A stretch of DNA of 64,000 nt from Octopus vulgaris. Its lineage: Eukaryota. Positions 1-64,000 of the stretch are shown one piece after another (the stretch's first letter is position 1; each line of letters opens with the position of its first letter). Location of the stretch: assembly GCA_951406725.2 (NCBI GenBank), contig OX597818.1:146010001-146074000 (forward strand), written 5' to 3'. The position numbers were made by a program, and so were the translations under genes. The notes under the pieces are model-generated. The model saw only the letters and a program-made list of their open reading frames with translations. It had not been told where the DNA came from and did no database searches.

Positions 1-762
1 AATGATACAACACTAATAAAGTATTTCTTTGTCTATCACCACACAAATATTCTTTTGCTTATATGTTCATTCTTTTTAAGTTCACATATCAATATTAATT
101 AAAATGCTTAAAAATAATCATTTCAAATTTCTTATTTTAAGACTGTTGTAGTTTGCTTGAAGCATTGTAATATTGAAGAAGGTAAAAATAGAGACAATAG
201 AAAGCTTCTGACAATGCAGAAAATTTAACCTGCATAAACAGACATATCCCAGACTGTTTTCCTTCTGAAGATGGGCTTTTGCACCTGAAATATAAAGGTC
301 TTATAAAACTTTCCACTCTGTCAGAAGCTTTCTATTTTCTCTTTTTATCTCCTTCTAATTTTAGTTTTCAGTTTATCCATTTTTACACATAAAAAATTTT
401 TTCTTATTATTTTTATACCCAAATATGGGCATAGAGAAAAATAGATTATATATTTCAAATATTTGAAAGTATATGCTTTAATGAGCTGATTGCAGGTTTT
501 ACAGCCTCCCATTTGGTGCTTTGCAATTCTGAGTTCAAATCCTATGAAGGCTGACTTATGCTGTTCATCTGTTTGCAAGATATCAGTGACATATTGGAAT
601 TAAAGGTATCAGACAGTACCCTTTATTCTTTATGTTAGCTTCACCTTGCATCAGAAAAAAAACAATCATTTACATCAGTATTAATTAAAGCTCATTAGAA
701 CAGAAATAAATGATTGAATGGCTCTTTTATGGTTCCCAGAAATTCAAGTTCCAGTTACTTAA

Positions 763-982
763 CCCTTTCGTTACTGTATTTATTTTGAGATGCTCTCTGC
801 TTCTTTCAATTACTTTAAATATAACAAAGAATTTAGTAAAATAACTTCGTTATCATTCAGCTAGTGTTAGGAACATAAATTGTGACTAAGGTTTGGTGGA
901 AGATTTTAATTCAAAACTTATGAAAAGAAGACATTTGTACTCAGAACCAGAGCCAGTTTCAGCCAGGCTGGTAATGAAAGGG
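763..982 (+). mobile_element. piggyBac-type MITE (family A)
   Basis: TTAA|CCCTTTCGTTAC...GTAATGAAAGGG|TTAA: terminal inverted repeats with TTAA target duplication. A second copy lies in reverse at 27709-27922. Confidence 0.8.
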
Positions 983-1738
983 TTAATCAAAAGAATTGTT
1001 TGTACATTGTATTTATAGGAGCTTCCACTAGTCAAGGCTGACCATATATCTCCAAATGTGTGTATAGGCAAGGGCATGATTTTTTTGTGGAAGATTAGCA
1101 GTTGCTCAAGCATGCAAATCTCCTTTCTCCACACAAAAGATGTTTATCTAAGAGAAAGACTGCTGACTTGAGCTAATGCAGCTTAGCACCAGTATCGTCA
1201 CAGGTATTGCTATCAGTTTCTGAACTGCATGCACATACAGAGGCTGGCCTGAAAGGATGAGCAACATAAGTGCCCACTGACATAAAATGAAAACCATATC
1301 ATGCAGTCTAGTTGGTGCGCCAGCAGCTTGGAGTAACACAAGATTACAATAGAGCAGCAGTTTCAACATGGAACCATATTTCAAACAAGATGCAAATTAC
1401 TCTGCCAGGCTTGGCTGATGCACAGTCATCAAGACCAAATTTTCAGAAGTTTCAAATTGCAAGCTAATTTGAGTCATTCTACAACTTTAACTTGAACTGC
1501 AACATGGAACCATACTTTTATTGGGGCAGCAGTAACAGCAACATACACAATCAATGATTAAGCTAAAATGTATAAATGTTGAAAGGAATTGTTATTTTTT
1601 TTAAATGTAGGGAAAATATATAAGAAATGTTACTAAATAGGGATTTGCATCATTCCATCCATACAAGCTTATAATCAATGATTCATCAATAGTAGATAAA
1701 ACAGGAAATTGCTAAAAAGTCACATGGACTATCCATTC

Positions 1739-1776
<38 letters not shown>

Positions 1777-1819
1777 TGGGTGTGTGTTTATTATTATGTG
1801 CACTTATTAATGAATTATT

Positions 1820-2133
1820 TTATTTTATTTATGCGCCCTTTTCAAACCTAGCCAGGCTCTTGGGCCCGGTTTCCCGGTTTCTGTGGCATATGTGTTCCTC
1901 CGAGCTGGACGGGACACCAGTCCATCACTGCATTACTCAAGAAACAGGAAGAAAGAGTGGAAGAAAGTTGGGGTGAAAGAGTACAACAGGGGTCACCACC
2001 ACCACCTCCCGGAGCTTCGGGGAGCTTTAGGTGTTTTTGCTCAGTAAACACACACAACACCCGGTCTGGGAATCGAAACCGCGATACTCTGACCGCGAGT
2101 CCACGCCCTAACCACTGGGCCATTGCACATCCA
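1820..2133 (-). mobile_element. tRNA-derived SINE
   Basis: Minus strand begins ...TGGCCCAGTGGTTAGGGCG...GGTTTCGATTCCC (Pol III A and B boxes) and ends in an A-rich tail near 1810-1830; flanked by CA/TG microsatellites. Confidence 0.75.
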
Positions 2134-2144
2134 CATTAATGAAT

Positions 2145-2177
<33 letters not shown>

Positions 2178-2397
2178 ATAGTTTTTTCTGGGGGAAACTT
2201 CAGTTGCAAGACAAACTCTCAGCTTTAGTTTAGAAAAAAATCCATTACATGTATTGAGTACTCCTCTCTCATTTGTTCAATATAAAGCAACGGATTGGCC
2301 AAGTATCTCTCACTGCAGTCACAGGTCAATCAATATCTTCTGAGTGAATTTGGTGGACAAAAATTGCATGAAGTGCATTATGCAAGCATGCACATGT

Positions 2398-2437
<40 letters not shown>

Positions 2438-3689
2438 ATGTGCACACACATGCATGAATGTTTACATACTGCCTGCTTTGCATGAAAAAGGTAAGAATCA
2501 GTGGTAGAAAGGGCATTTGACTGTAAAACAATGCCTCAATAATATCTATCTAACCCATGCTAGCATAGAAAATGGTTGAAAAATAAATGATGTGCGCACA
2601 CACACACACACACACACACACACTGATAAATAGATTTCACTCCATTCACCTGTGTTCTATCCACAGCATGCTGTTGCCAAGTCAGCTATATTGATTGCAG
2701 GCCTACCTGCAAGGTGGATGGGGTTTTTCCATGACTGGGTGATTAACTCTGGTTTTTGGCACCTGAATGGAATTTTAACTTAGAATGTAGAGAGATGGAG
2801 CAGACACCATACAAAATCTCATTCAATACTCTAACAATTGCAGAAAACCTACTGTCCCAGACTGGTATTTTATCAAGCTCAAAGGGATTACAGGTGAAAA
2901 TGAACCCAGTGGGATCTGAATTCGGAATACAGAGAGCTGGAATATTGGAAGACATTCTATCCATTTTCTTTTCTATCTACCATTCTAATGACTGCAAATT
3001 ACACACTCACATACATACGGTAAGAAACTCACTTCCAAATCACTTGGTCTTGAGTTCAAACCCACAGAATGAATACCATCAGATCCATACAAGCATGGAA
3101 AAGTAGATGTTAAATGATAATTTTGTGTGTGTATATATATATATACACACACACACATATATGGTTCTGGATTCACTGCCATCCAGTGCACCTCCAGTGC
3201 ACAATGGGCATGATTCATAAGTTAATACACAAATCATGGTCTTCTCTTCCTTTATCTCCACCATTCTCAGAGGCTCAACAAAAGGGCCATGAGCACTGTC
3301 ATTCCTTCTTAGACTAACCTATTAAAAAAATTTACTATCTTTAATTTCATGTTGTTTCGAAGATGATAAACTTCCAATTAAGACACTGATATACAAAGGA
3401 TGATATACAAAGACATCTATTCCCAATAGCTTAGACAGTAATCTGTCATAAGTAATAGACCTAAGATTATCTGCTAACTATTCTCACCAAGTGAGAATTT
3501 AGTCCATCACTAGTAACACATCCAGATTATATGCTACCTATTCTCAATAGCTAAGTGAACAGAAGAAATATAGAACTAAACACACATCTGCTGCAAGAAC
3601 AAGGGAGATGCTTTAGAAATGAGTCACTATAAAGGCATCAAACTCAAGGGCCAACTCACAAAAGCAACAGAGAAAGAGGGTTATAATGC

Positions 3690-4790
3690 AGCTTATCAGG
3701 TAAAAAATTACATTGAGGAGATGCAGTGTGAGTTTGCACCAGGATGATGTATCACCAATGCCCTCTTTTTAGTGAGACAGCTACAGAACTTCTTAGTCAA
3801 GAGCACTGTACCTAACACCCACTGCCCTGAGAAAAGTTTGACAGAATATCATGTAGGCAGGTAGTTTCTCACAAAACTGGGTGTAGATGAATGGCTTATG
3901 AGAGCATTGCAAGTTTTGTAAAGGAGGTACTGAGAGACTTAGCAAAGAGTTTGGTGAGAAATTTAACATGAACATAGCTGTCTATCAGCACTTGGTTCCC
4001 AGTTATCTCATAGCATAGTGGGAATTCCTACATACTCACAGTATGGTTCTTATAGCTGAATCAGTCAAAGAATTAACAGTAAAATTCCAAACATAGAATC
4101 AGAGCTCGGAATCAAGGGGCCTAAAAGACAATCTAACAAAGACACACAGAACTTTTCTGTGATCTTAAGAAGTGACTAGTTTCAATATACAAAAAAAGAG
4201 TAGGTAGAAACCTTCTACTGATTACCTAGCATAAATTAATGTGTGATCTTAAGCAAGTTGACAGAGGAGGACTCTGTATGTGATAGACACGTAAGAGTAT
4301 GTAGCAGTAAGAGCAACCATGAAATGCTATTTTTTAACTACCAAAAGGATGTCTAAAGGTGCATGACAGCTTCTGTTATCTAATCTAAAACCATAGTAAA
4401 TAGAGATAGGATGGGGTGAAAAAGTTCAAGGAAATATCAATTCAGCTGGCAATAAAGGGTCTCTTTTTTGGAGTTGAATGGTAGAATGTATGATGTTGTG
4501 TGCAAAGTGCAATGTTGTAAGACATGTTGTATAGTAGTGAGACATGAGTACTGAGTGTGGAGGATGTACGAAGGCTGAAAAGAAAAGAGAATTCTTGACT
4601 GGATGTATAATGTTAGCATGTATGAATAATGGAGCAGAGATAAGCTGATAAAGAAAATGGGAATCAGAGGAATCAGTTTGAGTGGTGCAGATCTTGCCTA
4701 CAGATCTGTACCAGTACATGCCAAAACACAAGTGTTGCATATGAAGGACGAAAAAGAGCCAAAAGGCAAAATGGGAAGGTGCTTTCAGTA
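3690..4790 (+). mobile_element. Highly decayed RTE-clade LINE (RT and C-terminal region)
   Basis: Remnants of EMQ(F)GF..G..TTDAIFLVRQLQ near 3715-3790 and of SAML..SETW...RRLE...WM(C)NVS...LR(E)K(L)GI near 4500-4720; many stops and frameshifts. Confidence 0.6.
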
Positions 4791-5044
4791 GAGAAAGTCT
4801 GACGAAGACATATAAGGATCACACATAAAGGTTTACTTGTTAGTCTTTTGTTAGATTCCATGTTTATGCAGTGAAACACTGATTGTAAATACTTCAGGGC
4901 AATTTGCTTTTAACACAGGAACCTGATCTGGCAAAGACCTACCAATCTGAGGTAATTCATTAATGGATTTTCTTTTCTTTACCTGACTGTATTATTATAA
5001 GAGTGCCAAGGATGGTGGTATAGATGTTTACTGCTTGAAGGAAT

Positions 5045-5405
5045 TCTTATACTTGTTTCAGTCATTTGACTGTGGCCATGCTGGAGCACCACCTTAAAGG
5101 GTTTTAGTCAAACAAATCTATTCCAGGACTTTTTTTTAAAGCTGAATACTTATTCTATCAGTCTTTTTTTTTTTTTACCAACCTGCTACATTATGGAGAT
5201 GTAAACACAACACCAGTTGTCAAGCAGTGCTGGGGGAACTAACACAAAGACACACAACTGGCTTCTTTCAGTTTCTGTCTACCAAATCAACTCAAATGCT
5301 CCAAGGCTATAGAAAACACTTGCCCAAGGTGCTGCGCAGTGGAATTGAACCCGGGACCATGTGGTTGGGAAGCAAGCTTCTTACCACACAGCCATGCCTG
5401 CACCT
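5045..5405 (-). mobile_element. tRNA-head/CORE-like SINE with LINE-derived 3' tail
   Basis: Minus-strand head GGCTGTGTGGTAAGAAGCTTGCTTCCCAACC...GGGTTCAATTCC...CCTTGGGCAAGTG and tail ...GGTGCTCCAGCATGGCCACAGTCAAATGACTGAAAC. Related copies at 13372-13645, 27990-28130, 32477-32630, 43138-43490 and 55120-55240. Confidence 0.75.
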
Positions 5406-8400
5406 ATGATATTACTATGTATTAATATCTGGAATTTTGATACATTCTTTCTTTCTTTCTTTTTTTTTTCTTTAATGTTCATCCCTAATCCTCCTACCTT
5501 ACTTTCTGTATTTAGTTGTCCTAACATAGTCTGAAGTATGACCCGGATCTTCTGACACAAGTTCTATGACATTTCGGGGAATCAAAAGAGTTATTCAGTT
5601 GAATTAAATCACTTATACACAAATTAATTAGTGCAATTTGTATGTATTGTAAACAATACACACAAACAACATTGTTAAAATATCAAAGTTCCAGTGAGAA
5701 ACTATTAACATACAAGAGATGTGCATTCAATTTCAAGAAGTTGATAATTGTTTTTGACAAATATATATAAATATTGGGTATATATATATATCTTCTCTAA
5801 GAGACATATATTAAAAGAAGGCACACCAATACCTAGTGCACTTATTACACTATTACAGTCAAGCAATGAATTCCATTCTTCTATGTTCCTTCATATATAA
5901 CCCGATGATTACCCCTACCTTCCCTTATCCTCTGACGATAGCTTTTGGGGTTTTGCTGAAAGCTTAGCTTATCCTATCTGAGACACTCAGCTTCTGAACA
6001 CACCGTTTCCCCACTGGAATAGGTTGTTAGAAAGTGCAAGCGACACATAAAAATCGGTTAAAAGGCTTTCCCAGACCTGCATTAATGAACAGCTGTAGTC
6101 CATTCATGGTACTATAAAAAAAAAAGACTGCTGACCAAACATTTTGATTCCTATTTAGTAAAGGGCGGATATAAAATCATTATAAAATCAGGCCCGACAC
6201 AAACTACACCACTGGTTGCCCACTTGATATAAATAACAGCCAAATCTTCATCAAACACCAGCACAGTTTGAAAGTATTGTCCGCAAACACACAACTCTGT
6301 CTAACTAATATACTAGAATACTTTGAACTTCAGTTTGCACAATTAGGGTTGGGATGATTAACAACGTGAATTACAAAACATTTCTATGAAACTTTAGTTT
6401 TACAGGGTTTTCATTTGTTTAAGCAAATTTTAATTCAGAACTGGGTTAATCAAGACTTCTCACTAAATAATAAAAACTCGATTCACACGATACAAGTGAA
6501 AAAAAACAAAACATTTAAACAACTTTTATAAGTGTCAATCACAAAATTTACAACGCCCCAGTTAAAAATAGTTTGAAGTAGATGACACTTCCCTATCATA
6601 TTCCTATAGTTGACGACAAGCTCTTTCAATATATATATCTATATATGGATATATATATATATACTACTACTACTACTACTATTCCATATAGAAGCAACAG
6701 AAAAAAAAAAGACAAAGGAATATAAATTAATGTCTCTGTACGTGTGGGAGTGTTTAAGCGTGTGTAGAGCAGCATTTTGAAAAGAGATATATACAACATA
6801 ACACAGATAAACAGGTGTAAACAAGATCGGATAAAAAAAAACCGAATCCTAAGAGATTGGCAGCGGTTTACGTAAATGTTATCAGGTCTGTAGGTCGTCA
6901 GTAAAACTCGGCAACTGATTATGCGTTTTTTATTGCAATTAACATTAGGAAATAACTAGAATTATTTAATAAGCTTAATCCTATTTCCTAATTTATGCCA
7001 TCCTCACTAAAATTCTGTTACAAATGATATATTCCGGCCTATTTTGATAACAGCAATAAAGAAATGACCAAACACACACTCCTTTAATACAATCTCAAAC
7101 AAAAGTTTCCTTGTGTTATTTCTAGTCCCCGCACCCCCCCCCCCCATTTCCGAAATAGTTTCACAGAGAAGTTATTTATCACCGATCGGAATGTGGCATA
7201 ATTTAATTTCGTTTCATTCAGCTTTGAATTCAAATTTCGCCAAAATTTCAGGGTTGGCAAAAATGCATAAAAATAAAAATGAACATATATATATACTCTT
7301 GACGAAGCTCAGGAGGAGACTATGGAACCACTGTCTAATTCTTTTACCCAATAAGATGCCAATCTATAACAACTAACCGTGAATTGCTTGAAAACTACGT
7401 TCATACTAGACAGGCAAACTGAGGCAAGTAGAATAAAGTGCCATGTTCAGAGAGAAAAAGGGAATATCCAAAGTGGTTTTGAACCTATGAATCATGATCT
7501 GGCAGTCCACGGCACGCCCATTTGGTTATTTCATGTTTTTGAGAATATTAACCATTAAGATATCATCTATTCAAAAGATGTCATTTATGAGATGGTAGGG
7601 ATCATAGGACTATAATTAGAAATGAGTCGAACCGATTCTGAACACGGTTTTGAGCCATAAGTGAATCCGTTTTGCTTCACATAAATGACAAATGACAGGG
7701 AAAGGTAAGTGTGAAGTTCACACAAGTTCACACAACACCCCGAAAGTGACATGTTCTATGTCAACGGTTAGAAAACATATGAAAAACACACAGGTGACGT
7801 TCATAGCTGACCAATAACTATCACACAATCATATGTTAACACATATAAATATAAAATTCGTTGTTAGGTAAAGAGGTGGGGATCAATAATTCGTTCATTA
7901 AATTCATAGCAAGCGATATGTTTAAAACATAAAATGATAAAGTAATTACTGTTTAGCCCGAGGTCAGCCTTGATCAAGTAGACCTGTGATCAGGAGGTTT
8001 CGACCATTATCAACCACCCATTCATTCAGACAATGCCTATAGGATTATATTATCCAATTTTTAAAAGATGGTATGGTGTGATTTGAGGATGTTTTGCCTG
8101 CTATTTCTAGCAACTGGAGCGACTGCTTCTAGTAAAGCTAATCTAAATTTGTTTATCATATATACTAATAAAACTTTATATCTAAATGCCTCGAAACCCG
8201 TGTGTGTGTGTATTTATATATATATATGATCACATATGGCTTGTGTGTGTGTGTGTGTGTATGTAAATATATTTATACATGTATATATATTATACGATGT
8301 CTAAAAGTCTCTTCATTCCGCACTAAATTGTTTATGGGGACGTTATTAAAGATTCGAACCTAAAACATTCCTAATAAATATTTAAATTACATGTTTATTT

Positions 8401-9028
8401 ACATGCTTGGATTGTCGACAAGTATCGACGCCTCTGCGGTAATTCGACCTACAAAGACTAGCAACAAAATATCACTCGAGCCATACCCGAACGTCTTAAC
8501 GATGTGTCGGCGGACACTTGTATTTTCTTATGTACAAAATTTAGGGATAGGCATAGCTGGAACGCCTTTGATCATAGTCATGTTCAATCAGAAACAACTA
8601 AATTTAATTTAATAAAAATTAATAAATTTAATAAAAAAATTAGCTACGTGGTAGCTTGAGAAGGAATTATCTGAAGTTTTGATCGGAGCCTTTCACTACT
8701 ATCTACACATCTACATGTTTCTGGAGTTACAAAAAGTGAGACCCCCAGACTGTAGGCGTTATCTATAAGTACACACGGCTGGCAAAGTAGACGATTCTGT
8801 GAGAAAGAGTATCAGTCAAACAGGATGTATGAATAAAAAGAGAAAGTATCACATGCTTGGTTTGGTAATAAACGGGATGCAAATTAGCTGTGTTAAATAG
8901 TGATACACATCTGTAGTCGACTGGCCAGGCAGTTCGGATCACGCAATCGTGAACAAAAGGCGTTCCAGTCGTGACCATCCAGTCAGTTTGGATACAAAAG
9001 ACTACACTGTCCAACTTCTCTTTCCTTT

Positions 9029-9093
<65 letters not shown>

Positions 9094-9420
9094 TGAGATT
9101 TGGTGGTTACATGAAGCAGGATAAGCGGTAGTGATTTCCTTAGATAAATATAAGGGTGCACTGAAGCACTTCGGTGGGCGTAAACAACATGAAATAAATG
9201 TAATACGTGAAATCGGTAGTTTTTGTTAATAAACATTACAGTAAATCAAGAATATAAATAAAGACATGTAAATGAAAATGGTTCTGTAACTTATTTTCTA
9301 CGGTAAAATCCGAAAATATATCCATGCAGCTTGTTTTAAAAAGGGAAAGAAAGAAAACAAGTGTCGGTCCAGGTAGACAGAAAGACAGGAACGATCGGTA
9401 GAAATAAAGAAAATACTAAC

Positions 9421-9445
9421 CTGATATTCCAGTTTGATGTGACAT
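9421..9445 (-). CDS. twf: Twinfilin (actin-monomer-binding ADF-H protein), first coding exon
   Basis: Minus strand reads ATG TCA CAT CAA ACT GGA ATA TCA G then GTTAGT donor = MSHQTGIS, matching the conserved twinfilin N-terminus MSHQTGI. A 25-nt phase-1 first coding exon also matches vertebrate TWF genes as recalled. No exon 2 recognised in 1-9420, so intron 1 probably exceeds 9.4 kb. Confidence 0.8.
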
Positions 9446-12400
9446 TTTGCTTTAAGTTATGGTGAATAGAGAAAGAAAAAACTAAACTAAAGCCAACAAT
9501 TGAAATTTAGAATGTTTTCGCGCTAATCTAAGAATGTTTCATCTGATTTGTAGAGACAACTAACTCCAAAACACCGTCTGTGGAGGGGGACAAGTGCACG
9601 TTTACACTAAATGGCTCTGAATTAGAAGAAGGGAAGGAGGTAGAAATTGGCGCTGTTTTAGAGTTATTTCCCCTTCATTTTGACTTTCACCTTCTGAGGT
9701 CACTGCTGTAACACGAGCTGCTAATTAGCTTCTTTTAATCTGGTCTTCTCGAGTCCCGACGAGCAAGACTTACTTCCAAAGCATCTTGCTACTTGTTATG
9801 CGAGTTATTTTTAGTTTGTGTCTCATGTTTCACCTAATCAAAAGATACAGATGAAATATTTTCTTTCACTTGCAGCTGAAAGAATCTATTTTCTGATTAA
9901 CTAATTGTGAGCAGGCAGCTGAAACGATAGGGTACATGACAACCCAACGGAAAGCTGTGTTTCTTTGAAAAGGCTCAATAGAAAATCTGCTGTGAACCCT
10001 TAAGGCGACTTCTTTCTCAAGTGATCCCATGATCAACAAAGCTAAGCGCAAATGTCATCTTTTGGACCGAGAAAGGGCCTAGGCTTCCCAGTTTGAACTG
10101 GAGCCCCTGAAGTAATTTTTGCCAATGAAAAAGTAGGAGTTTTCAGTTTCTGCCCTTTCTGATCTAAGTTCAGATCCCTCTAGGGTCGATAAAATTTGAT
10201 ATCAGTAAAGTATAAGGGCTGTTTATATTCTTATAATGCATTCTAGGTGTGAATGGATTTGTGACATCACTTCTTGTTATTTTTGCCAGCCCTTGATATA
10301 TTGATGTATGATACTATTTTTATTTTTCAGACTTACGTTAAAAAAATAAACATGTCATTAAAGAAAATATAACTCGTTGTTGAAAAGTATGTCAAAATTT
10401 AGTTGGAGGTATTAAAATATATTTTAACGACACCAGTGAAAATAAATGATTTAATCTTGTAAAAGTCTTCTTGCAACACTTGCTGTTTTAGTTGTTTTAG
10501 TTGTAGATTCTGACAAAATACGTTGAAGTTAATTCTGCTATTATTATGACTATAAATTATAATATACTAGTTATAATTAGATTGCTACTACATAACTCCT
10601 GGGATTAAATCTTACAAAGATACTGAGAACATTTAACTAAGCTTCTGCTGATATTGGCGCGTTAACTAAAGTTTACGTTAAGTTGTTTTCTTTTCCAGCA
10701 TCTGTTCTGCTAGCATAGCTAGAAAGATATTTGGAAATGATCCAAATATACTGTTTGCAAACACGCTATAATGGATATTCAGGAGAGCTTGCTTGTTGCT
10801 CTCTAAATCCATTTCCTCAAACGAATTGCTGGCGGTTGCTATGCATTGTTAAAGGTGCTGGGTTTGCAGAGATCGCATTATATATATTTTTTTCTCTTTT
10901 TACATTCTGAATTTAAATTCCATCGACAAAATGAGTAATCTGGAGTCCAACCTACACACCTCACACCAAACATGTACTAACTTATTAAATAGAGACTTCA
11001 ACAATACTTTCCAGTGGAGCCATGTCAATCTTGGCTTTTTTAACAGCGCAAATACACAATCGCTACATGTATTGCGTAAACAATATCATACCCCCATGCA
11101 CATGAACAACATTATAAAGCTCGCACAAATGTTAGGTCTCACTACTACAAAGGATCTCGTGGTATATCACAGTCTCAGACTGAATCACAAAACTGACTCT
11201 CCTCTTCGTGGCCAGTAAATCCTTTTGCTCTTAGTGCATACTAACACTCTATAAAACTCAAACCCGATCCTGTAATGGAACACTGTCTACGTATGGGACA
11301 GTGTTAATACTCTGTATAGAGAGATATTGTTGGCTACATCAAAACAGCACCGTCACCTCTGATTCATTGTCATGTGGTTGCTCACCGACACATTCCAACC
11401 TCTGATTCACAGATGTGCAGTCTTTTCGCTTTATCACATCTGCTGCTGTTTATGAAATAGTTTTTTTCATCTCCGAGCCGTCTGGTTTTGTATCACCTCT
11501 ACACAGGTCCAAACGACCCACTTTCTTCCCTACTCTTCACCTTTATTTTGATATTGCTCTAACCACTGTATCAAGTCTTTCCTGTTCAGAACGCGGTTGA
11601 TGTTCTTGAACAACCGCAAGTTGACAGCTCCAGGATAAACATGGACAAGGAAGCCTTGTAAAAAACCGTGACGCAATGTCTTCTTCCTGACCAACACATT
11701 AAAAAAATCCCATCGGCTGTACTCTTCCAAAATTTTGCCTTGTCTATAAATAGGAAAACTATTTACTATGCAGTGTGAGATTGACGTGGTGGAGAGGATT
11801 AAGTACTGAATACCCAGCTCACGGTATTCTTTAAGGAACAAAACTCCTGTGTTGAAGCATCTTCAGAACTTCATGAATATCTACATAAGGTAATGGGGAA
11901 CCATTCTTCAGAACTTCATAAGGTAGATATTGGTAATGAATATTATCAATTGAATCGATTTCATTATAATATTTATTTTATCGATTTGGAGGAGGAAATG
12001 GCAAAAATTAGTGTTGCTTATTTTGGACGTAGAAGAATCGATCTGAGCCAAGAAAGGCTTTTATTCTGGCACCCTATCATATATGCTACCGCATAGGGAT
12101 ATATTAATTTCAAATGTTAACACAAGGCCACCAGTTTTGGAGGAGCACAAGAATCGATTAAATCACACCTTATATTCTGTGAGCACTTATTTTAAAGAAC
12201 TCAGTAGAATAGAAAGGAACGTTACTCCTGAGAAGATTTCAAATCAGAACATAGAAATGTAACTAAATACGCCAAAACAACTTATTCTTCTAATCTCTGC
12301 CCATTATTTTGCGCAATTTGTTTTCGGTATGACTATAAACTACAGACGGTTGTGAGGCCTAGTTCAGGAGTTTCATGGTTTGAAGTGTGTGGAACTACCT

Positions 12401-13828
12401 TTTAGACACTATTGCTCCCAGATCTACTCTGACCTGATGTAGTAGTGCCTGTCGGGGTTCCGCTATAGATTAATTAGCATATTAGGTCTTACTCACCTAC
12501 TGCTTACCTATGTAAGTGAAGACCGGATCGGGCAAATTCTTCCGAAGAAGACTTCATGGTTCAGCAGAGGAGAAGGCAGCTGCACTATGGAGTGCCAAGT
12601 GCAAGATGCAGAAAGAAAAGCATTTTTAAAAATTTGTTATTCGAACTTTGAATTGTCAGACTAGATCGATACATCGACTGCAAGAAAAGTAGATACAAAC
12701 AAATAGATGAACTGAACTGAAATGACATGAAAATAATCTTGGTTGGCAAACAACTTAGACTGATCTTTGTTATTGAAAACTCTAATGATGGTGGCGGTGA
12801 GTGGATGATGAAAAGTATATATATTTTTATTGGACTTAACGCATGCATACAATATAAAAGTTTGCCTCGATCTTACAGGCTCATGGGGCCGTGAATTATC
12901 TAGATTTTTAGGGCGTTTAAGCCTCAGGGAATACAAGAGTCCACTATTCCCTAAACGTTGTTGCATTAATTCCCCGCTGCCGCTGCTGGTACTGAATTCT
13001 GTAGAGTTGATAGAAGCAGGGTGCAGTGAGATACCTTGATGACGCACCGTCCAGCCTGAGAATCGGACCCAAGTTCTAACAATCATGAGCCAATACCCAA
13101 AACACTAAGCTACGCGTTCTCGGTGTGTGGTCATGGGAAAATACTTGTCTGCTAGAACAATTGAGATAAAGCTTCTTGAGAGTTGTGGTAGGTATTATAG
13201 TTATTTTCTCCAGTTACACTAAAACCATTACGTATTATTCTCCTTCGAAGTAAGTTATCAATTGTTTGCCACAAATAAGCGAATAATGCAATCAGTTACT
13301 TGACCTTTATGCAAAAACTGGTTTTAGGATACTCACCTGATCTCGTTTCTGCATAAAAATCATATTTCTTTTATCTTTTACTTATTTTATTCATTAGACT
13401 GCTGCCCTACTGGGACACTGCTTTGAGAAATTTTTAGTCGAATGAATCGACCTCAGTACTTATTTTTTAGGTCTGGTACTTATTCTATCGTTCTTTTTTG
13501 CCGAAACACTAAGTCACGGGGACGTAAACACACGGTGGTGGTGGTGGGTACAAACACAAAGGTACACATAGAGACACACACACATACACATATATATATA
13601 CATAAATGTGTATGTGGGAAGCAATGCGGTTGGGAAGCAAGCTTTTTATCTATAGCTATAGGCTATTTTCTTCCGTTTCTCCAGATTTTCTTTTCTTTTT
13701 GAAGCCTGATGGTCAGTAGAGTTAAAAGCTAACTGTAATGTCTCCGGGTCCTTTTGCATCATATTCAGTGGCACTCTATTGTATACCTTGGTTCTTGTGG
13801 CCTGAGACGTAAGTAATATGTATGAACT

Positions 13829-14230
13829 TGTAGTGTAGGCTCGGGTGAAATTCCTCTCTCCCATTTATTATATATACGTGCATCCGAACGTAGCAGGGAA
13901 CAGCTAGCCTTTGGCCGTAATTTGGATCCCTTTGTGTACTCTGGGTGATATTGGCGCAATTCGTCTCCTACTCTGTTGCGCCAACCTTCCCTCTGACATT
14001 TATTTGTACTATTCGATATCTTTTCATTGTAACGGTCATGTGGTGTGGTACAAGAGAGCCATTCTCGGCACCTCACATCGCACGGCCTTTACAAATTGGT
14101 GACACCGACGTGATTCGAACACGCATTCACCGGTCATTACAAATTGGCGGCCCGACATGGAACACACTTCCACGGACATTACAAATTGGTGACCCAACTT
14201 ACAACATGCATCCACAGTCTTACTTTACAA
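13829..14230 (+). mobile_element. Short LTR (copy A, 13829-14093) followed by tandem LTR-end/PBS array
   Basis: TGTAG...TTTACA termini (~265 bp), then AAT TGGTGACACCGACGTGATTCGAACACGCA (complement of tRNA-Trp 3' end); the junction is repeated 3-4 times. Confidence 0.7.
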
Positions 14231-14558
14231 CCTCTTCGAATTTCAAATGGATATATCAGCATGACCGTCACCATTAAACGGGTGCTTACTTCAAAATAAT
14301 CAGGTATTTTGTAAAACCATAACATATGAAGGACTTCAAATTATCCAAAACTGCTCAGGAGCCAATGTCCGAAATGTATTATCTTACTTGAGATGTGTTG
14401 TTTCTAGATGCATCAGTTACGGCGACTGAATGCCGGGCATAATAAGCTTATTCGAATGCGGCAAAAACTGTGATTTCTTTATCTATGGTCCATTGCTGCA
14501 TCTGATGTGATAGCATTGATCTATCTACCACCCATTAATATGTATGTTGGTCTAATTC

Positions 14559-14800
14559 TATCTATCTATCCGCTCAGTCGAAGTCGACTCTCGGTCACTC
14601 GTTGGATCAGTGTCCTCCAGTCAGTTCTATCCTGGGCCGCTTCTTTCAGATTGGCTATGTCCATTCCGGTATCCCTCTTGATGGTGTCAAGTCAGCGGGT
14701 TCTTGGTCGGCCTCTTCCTCTCTTGCCACTGACCATTCCGAGCATGATGTCCTTCTCCAGGGATTTTCTCCGCATAATATGACCGAAATATGCCAATCTA
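14559..14800 (-). mobile_element. RTE-clade LINE 3' end
   Basis: Minus frame IMRRKSLEKDIMLGMVSGKRGRGRPRTRWLDTIKRDTG...AAQDRTDWRTLIQRVTESRLRLSG is a typical RTE C-terminus, followed by a (GATA)n tail. Confidence 0.8.
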
Positions 14801-17800
14801 TGCTTGGTCTAATTAGAAGACCAAAATGTGAAACTTAAAAAGAAAAAGCGACGAGCAACGAGAAAAGACAGAGAGGGGGGCGAATGAACAGGGGATACGA
14901 GTAAGTCAAATGTCAGCAAAATCTTTTACTCTCATCTCACCAATGCACTTGCTTTCAGGATCAAATTTAGACTTAAATTCGGATATAATTTAATCAGTTA
15001 ATTAATTAATTTACCCGACTAGATGTTATTTCCATAGACTTTAAAGTTACATTGTTTAGCATACACAGAACTTTACTATAGAAATACATTGAAAGCGTAC
15101 CGAGTGAGCTTATCCAGTTGCTCGGGTAACTATATAAGTTCGGTTTTGTTGTTAAAATTAAAGATAAAATATCCACTTATTTGCCACAAACCAGAATTTG
15201 ACAAGGTTGTGTTCTTAAATCTGTGTTTTTTTTTTAATTAAAACTTCTAGAATTAAAACCTTTTTTTTTAAATATAGCCATCAGTGCAAGTACGAAAGTG
15301 TTCAACTCTGAAGGGAATACACACTCGAATACATCCGTTACATCTGAGTATCTTACTCTCGCCACTTTCGTGTTTTTAAATGTTTGATTATGTATAAGTC
15401 TAGTTTCTGCAATGCCAAACGAATGAGACGGTAGATTCTGTCTTTAGTTTAATTTAGATCAACTTGGCCTTTATTGTTTCGAGATCGATAAAATATAGCA
15501 ACAGTCAACAGTAGATATTATATTCCTAAGGTGTGTTCTAGGCGCGAATGAATTATGATAGAAGACTGAAAATGACACTAGATTTCTTGCAGGTGTCTTT
15601 TCCTGCGGAAAGGATTGAATTCAGTGCTATACGACAAGTTGACTTTAGTTACATTGTTAAATTACACCAGCCACGATACCCACTAACAATACATTTCGAC
15701 AAGGTCGGTTAGGCTGTGGGTACAGAGAAGTAAAAACCACTTTAACACGAGTAATTTCCCTTAGATGCATTATTTCTGGCAATATATTTTACCAAGATTG
15801 TCTTTTTCATATGATATTTCTGATAATTTATAGTTGGCAAAAGAAGAAATTTATTAATGACAAAAGATATAAGTTATTTTGATTGGTTATAAATAACTAA
15901 TAAAAGGAATCTTAGTCAATTGCTGCTTGGAATTTCTAATCATTTCACAATAACAGGGTTAATTGTATCTTACATAGATTCTACAATATATTTAACAAGG
16001 TGCCTATTTAAATCCCAGTTATTTAGCTCATTTGTGTTTATCCAAGTTTTCCTTGTTACTTCTGGAACCTTTCTTCCACTGAATTATTGAATTCTTTTTA
16101 TTGAACCATGTTAAATGGCAGCAAACCCTTGATCGTCGAGTTGAGTCACAAGATAGCGTAAGCATACAGATCGTGTGAAATGTTATATTTTTCTCTTTAC
16201 ATACATGCATTGTATTGCATTCATACTAAAGATTGCATCTGATCACTGGTATATTCTTATCTGTAATAGACTTATGCCAGTTATACTATGGTTCAAGTGA
16301 TACCTTGACCAAACTGGCTGTCAGGTAACACCTCACCGACCTCATTGACATTATGATGAAAAATGAACTCCATTTTTAGTAAACGAACTTTTGCTGTATT
16401 CTGTAACACAGTTGCCTATACACATGAAAAATAAATGAACAGAAGACAACATTCAACTTTATTTCTTAACACATTATGAAAGAGACGCTTCTTCTTCCTA
16501 TGTAAACTATCGGACCGTTGCGCCTCGATATACTGTTTTTCCAACACATCGAATAAAATCATTGCTTTACACTGGACATATACTGCTTTCTGCACTTTTT
16601 TCAACTTGTTATAATATTCTTAACTGCGTTAAACACTCAACTCGAATCTCGTTCAAGCTTTCTGGGGGTAATCCCATTACCTGATCCTTCTTCTCATCAT
16701 CGAAGTAAAACTTGAGGTTACATATGATTCACATGAATGCTTTGAACTCATCCAGAGATGTAACCCAAATTGATCCGCCTTTTTTTTTTTTTTTTTTTTT
16801 TTGTTAACAAAGAACTTAATCAAATTAAAGTTTAATTGGTATAATCTAGGTTGTCGATTTTTGCATGATCACCAACTTCTTGTACTGGGTACTTTGTTTT
16901 CCTATCAGCATAGTATTTCATGTTAGATTTTACTCTATCATTTTTCTGTTTCAGGAATTTCATAACGAGGAAGTTTAGCCGATTAGAGTTGATTTGAGAA
17001 AAAAAAATGCTGCTGCTGCTATTTCTGTTGATAAATGAGAATTCTTTTTATGAAGCAATGCTTTTTCACGTCTGCTGTTTATATTGGTCGAACTGGTTTC
17101 CTGCATTAACCAACTTCTTCATCTTCCACGCTATACTCGTTCAAGTTTTCTCTGTGTATTCTCATTATCTGATTTTTTCCCCCTCCTCATCCTCGATGTA
17201 AAATTTGATGTTAAATATGGTTCGCACGACTGCTTTCAACTCATCCAAAGGCGTAACCCAAATTGATCCGCCGTTTCTTTTGTTCACGACGGGCATAGCG
17301 TAGTAGATAAAAACGTTGGTCAATGCAGCGCGATCACCTAGAGGTTCTGAGTTCAATTGAAGCCAAAAATGTCAGAGAGCGGAATGAGAACAGTGTACCT
17401 CAGTGGATCAAATAAAGGATTAGGTTAGAAATTCCGATGCAACAACCGAGTTCAACACAAGACACCTGAAGAACAGCCGAAATGTAGTGAAATCAACAGT
17501 CAAGATGAGGACACCAGTCCGGCTAATATAAACAATATGCATAATATCAATTCTTCGTCTCACAAGTAGCATTAACATAGAACTTCCTGTCTTGTTTCGA
17601 AGTGAGATAATGTCTATGATATTACACATTGTTTTAAGTTTGTCTCATCCTCTCTCTCTCTCTCTCTCTCCCTCTCTCCCTCCCTCCCTCCTTCCCATTC
17701 CCTTCTCGCTCGTCATTTTCCTTAGTATGTCTGTCTTAATGACTTAATCTTTTGCATTTCCAAAGCATTTTCATAAGTTTGTCCTAAACGTCCATTGCTT

Positions 17801-18168
17801 TCAATCATTCAGTTTAGACCTCGTTTTATACGTTCTGAATAATAGCAAAATTTTCTTTTTATAACTCCCAAGTTGTCCTTGTTGCTGAAAGAAAAAATTG
17901 GGAGTGTGTATCATATATATTGCATGGATGCCACAAGAAAAGCAAAAGGTTAGAATACTATGAGACAACCAAAGAAGTTAAATAAACTCAACCTTAACTT
18001 CTGAATTCGATTAGTGTCGTTGGATGTTTAAAGTGAGTGACAGCATTAAATATATCCAGCGTTGGATTAACTTACTGGCTTGACACATCAAAGCCAAAAT
18101 ATTCTATCTCGCATCAAAAATACATTTCTTGTGATTTAAAGTAAAGCTAATTGTTACCCAATATCGTT

Positions 18169-18790
18169 TGTAGCGTAGACTCGGGTGAAATCCCTCTCTC
18201 CCATTTATTATATATACGTGCATTCGAACGTAGCAGGGAACAGATCCCCTCTGATACTTAATCTGTGCTATTCCAATTTCTCTTTATTGCAACAGTCGTG
18301 TGGTGTGGTGTTGTGCAAAAGGGCCATTCTCATCACATCATATCCCACGGACTCTTACAAATTGGTGACCCGACTTAGAATACGTATACACGGTTACTCC
18401 ATTACAAACTGGTGACCTCGTCAAGAACTATGGCTCAGTTACTCCATTACTAAGTAGTGACCCTGTCAGGAACAAAGATCTTCAAATTCTTTGGTCAATG
18501 CCAGCTTTCATTTTACTTTAATGACCAATCGTTTTTTCTAATTTCACCTCTTAGCTACAGATATATCTTCCTTTTATCGTCTATTTTGTCTCCTACAAAA
18601 TGACTGGTGAGGGGCTCCTAGTAGCGCAGACTCAGGTGAAATACTTCTCTCTCCATTTATTATATATACGTGCATTCGAACGCAGCAGGGAGCAGCAAGT
18701 CTTTGGCCGCTATTTGGATCCCGTTGTATCCACTACTGTGATTGGCTGGTATTGGCGCAGTTTGTCTCTTACTCTGTCGCGCCATCTTGC
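18169..18790 (+). mobile_element. TRIM-like non-autonomous LTR element (LTR B - multi-PBS - PPT - LTR C)
   Basis: LTR B 18169-18359 (TGTAG...TTACA, internally deleted relative to copy A), three TTAC(A)AA(T)TGGTGACC-like units, purine-rich TGGTGAGGGG at ~18605-18614, then LTR C starting ~18620 (3'-truncated). No coding capacity. Confidence 0.65.
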
Positions 18791-21483
18791 CGTGTATAAC
18801 TAGTCGGAGGCCCTAAATAAGATCACGTGGGATAGCTGTTCACTGCCCCGTTTGAGCCTACAGTTTCTTATAAAAACTCAGCTTTTCCAGGTCTTTGGTT
18901 CATGACCTTTTATGGTCTAGCCACTAACCACAAAGACAGCCAGTTCCAGCGACAACACCACCACCATAGCAGCTACGTTGAGACTCACTAACTTCGTCCA
19001 ACAGCATTACAGCAACATCCTTCTTCATCGCCACCATCATGTCCTTCTTAACGTCGTCAACATCATCTCTCTTCGTACACAGCTCAACAAGCAATTCACC
19101 CAGGTTCCAACAGTTCACTGTTCGTGAATTATTTCATCATGGATCAACGGCGAATATACAACCTGTATGAACTCCTGTACAAGTGACTCAGGTAGCATGA
19201 TCACAGCCACGACTTCACATATGACATGTACCTGTAATCGGCTCAACATCATGGCTACGACTTCTTGATACAGTATTTCAACTCCCGTGTGCTATTGACT
19301 ACGAACTGGCATTATTTTTCTTGCGTCTATGAACTTTTCACTTCGATGGTTACAGACTCTTTCACTGTCATCATCTTCATCGCCATCCTTATATGTTTGT
19401 AAATAATATTCATTCGTTTTCCCGAATGATAGTTAGAGAGACAGTAGCAATTCTAGTGATAGTGACAAGGCTCGCTGATTAGTTGTTGATAGTGTAGAAA
19501 AAGGTTGTCTGTCAGTAGAGAGTGAAAGAGTAAGGGACGCACGGTGCTGACTAGAAAAGAAGAGAGGATAAAGGTGACATCGTCTTTCTTGCGGCCGAGG
19601 AAAGTGCCGCTGTTGATCATGACTGACGTAAAAGAGCGAGTGCTGCGCCTTGGTCATAACTGACACATAAGAGGAAGAGATAAGAAATTATTTCTGTTAT
19701 ATAGACTATGGTCAGTAATGTAGGTCAAACCTTAAAGAAAAAACTGACCTTTCTTTGATCAGCACAGGTCCTAGGGGGTCGAGTATTTCCTCATCAATCA
19801 TCTGGTGTGAAGGGGATCTCCCGCTCGTTTTGACAAGCAGCAAACGGGTGGCTTTGGTTTCAATTCTTAGGCAAGGTCAAGCTAGATCCCTACATGTTCT
19901 TAACACGCGCACACATCAATGCCTACACGCACACACACATTTTGTCCTCATGATAGCCTGTCTATTATTCTGTATACAGGACGCGCACACAGACGCACAT
20001 GTTATCCTTCAATAAATGTTCTCTTAATCATTCTCACGCGGTTGTGTATCTTTTTCCCTCAGACATTTATGTGTGCTATTCAATACCTTCTCTTTGTATC
20101 GGCCGTGTGATGTTGCACGGCCATTACACGTTAAATACCAATTTGGTGTCATGTGTTAGTCTCCTTCAGACCTGCCATGAATTAGAATATCATCTGAAGT
20201 ATTACTTATGTTAAGTTTAGTCTTAAAACGGCTGCTAATGATTTCCTACAATTCTTCAATTGCTGAGGAAATTCTTAGAACCAAACGCTTATCCCGATAT
20301 AATCTACTAGAAGTTTTAAAAATGATTAGATGGGTAATGGATAAATGATTGGTTAGGCTGGTTTAGGTTGCGTGCTGTTACCCACATTAAAATCACGTCC
20401 ATTTGGAGCTTTCAATAAAACCATTTATTGATACATAAGCATTACAATGGTTACAGTAGTTACTTACCGGAGGCTGTATCTCTAATTACCAGCAACGATT
20501 TATTTATATATGTATGTATGTTGGCTAAGCATTAGATAGCAACATCTACGTGTGGGGCAAGAGGTGAAGATCAAGAATAGTAGACGAAGTGATACTTTTT
20601 AACCCGAGGTCGAGCAACCAGCCAAAAATCATGTTTGCCTGTCTTCTCTGGGACTTCTCAACCCCTGCTTCTCTGCTTCTGCTGCGCCTAACTCGTTCCC
20701 CAACCCTTGAGAACGTGGCATGAACTGCAATGTATGGCCATATATTGGCGAGTAACTCATGGGAATTTCCATTCTAAATCATACGATGGAACAAAGCTGA
20801 AATATACTCGGTCAGAATTCAGGGCAAGTCACTGGACATGCTGTAGCCTATTACTCGTTACTGAGCTAAAGCGATTTCAAATCCAAGCCTCGCTACAAAG
20901 CAAATGCTTGCTGACGCGAAAATATCTAGTTTCATAAAGAAGCTTGTTCCATTCAAGTATTTTAGAATATTTTAGAACAGTGGGTGTTGGATATTTATTC
21001 CTTTGGATAATTAGAACGTAAAGACGGACGAAATGCCGCTAAGCGTTCTGCCCGTAGCGCTAACGAATTTGCCAGCTCGCCGCCTTAGTAACCACATATA
21101 CATATATATTAAAAGAGACAGAAATCAGTGAAGGAACCTCTCAGGCGGTCGATTGGCTTGCTTGAGATAGCAGTCAAGTTCTCTCAAATCAAATCCTACC
21201 ATCTTAAAACAGGAAATGTACATCAGGCAATGTACACACACGCACACAGACATGTTATTGTTGTTGTTGTTGTTGTTATTATTATTATTATTCTATGTTT
21301 GACTTTTGCTTTATATTTGTACAAGTTGGCTCCAAGTCTCACCCAGAGACCTCAAGAGACAGGTTGGAAGTTCGTGTTGTTGTTATGCCTAGTGTGCCAT
21401 ATATTTAGTTTTGTATTTAGTGTTGTACTAGTGAATGTCTAAAAAAAAACCCCCAAAAAACCAAATTTATGTTTGTTTTAAAA

Positions 21484-21514
<31 letters not shown>

Positions 21515-21671
21515 CCTTCGTTCTTCAAATTTTCTTCCGTTTCTCGCCGGGTGTTTTCCGTACACATAGGACATTGTATGCATTCCCAGATTACACACGC
21601 AAATTTACAGATAAAAAATGTATTTAAAAAAATGAATAAATGAATAAATTCATGAATGGATGTTGTTTTCA

Positions 21672-24692
<3,021 letters not shown>

Positions 24693-25272
24693 AAGCAGTT
24701 TGATTCGGCCCTATTTCGTTGGTTTCTTACAGCAACCTAGCTCGTTTGAGTTAACCAATTAGGGGCAAATCAAACTGTTTTAAATAATATATGTCACTCC
24801 AACCAAATGTGTTGAGAGCCTCTTTCTTTCGTTTGTCCACTCACTTGTGTGTGATGTATATGAGAGATCGCTAACCACTACACCTTTTTCTATTTTCTCT
24901 CCTTGTTTATTTCTGCGTTCCTTTCTACCGAAGAGCATAGGCTCGAAACGTAAAAGACTTTCTCACTTCCCGAGCGTTAAAGTTTGATTGTTGTTTACAC
25001 ACCCGTCTTCGTCTTTTGTTTTTCTTTTTTCTAAATTCTCACTATATATATTCTTTTATTCTTTTATATGTTTCAGTCCAAAGACTGTGGCCATGCTGGA
25101 GCACCGCCATTGTAATCATCTTTCCACTTTCCACCTTTGTCGGAGCGGCTTTTGGTGAAGGATGGAGTTCGATGCTACTGCCCTCGCTTGAGTTTCTTGC
25201 TTAGATATTGTCTCTTCCGGGATTTCGGAGACCCAGAGGTCAAGTTCACGTTTGAAAACGTCCACATACACT

Positions 25273-25274
<2 letters not shown>

Positions 25275-25344
<70 letters not shown>

Positions 25345-25384
25345 TTATAATAGGATTAGTTCGTATACGAGTAGGTATATTTTT

Positions 25385-25440
<56 letters not shown>

Positions 25441-25520
25441 CATACATACATACATACATAAATACATACATACATACATACATACATATATGTTATACAC
25501 ACACACACACACACACATAT
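25275..25520. repeat. (TA)n/(TACA)n/(CA)n compound microsatellite upstream of DDX20
   Basis: Directly visible. Similar TA/CA/TG runs at ~1740, 2150, 2395, 9043, 53070, 56070, 58046, 59940, 62815, 62975 and 63648. Confidence 0.9.
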
Positions 25521-25857
25521 AACAGTTAAAAAGAGGAATAGCTAAAACGATAATGTCTTTAATCACAGATGTGCCGAACTTGAGATGACCAAGGACGGAA
25601 CAATGAATTAAAAGAGAGTATTTACTTTGAAAACACCCAAAATACAGCAACGGAAAAACAAAGCAAACAAGAAGTTAGGAATTAGATACGAAACTCAAAC
25701 TAAGCTTAGCTCTCCATCTCAGCCGGCTTCAGAGCCAACGTAGTGCTCTCCCCTTAACGAGCACCTTGTCCGCGATTTCAGTCGCGATTTCTTTCAATCC
25801 AAAGAGATTCGTCCTTCTGCGCATTTTCATTCTGATTTCCTTCATTCATGTAAAGCA

Positions 25858-26053
25858 ATGCTGCCTCGCAAAGTGGCTCATAATGTGGGAAATTCTGCAG
25901 TATTTCGTACCTCTGACATAGCCATAACCGAAGATGTCACATTTGAAGGGTTGTTATTGTCGGACGATGTCCTGAAAGGGCTTCAGAATTCGGGGTTCGT
26001 CAAACCCTCGCCCATCCAGCTCAAGTCCATTCCACTGGGAAGATGTGGTTTAG
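25858..26053 (+). CDS. DDX20: DEAD-box RNA helicase DDX20/Gemin3, exon 1 (Q motif)
   Basis: ATG...RTSDI...[38 protein letters not shown], then G|GTAAG donor (phase 1). Confidence 0.95.
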
Positions 26054-27099
26054 GTAAGCTACGAATTCATTTCGTTATTAACTATTTTTCACACAATACT
26101 TGTCAAATATTTCTTTTTCCTATTATAAAGCAGCACAAAAGATTTCCTAAAGGAACAATGCGTGTTACACGCTTCTCTTCCAGTCACCATAAACAAAAAG
26201 ACCAGCTTGACGAAGGCAAAATTTGAATGCAAAGTTATCAAGTCTCAAACTAAATCCTATGAAACTTAGTTTATCGCTCATCATCAATTCACCCTACTTT
26301 CATCATTTCACGTCCACACGCTGACCTCCGATGAACGGATCCTCATGGTTTTAGTCATTTTTTGTTTGGAATTGGTGCCCTCTTAGCTAAGTCAAAGGAC
26401 CACATTTATCACTCATACACCTATTTAAAAAAAAAATAAATGGATAAAAGTCTGTGGGCTTTTTAGAGGAAGAAATGATGGCATTATGGTACATTGGCAT
26501 TTCCTTTCGTTTTACTTTCATTGTTGAATACTTTTGTTCTTTAAAGCATAATCAGAACTTAACTGCTCCCTGAATTAAAGAAACATTTAAACCAGTTACT
26601 TTTACGAAAAAAGGATCGATGTTTATTAGGTACTTCCGTGGAAATATTTTCACCCATACTCCCAAGTGGTATCCGACTTTTTAATCTTATTATCGATAAA
26701 TAATGCTTCTTTTCATTTAATCGGCGAGTTAACTTACATTTTGGAACATATTGCTATTTTATACTTACATTGAACTGTAAAAAGAGTACACTATATTTAT
26801 ATAAGCTAACGAAGGAATCTTTCTCATAGTTGCTTGACAAGCTAAAAATAGCAGCCAAGTCTCCCTCAAATCATATCCTACTATCTTAAAGATAGAAAAT
26901 TTTATAATGTACATATCCCTAAAAAGTTGTGGTTGTAATGACTGGAATAGCTTTGTGCGTAAACCTAGACCAGTAAGGTTGACTTGAGGCAAAACAGCAA
27001 TGCTATGTTCTGATAGATTTTTATGCAAATTTCTATTATTTCCTGTATTTAAATATTTCAATTTCAACTTTGATCTTTAATTCTTTTTCTTTTCTTTAG

Positions 27100-27194
27100 A
27101 TTTAATTGTCCAAGCCAAAGCTGGAACTGGCAAGACGTGTGTTTTCACTGTGGTTGCTTTAGAAGCACTACAGATCAACAGCCCAGCTATCCAG
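27100..27194 (+). CDS. DDX20: DDX20 exon 2 (motif I / Walker A)
   Basis: Pyrimidine tract + AG; (D)[31 protein letters not shown]; GTAAAA donor, phase 0. Confidence 0.95.
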
Positions 27195-27708
27195 GTAAAA
27201 ATTAAAAATTACCTGCCCTATTTCAAATTACGCTGATTGTAAATTCCTCACTCCATTAACATTTTTGTTGTCATTGTAGATTAAATGTAAACTTTATGGT
27301 AGAAATTGCTGCTGTGTTTAAATTTGATATAAGACAACCGGAAATCACTTTAGCTTAGTACAAAGACATAAGAAGATATCTATTTTTACAGATATCCTAG
27401 ACCTAGTTTGTTATGAAACAAACCAAATGTATTTTAATATCTATTTCTTCAATATTTGAGAAATTTCTATAATTTCTTTTTCCTTGTGGTTTGGGTCTGT
27501 TTCAATATCAGTTATTTGAATGCTTACTTATAATGCTTCTTTACTCATTTTACACAAACTTTTTTTCCACAACAAGCTAGAGGAGGAAGGTCAATGCCTA
27601 TGGCTTATTTGAGAGCTTCTACATGTGAATGCTGATACAAAGTTGCCTGCAAACCTGAAGCCTAGCTTAAATCTTTGCAACCAAGTGGACTCTGCTAATG
27701 TCACTTAA

Positions 27709-27922
27709 CCCTTACATTACCAACCTGGCTGAAACCGGCTCTGAGTACAAATGTCTTGTTTTTATAAGTTTTGAATTAAAATCTTCCCCCATACCTTAGT
27801 CACAATTTATGTTCCTAACACTAGCTGAATGATAATTAAATTATTTTACTAAATTCTTTGTTATATTTAAAGTAATTGAAAGAAACATAGTGCATCTCAT
27901 AATAAATACAGTAACGAAAGGG
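27709..27922 (-). mobile_element. piggyBac-type MITE (family A), DDX20 intron 2
   Basis: TTAA|CCCTTACATTAC...GTAACGAAAGGG|TGAA; reverse-complement homologue of 763-982. Confidence 0.8.
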
Positions 27923-28134
27923 TGAAGAGCCAAGTGAGGGTGTTAAGCTGCCGTGGACTAAGTTTGCCAGCCCAACACAGGAATGGGCCTTCAGACAGCT
28001 TCCAAACAATTTACTTCAGTTACATTTCACTTACAAGGCTTTCATGAAGTGCAAGGTTATCTAAGAAAACTAAGTGCTGCATAGTGGGATTGAACCTGAA
28101 ACCATGTAGTTGGGAATCCTGCCTATGCCAATAA

Positions 28135-28395
28135 CATCATCATCATCATCATCGTTTAACGTCCGTTCTCCATGCTAGCATGGGTTGGACAGTTCGACCG
28201 GGGATCTGGGAAGCCAGAAGGCTGCACCAGGCTCCAGTCTTATCTGGCAATGTTTCTACGGCTGGATGCCCTTCCTAACGCCAACCACTCCGTGAGTGTA
28301 GTGGGTGCTATTTACGTGCCACTTGCACAGGTGCCAGGCGAGGCTGGCAACGGCCACGGTCAGATTGGTGTATTTTATGTGCCACCTGCATGGAA
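28135..28395 (-). mobile_element. 3' tail of RTE-family retroelement (or its partner SINE) with (TGA)n tail
   Basis: (CAT)n-GTTTAACGTCC...CATGCTAGCATGGGTTGGAC...GGATGCCCTTCCTAACGCCAACC; same tail at 28645-29020 and 35545-35740. Confidence 0.65.
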
Positions 28396-28430
28396 GCCAT
28401 TAAATTATTATTGCGATGCTGCTGCATTAA

Positions 28431-28627
28431 CCCTTTAGCTTTCAGATTACTTTGTCAAATCCAGTGTTTATTTATTCACATTGCTTTGAATTATGTTGTA
28501 GCTTTGAGATTTCAGTGATTGTTTGTTTTTAGACTGACATTGTTGGGTAGGGGTGGATCTTGTGAGTTTGCATGTAAAACAGGTAGAATGTTTTGGGCTG
28601 GATATGGCCAGTTTAAATGTTAAAGGG
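28431..28627. mobile_element. piggyBac-type MITE (family B)
   Basis: TTAA|CCCTTTAGC...GTTAAAGGG|TTAA; homologous to 46301-46520 in opposite orientation. Confidence 0.75.
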
Positions 28628-28644
28628 TTAAACATCTTATTATT

Positions 28645-29020
28645 ATCATCATCATCATCATTTAGCATCCCCTTTCCATGCTAGCATGGGTTGGACGGTT
28701 CAACTGGGGTCTGGGGAAGCCAGGAGGCTGCACCAGGCCCAGTCTGATCTGGCAGTGTTTCTACAGCTGGATGCCCTTCCTAATGCCAACCACTCCGTGA
28801 GTGTAGTGGGTGCTTTTTACGTGCCAGGCAAAGCTGGCAACGGCCACGATCGGTTGGTGCTTTTTACGTGCCACCGGCATGGAGGCCAGTCGAGGCGGCG
28901 CTGGCAACGGCCACGTTCGGATGGTTCTTTTGCATGCCACCGGCACTGGTATCACAACTACAATTTCCATTGATTTTTGATCGATTTCGATTTTACTTGC
29001 CTCAACAGGTCTTCGCAAGC
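28645..29020 (-). mobile_element. 3' tail of RTE-family retroelement, second copy
   Basis: Closely similar to 28135-28395, with internal repeats of GCTGGCAACGGCCACG...TTTTACGTGCCACC. Confidence 0.65.
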
Positions 29021-29547
29021 AGAGTAGTTAATGTTTATTACAAGAAATTATTAACTTCAATTTTATTGAAATTATATTTAACTTGATGAAACACTTGTAA
29101 ACTTTGAATTGAAGCCATAATTGAAAATTTTAATAAATATTGTGAAGTTCTATCAATAAGGTTATTTATATATAAAATGTGAATTTTCAGTTATTCATCT
29201 TTAAGGGAGGCAACTCCAGGTAAGTTTAAGTATTAAACTGATAAAGCATACTTCACCATGCTTGCTTAGTGATGAATGAATTACGAAATAGTTATAAAAT
29301 TTTGTATGAATTAGCATGAAAATTAGCATATTTTGTTGATAAATTTGCAGAGAGAAATTACTCAAAGTATTAGTTTTGTATATTTAAAGCAGTTTGAATT
29401 CTCTTGGCATCATAAACTTATAATGAAGAAACTTCAAATGAAGAATTTGTATCCTTGTTATCTGGTGAGCAAAGTAAAAGTTAGGTGTGAAAGAATTGGT
29501 CATCTGCTGTGAGTTAGCGAATGTAGGACTTTTTATATATATATATA

Positions 29548-29920
29548 TGAAGTCTGGTCAATAAGTATCCGGACTGTCACCATAATAATGAAGCTAAAGC
29601 ACGCAGAGCGAAGCCGCTTGGCACAGATTGACATTGAACTCTGTTGTGTATACACACTAAGTTTTTAACGTTCTAGTTCACTTCTGCTGTTTATAGCAGT
29701 GCTTGGAAGGAAGGTGCGTAGCGTGTGATCATTGCATTGACCATGACAGAGAAAGTTGTCATGGCAATACCTGCTCAGAGACCTATGCAAAGTTGCAGAA
29801 AGCGTATGGAGAGGAGTGTGTGAGCCACGCACAAGTGTCCGAGTGGTTCAGACGTTTCCAAGATGGCTGAAAAATGTTGATAGGGACAAACGTTCCGGGA
29901 GACCTGCTACCAGCAGAACA
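29548..29920 (+). mobile_element. Mariner transposon 5' fragment
   Basis: TA|TGAAGTCTGGTCAATAAGTATCCGGACTG terminal repeat and HTH remnant ETYAKLQKAYGEECVSHAQVSEWFRRFQDG...RSGRPATS. Confidence 0.8.
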
Positions 29921-30610
29921 GCAGTTCACCTTTCCTATAGTTTAGAAGTGAACTCCACATAGCTAGTATAATATATACTTATTATTTCACTAGCATCTAC
30001 TAACTAAAATATGTAACAAGGTCAGTTAGTTCTACTAATGAACACATTCCATTCTTTTTTTTATAGTTTAGTGTTAAGCAATAGAAAAACATTCTCCAGC
30101 GATGTGAAATACTTCTCTTGTATGAGTGCCATGAAAAATTCACCCAAAACTCTCTGAAGTGGTTGGCAAGTGAGCAGAGAATGGATAGGGTTGTGAAGTC
30201 TCTTTAGTCTTGTCTCACTGGAAACTATTTAACCTTTCTAATGTTGATTGCATGAAAAAATGCACTGAGTACACTTTGTTGTAAGTGGTTGTCAATAGGG
30301 AGGGCATATACTTGATGACATACACGAACCTCAGTCTTTGGGAACAGCAGTTCCAAATAAGAAATGACTGGTCTGTCATCACTCACCCAACCCATACCAG
30401 CATTAAAAAAACAGACATAAAATGATGATGACATGCAATTATACAAATATGTAAAATGCTAACAAGTATCAGGAGGATCCCCTTTTTTTTTTTTGTCGTC
30501 CCAGAACACAGCACCTCTCTTGTTCAGGTACCACAATAACTACATCCTGTAAAGTGATTTGTGTTTGAAATGACATTCAGTTATAGAAATCTTGTCAAAA
30601 ATAAAACGTA

Positions 30611-31115
30611 CCATAAATCCTCAAATATAATCTGCATTTTTTTCCCAAAATTTAAAGGTCAAAATCCCTAGTGCGTACTATATATGAGGTTAAAAATGAA
30701 AAATAGTTTCTAAGCAATGTCTGAGTCTCTATTTGCTGTCCGGCTATGTTTATTCAGACGCATTTTGTGATGTCGGGCATGAAAATACCTTAAGCTAAGC
30801 CTGAAAGCAATGAAGTCATAAAAGAATCATCCATAACTTGCAGTAAGCAACATTTATTAAAATAAAAGTATTCAGAACACAGAATAACATGTAACAAAAA
30901 CAATTTGCAAACATATTTACATTCCCATATAACAGTTAAGAACATCACCATTATTGTATTACGCATCCGCAGAAGTGTTTGTTCGACTAATTGCTGCTGG
31001 CTTAATTATGCACGACTCAAGTTAGAGAAGGGGTATGTATTATACACAAGGTTTAGGTTTTTCAGAGGTACAGCCCCCTAAAAATCCCCTGCGTATTATA
31101 CTCGAGGATTTGCGA
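30611..31115. mobile_element. Tc1/mariner-superfamily (Tc2/pogo-like) MITE
   Basis: TA|CCATAAATCCTCAAATATAATCTGCA ... TGCGTATTATACTCGAGGATTTGCGA|TA imperfect inverted termini; an internal echo of the TIR lies at ~31035-31055. Confidence 0.65.
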
Positions 31116-31471
31116 TATATGCAAGACATCCTCAACTTGTCTAAGAGGGGAAGTAATTGAATAATAACTGACTAGGTTTATGACAACTCATTCAACTCAT
31201 ACCAGTATCAGAAGTAAATGTAAAGCAATGATGTAAGGTACTTACGGTTGAATGTTAGAGACAGCTGATGTTGTATAATTGATATCTTATATTAATACAA
31301 GCTCATTAATAATAGTGGTATAGTCTACTGCAGAACAATTAATCCAACTAATGTCAGTATTCAAAATAATATTTGCAAACGACTTTGATAATGTTGACAA
31401 TGTTAATACTAAAACCAAAACAAAATTCCTCATATACAAGGTTTTTTAAATAATTTTCTTCAAAACTACAG

Positions 31472-31640
31472 GTCCTTGTCTTGGCTCCAACTCGTGAGAT
31501 TGCATTCCAAATATGGCAGGTGATAACCAGTATTGGTAGCTGTGTAAGTGGCCTCAAGTGTGCCACTTTCATTGGTGGCTTGTCTGTAACTGATGATAAG
31601 AATAATCTGAAGATCTGCCATATAGCAGTTGGAACTCCTG
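31472..31640 (+). CDS. DDX20: DDX20 exon 3 (motif Ia, GG doublet, TPG)
   Basis: CAG acceptor; [56 protein letters not shown](G); GTTGGT donor, phase 1. Confidence 0.95.
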
Positions 31641-32066
31641 GTTGGTAGATTTCGTTTCTTAGATATTGATTTTATTTCTAAATTTGTTTAAATTGATAAA
31701 ATATAAAATTAAAATATTTTTCATTTCTGAGCAATATTTAAAAGGGCTGCTTCTTCATTTCAGTCTTATAGATATTCTCTACTTGCTGAATAAGATGATA
31801 TATCTCAGCTAGTATTCTCAGATGATCCTGTTCTCTGTTCCTTATGCTGGATGAACTGAGGGTTTTATTATTAAGTGTATGGCTAAAAATTAATAATGAA
31901 ATGTTTAAGGCTTCTGGTAGACAAAATGGTGGAGATGGAAACAGGTGAATAGGAGCAGGAGATATATAAAAGAAATCATTTTTGCTTTCTTTCAGTTTAC
32001 TTTATCTTTTAATTAATTCTAATTTTTCTGTGATATTAAAATCATTATACTTTAACTATGTTGTAG

Positions 32067-32178
32067 GAAGAATTAAGTTCTTGATTGAAAAAGGCTACCT
32101 GAGAACCAAAAGTATTCGTTTGTTTGTCCTTGATGAAGCTGACCAGTTATTAGATGAACAGTTCCAAGCAGACATTAA
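32067..32178 (+). CDS. DDX20: DDX20 exon 4 (motif II DEAD)
   Basis: TAG acceptor; (G)[36 protein letters not shown](N); GTGAG donor, phase 2. Confidence 0.95.
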
Positions 32179-33085
32179 GTGAGCTCAGATTTGTTTTTAT
32201 TACATGTTATTTTGTTTGTTTTATTCTTAGTTGTGACTAAATTTTGGCTAAATATAAATGGACACGCAAAGCATTTGCAGTTGTAACCAGCATCTTTTTT
32301 TTCTCTCTTCCAATCATTAAAATTCATCAGAAATGAAAAAAAATAATGATCTTCCACAAAACATTTCAACAACCTCTACTTTAAACTCATTAATACTGTG
32401 CCATCTCTCAGCCTTTTTTTGTAATTCTTACAACGATCTAAATAATTTTTTCCAGTTCAGTTAATAAGAATATAAGCACAGGTGTGGTTGTTTGGTTAAG
32501 AAGTTCTCTTCCCAACCACATGATTTCAGATTCAGTTCTAGCCATAGCTCCTTGGGCAACCATCTTCTACCATAGCCCAGGGTTGACCAAAACCTCATGA
32601 GTGAAGTAAGAAGCAGTAAACTATGTGGAAAGCATCTAAGAACCAAGTAAATGATGTGAAACCAGATGATGGATAAAGTCTACAAGTTTTATTTATTTAT
32701 ATTCATGAGGTCAAAAATAAAATAAAAGGTGGACAGATGGTTGTTAATGGCTTCAAAGCATTTATAAATAAATTATACAAATGTATTTATAAATATAATA
32801 ATATAGAAAGCTGGGAAATAATTCACAGTAGATAGATGAATATTAAGATTTCATACATGAAAATCACAGAAGATTTAAGAGAATTCAAGATAGTCCTTTA
32901 CAGTTATGGGATTTGGTGGTCAGTAGATGCAGCAGTGTTCTTTATGCCTACATATATACATACTAAATTTGGTGTTAGCAAATAACTATGAAATGACATG
33001 TTTTCAAATATTTTTGATAACCTCGTCTGCATTTTATTTCTTTGATAATTTTCTCTGGTTTTCATTTTTTTTTTTTTGTTTTTAG

Positions 33086-33228
33086 TTGGATATATTCAGT
33101 TTTGCCTGAAAATAAACAGATGCTTGCTCTGTCTGCAACTTATCCGGAGTACCTTGCCAAACACTTGATGCATTACATGCGGAACCCTACCTATATCAGA
33201 CTCAATACATCACACTTGGCTTTGTTAG
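33086..33228 (+). CDS. DDX20: DDX20 exon 5 (motif III SAT)
   Basis: Poly-T tract + AG; [47 protein letters not shown](G); GTAAAT donor, phase 1. Confidence 0.95.
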
Positions 33229-34502
33229 GTAAATGGTCCAAAGTTTATCTGGTCTCAAAAATTTCTTATATTTATTGAATATTTTATATGCTTTATTTTT
33301 TGTTTTTGTGCCATTATTTTTTTTATCATTATGAAGACTGGCTTTTCAGTTTGGTCTAGAGCTTGTTCTTTTACTTTCATCTGAACCCTGATTGAGCAGA
33401 ATTATAATCAAAAGCATTCCAACCATGACCAACTATCCTGTCTATACTCAGAATATCTAAGATCACATGAGCCACAGGAAGAGTTGGTACTTGACCTGCT
33501 ATTTCTAAAAGTGTAAGTGACTACACAGAGATGCTCACTTATTGTGTCATAGCCTGTTTGTTCATTCTTTTAACGTCCATCTTCCTCTGCTAACATGGCT
33601 TGGACAAGAATTGATTTGGAGGAGGATTTTAACAGGGGAATGTACCTTTGGTTGTCAACCCTCACTCATTTTTCAGGATTTATATATTCCACGGAAGGCG
33701 AATGGCCTAATGGCTGAGATGTTGTGCTCTCAATCACAAGATCATGGTTTCAATTCCTGATCTGGGCAGTGCATTTTGTTCTGAGGCAAAACACTTTATT
33801 TCTCATTGCTCCAGTCTACATAGCTATAAATGAGTAACTTTGCAATGGGCAGGCAACCACTTCAGAAGGGCTGTTGTGATCTCAGTAACCTTATATGTCA
33901 TGGAAACTGGGTAACTGGCCTGATGAGTCCCAGGACTCAAACAGTAATGCCCATATATTCCACTCTTTGAAAACACAATTTTGACTTGGTCATAATGTAA
34001 ACAAAACCTATCAACATCAATACCACTTTTCTGAAACAGTAGCTAATGAAATATCAATGTTGATATACGTTTGTATACACAATGTAGAAGTGTTATGGCC
34101 TGATGGATAAGGTTTTGGACTATATGTTCATGAACCATGAGTTCAAATCTACTGATATTTTTTGTGCGTGTGAGCAGAATGCAATATTCTACCTGTGCCT
34201 CAGTTTTCTCCCTATTATTTATAAGTTCAAAGTCATTTATTGATCTGATAATGCTCTGTCAAAGATTTAATTTTTCTAGTTGTTTTGTGAATGGACTTTT
34301 GTTCTGATTTACATGCTGTGTGTCAAAGCTGTGCAACCTTTTCTAAATTAAAGTCATTATAAATATATCTACCACTTGATGGGAATTTCCATCATCCATA
34401 ACTATTTCATAATAATTTCAGCATGGTAGTATTATTGTCGTTGAAAATAGGGTGTTGGATTGGCAGAATCATTAAAGCTTCTGACAAACTATTGTATCAT
34501 AA

Positions 34503-35320
34503 TCTATAAAAGGCAGATTGTCTCTGTCTGTGACTGTTTGTTTGCTATACGATTGTACAATATAGAATTTCTTCAATTGGAATTTAGCTATGATTTTTCG
34601 AAGTAGATTTGATTGGGTCATGGCATATAAATTTTTTTCAATTTGTCCCCCAATTAAGCAAAAATTCGATAAAACTCAATATTTTACAATTTGCCTCTCT
34701 CATTTCAACTGGTTTACTCCTTCTATTACCACACTTTCTGCTACTTTCTCTTTGCAAGTGTATACCACTCTCATATCCTCTTTCTACCACTCTTAAAAAT
34801 ACATTCAACATCACACATTCTGCTAGGAAACAGAAAAAAATAAATACATAACAATTTACTCCTCACACACACACATACACGCAAACATATACATATATGA
34901 CAAACACAAACTTTTCAAACAACTACATACAAACAATCAAACACACATACACACACACGTGTGTTTGTTATTAATAAAAAAGGCGCCAAACACAATTCAC
35001 TTTCTCATTCGAACACATTTGCAAACACACACACCAACAATTCAATTTTATTTCCGTACAGACAACATAACACTATCAACCTCATACCACCACAACAACA
35101 TTTTTCTTTATCCTGTCAAAAACTCATTGATCCTATCCCTTTCACCTACGACCTCAGCTAGGTCAGCCGAAAGTCAAATCAACAGAGGATCACCGACAAA
35201 TACATTCATTCGCCGTAAACTTATATCAATATTTGCCTGAATAATCATCATAATTCAGTGCAATCATTAACAGTACTTTCAAGCAATTCAACCCCGAGCA
35301 ATGCCGGGCAATTCTGCTAG
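34503..35320 (+). mobile_element. Non-autonomous Helitron in DDX20 intron 5
   Basis: A|TCTATAAAAGGCAG...TCTGTCTGT 5' end; 3' hairpin CCCGAGCAATGCCGGG followed by CTAG|T. Inserted between A and T with no TSD. Confidence 0.75.
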
Positions 35321-35544
35321 TACTATTATAGTCCTTTACATTCTGAGTTCAATTCTTGCCATGGTGAATTTTGCTTTTCATCACTCTGGAGATAAAGTTC
35401 AACCAAGTATTGAGGGTCAGTATAATTGGCAATACTCAGCACCCACCCCCATACTATACTGGTCAAAATAACTTGTAGTAAACCAAATGTACTGGAACAT
35501 TTTTGCTTTTCTGTTTGCTTCAGTTAACTTTGCCCTGCCAAGAT

Positions 35545-36910
35545 TATCATCATCATCATCATCATTTAATGTCCATTTTCCATGCTAGCATGGGTTGGAC
35601 AGTTTGACTGAAAACTGACAAGCTGGGGGGCTGCACCAGGTTCCAATCTGATTTAACAAGGTTTCTATGGCTCGATGCCCTTCCTAATGCCAATCACTCT
35701 GAGAGTGTAGTAGGTGCCTTTTACATGCCACCGGCATGGCTGCCATTGACCTGACACCAGCATTGGCCACAACTATGGTCTCACTTGGCTTGACAGATCA
35801 ACACAAGCACGGTATATCATCAAAGGTCATGGTCACCTGTCACTGCCTCCATGAGGCCCAATGCTTGAATGATGCTTTTTATGTGCCACCAGCACAGGTG
35901 CTAGTCAGATGGCACTGGCATCAGTCACAACTACAATCTCACTCAGCTTGGTGTCACTGTCTCCATGAGGCCCAACACATGAACAGTGCGTTTTATGTGC
36001 CACCAGCATGGGTGCCACTCAGATGGTAGTTGCATCATCCACAACTATGATTTCACTCAGTTCAACACATCTTCACAAGCAGTCGTCCAACGATTGAAGG
36101 GTGCTTTTAAAGGACCAGTTAAATGACGCTGGCACCAGCCACAACTACAATCTCACTTGGCTTGACAGGTCTTCTCAAACAAGGCATATGTCCAAAAGTC
36201 TCGGTCACTTGTCTCTGTGAGGCCCAACAATCAAAGATTGTGCTTCACCACCTCATCCCATATCTTCCTAGGTTTACCTCTTCCACAGGTTCCCTCTACC
36301 ATTGGAGTGCAACACTTCTTCACACAGTTGTCCTCATCCATAACCATCACATGACCATACCAATGCAGTCGTATCTTTTGCACACCACATCTGATGCTTC
36401 TTATGTTCAACTTTTCTCCCAGGATGCTTACACTCTGTCGCACATGCACACTGACATTACACATCTAGCAGAGCATACTAGCTTCATTTCTTATAAGCCT
36501 GTGCATAACCTCAGCAGTCGCAACCTATGTTTCACTGCCATGTAGCATGGCTTTTGGCACACAGTCGTCATACAGTCTGCCTTTCACTCTGACCAAGAAA
36601 CCCTTTATTACCAACAGAGATAGAAGCTCTATGAACTTTGCCCTGCCTATTCTTGTTCTAGCAGCTATGCTCTCAGAGCATCCATCCCTGCTACTGACTT
36701 GGTCACCTAAGTAACAGAAGCTGGCATGTGATGGAATCTATTTTCTGTACGTTTTTTGTGTTTATTGTACCTGAGCACCTTCCTTACACAAAGTCTATCT
36801 TCCCTGTTAACCTTCTTCTGATATTGCTGCACCTCTTGTGTCCAAAGCTTACACCAGGTACATCTTATGGAGTTTCTACCTATGCCTTTTCTACAGCTCA
36901 AGCAGGGCTA
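35545..36910 (-). mobile_element. 5'-truncated RTE LINE with 3' UTR repeats and (TGA)n tail
   Basis: Minus frames CRKGIGRNSIRCTWCKLW (Cys cluster) and MCNVSVHVRQSVSILGEKLNIRSIRCGVQKIRLHWYGHV...GRGKPRKIWDEVVK, continuous with the tail type seen at 28135. Confidence 0.85.
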
Positions 36911-37058
36911 TCTAACTAAAGGGATTTGCGATTTGTTTGCCTTTCTGCTCACTGGTTAAATAAAACTCGGATAAACTATTGTGATTTATTTATTCTTACT
37001 CTTTTGCACAGCCTTATTAATATTATACATCTTGGACATAAATTGTTTTTGTTTTTAG

Positions 37059-37197
37059 GTATCAAACAATATTATTTGAAGATCCCCTACCACCCACTTG
37101 TGCAAAAAGTTGCTGAGTATAGTGCAAAAGCAGCTATTAAGATTCTCTCTTCAGTAGTGTTTAACCAGTGCCTTGTATTCTCAAACCTTCAATCTGG
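37059..37197 (+). CDS. DDX20: DDX20 exon 6 (motif IV)
   Basis: TAG acceptor; IKQYYLKIPYHPLVQKVAEYSAKAAIKILSSVVFNQCLVFSNLQS(G); GTAAGT donor, phase 2. Confidence 0.93.
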
Positions 37198-37351
37198 GTA
37201 AGTTTCCATGTTTTATAATATTCAAAGAATTTTGTTTTCCTCTTGAAATTTTTCTACAAAAATCAACTACTGAGATAATGGTTATTCTTTGGATTAAGCT
37301 TAATTGATCTTCAAAAGTAAAATCTTTATTCTAAGACATTAACACAAGCTA

Positions 37352-37614
37352 GAAATCTTGGCCAATGTGGGCAAGAAATCTTGAGTCTGGTTGACCTGTA
37401 TAGGTGAAGAATCTTGGCTCTAGTCAGCTGGTATGGTCAACAAATTCTGGTTTTGGTCAATCAATGTTGGCTACAAATCTTGATTGTGTTTGGTTATTGT
37501 AATTGAAGAAGATTAGTTCTGGTAATGGGCATAAAATCTTGACTCTAGTTGGCCATTGTGGGAAAAGAATCTCAGCTTTGGTTGGCCAATGTGGGTAGGA
37601 AAGTTTGGCTCTAG
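37352..37614. repeat. Degenerate ~33-bp minisatellite (about 8 units)
   Basis: Recurring AAATCTTGRCTCTRGTTGGCCAATGTGGGCAAG-like unit in DDX20 intron 6. Confidence 0.6.
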
Positions 37615-37960
37615 AATATTCCATTTAGTGTTGTTGGCTATCAAGTGAAAGAAAATTTTAATATTGTTTATTTAATTCAAATATCAACAAACAACTATAT
37701 CATACTTTACACAATGTTAATGATTATTTTGTAAAACAACTAAATTTTCACTTGGAACCATTTGCTAATTTCCTTTACAACATGCTTTACGATATCATAA
37801 CATTACTTTTCTTTCTCAATCTGAGAGATTTTATACCAAGTAAAATAAAACAGGTACTTCTAGCTGGGATATATGCTATTAACATTAGTTTTATGCCATT
37901 TATAATTGCATTATTCTACTAAAATGACTTGTTTATACGTTTTTCTTTTTAATTCTGCAG

Positions 37961-38102
37961 CGCTCAGAGTTTGGCAGTTCAACTGGAAGAACAAGGTTGG
38001 CCAACTTGCTGTATTGCTGGTTCTTTAGATCAGAAAGAACGTAATGAAGCAATGGCTAGTTTGAAATCATTCCAGTGCCGTGTTTTAGTCTCAACTGATT
38101 TG
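37961..38102 (+). CDS. DDX20: DDX20 exon 7 (QxxR and start of motif V)
   Basis: CTGCAG acceptor; AQSLAVQLEEQGWPTCCIAGSLDQKERNEAMASLKSFQCRVLVSTDL; GTAAGG donor, phase 0. Confidence 0.95.
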
Positions 38103-38984
38103 GTAAGGATTAATTTCATATCACTCTTTTCATGCTCTCCTCTTAAAAAGACAATTCCATTTTAGTTTGACTTTTACTAAGTTCTGCTGGATTAAGTCTC
38201 AGTATATCATTGCAAGCCTACCTGTCCATGATGGCCAAATGTATGTTGGAAAGGATATTTCTTTGGTTTGGTGATTAGCTTTAGCCATTGTTATCTAAGA
38301 ATTTGAACTAAGAACATAGACATCCAGAACATACTGCATTGCTTCTTATCCAAGTGTCTAATAATTCTGGCAGTCTGCCGTCCTTCACCGATAACTTATC
38401 AATCCCAAAATATAAGAATGCAAAGTACACCTCAGTTAAACTTTTACTCAAAACACAGTGCTGCAACAAATACTGTGAAGTAGTTTACCCGACACTTTAA
38501 CGTCTGTGCTCATTCTCTTCCTAAATAAAAAGAATGTCTCTTTTGACTTTATTATATTTATAAAGTAGCAAGTTGGTAGAATTGTTAGCATACTGGACAA
38601 AATTCTTAGCAGCATTTCACCTGGCTTTATGTTCTGAGTTCAAATTCCACCAATGTCAACTTTCATCATTTTGGGGTTAATAAAATAAGTACCAGTTAAG
38701 CCCTGGGGTCAATATAATTGACTTCCCCACCCTCTCAAAATTACTGACTTTGTGCCAAAATAAGAAAGGATTATTATTATTTATGAAGTAGTGAGTTGTA
38801 GAAACGGCTGTAAAAGCTTTAGAATATTTCTGTTGAATTTTAGGCAGCGGATTGGCAGAGTTGTTAGAGTATAAGATAGAATGCCTTGTGGCAGTTATTC
38901 CAACTCTACACCAAGTTCAAATCTTGCTATGATCAACTTTGTCTTTCATTCATTCAGAGTTGATAAAAAAGGGACTAATCTAGA

Positions 38985-39788
38985 AATATGGATTGGTGGA
39001 GTGTTTAGAAACACAATGCCTTCTGCATCCCTAAAAACTGAGGCCATCAACTTCCCTGTAGACGAAATGACCATGACCTTCTTTGGAGCAGGTGGAGAGG
39101 GCATGTTTCCAATGCATGGATTGTCTCTTTGTCTTTGGCTCAAAGTGATGAAACCAACACTCATCCTGGCTTATGAAATTTTCAAATAAACCAGCTAGAT
39201 CTGCTTTAAACAATGTCAGGTTCTGCTGTGATGTGATCAACCTGGTGCACTTTTGATCTGGTATTAGATGTGACACCCACTGAGCAGAAACCTTTGTCAT
39301 ACCAAGTTCATTGTGCAGAATGTTCTCAACTCTCTTAAGGGATATGCTAATAACATTGGCTATTTGATTTAAACTCAATTGCCTGTCACCAATCACCATG
39401 TGGACAACACAATGGTTTCCTCAGTGGTTGCAGGACGTCCAGACTTTGGGTTGTTTTCGAGACTCCTTTCCCCTCCTAAATTCAGCTGCCCACTTTTGCA
39501 CAGGTCATAAAGCTGGTGTATAATCCCCTAATGTCAGCATAGATGTCCTTGGGGGCTACAACTTTTTTCTGCAGGTACTTGATAACACCATGATGCCAAA
39601 TTTTATCCATTTTGAAGAGAAATTGCTACTAGTTACTTCTGAAGTCTCCTTTGAACAGTGAGATGTCAGCTTACCTGTAAAGAAACGGTGCAGTTATTAA
39701 GAAGAGTTGAAATTAATGAATGCAAGATTTTGATATTGTTAGCATCATTCCTTTCTAGTCAGCCTATGAACTTTTCAGCTTGCTCTCA
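38985..39788 (-). mobile_element. Mariner transposon remnant in DDX20 intron 7
   Basis: DRQLSLNQIANVISIS...ILHNELGMTKVSAQWVSHL...QDECWFHHFEPKTKRQSMHW and ...SSTGKLMASVFRDAEGIV are mariner WVPHxL, DExW and KxMASVFWD motifs. TIR-like ...GAACTTTTCAGC...TCATA near 39770-39790. Confidence 0.85.
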
Positions 39789-39900
39789 TAACTGGTCAAA
39801 AATATTCTACTTGACAATATACACGCACTTTATATTGTCACATTTTTTATATATGTATATTGTATCTATTTATATATATTTCCTGTTGATCTCTTTACAG

Positions 39901-40006
39901 ACTTCACGTGGAATTGATGCTGAGAATGTAAATCTTGTGATAAACTTAGACCTGCCAAAAAATCCCAGAGTGTATCTTCATCGTATTGGGCGTGCTGGTC
40001 GATATG
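39901..40006 (+). CDS. DDX20: DDX20 exon 8 (motifs V and VI)
   Basis: TTTACAG acceptor; [35 protein letters not shown](G); GTAAGT donor, phase 1. Confidence 0.95.
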
Positions 40007-42820
40007 GTAAGTCATATTTATGTACACCAAAATTCCACACACATACATTGCTTATGGCATTGTATAGACTGCTTTTGTCTCTTATTTTAAAAGGGACACT
40101 TTATTAATAACTTTAGTATATCATAGAGTAATGCAAATGTTTTGTTGTCACAGCATATAAAACGATGTTATACTCCAAAAAGTGGCAAGGAAGATTTGCT
40201 AAAAGAACCATTCTATATTACAGGGGTCATTCCTGTGAATAGCGATATTTATCCTTATTTATTCCTAAGAAGGTAGATTGGAGGCCCAAAAGCTGAACAT
40301 TTCTATTAAAAAGAAACCCATTGAAGAAAAACTGGTATTTTGTCAGCTTATGATCTGTCTGTCTGTCAAGAGATGGAGTCTGGTTCTGATGCTGACTTTT
40401 TGTCTGTATTAGTTCTTACTGAAAATTAATTTGGCACTGTTACAGTTGCAAAAGTTTACTGTAGTGGAATTTGATAAACAATTCAATATTTAAAATACTG
40501 AGATGAATTATTGTCATGGCATTAATTTTTAATGTATTTTCATACCCTACATGCCAGAGCTTGTTTCTTTACTTCTACCTGCTCTTGTTCCGTCACTCAT
40601 AATATGCTTGTTTCACCTTCTTGGTCAAGGCTTTTTTGTTACTCAAAGACAGGCTTGTTCATCATTCAAAGACACACATTTTATCATTCCAGTTGGGTTT
40701 TTCATTATTTTTCTTTCTAAGGTGTTACAAAATGTGAGAGATGAAGTTTGATATCTCCAAATGTATTTTGTCTTTATCTAGAAACATCAATTAATGTGTG
40801 ATGACTCTTCTACAGTTGATCATTAAGATATCAGAATAATGATAATGTTGAGAATTTTCAGCAGAATTTCCTCTGAAACATCTCAGTAGTAGAGACTGAA
40901 TTTGTTATGATTTTGAGATTTTACCTTCGATACTGCAAAACTCTTGTCAATTATAAGCTTATCTGAGCTGTTATCTGAGCTACTGAAGGTTCAATGTCTT
41001 TGCTAGAGTCATGACATTGTAGTAGTAATTAGATCCAAGCTGTAGATCTCATAAAAGATGTTTAACTTAACAATATGAAGGAAATAAAACAGAATTGATA
41101 GATTTTTGTTCTTTAACTGCCCAACTCAAAATTGCCTCCCTTAAAGTCCACTGCTTGGTAGTTTTGGGGACGATGCACAAGTTAGTCTCTATCGTATTAA
41201 AGGAATGGGAGATAAATATTTCACTGGATAAAGTACTACTATATCATGTGTAGCTTCTCTTGCAGAAAAAAAAATTATTGCTGCATATGAACATCCTAAA
41301 TATTCCCATAAAATATGTACCCTTTTGATTGGCATGGTTTTCTTGACCAGCATATTGCAAACTTTGGCCTACAGGTGTGCTACCCTTTTTAACATTACTA
41401 GTTTGGTCTCTGTTCCTCATGCTTGTTGGTATCAAGCCACTTTTCACCCAGTCCCATCTAAATATCTTGTCTCCTTTATTTTGTCTATGCTGCAGGCCTG
41501 TGATACCTGCTCTTCCCAATTTGTTCCCTCTAAAATTCCCTGTCATGTTAAGTTTTTCTCTGAACCGTTCAAGACAAACCTCATCTGCATTGATATCAGT
41601 TGTCTTGGAGATCTATGAAGATCATAGTTATCGACTCTTTCTCATGACCAAATTTTGACAAACCTATTCCTGAATGATCTAACACTATCTTTTATGAACC
41701 ACAAGCTCCTCTACTAGATGTCTGGTACCCTATTGACTTACTGAAAATATATTATGTGTAGCATGTTTGCTTCTGCTGATTTAACATTGGACCATGTTCT
41801 AGCTGTGGTCACGTCATCTTTATTGTGGAAAAGCTGTTCAAAGAATGTTTAAGGACTTGAATATGATTTGCCATTTTAAAAATTGTTGGGAGATCATTGT
41901 GATAGATTTTGTTGACCAAGTTGGCCTACTACATAGAAATAAAAGAACAATGTAGTTACCATGTCACCCTCAACAATATTGTCTTTCATTATCATGCTGT
42001 AGCAGAGTGATTTATTTTTCATTATAATTCTTTTGATGTCTACTTATATTATTTTACCTCAAAATAGAGATTCTCTTATCAGTTATCTACCCAGTACGGA
42101 TAAGACTTCATGTTGCTGAAGAGGTCTGATGAGACTGAAGCATATTTAAAGTTGTAGCCTGCACTTGCCAACATCAGATATTAGTCGTTGAGCCGTTTTC
42201 TTCTTTTTATTGCATACATACTATTAATGAGATTTTTTTCCTTCAGTATGATGAATATGATGACACTAATTTAACATAGATTTTCCTTTGCTGTATCAAA
42301 TTAACTGAATTTTTTTCATCTTCTTTTTATGTTCTTTAACACTTTCCCAATTTTGTGTGTTGATGGGCCAAATCAAAAGAATATTGGACAAATATCCAAG
42401 AGGTCCATAGTCTGTACCTGGACATTCTGTAAAATGACTAGTGTTAGGAAGAGCATCCAGCCATAAGAAACCATGCCAAAGCAGACAGCAGAGCTTGGTA
42501 CTGTCTTTTGACCTGCTAGTTCCAGTTGATCTGTACAATCCATGCCAGTATGGAAAATGGGCATTGAATGATGATGATAATGATACTGTATATTGTCGAT
42601 TACCAAGATACTTAGCTAGTACTTAGTAGGTACCACAGGTGATACCATTTATCATTGTTAATAGGGGTTGACCTGTGCAGTTGAATGATTCACCAGTGTA
42701 CAATGCTGAATCCAATTTCAACCCTTATCCATGGAAAATTTAGTGATGCCTGACTGGTCACGCTCTGTTATTTTATATACTAACAGTGGCACAGCTGAAG
42801 AATTTCTCTATTTATTTCAG

Positions 42821-42922
42821 GGAGCTATGGTGCTGCAATAACTTTGGTTGCTGGAGATGTTGGCATGAAATGTCTGAAAAAGGTCGAGAGTGTTTGTAAT
42901 ACATCTCTGAAACCACTTCCAG
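42821..42922 (+). CDS. DDX20: DDX20 exon 9
   Basis: TTTCAG acceptor; SYGAAITLVAGDVGMKCLKKVESVCNTSLKPLP(D); GTGAGA donor, phase 1. Joins exon 10 to give the conserved LPDPIP. Confidence 0.92.
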
Positions 42923-44244
42923 GTGAGAAAATCTTCGTTTTTATGATTTTAACTTCCTTCATTGAATTCTTGCTTTTATCTGCCTAATTTTTTCTTGTCT
43001 TTTTTCCATAAGAATTTAACTCTGTTTTGAAAATACAGGAGACTGCAAAAATTGGAACAAAACTAGGCTAATGTATAATTTTTAGGAAAATGAATCATAA
43101 GGATAAGGCCATTACCGATTGGGATGAAGTTACTTTATCTTTTACTTGTTCTGCTCATTGGACTGTGGCCATGCTGGGGCACCACTTCGAAGGGTTTAGT
43201 CTTACAAATCAACACCAGTACTTTTTTCTTTCCCCCTTTTTTTTAGTGTGGTACTTATTCTCCCAGTCTCTTTTGTTGATCCATAAAGTTACAGGAACAT
43301 AAATAAACCATCACTAGTTGTAGAATGGTTGTTGGGTTTGGAGACAAACACAGACATACATACAGTTTCCATCTACTAAATGCACTCATAAGGCATAGAA
43401 GTTATAGAAGACACTTGTTCAAGATGTTGTATAGTGAGATTGAACCTGAAACCACATAATTGCAAAGCGAGCTTTTTAACCATACTGTCATAGACATAAA
43501 TTAAATCCATGTTACTGTAATCAGAATAACCGTAATGCTATTACTGTGTTGGTCCTTTATACTTTTTGCTGTTTTGACTGATATTTTAGAAAACTGATAT
43601 TCTTCGAACCAGTGAGGGAACTTAGAAAAGATGGATTATCCCAGCTAGAACACCTTTAATAATAGCCTGAGCTGATCGAGAGCAAATTGAATTATTGGTC
43701 AAAATAATTCAGTATTAAAATAGTTATTGTGTATCTTAGCTGACCTTAATATCCCTAATTTGTACCCAAGTAAATATTACTTTTCAAATGTTACTCGAAA
43801 TATAAACTCAGGGGAAGTAACTCAGTTTTAAATATTTCAAATGAGGAGAAAAGATGTGGAGAAAAAGAAAACATCCTTCTACAAAGATCACGAAAAAGGG
43901 AAAATAACTTGAAAATATAAAATTTCAATATGTTGACCTGTGTCTGTTTAATATAAGATTATTTTATACATTTCACTTTTAAATCAAAGAGTACAAAAAT
44001 CATGTAGAATAATGAATTCTTTTGTTGGACCAAGACATTATTGGTGGGATTTCAGATGATAAGTTAATATTGAAAAGCATTTTTAGTCTAATACTCTACT
44101 GATTCTTGCAATCTTTTAGTAGTTTGAATATAAAGCAGATGAAGGTATTTTCCCTTGAATTTCTGTAAACAATGAAACTGTTCAAAGAAAAAGAAAAATT
44201 TCTATTTCAGTTATCAACATATTCAAATGAATTTATGGTAATTA

Positions 44245-46293
44245 GGGGATGCTGAATCCATAAATGACATCTGTTCTTCCAGATGGGCTCTTGTTTTTGA
44301 AATAATGGATTCACCTCAAATTTTGATGCCCCAGTCTACAGAAATTTTCCCAAATATGATTAGAATGTAGAGTTAATTGTAGTCAGTTGTCATAATACTT
44401 TAACATTCAACAATTCAGCCAAAGATACCATAGTTGATAATACCATTGAATCGTCCAATTTTACCAACATATCTACTGACATATGCAGCAGGGTTTTCAA
44501 TCTCCATATTTTACTCTTCTACATTATTATTCAATTTTATTGTGAACAATTGATTTTTTTTTTTTTTCGTTGAGAGATAATGAAGTAAATAGTTCATTAC
44601 AACAAGCCATTTTGAATATTCCAAGTGTATTTTACTACATCTGTGACAAATATACTATGTAAAAGCATAGAAAAAATATCATTGACTTTGTAAAAAGAGC
44701 ATATCTTTCTCATTTTGGAGTAAAGCTTGGTGATCAACGTAAGTTATGGGCTCACTGTAAACAATGCAATGTCTCTATAGACTCCCTTCAGAAATGTACA
44801 GAAGTACAATGAAACAATTAGTTTTCAGAGGGTTGAGGGTGTGACAAGAGCTACAAAACTACTACAGTGATGGTTGTGTGTCATTTGTCTTGGAGGTTTC
44901 AATTGCTACAAAAGACAAAGATGGAAATATCCTGATTTGGAATCTGCATAGAGACCTGTACCACATTGCAAAAAATTTCCAGTATTAGTGTTTACCTCTC
45001 TGTCTGAGCTTTCTTTTATCAGATATTAAAATGCAAAGTTTGGTTTTTACTGCAGTTGGTAACAGTGGAAATGAATGTGAAGTAAGTATTTTGTCAGTAA
45101 AACAGCTCCCCTAAAAGAAGATAATGATCTGATGTGAAACCAGAGTCTTCTTGTGCATTTCATTGAACTTATAACATCCTGGTTGAAAACAAAAAAAAGT
45201 GGCTACAACCAGAAGTTAAAATAACAGCCTATTGAAAAAGACAGGAGGCACTTCTCCCTTACTTCAGCAAAGATGAAAATCTTGTCTACTGCTATAAAAT
45301 CCATGGACTTTTACTCTAATTGGGAACACCAGAATATTGACCACAAGATTGGTGGCTTTTTATTGACAGCTCCATCAAAAGTTTGAAATGCATTTTACTA
45401 TGCAATGGAAATTGCCTTGCATTTTCACCAATTGCTTGTCAATCAAATTTAAAGAAGAATATGAAAACCTTAACATTGTTTTGCAGAAGCTCTACTATCA
45501 TTTGTATTTGTGCTCTATTTGCTTTGACTGAAAGATGGTGCATTTGTTGGTTGGACACCAAAGTGTTTCATGTGCTTATGGGGCAGTCAAACAAGGCCAG
45601 ATCATTGGGGAGAAAAAGTGACATGGCATTCAAGGGAGACAATGGTTGTCGGAACAATGACCATCATTAACAAACCATTAGTTCAAAGAGAAAACATTTT
45701 CTCTCTCCTCTGTAGTAGACTCACAAAGCAGTTTGTTAAAGCTTTGGACAGAGATGGTGATTACTTCAAGTATATTTATAGATCGTTGCAAGAGAACTTC
45801 TTGCTGATCCTCATATTTGTAAATTCATCATAGATTCTAGTTTTTTGTAATATATGAACGCTTTTAAAAGTTTCTGCTTGGTGAATTTCTCAGTCATTGA
45901 ACATTTCTTGGGGAGCATGAAAGCAGAAAAATATGAAGAATTGGTGGAAAGAATACTGAACGATTTTGAAAATAAAAGTACACTCCCTCCATAGCCACTT
46001 GGACAGGTTTTCAGAAAATCTTAGAGATTTCAGTGAGGAAACAAGAGCTGAGGTATCTGCCATAATATAAAGGAGCAGATAATAAAAACAAAAGTATTTT
46101 TTATTGCAACATTTGATATGAAATAGATTAGCCAACCTGATGTTAAAAAATCAATTCTGCAACTATTGTATGTCATAAAGGTAACAGAGGCTTAGGAGAT
46201 TAAGCATGGTGGATTCTCAAATATGGGGTCTTCGACTATCTTAGCTTTAGCCAGTCTAGCAAACCAATTACATATTCAGATTCAGCACCCCAA
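44245..46293 (+). mobile_element. Decayed cut-and-paste DNA transposon in DDX20 intron 9 (family unassigned)
   Basis: Inverted subtermini GGGGATGCTGAATC (44246) and GATTCAGCACCCC (46279); frameshifted remnants YICDKY...FVKRAYLSHFGVKLGDQ..WAH.C..C, DWWLFIDSSIKSLKCILLCNGN, LTKQFVKALDRDGDYFKY and KVHSLHSHLDRFSENL. Confidence 0.7.
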
Positions 46294-46300
46294 ACTTTAA

Positions 46301-46520
46301 CCCTTTAATATTTAATCCAGCCATATCTGGCCAAAATAATCTACCTCTTTTATCTTCAAACTGACCAAATCCAGCCTCTTACGGCTACCTTACAGTATTA
46401 TTCTAAAAGTAAACAATCGTGTCATTGAAATCTCGAATCTACGAGGTAATGCATGACCAATATGTATCAATGTTAATGAATAAGCATTACATTTTACAGA
46501 GAAATTTGAATGCTGAAAAG
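46301..46520. mobile_element. piggyBac-type MITE (family B)
   Basis: TTAA|CCCTTTAATATTT...AATGCTGAAAAG|TTAA; homologous to 28431-28627. Confidence 0.7.
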
Positions 46521-48707
46521 TTAAAATTATTCCAATTATTTTGGCAGTGACATTAGGGGAGATAATTCAGAAACTAATAGTTATTTATTTTTATTTTAAC
46601 CTGTTTGAATTATCTTCTGGTTCTAGGATACAAATTTCTTGTTTCAAAGTGATCTTCCATCAAAATTTTGTGTTAATTTATGTTCCAAACACCAGCTTAA
46701 TAATAAGTTATTTTATTAAAGTTTTCATTATTATTGAAATTAATTGCAACAAATGCAATTATATTTCACAGAAATATGCTAGTACAAGGGTTAATTAACC
46801 CTTCGCCCAGTGTACCTGTGAAGAATTGTTACGTTAGCCTCTATTCAGCCCTGATCAAGCAAATCTATGATCAAATTTATTTCATCAGTAACCTTTTTCT
46901 ATATCCTGGATGACATGGACTGGTATATCATTCCTTTTTTAAGATTGTAGGGTTTTATCTGGAAGAAATTTGGCTGCTTTTTTTCATTTAGGCTCTTAAT
47001 TTGTTTTAACTTAATACTGTTTGGGTACTAGACTTGACTTAGGCCAGGTTTGGGGACTATGCCTTCACTTCCCATTAGCCTTAAAAACTTAAATACTGTC
47101 CTTCCCACTTCAAAGAAAAAAAATTGTCACTTCAACACCAAGGTTACAAGCTGTTGTTTTGTGATTCAAACTTATATTTGCCTTTCATCTTTGCCATATT
47201 ACAAAGTTGCAAAAGGTCTAAAAATATATACTAGTGAGAGAAACACTATGTGGTTGCTCCACCTGCTGGAAGTAGCCTCAAAATCTCCTTCAAACAATAC
47301 TTTACTGTTTGATAAAAGAAATAATAAAAAAACAAGTACATTAGTTAGGATAAACACTTTTGATCCTAAGTTTGCTTAATCAGGGCTTACCCAGGGTTAA
47401 ACAGGTTAAGGTTAAAAGTGTATTTGGAGATTAGATAATCCAGACGCTATTAGTATTAAAATAAAGAACAGGAGCTAAGTTAATGTTAACGAATTTAATG
47501 AACAAGAATCAACATATATAATTATTACCTTACTGTAAAGGAAAAAAGTAATAAGTTTGAACATCTTTCTGCCTTATTCTGATCACATCAGCAAAGTATA
47601 ACCTTTATTGTACTTGCTAGTTTGAAGTAATGGATGACTAACTGGAAAAATTAGATTACCGAATCATTCCTATATCAATTTCTTCCATTAGCAACTGTTT
47701 ACAAATTCGTAAAGGAAGTGTATGGTTACTCCAAATGCCTTCTGCAAGTTTTAATCCTCAAAATATGACTTGTAAAACAAAGTATAATCCCAAGGGATTT
47801 GGTTCCAAAAAGTAGTTGGACAAAATTGAGTATTGTATTCAGGTATTGAAACATCTGCTGTGTCGTTCCCAGCTTCACCTACAACCATTAAAATATCAGA
47901 AATTCATGAAAATATCCATAATTTTTTAATGGTTTTAGAGTCTGATATATGATGTAGAGAGTATATGTGTCTCTCTGGATGTGTTCCTGCCTATCTGAGA
48001 CAAAAAAATTTGCACATGCGCTTACGCATACACAAACTGTCAGAAGTACACACAGGCACATGCGTGCGTGTGCTGTCAGTCTGTCTGTCTCTCCCTTTTG
48101 TCCCCTTTCTTTCTCTATCTGTATCACTTTACATATCTTTGTTTTTGTTTGTCTTTCAAACGCTCACATTCACAAATATGTAGACACTAACGAATACTTT
48201 CTGATATGGTGATGCATGTATGTAATAAGATAGGCAGACACACATTGAAAGATACATGTATACTGTTACACACTCTGAGCATATTCCTTTGTTTGACTAG
48301 TCATGTGTGATATAAGATTTACCTCCAACCAGCTCCTGTTTTTATTGAGATAACATTTCAAGATGGTTTATAACCAAGGCAGAAGAACCTATCACCTCCA
48401 TTTGATATGGGTGACTCATGCACTTTTATCACTTATATTTGACTTCATAATTAATGACACCATTTCTCAAATACCTCAGAGAGCTATGCTTAATTGTAGA
48501 TCTGTAATGTTTGATTCAACCAATGCCAAATCGGGCTCTATTTCGGAACTTGTTGATATGGTAATGCAGGATTGTGAGGTCTGTCAAACTGAGATTGTCT
48601 GTGTGAAAAAAATGGGTGTTGGGGTAAAGCAACATATGTATTTCCTTATTTCTGTATATATTTATGCTATGATTTATTCTTTGTGTTTTATTATATTATT
48701 ATTGTAG

Positions 48708-50470
48708 ATCCTATACCACATGAACTTATATCGGAAAAGACCTCTTCTCCAAATGTTTCTCTGGATGATCTTGTTCTCTCAGAAACCATTCCAACTAAGC
48801 AAGACAGAAATTGTAACAACCTGGACACAGAATCTTCTTTAACATCTGTAAAAAATTTCTCAGAAAACAATCCTGTAAAGTATTCCACTCATTCTGATAA
48901 ACTTAATAATCATTCAGTGATTCCATCCCCAGAAATAGAAATGAAATCAAATTCTGATCAAGAATTACAGCATTACTTTTCTGACCAAAATTCCGGGTAT
49001 GTCCACTTGGAAACATCCACGGGTACAGTTTTATTTGAAGCAGAGAAAACTGGAAACAAAGACATAAAAACAAAGGAAACTCGTGAAAGATCTATTAAGC
49101 ACAACAACAAGTGTAATGACAAGATGTCTATAGAACTTTCAGAGTCATCTGAAGTGGGTGAGGGTAACAATAATGGGTCTGAAGAAGCTAAAATTGAAAT
49201 ATTTAAGGTATGTGAAAAACAAGATAGCTCAAATGTTTCTGATGATATTTCATTGAAATATGACCAGTGGAACCAAGGTGGACTTAGTCTAGATACATTG
49301 AATGATACTGAGAGCCATGAACAAAAACCCGAGCCTAAAATTGCATCAGCAAATGATGTTCTATTTCATGAACAGACACACAATGATATTGTTAAATCTA
49401 CAGGTGACCAAGATGAGTGCCATTCACACAGAGACCTGACTGCTGTCATTCCAACAGAAAGCAATGAGGTCCACCAACAAGAACTCAGTCATGTTGCCAA
49501 GGCAACGATTACTGCTGTCGAGACTCACATAGAGAAACATGATACTGCTGCAACGTCAACAGAAAATATTGATGAACTTCTTGTAGAAGAACATATTTCA
49601 GATGTTTCTTGTATTAGAGCTACTAATGGTACTCACCATGTTTTATCAGTAGATGCAGACAATAACCACCACCAAGCATCTATGTCACAAACATCCACAA
49701 GTTCCTGTTTGAACAATCAAGTCGATGGCCTTTGGCCTTGGGGAACAATTCCTCAGTACAAGAAATCAAAAGAAGTTGGTGAATATTCTGAACTTTGTAA
49801 AAAATTCAAGTCTTTCCAAATTAATGACAATGAGCCTAAGTGTGAAAATATAGAATCTCTTATGCCTACAACTGCTCCTTTATGCTTGGAATCGGTCCCA
49901 AATGTAAGTAGCATACTGAACAAATTTTACAGACAATCTTCAGCCAAACTGCTGAATGAAATTTATGATAACCAACCTATCTCTTCCAGTAAGCAGGAAA
50001 GTCAGAACAATGTCAACAACAAGGATAATATCTCCGAGCCAAAAATGTTGTCAGCAGATGGTGAAGAAGCATCTGCTGTGGTGTTGCCTGTAAATGCTGT
50101 GACAAATGTGCAGTGTGCTGAAGAGAACCTTTCCAAAGATGATTGCATTACTGATGATGCTAAAACATTGGTTAATCAGGGTGAAAGACAGCGTTACAAT
50201 TTAGATTTTGAGAAAACTAATACTTCTACCAAATTGCAAGTTTCTTTGAAAAGAGATGAAGTCAGTGGTGAACTTAGTCCAAATGATTCTGTATCTAAAA
50301 TCAAAACTGAGAATCACAAGACACCACGCAATGCAGGCTCTTTGAGGTCTAAGTCAATTGATGTGCCACAGAAGTTTGTTCCTGTAAAGAATAAGAGCAA
50401 CAACTTGAAATTTGGTTCGGTCCGTGTACAACCTGATCGATCGATTAAAGGAGGACTTCTCTTTAAGTGA
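48708..50470 (+). CDS. DDX20: DDX20 exon 10 (terminal), frame as written, ending at TGA
   Basis: TTGTAG acceptor; (D)PIPHELI... long S/E/N/K/T-rich ORF ending QPDRSIKGGLLFK*. Spliced total 988 aa as written. Confidence 0.85.
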
Positions 50471-50897
50471 GGACAGTGATTCTTCAACAACTTCAAATAT
50501 TTCAAGTTCCTATTCAGAAGAAGATGACTTCTCTGAGTCTTCTTCATCATCAGAATACAGTTTTTCTGATTCTCTTTCTTCCATATCCTCAGATGTAAGT
50601 GAGCCATGTCACAAAACTTCTGCTGGCCACAACCCCAGTTTGCCATGGCAATCCCTGACTGGTCATCCTTTATTTTATCCCTCATATCCCTATCATTATA
50701 CATGGGCCAATTGGATGCCCCAAGCTTGTCAGTCAGTTTCACAGAGACCACCTGTGTTACCTGTTCCAAATCCATTTCACTCTCCTCCCACAATTCCACC
50801 TGCTTCATTAACTCAGCAACAATTTGCTCATTCATATTTTCAACAATACAACTACATTCAGTGGATGGTTAGAAATTCTGTTTTGCAGAATAAATAA
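50445..50897 (+). CDS. DDX20: DDX20 probable true C-terminal 150 aa, in +1 frame downstream of a 4-bp duplication
   Basis: LKEDFSLSEDSDSS...HSYFQQYNYIQWMVRNSVLQNK*. Contiguous with the upstream frame if one GATC of GATCGATC (50435-50442) is removed. The Tyr/Trp-rich tail ending YIQWMV resembles the recalled vertebrate DDX20 terminus (...IYLQEMM). Confidence 0.75.
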   Translation, partial: LKEDFSLSEDSDSSTTSNISSSYSEEDDFSESSSSSEYSFSDSLSSISSDVSEPCHKTSAGHNPSLPWQSLTGHPLFYPSYPYHYTWANWMPQACQSVSQRPPVLPVPNPFHSPPTIPPASLTQQQFAHSYFQQYNYIQWMVRNSVLQNK

Positions 50898-50973
50898 ACA
50901 TTTTTTCCTTCTCATCTCTGTCTTGATTACTTGCAAAATGTTTAATAATATTTGGTTCTGTCTGTTTATTAAA
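50889..50973 (+). terminator. Candidate polyadenylation signals for DDX20
   Basis: Overlapping AATAAA at 50889 and 50893 (spanning the TAA of the downstream frame) and ATTAAA at 50968. Confidence 0.35.
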
Positions 50974-51761
50974 TTTCTAAATTTTATATAAAACAATACA
51001 CGAATTATACCGAATGCATTGTGTAACCATTACAAAAGTGAGACACAAAGCAAATTTACTAAGTGGACATGGAAGTGATTTCATGCCATGGTCAAGAGTT
51101 CCTCACAACTCTTAAAACCTACCATAACAGCCCTCATTGAAATTTTGGCATTGTGGGCTGTTGGCTTCATTGATGATGATGTAGGACTTGTACCTGCCTT
51201 TATATCTGGTAGTAGACTCTGCTACTTTGATCTGCTTATTGCTAGTCTTCATTGATCCACTGAGGCTATTGTTGATTTTGTCCAGGATCTGCTGGTTGAA
51301 CTTAATTATCCTGGTGATGTCTGACTTGCTGAGAATTTTTTTCTCTTCATCATAGAAAATATTTCTTCACCAGAGGCCTCTAGCTCTTTCCCAACCCTAA
51401 ATGAAGGTCCTTGTCACTTACGAAAACCTGGTGATTTGAGTCATTGTGGTTAGCAACAAGATATATGAGTGCAGTGTACGTTTTCATTTTCTGTGTCAGA
51501 CTTGAAGCTGTCAAGTTGGTACTGAAAAAGAACTGAATAGATTACACTATAGCATCTGCTAGTTATGGCTCATTAAAGTTTGTTCAAAAATACTTGGCAT
51601 GCTCTATATATTAACCCCTGTATTTGTCGACATACTTATTTCCTTTGGAAAGATGAAAAGCAAAGTCTACACTCTGGATTTGAACTTGGAATACAAAGAA
51701 ATGTAACCAAACACTTAAGTAATTTGGGAGACATTCTACAGTTTCTGTTGTAGGTATATAT

Positions 51762-51796
<35 letters not shown>

Positions 51797-52074
51797 TATG
51801 TATGTAATTTGCATGTGTGTATGTTGTATGTATATAATTGTTCATTATAAAAAATTCAAATATCTATTTTTATATGTTTGAGCAAACATAGTTTTGGAAT
51901 AAATTTGCATGCAATAATTTAAAATTACCCAAATAGAAAGCTATTTACAACACTTCACAGTTTTGTATTTCCTCAACTCTTTTGTTCATATAATTTCTTC
52001 TCTCTTCTTCTCAAGTAGTTGCTCCACTCTTTCAAATCAGAGCCTTCACTTTTAGAATAGGAAGGAATATTGGT

Positions 52075-52435
52075 TTCAGCATCATTCACAATGCTCAACT
52101 GGTACTGTTTTATGAACCCCAAAAGGATGAAAGGCAAAGTTGACCTTGGTAGAGTTTGAACACAGAATATAAGAACAGATGAAATGCTGCTAAGCATTTA
52201 GTCCAGCATACTAACGGTTTCTTTTCTACTCTAGGCATAAGGCCTGAAATTTCTGGGGAGGGGGCCAGTCGATTACATTGACCCCAGTATGCAACTGGTA
52301 CTTAATTTATAGACCCCGAAAGGATGAAATGCGAAGTCAACCTTGGCGGAATTTGAGCATAGAATGTAAAGTCAGACGAGATACTGCTAAGCATTTCGCC
52401 TGGCATGTTAGCGTTTCTACCAGCTCACTGCCTTA
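52075..52435 (-). mobile_element. Two adjacent SINE copies with conserved central domain
   Basis: Minus-strand ...TCAAATTCCGCCAAGGTTGACTTCGCATTTCATCCTTTCGGGGTCTATAAATTAAGTACCAGT; related copies at ~525-600, 35340, 38570-38770, 38850-38970, 51620-51730, 54040-54220, 56930-57100 and 62090-62180. Confidence 0.7.
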
Positions 52436-53067
52436 AGACGGAATATTGATAATAATAACTGGCATATCTTGGATCATCTGTACTCTATCAGTTATAACCT
52501 GGGGTTAAGCAAACTATAATCTGTCTGAATGGGTCTCAATTGTATATTGTTTATTTTCTTACTGAGTATTTCTTTGTCTTTCCAAGTCTTTCCTCTGTTT
52601 TTTTTATTTTTTTTCATGATTATTTCTTTCACTCTTATTCTTGAGTGTATTCTTCACTTTTTCAATATTTTTTACTGACCTGGTTCCAAGTTCATTTTAT
52701 TTTGTTCTTTTAAATGCAAGAAATGTAGTTGATGTCATTTTTACTTTTTCACAGCCTCAATATAGATTGATAACATAACAAATATGGATCAATTGTTAAT
52801 ATAACAATTGATCCTGAAAGCAAGGACCAAACCAGCATGCAGTCTGATGCTCAAATGGGTTCCTCTTTTAATCATTAGATTCTCATTTAAAACCTATAAT
52901 TGTGAGGATAAGTAATTACGACCCTGATGTTTATATCTGGAATATTCTTGCTAATTATTCTTACCCTGTGTGTGTGTGTGTGTGTTTATATATATGTATA
53001 ATACAAACGTGTATTGTGTGTGTCTTCATAGAGAAAGTTGCATCTGCATTCAAGTTTATGCACTTTC

Positions 53068-53111
<44 letters not shown>

Positions 53112-54221
53112 TTAAATAATTTTAAAGGCTTCAGTTAATGTAAAATGAAACCTTAGAGGTGATAGAATTCAGAATTCTACTCAATGCTTTTCTATGACGA
53201 GCGTATGCATACATACAAACACAGGCGCATACACACACACACAAATGTATATACACTTGCACTCTTGCAATTCTTGTCACCTCTGACAGATAGACATTAG
53301 ATAGGCAGATTGAAAGAAGGAGGGAAATGCATTCTGAAATCATTGAGAGGGAGAGCGAGAAAGAGGAGAAAGAGTACACAAAGGGAAAAAATGAAAAAGG
53401 AGTCATTGACAACGTAAGAAAAGTGTTGTGGGTGGGAGGAGTGTGAAACGATAAATGTGTGTGTGCAGGGTGTGGGAGCAATGAAGACGGATTTTGAATT
53501 AGGAAAAAACTCAGGAATGGTAATTTAGAGGGAATGTGAGTGAATGAGAAAATTATATATGGATGGAGATATATGGAAAAGATGAAAGGACATAAAATAG
53601 GTGGTTTCAAAGGGGAATCATTAAGGTATTCTATTTATATGGCCTTCTCTTAGTAATTCTATTTCTTGCTCTCTTTCTTTCTCTCTTTGGCACCTTCTGT
53701 TTTAGCCTCTCTCTCGCTCTCTCATGGATAACATATTTGTGTATGGTATGTACAAGTGAAAGAAAGAATAAGGAAATAAATGTGGCATTAGGTAATTTAA
53801 ATTGTCTTTTAACTTCCAGGTACAATATGTCCTTCCCTTTCTTTTTATGGTTGTGGGTTATAATTTGAGATATTGCTATTTCTAGCAGGTCAAGGGATCC
53901 TGTAGATCAAGGGTGAAGAATCCTTTCGGTGTGTGTGGGAGTGGTATTTTGTAAGTACTTAAGAACCTGCAGGGTACACTTGTGATGATAAAATAATGAA
54001 TCTTTGACTCTACCAAATTCAGTGGTAAGTATGCAATCACTCTAAGCAATATTGGGTTCACATTTTGGCACAATGCCAGCAATTTAGATGCACTGGGTAA
54101 ATCGTTTATATCAACCCCAATACTCAACTGGTACTTCTTTAATTGACCCTGTAAGAATGAAAGGCAAAGTTGAGCTTGGCAGAATTTGAATTTAGAATGT
54201 AAAGATGGACAAAATACTGCT

Positions 54222-54870
54222 ACCTCTTCCACAGGTTCCTTCTACTTTTGGAGTGTGGCACATCTTCACACAGCTGTGCTTGTTCATATGCATCACATGA
54301 CCATACCAATGCAGTCGTCTCTCGTGCACCACAAATGATGCCTCTTATGCCCAACTTTTCTCTCGGGATGTTTACACTGATGTGCATGCTGATATTATAC
54401 ATCCAGCAAAGCATACTAGCTTTATTTCTTACAAGTCTATGCATGTCCTTGGCAGTCAGCCCATGTTTCACTGCCATGTAGCATGCCTCTTCACACGCAG
54501 GCATTATATAGTCTGCTTTTCACTCAGAGAGAGACCCTTTGTTACCAGCAGAGGAAGGAGCTCTCTGAACTTTTCCCAGCCTATTCTTATTCTAGTAATT
54601 ATGCTCTTGGGGCATCCACCCTAACTACTGACTTAGTTACCTAGGTAATGGAAGCTATTGACTATTTTTCATTCCCTGGCAGGTGATGGAATCTATTTTC
54701 TGTATATTTTAGTGTTAATTGTATCTGTGCAGCTTTCACACACAAAAACTATTTTCCCTCTTAACCTTCATCTGATATTGCTGCACCTCTTATGTGTCCA
54801 TGGTTTACACCAGCTAGGTTTAATGGACCTTCTGCCTGTGCCTTTTCCACAGGTTGAGCAGGGCTGTTGT
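54222..54870 (-). mobile_element. RTE LINE fragment
   Basis: PCSTCGKGTGRRSIKPSWCKPWTHKRCSNI and KDMHRLVRNKASMLCWMYNIS...EKLGIRGI; same family as 35545-36910. Confidence 0.8.
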
Positions 54871-55329
54871 TGACAATTCTGCCAGCTTGCTGCCTTACTC
54901 TTAGCAATATCAAAACTTTGTAATGCTTTAAATAGCAAAATTTCACCAAGTTCATTCATTTGTTTTACAACCAAATACCCTTCTAGTCACTAACGTATGA
55001 CAATTTTCATTGTAAGGGATCTTTTAATCCACTTCTTTTGGAAAGTGTGGAGCTACCAGATGATTTGTTGAGGGATTTCCAACAAACAATACCAGAATGT
55101 AAATATTTATACACACAATAGGCTTCCTTACAGTTTCCATCTACCAAATACATTCATGAAGCATAGGTTAGCCCAGGGTTAGAAGTCACTTTCCCAAAGA
55201 GCCAAACAATGGGACTGAACCTGAAACCACATTGCCTGTGTTTTAAATTGAATAAGACTTCTTACCTCACATCTCAGTAATATGGTTGGTTCTACTTTTT
55301 TTTGGTAAGCACAAAGATATTAGAAGGAA

Positions 55330-56068
55330 TTGATAATCCAAAATATCTTACTTAATTTGCAAGATAATCATCTCTAATTTTCTCAACCAGTTCAGTGGCA
55401 GAAAGCAGTGATGCATTTTCAATCTATGGTTTCTCAAATATGAATATTTTTCAATATCTACATATGATTTATAAAATTCCAAAATAGATAATGCATTGTT
55501 ATCCAAATTTTTCTGAATATTTTTTTTACACAATTTATCTGATTATAAATGAACTGAGCTACATGGAAGAATCATGGAAGATCAAGAGTAGTTGCTCATG
55601 TTCAAATTTTGAACTTATGATTTCAAACAATCTCAGCCTCTTGAAATTGACCTGAAAGATCAAAGCACTTTGTAGAATACTTTGGTATTGGTTCTTTAAG
55701 TATTGGAAAATATTCCACACTATTTTTATTATTTTATTTGCAAATCTTCCAGTAGATTTATAAACAATAGCAACTTTTATGCAAAACTTCTGATGTTGAC
55801 AAGAAGATAAGTAAATAGCTGATTCACTCCTTATGATGTCAAATTGTGTTACTTGTGATATCAGCCGAAGATGCTCAGTCACAAACCATTTCTTCCTTAT
55901 CCCTTGATTCCCATGATAGAAAACTTTTAACATCCTAAAAGAGTTTCACTTGCCTTTTGAGTAATAACATTTGAGCATGACCCCACCATATTCTGTTTCA
56001 AGATTCATTAAAGTTTCTGTTGTTGAATTCCTTATTTTTTTATGAATACAATAAAAATGTGTGCACGT

Positions 56069-56116
<48 letters not shown>

Positions 56117-56620
56117 TGTGTTCATGAATTAGACAATGGCACCCAATTAAGGTATTTGATTCCTTTTACGTTTTCCAATTCTGTCTTGATTAAGACTGAA
56201 AATCCTTTTATGATATCCTACTATATATGATACAGAATCTGTAACTATACTGCCCAGTTTTTCTGTAGAATAAATAAATTGAAATTACTTATTTCTGATT
56301 TGAGCTGAGGAAAATCAGTCTTCACCTCTGCTCTAAACATAAATCTTTTCTAAAGATAAATCTATTTGTATTGTATATTTTGCCATCATCCCGTGGGCAA
56401 TTATAACCTTCTGTACTATATTTATGCAACAATCTGACTTTCTTTGGCAACAACTATACACACTTTGATAAACTCCCCTTTGATGTGTGTGGCTTCAGCT
56501 CACACACTTTATACCTTGTATTATATAGAAGTATTTTTACTTATAGATTGCTGTTTGCATAAAGTGTCTTCTAAAATTGCTAGCTTGTTTAAAAGCAGAA
56601 TACTTTTGGTTCTGGCTTAA
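55330..56620 (-). mobile_element. Decayed hAT (SPIN/Charlie-like) transposase remnant
   Basis: Fragments such as LEFYKSYVDIEKYSYLRNH and ...NFKRLR...FE..LLLIF resemble hAT C-terminal regions; heavily interrupted, with a (CA)n insertion at ~56070-56115. Confidence 0.45.
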
Positions 56621-58044
56621 TAGCTGTAGCCAAGATTTTACTTTTTATTAACTGTAACTGAATATTTACAAATAAGATATATACATTCATACCTTACTTC
56701 AATATACAAATATCTAGTTGCTCCTATGAACTTGTACCAATAGCTTTTGTTGTTGTTGTTGTTGTTAATAACTGCAGAAGTTAATTTCATGCATCAGCAA
56801 TCATCTGAGAAAAAGTAAATTCTTACTAACCATTAATTACCAATAACAATATCTAATAAAAAGTATAAATATTTGCAAGAAGAGTGCAAAGCAAATGTTA
56901 ATAGGCTATAAAGTTGTTTTTAACATAGGTACAAGTCCTGAAAATTTGAAGGAGGAGATTAGTCAATATTATTAATCCCAGTATATGACTGGTATTTTAT
57001 TAACCAAAGTTGATCTTGGTGAGATTCGAGTTCAGAAAGTAGAACAGTGCAACTAAATACCACAGTCCCTTTTGTCCAATGCCCTAATGATCCTGCCAAT
57101 CTTCTCTCTGCTAATTTCTACAATATGTTATAATATTTGACTGTTACATCATTTATCCAAATCTTTACTTCCAATTAATCTACAGAGATCAGTATTACAT
57201 GTAACAGAAATTTGCTAATCCATTATAGGGTACTGAAAGCAGCCTACCATTAAATTATTTAGTAAATTGGCTGAGTTTATGGATCACAAAATTCCTTGGC
57301 AGTATTTGCTCCAACATTTGATGCCTGGAATTCACATCATGCTGATGCCAACTTTACCATTCCTCTTTGCAAATCAATGAAATGTGGTATAAATCGAAGA
57401 TGTGTTGTGCAAACAAATAGGATTTATTAGATCGAGTAGTGAAATCAGCAAAAATCTGACATGTTAAATAATAAAATACAGTCTAAACTTTCATGTGATG
57501 ATGCCACCAAAGATCTGTCTTGTTCTGGAGCTCATTAAAAGAGACCATATTTGAAGACTAGAGAAAAGAAGTTTTAATGGCAGACAATAATTCAGGGATT
57601 TAGTGACAGGTACAGCAAAGTGTGACAGCTAGCAATTCCTTCTGTCTTGGGAGTCTGCCCAATAACGACCGTCAGAATGCTGTGTTATGAGCAGAGCAAT
57701 TTTGATACATAAACATTCATCACTTTCACTGGTGTATTCTTAAAATTTCTCTTTAAACACATTCTTCCATTAAGAACAGTACTTTTCAATATCTCTTGGA
57801 ACGGCCGTATTCCTTTAAAATTATTAACAATAAAGTAGATGAAGTTAGACTACTTATTCATACGTATGTATGTAAGTGTGTGTGTGTATCTCTCTCTATA
57901 TAATCACTCTTAAAATCTATGAAGCTAAAATCTGTACCTGAAATAGGTGTGCTATAATCGACAAAAATTACCATATATGCTATCACTACAGTTCAAGGAC
58001 TGTAACTAGTACATGAGTCTAGCTTATGATATATATGAAACTAG

Positions 58045-58089
<45 letters not shown>

Positions 58090-58096
58090 ATTCTAG

Positions 58097-58730
58097 TCTT
58101 TTACTCATTTCAGCCATGCAGCTGTGGTCATGCTGGAACACCACCATGGTCTTTCTGATTTCCTCAGTCTGGGGTGTTTCACACTACAATTCCTGTGTGT
58201 AACTTTGTCCCAGCTGTTGGTCCATTTGGTATATAAGGCAGTTTGATTCCTTTGTCCTCGTGTGCACCTCGTGTCAGGCTGTTTGTTCATCAGGGATTGT
58301 GGAGAGGAGAATGTCTAGTTCCTTTTTGAAGACATCTACTTCCACCCTATGCAGATTTCTTACTTTTTGTGGCAGAACATTGAAGAGCTGTGGGTCTTCG
58401 AACCCTAGATTATTGCAGTACCTGGTCCCGAATTCAGATAGAGCAGATGATACCTTTAGTACAATGCAATGGCGGCCAGTTCTGACATCTGTCTAACACT
58501 CAATGCCAAAATTAGGTACTAGCCCTCTAGAGTATTCCATATGTAGATTATTGCATATCCCTCACGCCTTCACTCCAGGGAGTAAAGTTGCAGTTTTCTC
58601 AGCCTATCCCTGTAGCTCATCAGCTGCACTGTTTCAATCTTTTTAGTGTAGTGGCACTGAATTACCTCAAGCTCCGCTGTTAGTTTGGCAGTGTGTGGTG
58701 ACCATAACTGGGAGCAGTAGTCCAGGCGTG
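58097..58730 (-). mobile_element. CR1/L2-group LINE 3' end
   Basis: Minus frame LDYCSQLWSPH...LEVIQ..YTKKI....SYRDRLRKLQLYSLE.RRE...PQLFNVLPQKVRNL....VDVFKKELD.LLSTIPDE, then a 3' tail of the same type as the SINE tail at 5045. Confidence 0.8.
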
Positions 58731-58959
58731 TGTGATTTAGTGTGTGCTGGTTCAGCTTCGTCCACAGTCAAATGACTGAAACATGTAAAAGAACAAATAT
58801 ATATATATTAAAGTTCATTCTTTGTATGAAAAAAAGACGACTTTTATTTCACATTAAAGAACCGAAATCACTTTCTTGTCAACCCAATACACCCCCCCAC
58901 ACACACAGTTATGGTATATTCTGTTTCGAACGTAACAGAGTACAGTATAAAGCTCGTCC

Positions 58960-59455
58960 ACCTCTAGATTACCCTGTGCTATCCAGTAGTAGTATTATAC
59001 TTACTTCCAGGTTTGCATTTGGGCATCTGTCGTGTTTGAATAGATAATTGAAAAAGGTCAGTTGAGGACAGTCGCATATGTAACCAACAATGAAGAACAA
59101 ATCAAGAGTACAAAGAAATCAAATACCAATCTCTTTAAAACGGCAACCACTTTAACAGTAGTAGAATCACTACCCAACTACATCTATACATTCAAAGCAG
59201 TTTGCCAACAGTCCTTCAGCAACAACACACCCTGGTCAACCCAGTGACTTCTACTAAATTTAGGCCACGACAGACAGAGAGGATGTTCTTGAAGCCGAGC
59301 ATTTGAAATTATGGAGACAATATTTACATATCGCCTGAGGAAACACAACTAGATCTCATAATGCAGAGAAGCGGTTGCATAATCAAGTACCTGTAAGCCT
59401 AGAGAACTACGTTACGTGGAAACAATTGTAGTGATTAAAAAATAAATGTCCAACC
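58960..59455 (+). mobile_element. Possible Penelope-like 3' fragment
   Basis: Ends with CCTGAGGAA...GAAAC...AATAAATG, a Penelope-like terminal pattern; coding remnant is weak. Confidence 0.35.
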
Positions 59456-59951
59456 GCATTTCTTGTTGACTCCAATTTATTCATATATATATATATATAT
59501 ATATATATGTAAATGCGTATACATATACACCGTTAACGCCTAGCTAGACATTAAAAATACCTTGATAAATGCAGTTGTTATTCTTTTATGCATAAATACA
59601 CAATATGATACATACTTAAATATAAATGTGAATCAGTTTCACATGGATCGAAAAGTGTTTGTTTGTTTTGTTTGTCACTCATAAAAGGTTGCTTTTCACA
59701 CGTGATGTTGGTATTCGTAACATTGATGGCCACCTTATTATCAGAAGCAGTTTATCGATTAAAACTTGCCATACCAAATCAAACTACGATGCACGACAAG
59801 ATATTTTATAAATACCTTAACTGACTTAACCGAGATGTCAATATTGTAACATTGATGGCAGCAAACACAGACAGATGCACAGACTCGTAGATGTACTTAT
59901 ATATTCGGCAGGGGTATATATTAGTGTGTGTGTGTGGATACATACATACAT

Positions 59952-60023
<72 letters not shown>

Positions 60024-60198
60024 GTGTGTGTATGTATGTATTTATGTATGTATGTTGTATGTAACCTTATTTGGATAGTTTTATGTTTGTGCTTCACGAT
60101 ATACTATTTCCCCTTCCCACCAAACAATCCTTTGACGTCCTCCTTGACAGTTTATTAAATTCTTATGACGTCAAGCAGATGTGTGTGTGTGTGTGTGC

Positions 60199-60232
<34 letters not shown>

Positions 60233-60729
60233 CTCTTTTGTTTTTAATAATTTAGTCTTTCTGTGAAGAAGGAACTGGTTTCTAACAAAGGTACAAAGCT
60301 CCATCTTTGGAATATAGATAAAGAAAATAACGTCACATCTTAAACCTGAGAAAAGTCTTGCATAGTTTTACTATTCCGCTTACAGATTGTATTTGAAATG
60401 TGTGAATCAGTTGATTTTTGTTTCTGGAAATCCAAGCTTATCCAGAGTGACAGTTAGTCATTTACTCACAAAACCAAGTGCACCAATTATTATTGGTATA
60501 AATGTAAGTTTGTAATCCGAATATAGGAGCTGGAGATTTTGAAGCACTTGTCCACAATTATCTTCTTTCTCTTTGATTTTCAAAGAGATATTCATATCAG
60601 CAGGAGAGCTGACGTCTATGACATTAGAAGAACTTCTGGTCTCTCCCTATGACGCAACACCAATAAGGCCATCTCAAGGTTTAAGAGCAACAGCGGCTGA
60701 AGCAGAGCATAGTTCACCCAATTCATCAT

Positions 60730-61985
60730 CGTGTACTTTTTATCCATCCATATCTAGCAATGGGGACATTAACATCATCATGTACCCAGAAAATTCCTTC
60801 TATTTAGCAGAGTTCGACCTATATTAAGCAAAGTGATCCGGGTGGCTTCTTCGATGTTGCAGTGACAGTATTTGATATATGTAACTTTATGGGCCTTTTT
60901 GCTGGATATAAGAAAGAAATTCCTATCAACTAGCTTTCGCTTACATAGGTACGATGCCTTGGCCCTTAATGGAGGGAGAAACGGCCACACTCTCAATAGG
61001 CTCTGAAGGACTTAGTTCACACCCTTAGTTCTCTTGGGTTCAAAGTCACAATAGAGATTAATTTGAAAGTGGTTAATTTCCTGGATGTGACATTAAAATT
61101 TAGACATTGGTGACGATAAACTTTTCCAGAAACCATATAAGTAGCTGACATATATTAACACAGCTTCCTGCCATCCGGTCATAGTTTCCAAAGACCTGAC
61201 AAAGAATTTAGCAGAAGAAAGAATCTTAACCTATCATCGAAGAAGATCTTCGACTCCACAGACCCGTAATACAACATGGCTGCAAGTAGTTTTAGAGGTA
61301 AAATTAGTTAGATGCTCGACACTAATCTCACCAAGAGAAAACGCTACGGAAATGGTGATGTTGCTTACACTCCTGTTTTCTCTTAATGGAAATCTTAGTT
61401 TGCTCGATAATTGTTTTCCATGGACATGTATATATATATGCAGAAAAATCTTCAATAGAGATACTTTGAGGGTTTCTCTCAGCTGTGCACCAAGCATAAA
61501 TAAAATATTTCTAGATAGGCCCAAGCCTAGCACAGAAGCAGGTTGCTAATTCAAGAGTAACGTCAGATGTCCACTAACCTGCCATGCAATTCAGAAACCA
61601 TCATATATGAAGCAGAGATAGTGTCGAAAGATCTCAGTAGAAAAACAAACGTACTGAAACACGTGGACGCTGAGGAAAGCCCCCCAGGACCAGGTTCAAA
61701 ATCTACCAGTCCTCGTTTAATATCTAATAGACGCGATGTCCAGTGAGACAGTATGAACGCTGGAAGAAAACGCCGCACATTACGAAATGAAATGGAATGT
61801 ACTACAAAAATGCAGCTCTTACCTAAACAGCAGTAGAAGGTTCAAAAGGTGCTTGACAGAGGAAAGGATCATGGAAGAACTATCTTTACCAAGAAGCCTA
61901 ATTAAACACTTTAAAGAAGTTCTTATCACATGTCATCATGAGTGCAGGTATAGTTTAGCAAACTGGCCAACTGTAATGTAAGTAT
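60730..61985 (+). mobile_element. Decayed Penelope-like retroelement (RT + GIY-YIG region)
   Basis: Remnants TFYPSIS, DINIIM, FFDV, VVNFLDVTL, YINTASCHP, KIFNRDTLRVSLSCAPSI and KWNVLQKCSSY...RCLTE...EVLITCHH. Confidence 0.75.
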
Positions 61986-62186
61986 AAGGATCAGGTTGTT
62001 CCCTACCCAAATCCTTGCCAAATTTCATACTACCGTCACCAAAAAGAAAAGAAATAAGACTCATTGAATAATATAGCTATGAGTAAAGAGTTTTCTTTGA
62101 ATTCGAATCCTGCCGAAGTCAACTTTGCCTTTCATTTTTTCGTGGTCGATAAAATAACGTACGACCCAAGTGCAAGGGACAAGGAT

Positions 62187-62295
<109 letters not shown>

Positions 62296-62812
62296 GCTTT
62301 GTTATTATAATCCAAATTATTATTCCACCCGTTTCCAAAGCCGGGTGAAATAGACAGATTGAGCAAGAACCTACCAAACTCTTCTCATAAAAATAGGAAA
62401 TTGCATTCTTTAAGAAAAAAAAAAAAAATCAAATGAAACCATTGCATACATGTCCGGCCATTATAAGCGTGGGCGCGCCCATATGTCGACTAAAGGGAAA
62501 ACATACATATCACATATGTAGATCGTGAAGTAGGTTTTTTTTTTTCTATCGCTTTAAAAGGTCAATTAACAAATGGAACGTTGGCATCCGTCACTTTGGT
62601 TACCCAATTATTAGAAGCAATTTATCGATTAAAACTTACCATATGGAACCCAACAATGATTTACAGATTATTTCTTAAATGTCTTCAGTGTCTCAGTCTA
62701 GATGTCAATAGTGTAATTATTGATGTATAAGCATTCATCCACACACATGCGGGTGTGTGTGTGTGTGTGTGAGCGAACAAATGTCTGCAGAGACGGACGT
62801 GCTTAAACGTCC

Positions 62813-62858
<46 letters not shown>

Positions 62859-62988
62859 CGTGACCACCGTGACCGACCAGGCTATCAGCTGTTGATACAC
62901 ATCGCTGGTCACAATGCGCTTCACATTGTTTGAACCTTCAAATAACGCCACCCCGCTGGCTAAGCGAGCAGGCCAATATATATATATA

Positions 62989-63042
<54 letters not shown>

Positions 63043-63642
63043 GGGTATGAGTATTTCATTTATATCTCGCGTATTTGCCGCTGAAGATGTGTGGATGGGA
63101 AAATTTCTAATGGTGAATTAATTTCTGAATTACCCGAAATTGGACCAATACGGTAATAACGAATTTTTTAGAGATTTCTATGGTTTGTTTCGAGACGCAT
63201 AAATTTAATGTTTATCGACAATTTTTTGTTTCGGCGTATCTGGCATTAGAATTTTTCTTCTGCCCTTATCTTGTAAATTATGTATAAATTTTACCTTTAA
63301 AGGCATTTTTTGATATGCTGGCCATTGATAAAATTTTTTTCCCGAAAACAATTTTATCCTATATCAATTATATATATATATATATATATAATGTGAAATA
63401 GAAAGATGAATAATCTTGTTGTAGATTAATCAAAAGTTAACCGATACCTTAGTAGCAAAAATCACAGCCTCTGTTCTGTTTTTGTTTCTCTAACGGATTT
63501 CCTTTTTTCTTCCTGAAGAGAAAGACACAATATGGTCCCATTATTCAATCGGATTTTGGTAATTTGTGCCTTTCGAAACACGTGTAGAATGAAATAAAAC
63601 GATTTCTGTTCAATCTGCGTTCAGCTCCATTTCTTCAATTCA

Positions 63643-63705
<63 letters not shown>

Positions 63706-63819
63706 ATAGAAATGGTAAGACAACAAAAGAATGAAAGAGACCTCGATATTATGTAAATAGGGGAATTTATTTATAATATAATATGTGACAATTATTCGGT
63801 TGCCATAATAAAATTCCAA

Positions 63820-64000
63820 GTTTTAACCGCAGATACCAATGGACCAGCACAAGATCGTTTTAGGAAGGACATATCCAGATGATGAAAACTTTCAGTCTTA
63901 GCATAACTACAGATACCAATCTGACGGTTGGCAATTTCCTAGATGTATCCTTAGATTTAAATAAGAGTATTTACAAACCTTACAGGAAGCCCAACGATAG
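63820..64000 (+). mobile_element. Penelope-like RT fragment running off the window end
   Basis: GPAQDRFRKDI...NLTVGNFLDVSLDLNKSIYKPYRKPND. Confidence 0.7.

Follow-up and report, generated by a model that had tools for sequence, protein, structure and literature searches.

A tRNA-Trp-primed solo LTR of Octopus vulgaris with three PBS units inside its integrated end

The DNA analysed here, called the window, is a stretch of 64,000 nucleotides of Octopus vulgaris (GCA_951406725.2, contig OX597818.1, positions 146,010,001 to 146,074,000, forward strand). Judged from its sequence, the feature at 13829-14229 is a solo LTR that belongs to a non-autonomous LTR family primed by tRNA-Trp and carries three PBS units inside its integrated end (Table 1). 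A first-pass annotation had marked repeats starting at 14081, 14128, 14171 and 14213. These repeats were borne out, with spacings of 47, 43 and 42 and a TRF call of period 42 (3.2 copies, 70% matches, score 119). The last of them, annotated as a degenerate fourth unit, contains no PBS and is instead the right end of the element. The insertion ends with CA at 14228-14229 followed by ACCT, which answers the AACT on the left; the array therefore lies inside the integrated LTR and not behind it, as had been supposed. Elsewhere in the window, a 3-kb (ATT)n microsatellite with AGT variants occupies 21673-24690, and an open frame at 25744-26226 on the forward strand contains a stretch that we take to resemble the part of a DEAD-box helicase exon around the Q motif.

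Table 1. Features of the PBS-bearing solo LTR and of the second family copy in the window.
Feature	Position	Strand	Remark
Left target-site duplication (TSD), AACT	13825..13828	+	4-bp TSDs also in other family copies
LTR body, TG...CA, internally deleted	13829..14093	+	bases 1-162 correspond to the 5′ end and bases 159-265 to the 3′ end of the 830-1300-bp family LTRs
PBS unit 1	14097..14125	+	28/29 complement to host tRNA-Trp positions 76-48, including CCA
LTR-end copy 1, integrase attachment-like, ends TTACA	14128..14141	+	
PBS unit 2, decayed family unit with 5-nt deletion	14145..14170	+	Trp-type letters at 14148 and 14150 in other runs
LTR-end copy 2	14171..14183	+	
PBS unit 3, decayed family unit, 5-nt deletion shared with unit 2	14187..14212	+	
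Terminal LTR-end copy, real right boundary of the insertion	14213..14229	+	CA at 14228-14229
Right TSD, ACCT	14230..14233	+	3/4 match to AACT
Second copy of the family, two-LTR	18169..20128	+	exact TSD CGTT

In each of four public runs from three studies, one contig spans the whole array at ~95% identity (13901-14585 in three runs and 13885-14343 in one). The array is therefore old and real, and the spanning contigs rule out an assembly artefact as its source. A tRNA gene or pseudogene was also rejected as the source, ARAGORN calling none in the window. No empty-site allele of the insertion appeared among the joints listed from public runs, and no RNA dataset was among the listed holders of the array.

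A family search with 13820-14300 as the query returned 636 candidates, 40 of which were scored. Relatives have LTRs of 830-1300 bp with TG...CA ends and 4-bp TSDs; the window LTR lacks the middle of these. Full-length family LTRs measured 830-1500 bp and whole elements about 2-2.5 kb (less than 4 kb in total). Paired direct LTRs with TG...CA ends were found in the second window copy (18169-20128) and at loci L145, L286 and L287. The family has a PBS downstream of the 5′ LTR and a polypurine tract ahead of the 3′ LTR, with ~125 bp between the two in two-LTR copies. Paired LTRs, polypurine tract and 4-bp TSDs in the relatives thus confirm the initial identification of the TG...CA repeat as an LTR. 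The second window copy consists of a short 5′ LTR (18169-18359), three PBS, ~125 bp of internal sequence, a polypurine tract and a 1.5-kb 3′ LTR without units. The family is old, because the LTR pairs of L145, L286 and L287 are 84-92% identical. Three open frames tested in family copies had no Pfam match. One LTR subfamily has a fixed long unit of ~95 bp, composed of a PBS, ~80 nt of other sequence and an LTR-end copy (L091, L092, L094, L103, L128, L135, L152, L154 and L060). A separate young Trp-primed family (L271-L273) is 2.5-2.8 kb long, with LTR pairs at least 99% identical and no pol in these copies.

The family shares many properties with TRIMs. The taeniid ta-TRIM, according to the accessible part of PMC4558846, has a non-coding internal part, TG...CA LTRs, a PBS, a polypurine tract, a 4-bp TSD and many solo LTRs; the window family is alike in its non-coding interior, TG...CA LTRs, PBS, polypurine tract, 4-bp TSD and solo LTRs. 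In contrast, typical TRIM repeats are shorter than the ~1-1.3-kb LTRs found here, a typical whole TRIM is only about 0.5-1 kb, and the window family has its PBS in variable arrays that sometimes lie inside the LTR and uses Trp rather than the Leu primer of ta-TRIM. On structural grounds we class the family as TRIM-like and not as a typical TRIM, its repeats being too long. A Trp PBS and a 4-bp TSD are also common to the window family and the CsRn1 lineage of Ty3/Gypsy, the defining features of which are listed in the accessible text of PMC3630058; that text makes no mention of PBS arrays for CsRn1. Another Trp-primed element of the same genome, L280, encodes RT, RNase H and integrase in Gypsy order and combines this with a Trp PBS, a CHCC motif, a GPF motif and a 4-bp TSD, all of them listed CsRn1 features. 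The window family, in contrast, encodes nothing recognisable, and CHCC and GPF are known here only from L280, the LTR of which differs. Among ten 10-kb stretches examined, gag-pol domains occurred in L280 only, and none held a helper with the LTR of the window family. The enzymes for this family probably came from a CsRn1-type Gypsy element, and we infer the use of such a helper.

Of the 29 positions of unit 1, 28 match the host tRNA-Trp(CCA) genes with CCA added, in agreement with the complementarity of about 27-28 of 29 first estimated. Its pattern occurs at 30 places in the octopus's own genome, 23 of which contain a tRNA-Trp(CCA) gene called by ARAGORN. About 20 near-identical tRNA-Trp(CCA) genes are clustered at G000:C6:58378992-58461525 (L065-L080), tRNA-Cys genes and decayed copies are clustered within 3 kb at L206, and L090 is a tRNA-Trp copy without its first bases inside a (TA)n run. 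Units 2 and 3 have the T-loop complement at position 16 and not 21, as does the common family unit with the 5-nt deletion. All four public runs have T at 14148 and A at 14150, so that unit 2 is Trp-type. Among 42 host tRNA genes with 10 anticodon labels, an incomplete set, each of the three units had its best local match in Trp, by a small margin in the case of units 2 and 3 (8.5 versus 8.0 and 9 versus 8).

These data bear on the proposal, made in the first-pass annotation, that the array is a repeat/spacer record of different primers, that is, an ordered CRISPR-like record of priming tRNAs kept by the element. The units do diverge past the TGG, and the LTR-proximal unit is usually the best preserved. 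We nevertheless regard such a record as very improbable, since no direct tRNA copy yields a T-loop complement at 16, Trp is the best or a near-equal match among the host genes, and unit 2 is Trp-type in other runs. No array had a recognised non-Trp unit in searches that were seeded with Trp motifs and used the incomplete set of 42 tRNA genes; the expected matches to several tRNAs did not appear against that set. Every unit seen was Trp-type, and many duplicate an older unit with the fixed 5-nt deletion. The Trp-type units, the 5-nt-deleted family unit and the public-run letters together led us to reject spacers from different tRNAs, within the scope of that tRNA set.

As the annotation had anticipated, the number of PBS units differs among copies, from 0 to about 7. 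An automatic unit parser, which missed or miscalled units in L124, L128, L129, L133, L135, L143 and L145, found an internal part in 42 of 44 loci and counted one PBS in 12, two in 17, three in 4 and four in 2, with none detected in 7. In a second family, the arrays reach about seven units, some of these arrays being products of block duplication, and some units hold 80-130 nt of other sequence. The expectation that the unit nearest the LTR is the best preserved also held by gapped tRNA score, the first unit scoring best in 20 of 22 unique multi-PBS arrays, 14 of which represent one subfamily; outside that subfamily it was best in 6 of 8 arrays, and by ungapped 18-nt identity in only 14 of 23 rows. 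In L040, L037, L122 and L133, the innermost and most decayed unit is common to all and the differences lie near the LTR, a pattern that fits growth at the LTR side and also renewal of the priming site. The best tRNA match nearest the LTR could likewise reflect renewal of the priming PBS rather than the order of addition.

Target-site duplications were used to place the units relative to the LTR boundary. Among the 19 solo LTRs with units scored by hand, which are all those having both ends located, a TSD with at least a 3/4 match directly follows the last LTR-end copy in 13, and 10 of these are exact; at a chance of 0.066 per locus, P is about 1e-11. Matches of at least 3/4 were obtained in 6 of 9 family A loci (window, L005, L009, L012, L027 and L154) and exact ones in 7 of 10 loci of other families (L297, L299, L321, L309, L236, L257 and L101). 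The TSD failed or was unreadable in the other six (L032, L092 and L355 in family A; L153, L156 and L159 in other families). Seven larger stretches searched for left TSDs (L334-L340) gave no LTR 5′ end and hence stand outside the 19, and a start motif search found no LTR start in 18 of 22 family B/C loci. Units also occur at 3′ LTRs. In L128, L135 and L147, a unit follows the 3′ LTR, downstream of the polypurine tract, and is then followed by flank; the unit of L128 and L135 is also present in their 5′ leader, and the 5′ LTR is lost in all three cases. These three 3′ LTRs suggest that a downstream PBS was used for priming. Among the copies examined, none was complete with two LTRs, units at both ends and a TSD. 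Several two-LTR copies with a multi-PBS leader and a plain 3′ LTR (window 18169-20128, L145 and L289) were counted against our main explanation. Units confined to the leader of other two-LTR copies are what priming from the first PBS predicts. The duplicated LTR end agrees, family by family, with that family's own LTR end, and units of this kind were seen in five or more Trp-primed LTR families.

We then considered how far the enzyme copies the primer. The genome contains 138 exact 18-nt Trp PBS, and 70 were examined. By best extension, 61 of them end at 18-20 nt and 9 extend to 25-46 nt; 41 of the 61 belong to one young family, that of L271-L273, the LTRs of which are at least 99% identical in three copies that were compared. 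A search with a 32-nt pattern, allowing 3 mismatches at most, detected 61 places; 24 were taken as tRNA genes or gene copies, and the 37 that start at or near the CCA complement were analysed. These 37 tRNA-Trp copies at LTR-like ends are 29-51 nt long by strict ends. Of the 27 copies of at least 33 nt, eight end at 39 nt (A38, adjoining G37; P 5e-5 versus uniform ends) and three at 50-51 nt, adjoining G26. Six of the eight A38-ending copies go on with an incorrect base opposite G37, after which the following base is right again. In the A58 column, 8 of 37 copies carry a mismatch, versus 2.3% at other non-CpG columns (corrected P 3e-5). The long copies are spread over several unrelated LTR groups, with six in one subfamily, and the P values ignore kinship. 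One of the A38-ending copies, L324, ends at its TSD and is the single case with a TSD among eight checked tails that lack a regained LTR end.

In animal tRNAs, m1A58, m1G37 and m2,2G26 cause RT errors (accessible part of PMC11417395). General tRNA knowledge and zebrafish data suggest by analogy that the tRNA-Trp of this animal carries the same three modifications, and the positions of the ends and errors fit RT stops caused by them. The genome thus likely keeps a fossil trace of copying slips. HIV strong-stop DNA halts at A58, 55, 54 and 37 of the primer tRNA, according to the accessible part of PMC13191261, and the product stopped at 37 is described there and in the available text of PMC8599865 as unable to continue to completion. 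Stops at A58 and before 37 are alike in the octopus tails, but the dead end of HIV-1 corresponds here to germline-fixed products, some of which have recovered an LTR end and are bordered by an exact TSD. The annotation had attributed the long Trp complement of unit 1 to such read-through. Read-through into the tRNA stands; the 29 nt, however, need not be a single enzyme run because the distal part is also present in an inherited unit. For window unit 1, fresh copying thus covers 20 nt or more and need not extend to all 29.

Junctions between tails and LTR ends provided further information. L297, L299 and L321 each have a tail of 39-43 nt that leads into 7-9 nt from the LTR end of the element itself, with an exact TSD behind it. 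The junction differs from one locus to the next, and microhomology of 4 nt is present in L299 and of 3 nt in L321. In L257 and L236, from other families, a tail, a regained LTR end and an exact TSD likewise occur together. Clear microhomology was absent from four of the six tail-to-end junctions examined, which was counted against the main explanation. A young element (L171/L279) has an LTR and an exact 18-nt PBS, then 277 bp of LTR end belonging to another sequence variant, and after these a second PBS; this structure suggests an end-to-end join to a second template. Tails are joined to inverted LTR pieces in L123, L292 and L306. An LTR followed by a PBS or longer tRNA tail and then an inverted LTR piece was also seen, by eye, in L194, L244 and L365, and in L333 (G000:C25:9812103) two LTR ends are joined head to head by tRNA-Trp tails, one of 29 nt and the other of about 60 nt.

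A plain DNA-level minisatellite would offer another origin, with one PBS and LTR end duplicated after insertion by slippage or unequal crossing-over and unit-bearing solo LTRs formed by recombination between the short LTR-end repeat and the 3′ LTR. Some arrays contain the 5-nt-deleted unit more than once (window units 2 and 3; L124 and L129), a two-unit block is repeated three times in L160, and duplication of old units does contribute. Fresh tRNA copies of varied length with CCA and A58/G37 errors are nevertheless beyond its reach, units on 3′ LTRs also speak against it, and the unique tRNA-tail junctions with exact TSDs (L297, L299, L321, L257 and L236) contradict it as the sole cause. Moreover, among the 18 of 30 window-family loci with a located end, units and then flank occur in 4 of the 17 besides the window, a number too high for recombination over 13 bp in competition with 1 kb of LTR homology. 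We consider this account unlikely. The earlier idea of growth by adding an LTR-end and tRNA copy during replication agrees with the tail junctions that have a regained LTR end and TSD; many units are duplicates of an older one.

That the units lie inside the TSD, vary in number and all come from tRNA-Trp can be read directly from the sequence. We think it likely, with good though not full confidence, that the window feature is an old non-autonomous tRNA-Trp-primed solo LTR, the units of which arose from RT slips and entered the LTR through priming at a downstream PBS. During plus-strand strong-stop synthesis, the enzyme very probably copies 18 nt of the mature tRNA primer or reads on to 29-51 nt, with errors at A58 and stalls before G37 and G26 in the over-long products. 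The stalled plus-strand end would fail in normal annealing and jump to a template that has the last 7-15 nt of the LTR at its end, either by slipping back on its own minus strand or by end-to-end joining at second-strand transfer; the data do not separate the two routes. Such a jump would add one unit, a tRNA copy with an LTR end, beside the LTR and restore the integrase end. The rescued molecule could integrate at once or after another round primed downstream. Priming from PBS k, as suggested by the 3′ LTRs with units, would place units 1 to k-1 into both LTRs, and solo LTRs would therefore end after a unit. Older units would in addition be copied by ordinary duplication and decay afterwards.

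The array itself is most likely a by-product that is tolerated and probably has no function. An alternative is that selection keeps the extra PBS units because they serve as priming sites in reserve, rescue read-through strong-stop DNA as over-extension sequences, or act as tRNA-fragment decoys. The innermost family PBS ends like a 39-nt tRNA copy (L145, L147 and L140), a two-PBS subfamily has expanded to at least 14 copies, and a primer over-extension sequence is retained in lentiviruses (accessible part of PMC13191261). Against this, inner units decay freely, and a young abundant family has a single 18-20-nt PBS in the 41 copies so classed of 70 examined. We regard selection as an unlikely explanation.

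Several parts of this picture are already known, namely TRIM-like elements, Trp-primed CsRn1 elements and strong-stop read-through. In retroviral vectors with two engineered PBS, priming from the downstream PBS would extend the LTR by whatever lies between the two sites; those constructs are engineered and transient, whereas the octopus arrays are natural, heritable and repeated. We found no description of natural PBS arrays in the literature, which is weak evidence as subscription journals were mostly outside the scope of the search. The same scope applies to the plant LTR retrotransposons cited as a precedent in the annotation, for which no such report was found; a multi-PBS case is absent from the accessible parts of PMC10027222, PMC6317226, PMC4659654 and PMC2206039, and those of PMC3587641, PMC13524379, PMC1635257 and PMC11850887 had nothing relevant to add.

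If the main explanation holds, over-long strong-stop DNA, a dead end in HIV, can be rescued and inherited in a germline genome, and the position of the LTR boundary depends on which PBS is used for priming. The integrated tRNA copies would then, by their ends and errors, be an in vivo readout of the primer modifications that stop a retrotransposon enzyme. A broader proposal, which we advance tentatively and with somewhat less than even confidence, is that Trp-primed Gypsy RTs of this animal often pass m1A58 and that stalled strong-stop DNA, once a jump back to the LTR terminus has given it an integrase end again, is integrated directly in the form of a one-LTR product. The genome would thus hold a fossil map of germline tRNA-Trp modifications (A58, G37 and G26), LTR ends would grow polar PBS arrays, and some solo LTRs would arise without recombination. 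Solo-LTR ratios serve as a measure of recombinational loss (accessible part of PMC4659654). LTR annotation and these ratios could be affected where such products are common, and direct one-LTR integration, if true, would bias solo-LTR estimates of DNA loss. The chief value of the finding lies in a genome-wide fossil of read-through stops and a moving LTR boundary.

What the first reader, a model, noticed from the sequence alone, without database searches (positions are those of the whole stretch)
50429..50475. DDX20 reading frame broken by a GATC duplication (GATCGATC): real allele, recoding site or Hi-C-type artefact
The sequence is CAA CCT GAT CGA TCG ATT AAA GGA GGA CTT CTC TTT AAG TGA. Deleting 4 nt gives CAA CCT GAT CGA TTA AAG GAG GAC TTC..., fusing to a 150-aa frame with a DDX20-like terminus. 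As written, those 150 aa are replaced by SIKGGLLFK*, in the last exon, so NMD would probably not act. GATCGATC is exactly the junction formed by fill-in and religation of a DpnII/MboI site, so contamination of the consensus by Hi-C reads is a strong candidate. Alternatives are a natural slippage allele truncating an essential SMN-complex protein, or +1 ribosomal frameshifting in the overlap (CUC UUU AAG UGA), which is least likely.
Basis: partly seen in the sequence, partly recalled or inferred. Interest (0 to 1): 0.7.

Follow-up and report, generated by a model that had tools for sequence, protein, structure and literature searches.

The report
Private four-letter slip in octopus DDX20
This octopus genome sequence has four extra letters that cut short the essential DDX20 gene, but four public data sets and related species lack them, so it is likely a one-off copying slip in the sequenced animal or an assembly error, and is ordinary.

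Summary
It is not the species' state. 4 of 4 sequencing runs laid on it (four studies; two DNA, two guessed RNA) lack the four letters, and three octopod orthologues read straight through. Recoding is therefore not needed. The Hi-C explanation got no support: in high-copy repeats of the same genome, isolated GATC sites are doubled at 2 of 43,645, against 8 of 126,909 for a non-GATC four-letter unit. The rate rises only where the unit is already partly repeated (3 of 10,684), as it is here (GATCGAT). Best reading: a slippage duplication private to this sequence, a rare heterozygous allele (about 0.5) or a consensus error (about 0.37); Hi-C junction about 0.1. Raw reads of the source animal were not available, so these cannot be split. 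Two public protein models carry the truncated end. Low interest.

The parts
50435..50442 (+). Doubled GATC; four letters more than in all runs laid and than orthologues imply. Lies in GATCGATCGAT (50435-50445), 2.75 units against 1.75 in the uninserted form
50443..50470 (+). Out-of-frame run SIKGGLLFK and premature TGA (50468-50470) of the sequence as written
50445..50897 (+). The 150-residue DDX20 tail and its stop: Ser/acidic stretch, then Pro/aromatic stretch, then a near-invariant end; no Pfam family
48708..50897 (+). Last coding exon of DDX20 (AG acceptor directly before it; no further coding exon needed to match orthologues)
25858..42924 (+). Nine upstream matching blocks of DDX20 (DEAD and Helicase_C core), each matched in one frame

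Best explanation
The four extra letters are a tandem duplication found only in this assembled sequence, likely made by replication slippage at a pre-existing GATCGAT repeat and likely a rare heterozygous allele of the sequenced animal that was carried into the haploid consensus. Shown: the insertion, the frameshift it causes, its absence from four runs and three orthologues, and the lack of GATC-specific doubling elsewhere in the genome. Inferred: slippage as the cause, heterozygosity, and that such an allele would make a 988-aa protein with an intact helicase core and no tail, would probably escape nonsense-mediated decay, and would be masked by the normal 1,129-aa allele.
For: 4 of 4 runs from four studies have one contig across the site and each lacks the four letters. 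O. sinensis and O. bimaculoides read QPDRLKEDF, an unnamed octopod QPDQLKEDL. The lost tail is conserved: 147 of 150 identical to P0006, 131 of 150 to P0010 (last 30 of 30), 117 of 142 aligned to P0003. Doubling in repeats is 4.5-fold more frequent where the unit is already 1.5-fold present (3 of 10,684) than at 1.25-fold (8 of 126,909; Fisher p 0.048), and isolated GATC is not raised (2 of 43,645). Tandem duplication accounts for about 80-90% of short insertions in flies and primates (PMC2374710, passages). The consensus is locally clean: at all 14 substituted places in 801 bases at least one run shares the assembly's letter, and this is the only frame change in the ten matching blocks. Heterozygous Gemin3-null female mice survive, with ovarian defects (PMC3392723, passages).
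Against: No read carrying the insertion was seen: only contigs were available, and they drop minority alleles. A consensus error gives the same picture, and the 0.5 versus 0.37 split is a judgement, not a measurement. The slippage gradient rests on 3 events (p 0.048), two of the 8 control events are identical neighbouring copies, and those 3 are also what a low-rate GATC artefact would give. DDX20 is essential and the tail is conserved, so such an allele should be rare.
Confidence: 0.5

Rival explanations
1. Ordinary consensus error: base-calling, PCR or polishing doubled one unit of the short GATCGAT repeat, and the animal's DDX20 is intact.
For: Absent from 4 of 4 runs, including the best DNA holder at depth 56. 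Essential gene with a conserved tail. Short repeats are where consensus indels arise (own knowledge).
Against: No other assembly-only letter in 801 bases and no other frame change in the gene, so local accuracy is high. Residual errors in accurate assemblies are mostly one-letter homopolymer changes, and a four-letter error in a unique exon is usually corrected by polishing (own knowledge; how this assembly was made is not known here).
Confidence: 0.37
2. Proximity-ligation junction: reads with a filled-in and re-ligated GATC end entered the consensus at this site.
For: The letters are exactly the junction word; it is used as the junction parameter in a scaffolding pipeline (PMC6335429, passage; the fill-in chemistry is own knowledge). 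A random four-letter duplication would seldom be writable as GATC. 3 of 10,684 at a GATC-containing repeat variant against 8 of 126,909 (p 0.048). A low rate is not excluded: the upper 95% bound of 1.7e-4 allows up to about 890 sites among an estimated 5.4 million GATC.
Against: Isolated GATC sites in two repeat families: 0 of 26,738 and 2 of 16,907 doubled, 4.6e-5 against 6.3e-5 for the non-GATC control (Fisher p 1.0); a third family gave 0 (denominator only estimated, 5 copies in a 400-kb sample). All GATC contexts pooled: 5 of 54,329, p 0.55. Isolated GATCGATC is not over-represented beyond control words: observed/expected 0.95-2.63 against 1.50-3.28 for doubled GTAC. Of the first 40 of 13,015 sites, 22 had spanning matches in fetched DNA and none of the printed alignments (up to 8 a site) showed a four-letter gap at the 8-mer.
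Confidence: 0.1
3. A truncation allele that is common or fixed in the source population.
For: Two public models labelled O. vulgaris (P0007, P0008) end in SIKGGLLFK. The tail is low-complexity and the helicase core is untouched.
Against: P0007 and P0008 are 100% identical to the window over all 587 residues of the last exon, so they are very likely modelled from the same DNA and are not independent. Runs X1 and X2, which differ from the window at only 3 of 801 letters, lack the insertion.
Confidence: 0.02
4. Programmed +1 ribosomal frameshifting in the 62-base overlap restores the tail.
For: The two frames overlap from 50409 to 50470.
Against: Two guessed-RNA contigs lack the insertion and orthologues have no break. 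Both polymorphisms in the overlap after the site (50445, 50465) are silent in the downstream frame and change the residue in SIKGGLLFK; 50465 alters the proposed shift site itself. About 20 stop-free codons is unremarkable.
Confidence: 0.01

Closest known systems
DDX20/Gemin3/DP103 of O. sinensis (P0006, 1,129 aa) and O. bimaculoides (P0010, 1,119 aa)
   Same: Same helicase core and long last exon; 555 of 577 and 147 of 150 identical to P0006 before and after the site.
   Different: They have no insertion and keep the 150-residue tail; the window as written gives 988 aa.
Short insertions by tandem duplication (PMC2374710, passages read)
   Same: Four letters with an adjacent exact template, at a partly repeated unit.
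   Different: That work covers fixed non-selected insertions in flies and primates; here the change is in a coding exon and is seen in one assembly only.
DpnII/MboI ligation junction GATCGATC (PMC6335429, one passage)
   Same: Identical eight letters.
   Different: No genome-wide excess at isolated GATC sites; searches (listings only) showed no title or abstract opening that describes such junctions in a consensus.
Programmed +1 frameshift sites such as antizyme, prfB, Ty1 (recalled, no call)
   Same: Overlapping frames with a stop at the end of the first.
   Different: Those breaks are conserved and present in the mRNA; this one is in neither orthologues nor the laid contigs.

Membership tests
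DDX20/Gemin3 | N-terminal DEAD plus Helicase_C core | tested here: met
   PF00270 E 2.1e-37 and PF00271 E 2.2e-26 on orthologue P0001; its core maps to the window at 78-100% by block.
DDX20/Gemin3 | Closest to DDX20 among DEAD-box proteins | tested here: met
   Best of 57 solved-structure matches for P0008 is human DDX20 (2oxc, E 6e-85, 289 bits) ahead of eIF4A (248 bits).
DDX20/Gemin3 | C-terminal tail homologous to that of non-octopod DDX20 | tested here: inconclusive
   Last 90 residues matched only octopod proteins and one unrelated fn3-repeat protein; the tail is described as non-conserved (PMC10608988, passages).
DDX20/Gemin3 | Binds SMN; helicase activity | not testable with these tools
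   Needs bench work.
Hi-C junction artefact | Letters equal the filled-in junction | tested here: met
   GATCGATC at 50435-50442.
Hi-C junction artefact | Doubling enriched at GATC sites across the assembly | tested here: not met
   2 of 43,645 isolated GATC against 8 of 126,909 control, p 1.0; pooled GATC 5 of 54,329, p 0.55. A low rate remains possible.
Hi-C junction artefact | Present only in ligation-library reads of the source animal | not testable with these tools
   Only contigs of coded runs were served, with no library record.
Programmed +1 frameshift | Frame break conserved in orthologues | tested here: not met
   Three octopod orthologues read through.
Programmed +1 frameshift | Break present in the transcript | tested here: not met
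   2 of 2 guessed-RNA contigs lack the four letters; RNA status is the tool's guess.
Programmed +1 frameshift | Shift site constrained | tested here: not met
   Polymorphism at 50465 in 2 of 4 runs changes it and is silent in the downstream frame.
Slippage frameshift allele | Insert has an adjacent exact template in a pre-existing repeat | tested here: met
   GATCGAT becomes GATCGATCGAT.
Slippage frameshift allele | Seen in about half of the individual's raw reads | not testable with these tools
   No raw reads among the runs listed.

The most novel reading that the evidence does not exclude
Proximity-ligation junctions leak into this assembly's consensus at a low rate (at most some hundreds of GATC sites), giving a recognisable class of false four-letter frameshifts that has passed into public protein models, of which this DDX20 site is one.
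Probability: 0.1. Interest if true: 0.35.

Novelty: already known. Interest (0 to 1): 0.07.

Why it matters
Biologically little: the species' DDX20 is intact and there is no recoding. Practically, two public protein models (P0007, P0008) carry the truncated end and should not be read as loss of the tail in this species; the full-length form is 1,129 aa as in O. sinensis. If the allele is real and segregates, carriers would offer a natural test of the octopod-conserved tail; in mammals the C-terminal region is the part that binds partners (PMC10608988, passages).

Tried and rejected
No RNA holder was listed as on record; this says nothing on expression. A second laying of four more runs over the whole last exon did not complete, so the read evidence stays at 4 of the 20 holding runs and 4 of their 8 studies, over 801 bases. 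The protein-atlas look-up of the tail did not complete. Raw genome-wide counts (GATCGATC 20,772, reversed control 25,163) are dominated by microsatellites and repeat variants and were not used; Markov expectations moved about threefold with the order, so they exclude only a gross excess. A hidden paralogue as source of the intact reads is rejected: one match in G000. A small intron that skips the site: many GT-AG pairs could restore the frame on paper (first 40 printed), but the laid contigs show no joint and a plain four-letter difference. P0004 (E 6.4e-6) is an fn3-repeat protein and was dropped. PMC6904755 (passages) concerns N-terminally truncated Gemin3 and was not used. One search (listing) gave no paper on loss of only the last 150 residues. 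Three look-ups of earlier findings returned nothing on this question.

Full report
Observation. The sequence is as quoted. GATCGATC lies at 50435-50442 and is the only one in the window, which chance gives in 17 of 100 shuffles. The upstream frame ends QPDRSIKGGLLFK* at 50470 and the +1 frame 50409-50897 holds the tail. An O. sinensis DDX20 maps to ten blocks from 25858 to 50894, and the only frame change is at this site. With four letters left out the last exon is open for 727 residues, 150 of them after QPDR. The uninserted site is GATCGAT, already 1.75 copies of the unit.

The gene. It is DDX20/Gemin3: DEAD and Helicase_C domains, best solved-structure match human DDX20 among 57, one copy in the genome for the 701 bases searched. 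The tail has no Pfam family, and its last 90 residues found only octopod relatives, plus one unrelated repeat protein, among 1.84 billion representatives and in the word-based search.

Is the break the species' state? No. Twenty runs from eight studies hold the stretch. I laid four, from four studies, on 50100-50900. Each gave one contig across the whole stretch, and each lacks four letters at 50435. Two are guessed RNA; their contigs reach about 2,650 letters upstream of 50100 although the exon starts 1,392 letters upstream, which fits spliced mRNA (inference). Orthologues of O. sinensis, O. bimaculoides and an unnamed octopod read through. The tail is as conserved as the region before it or more: 147 of 150, 131 of 150 and 117 of 142, with the last 30 residues identical in O. 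bimaculoides. Of nine substitutions after the site, five are silent in the downstream frame, including both that fall inside SIKGGLLFK, where they change the residue. This removes the case for +1 recoding. Limit: these are contigs, which drop minority alleles, and none is shown to come from the source animal. The attempt to lay four more runs did not complete.

Two public models labelled O. vulgaris end in SIKGGLLFK. They are identical to the window over all 587 residues of the last exon, so they very likely come from the same DNA and are not independent support.

Testing the Hi-C idea. If ligation junctions had entered the consensus, GATC sites across the assembly should be doubled more often than other four-letter units. 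Raw counts do not show a gross excess: 20,772 against 25,163 for the reversed word; isolated doubles 13,015, with observed/expected 0.95-2.63 by Markov order against 1.50-3.28 for doubled GTAC, 0.45-1.42 for CTAG and 0.61-1.73 for CATG (background from 40 stretches, 400 kb). I fetched the first 40 of the 13,015 sites; 22 had spanning matches in the fetched DNA, mostly repeat copies in which the 8-mer arises by substitution, and no printed alignment showed a four-letter gap at the 8-mer; 18 had no comparator. A sharper test used high-copy repeats. Isolated GATC in two families: 0 of 26,738 and 2 of 16,907 doubled; a third family 0, with an estimated denominator only. Non-GATC control in another family: 8 of 126,909, two of them identical neighbouring copies. 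The rates are 4.6e-5 and 6.3e-5 (Fisher p 1.0). Against my reading: the variant of that family that contains GATC, as 1.5 copies of the unit, is doubled at 3 of 10,684, 4.5-fold above the control (p 0.048). Slippage predicts this, but so would a low-rate artefact; pooled over all three exact GATC contexts the excess vanishes (5 of 54,329, p 0.55). The upper bound still allows about 890 artefact sites genome-wide. So Hi-C is unsupported, not excluded. Three literature searches (listings only) showed no paper describing such junctions in a consensus; PMC6335429 (passages) only uses the word as a junction parameter.

Mechanism. Most likely one unit of GATCGAT was copied twice by slippage. Tandem duplication explains about 80-90% of short insertions in flies and primates (PMC2374710, passages). 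Whether this happened in the animal or in making the consensus cannot be told without raw reads. I lean to a rare heterozygous allele (0.5) because the consensus is otherwise clean here: at all 14 substituted places at least one run shares the assembly's letter, and four-letter errors in unique exons are uncommon after polishing (own knowledge). Gemin3 loss is lethal when homozygous, but heterozygous mice live (PMC3392723, passages). A consensus error is close behind (0.37). Such an allele would give 988 instead of 1,129 residues with the core intact; escape from nonsense-mediated decay is inferred from the last coding exon, and introns in the 3' untranslated region were not tested.

Verdict. 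A real feature of this sequence file, not of the species; an ordinary private indel or error. Interest 0.07. No supplements were consulted. Earlier findings of the scan held nothing on this question.

Noticed in passing
window 49243-49280: A 36-base stretch (12 residues, DISLKYDQWNQG region) is present in the window, in O. sinensis isoforms X1, X3, X4 and in P0003, but absent from O. sinensis isoform X2 and both O. bimaculoides models. No placement has GT-AG ends in the window, so it looks like a lineage deletion or a modelling carry-over, not a normal intron.
   Followed up: partly
window 21673-24690: A 3-kb (ATT)n microsatellite at 94% match, ending about 1.2 kb before the DDX20 start codon; it gives four spurious frames of over 1,000 codons.
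   Followed up: no
window 50100-50900: The four runs fall into two groups: X1 and X2 differ from the window at 3 letters, X16 and X3 at 9 and 8, sharing five changes with each other; this suggests two populations or sibling species under one organism label.
   Followed up: no
L088 and L089 (G000:C1:177900350-177912900): Two stretches about 12 kb apart are 100% identical over 581 bases: a recent tandem or segmental duplicate, or an uncollapsed assembly copy.
   Followed up: no
L036:4926-5133 and L037:4892-5099: An inverted pair 99.5% identical over 208 bases, about 613 kb apart on G000:C1, both holding GATCGATC.
   Followed up: no
P0002, P0005, P0006: Public names of these DDX20 isoforms are wrong or misleading (serine-rich adhesin, ddx54, ddx10) although they belong to the same gene.
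   Followed up: no
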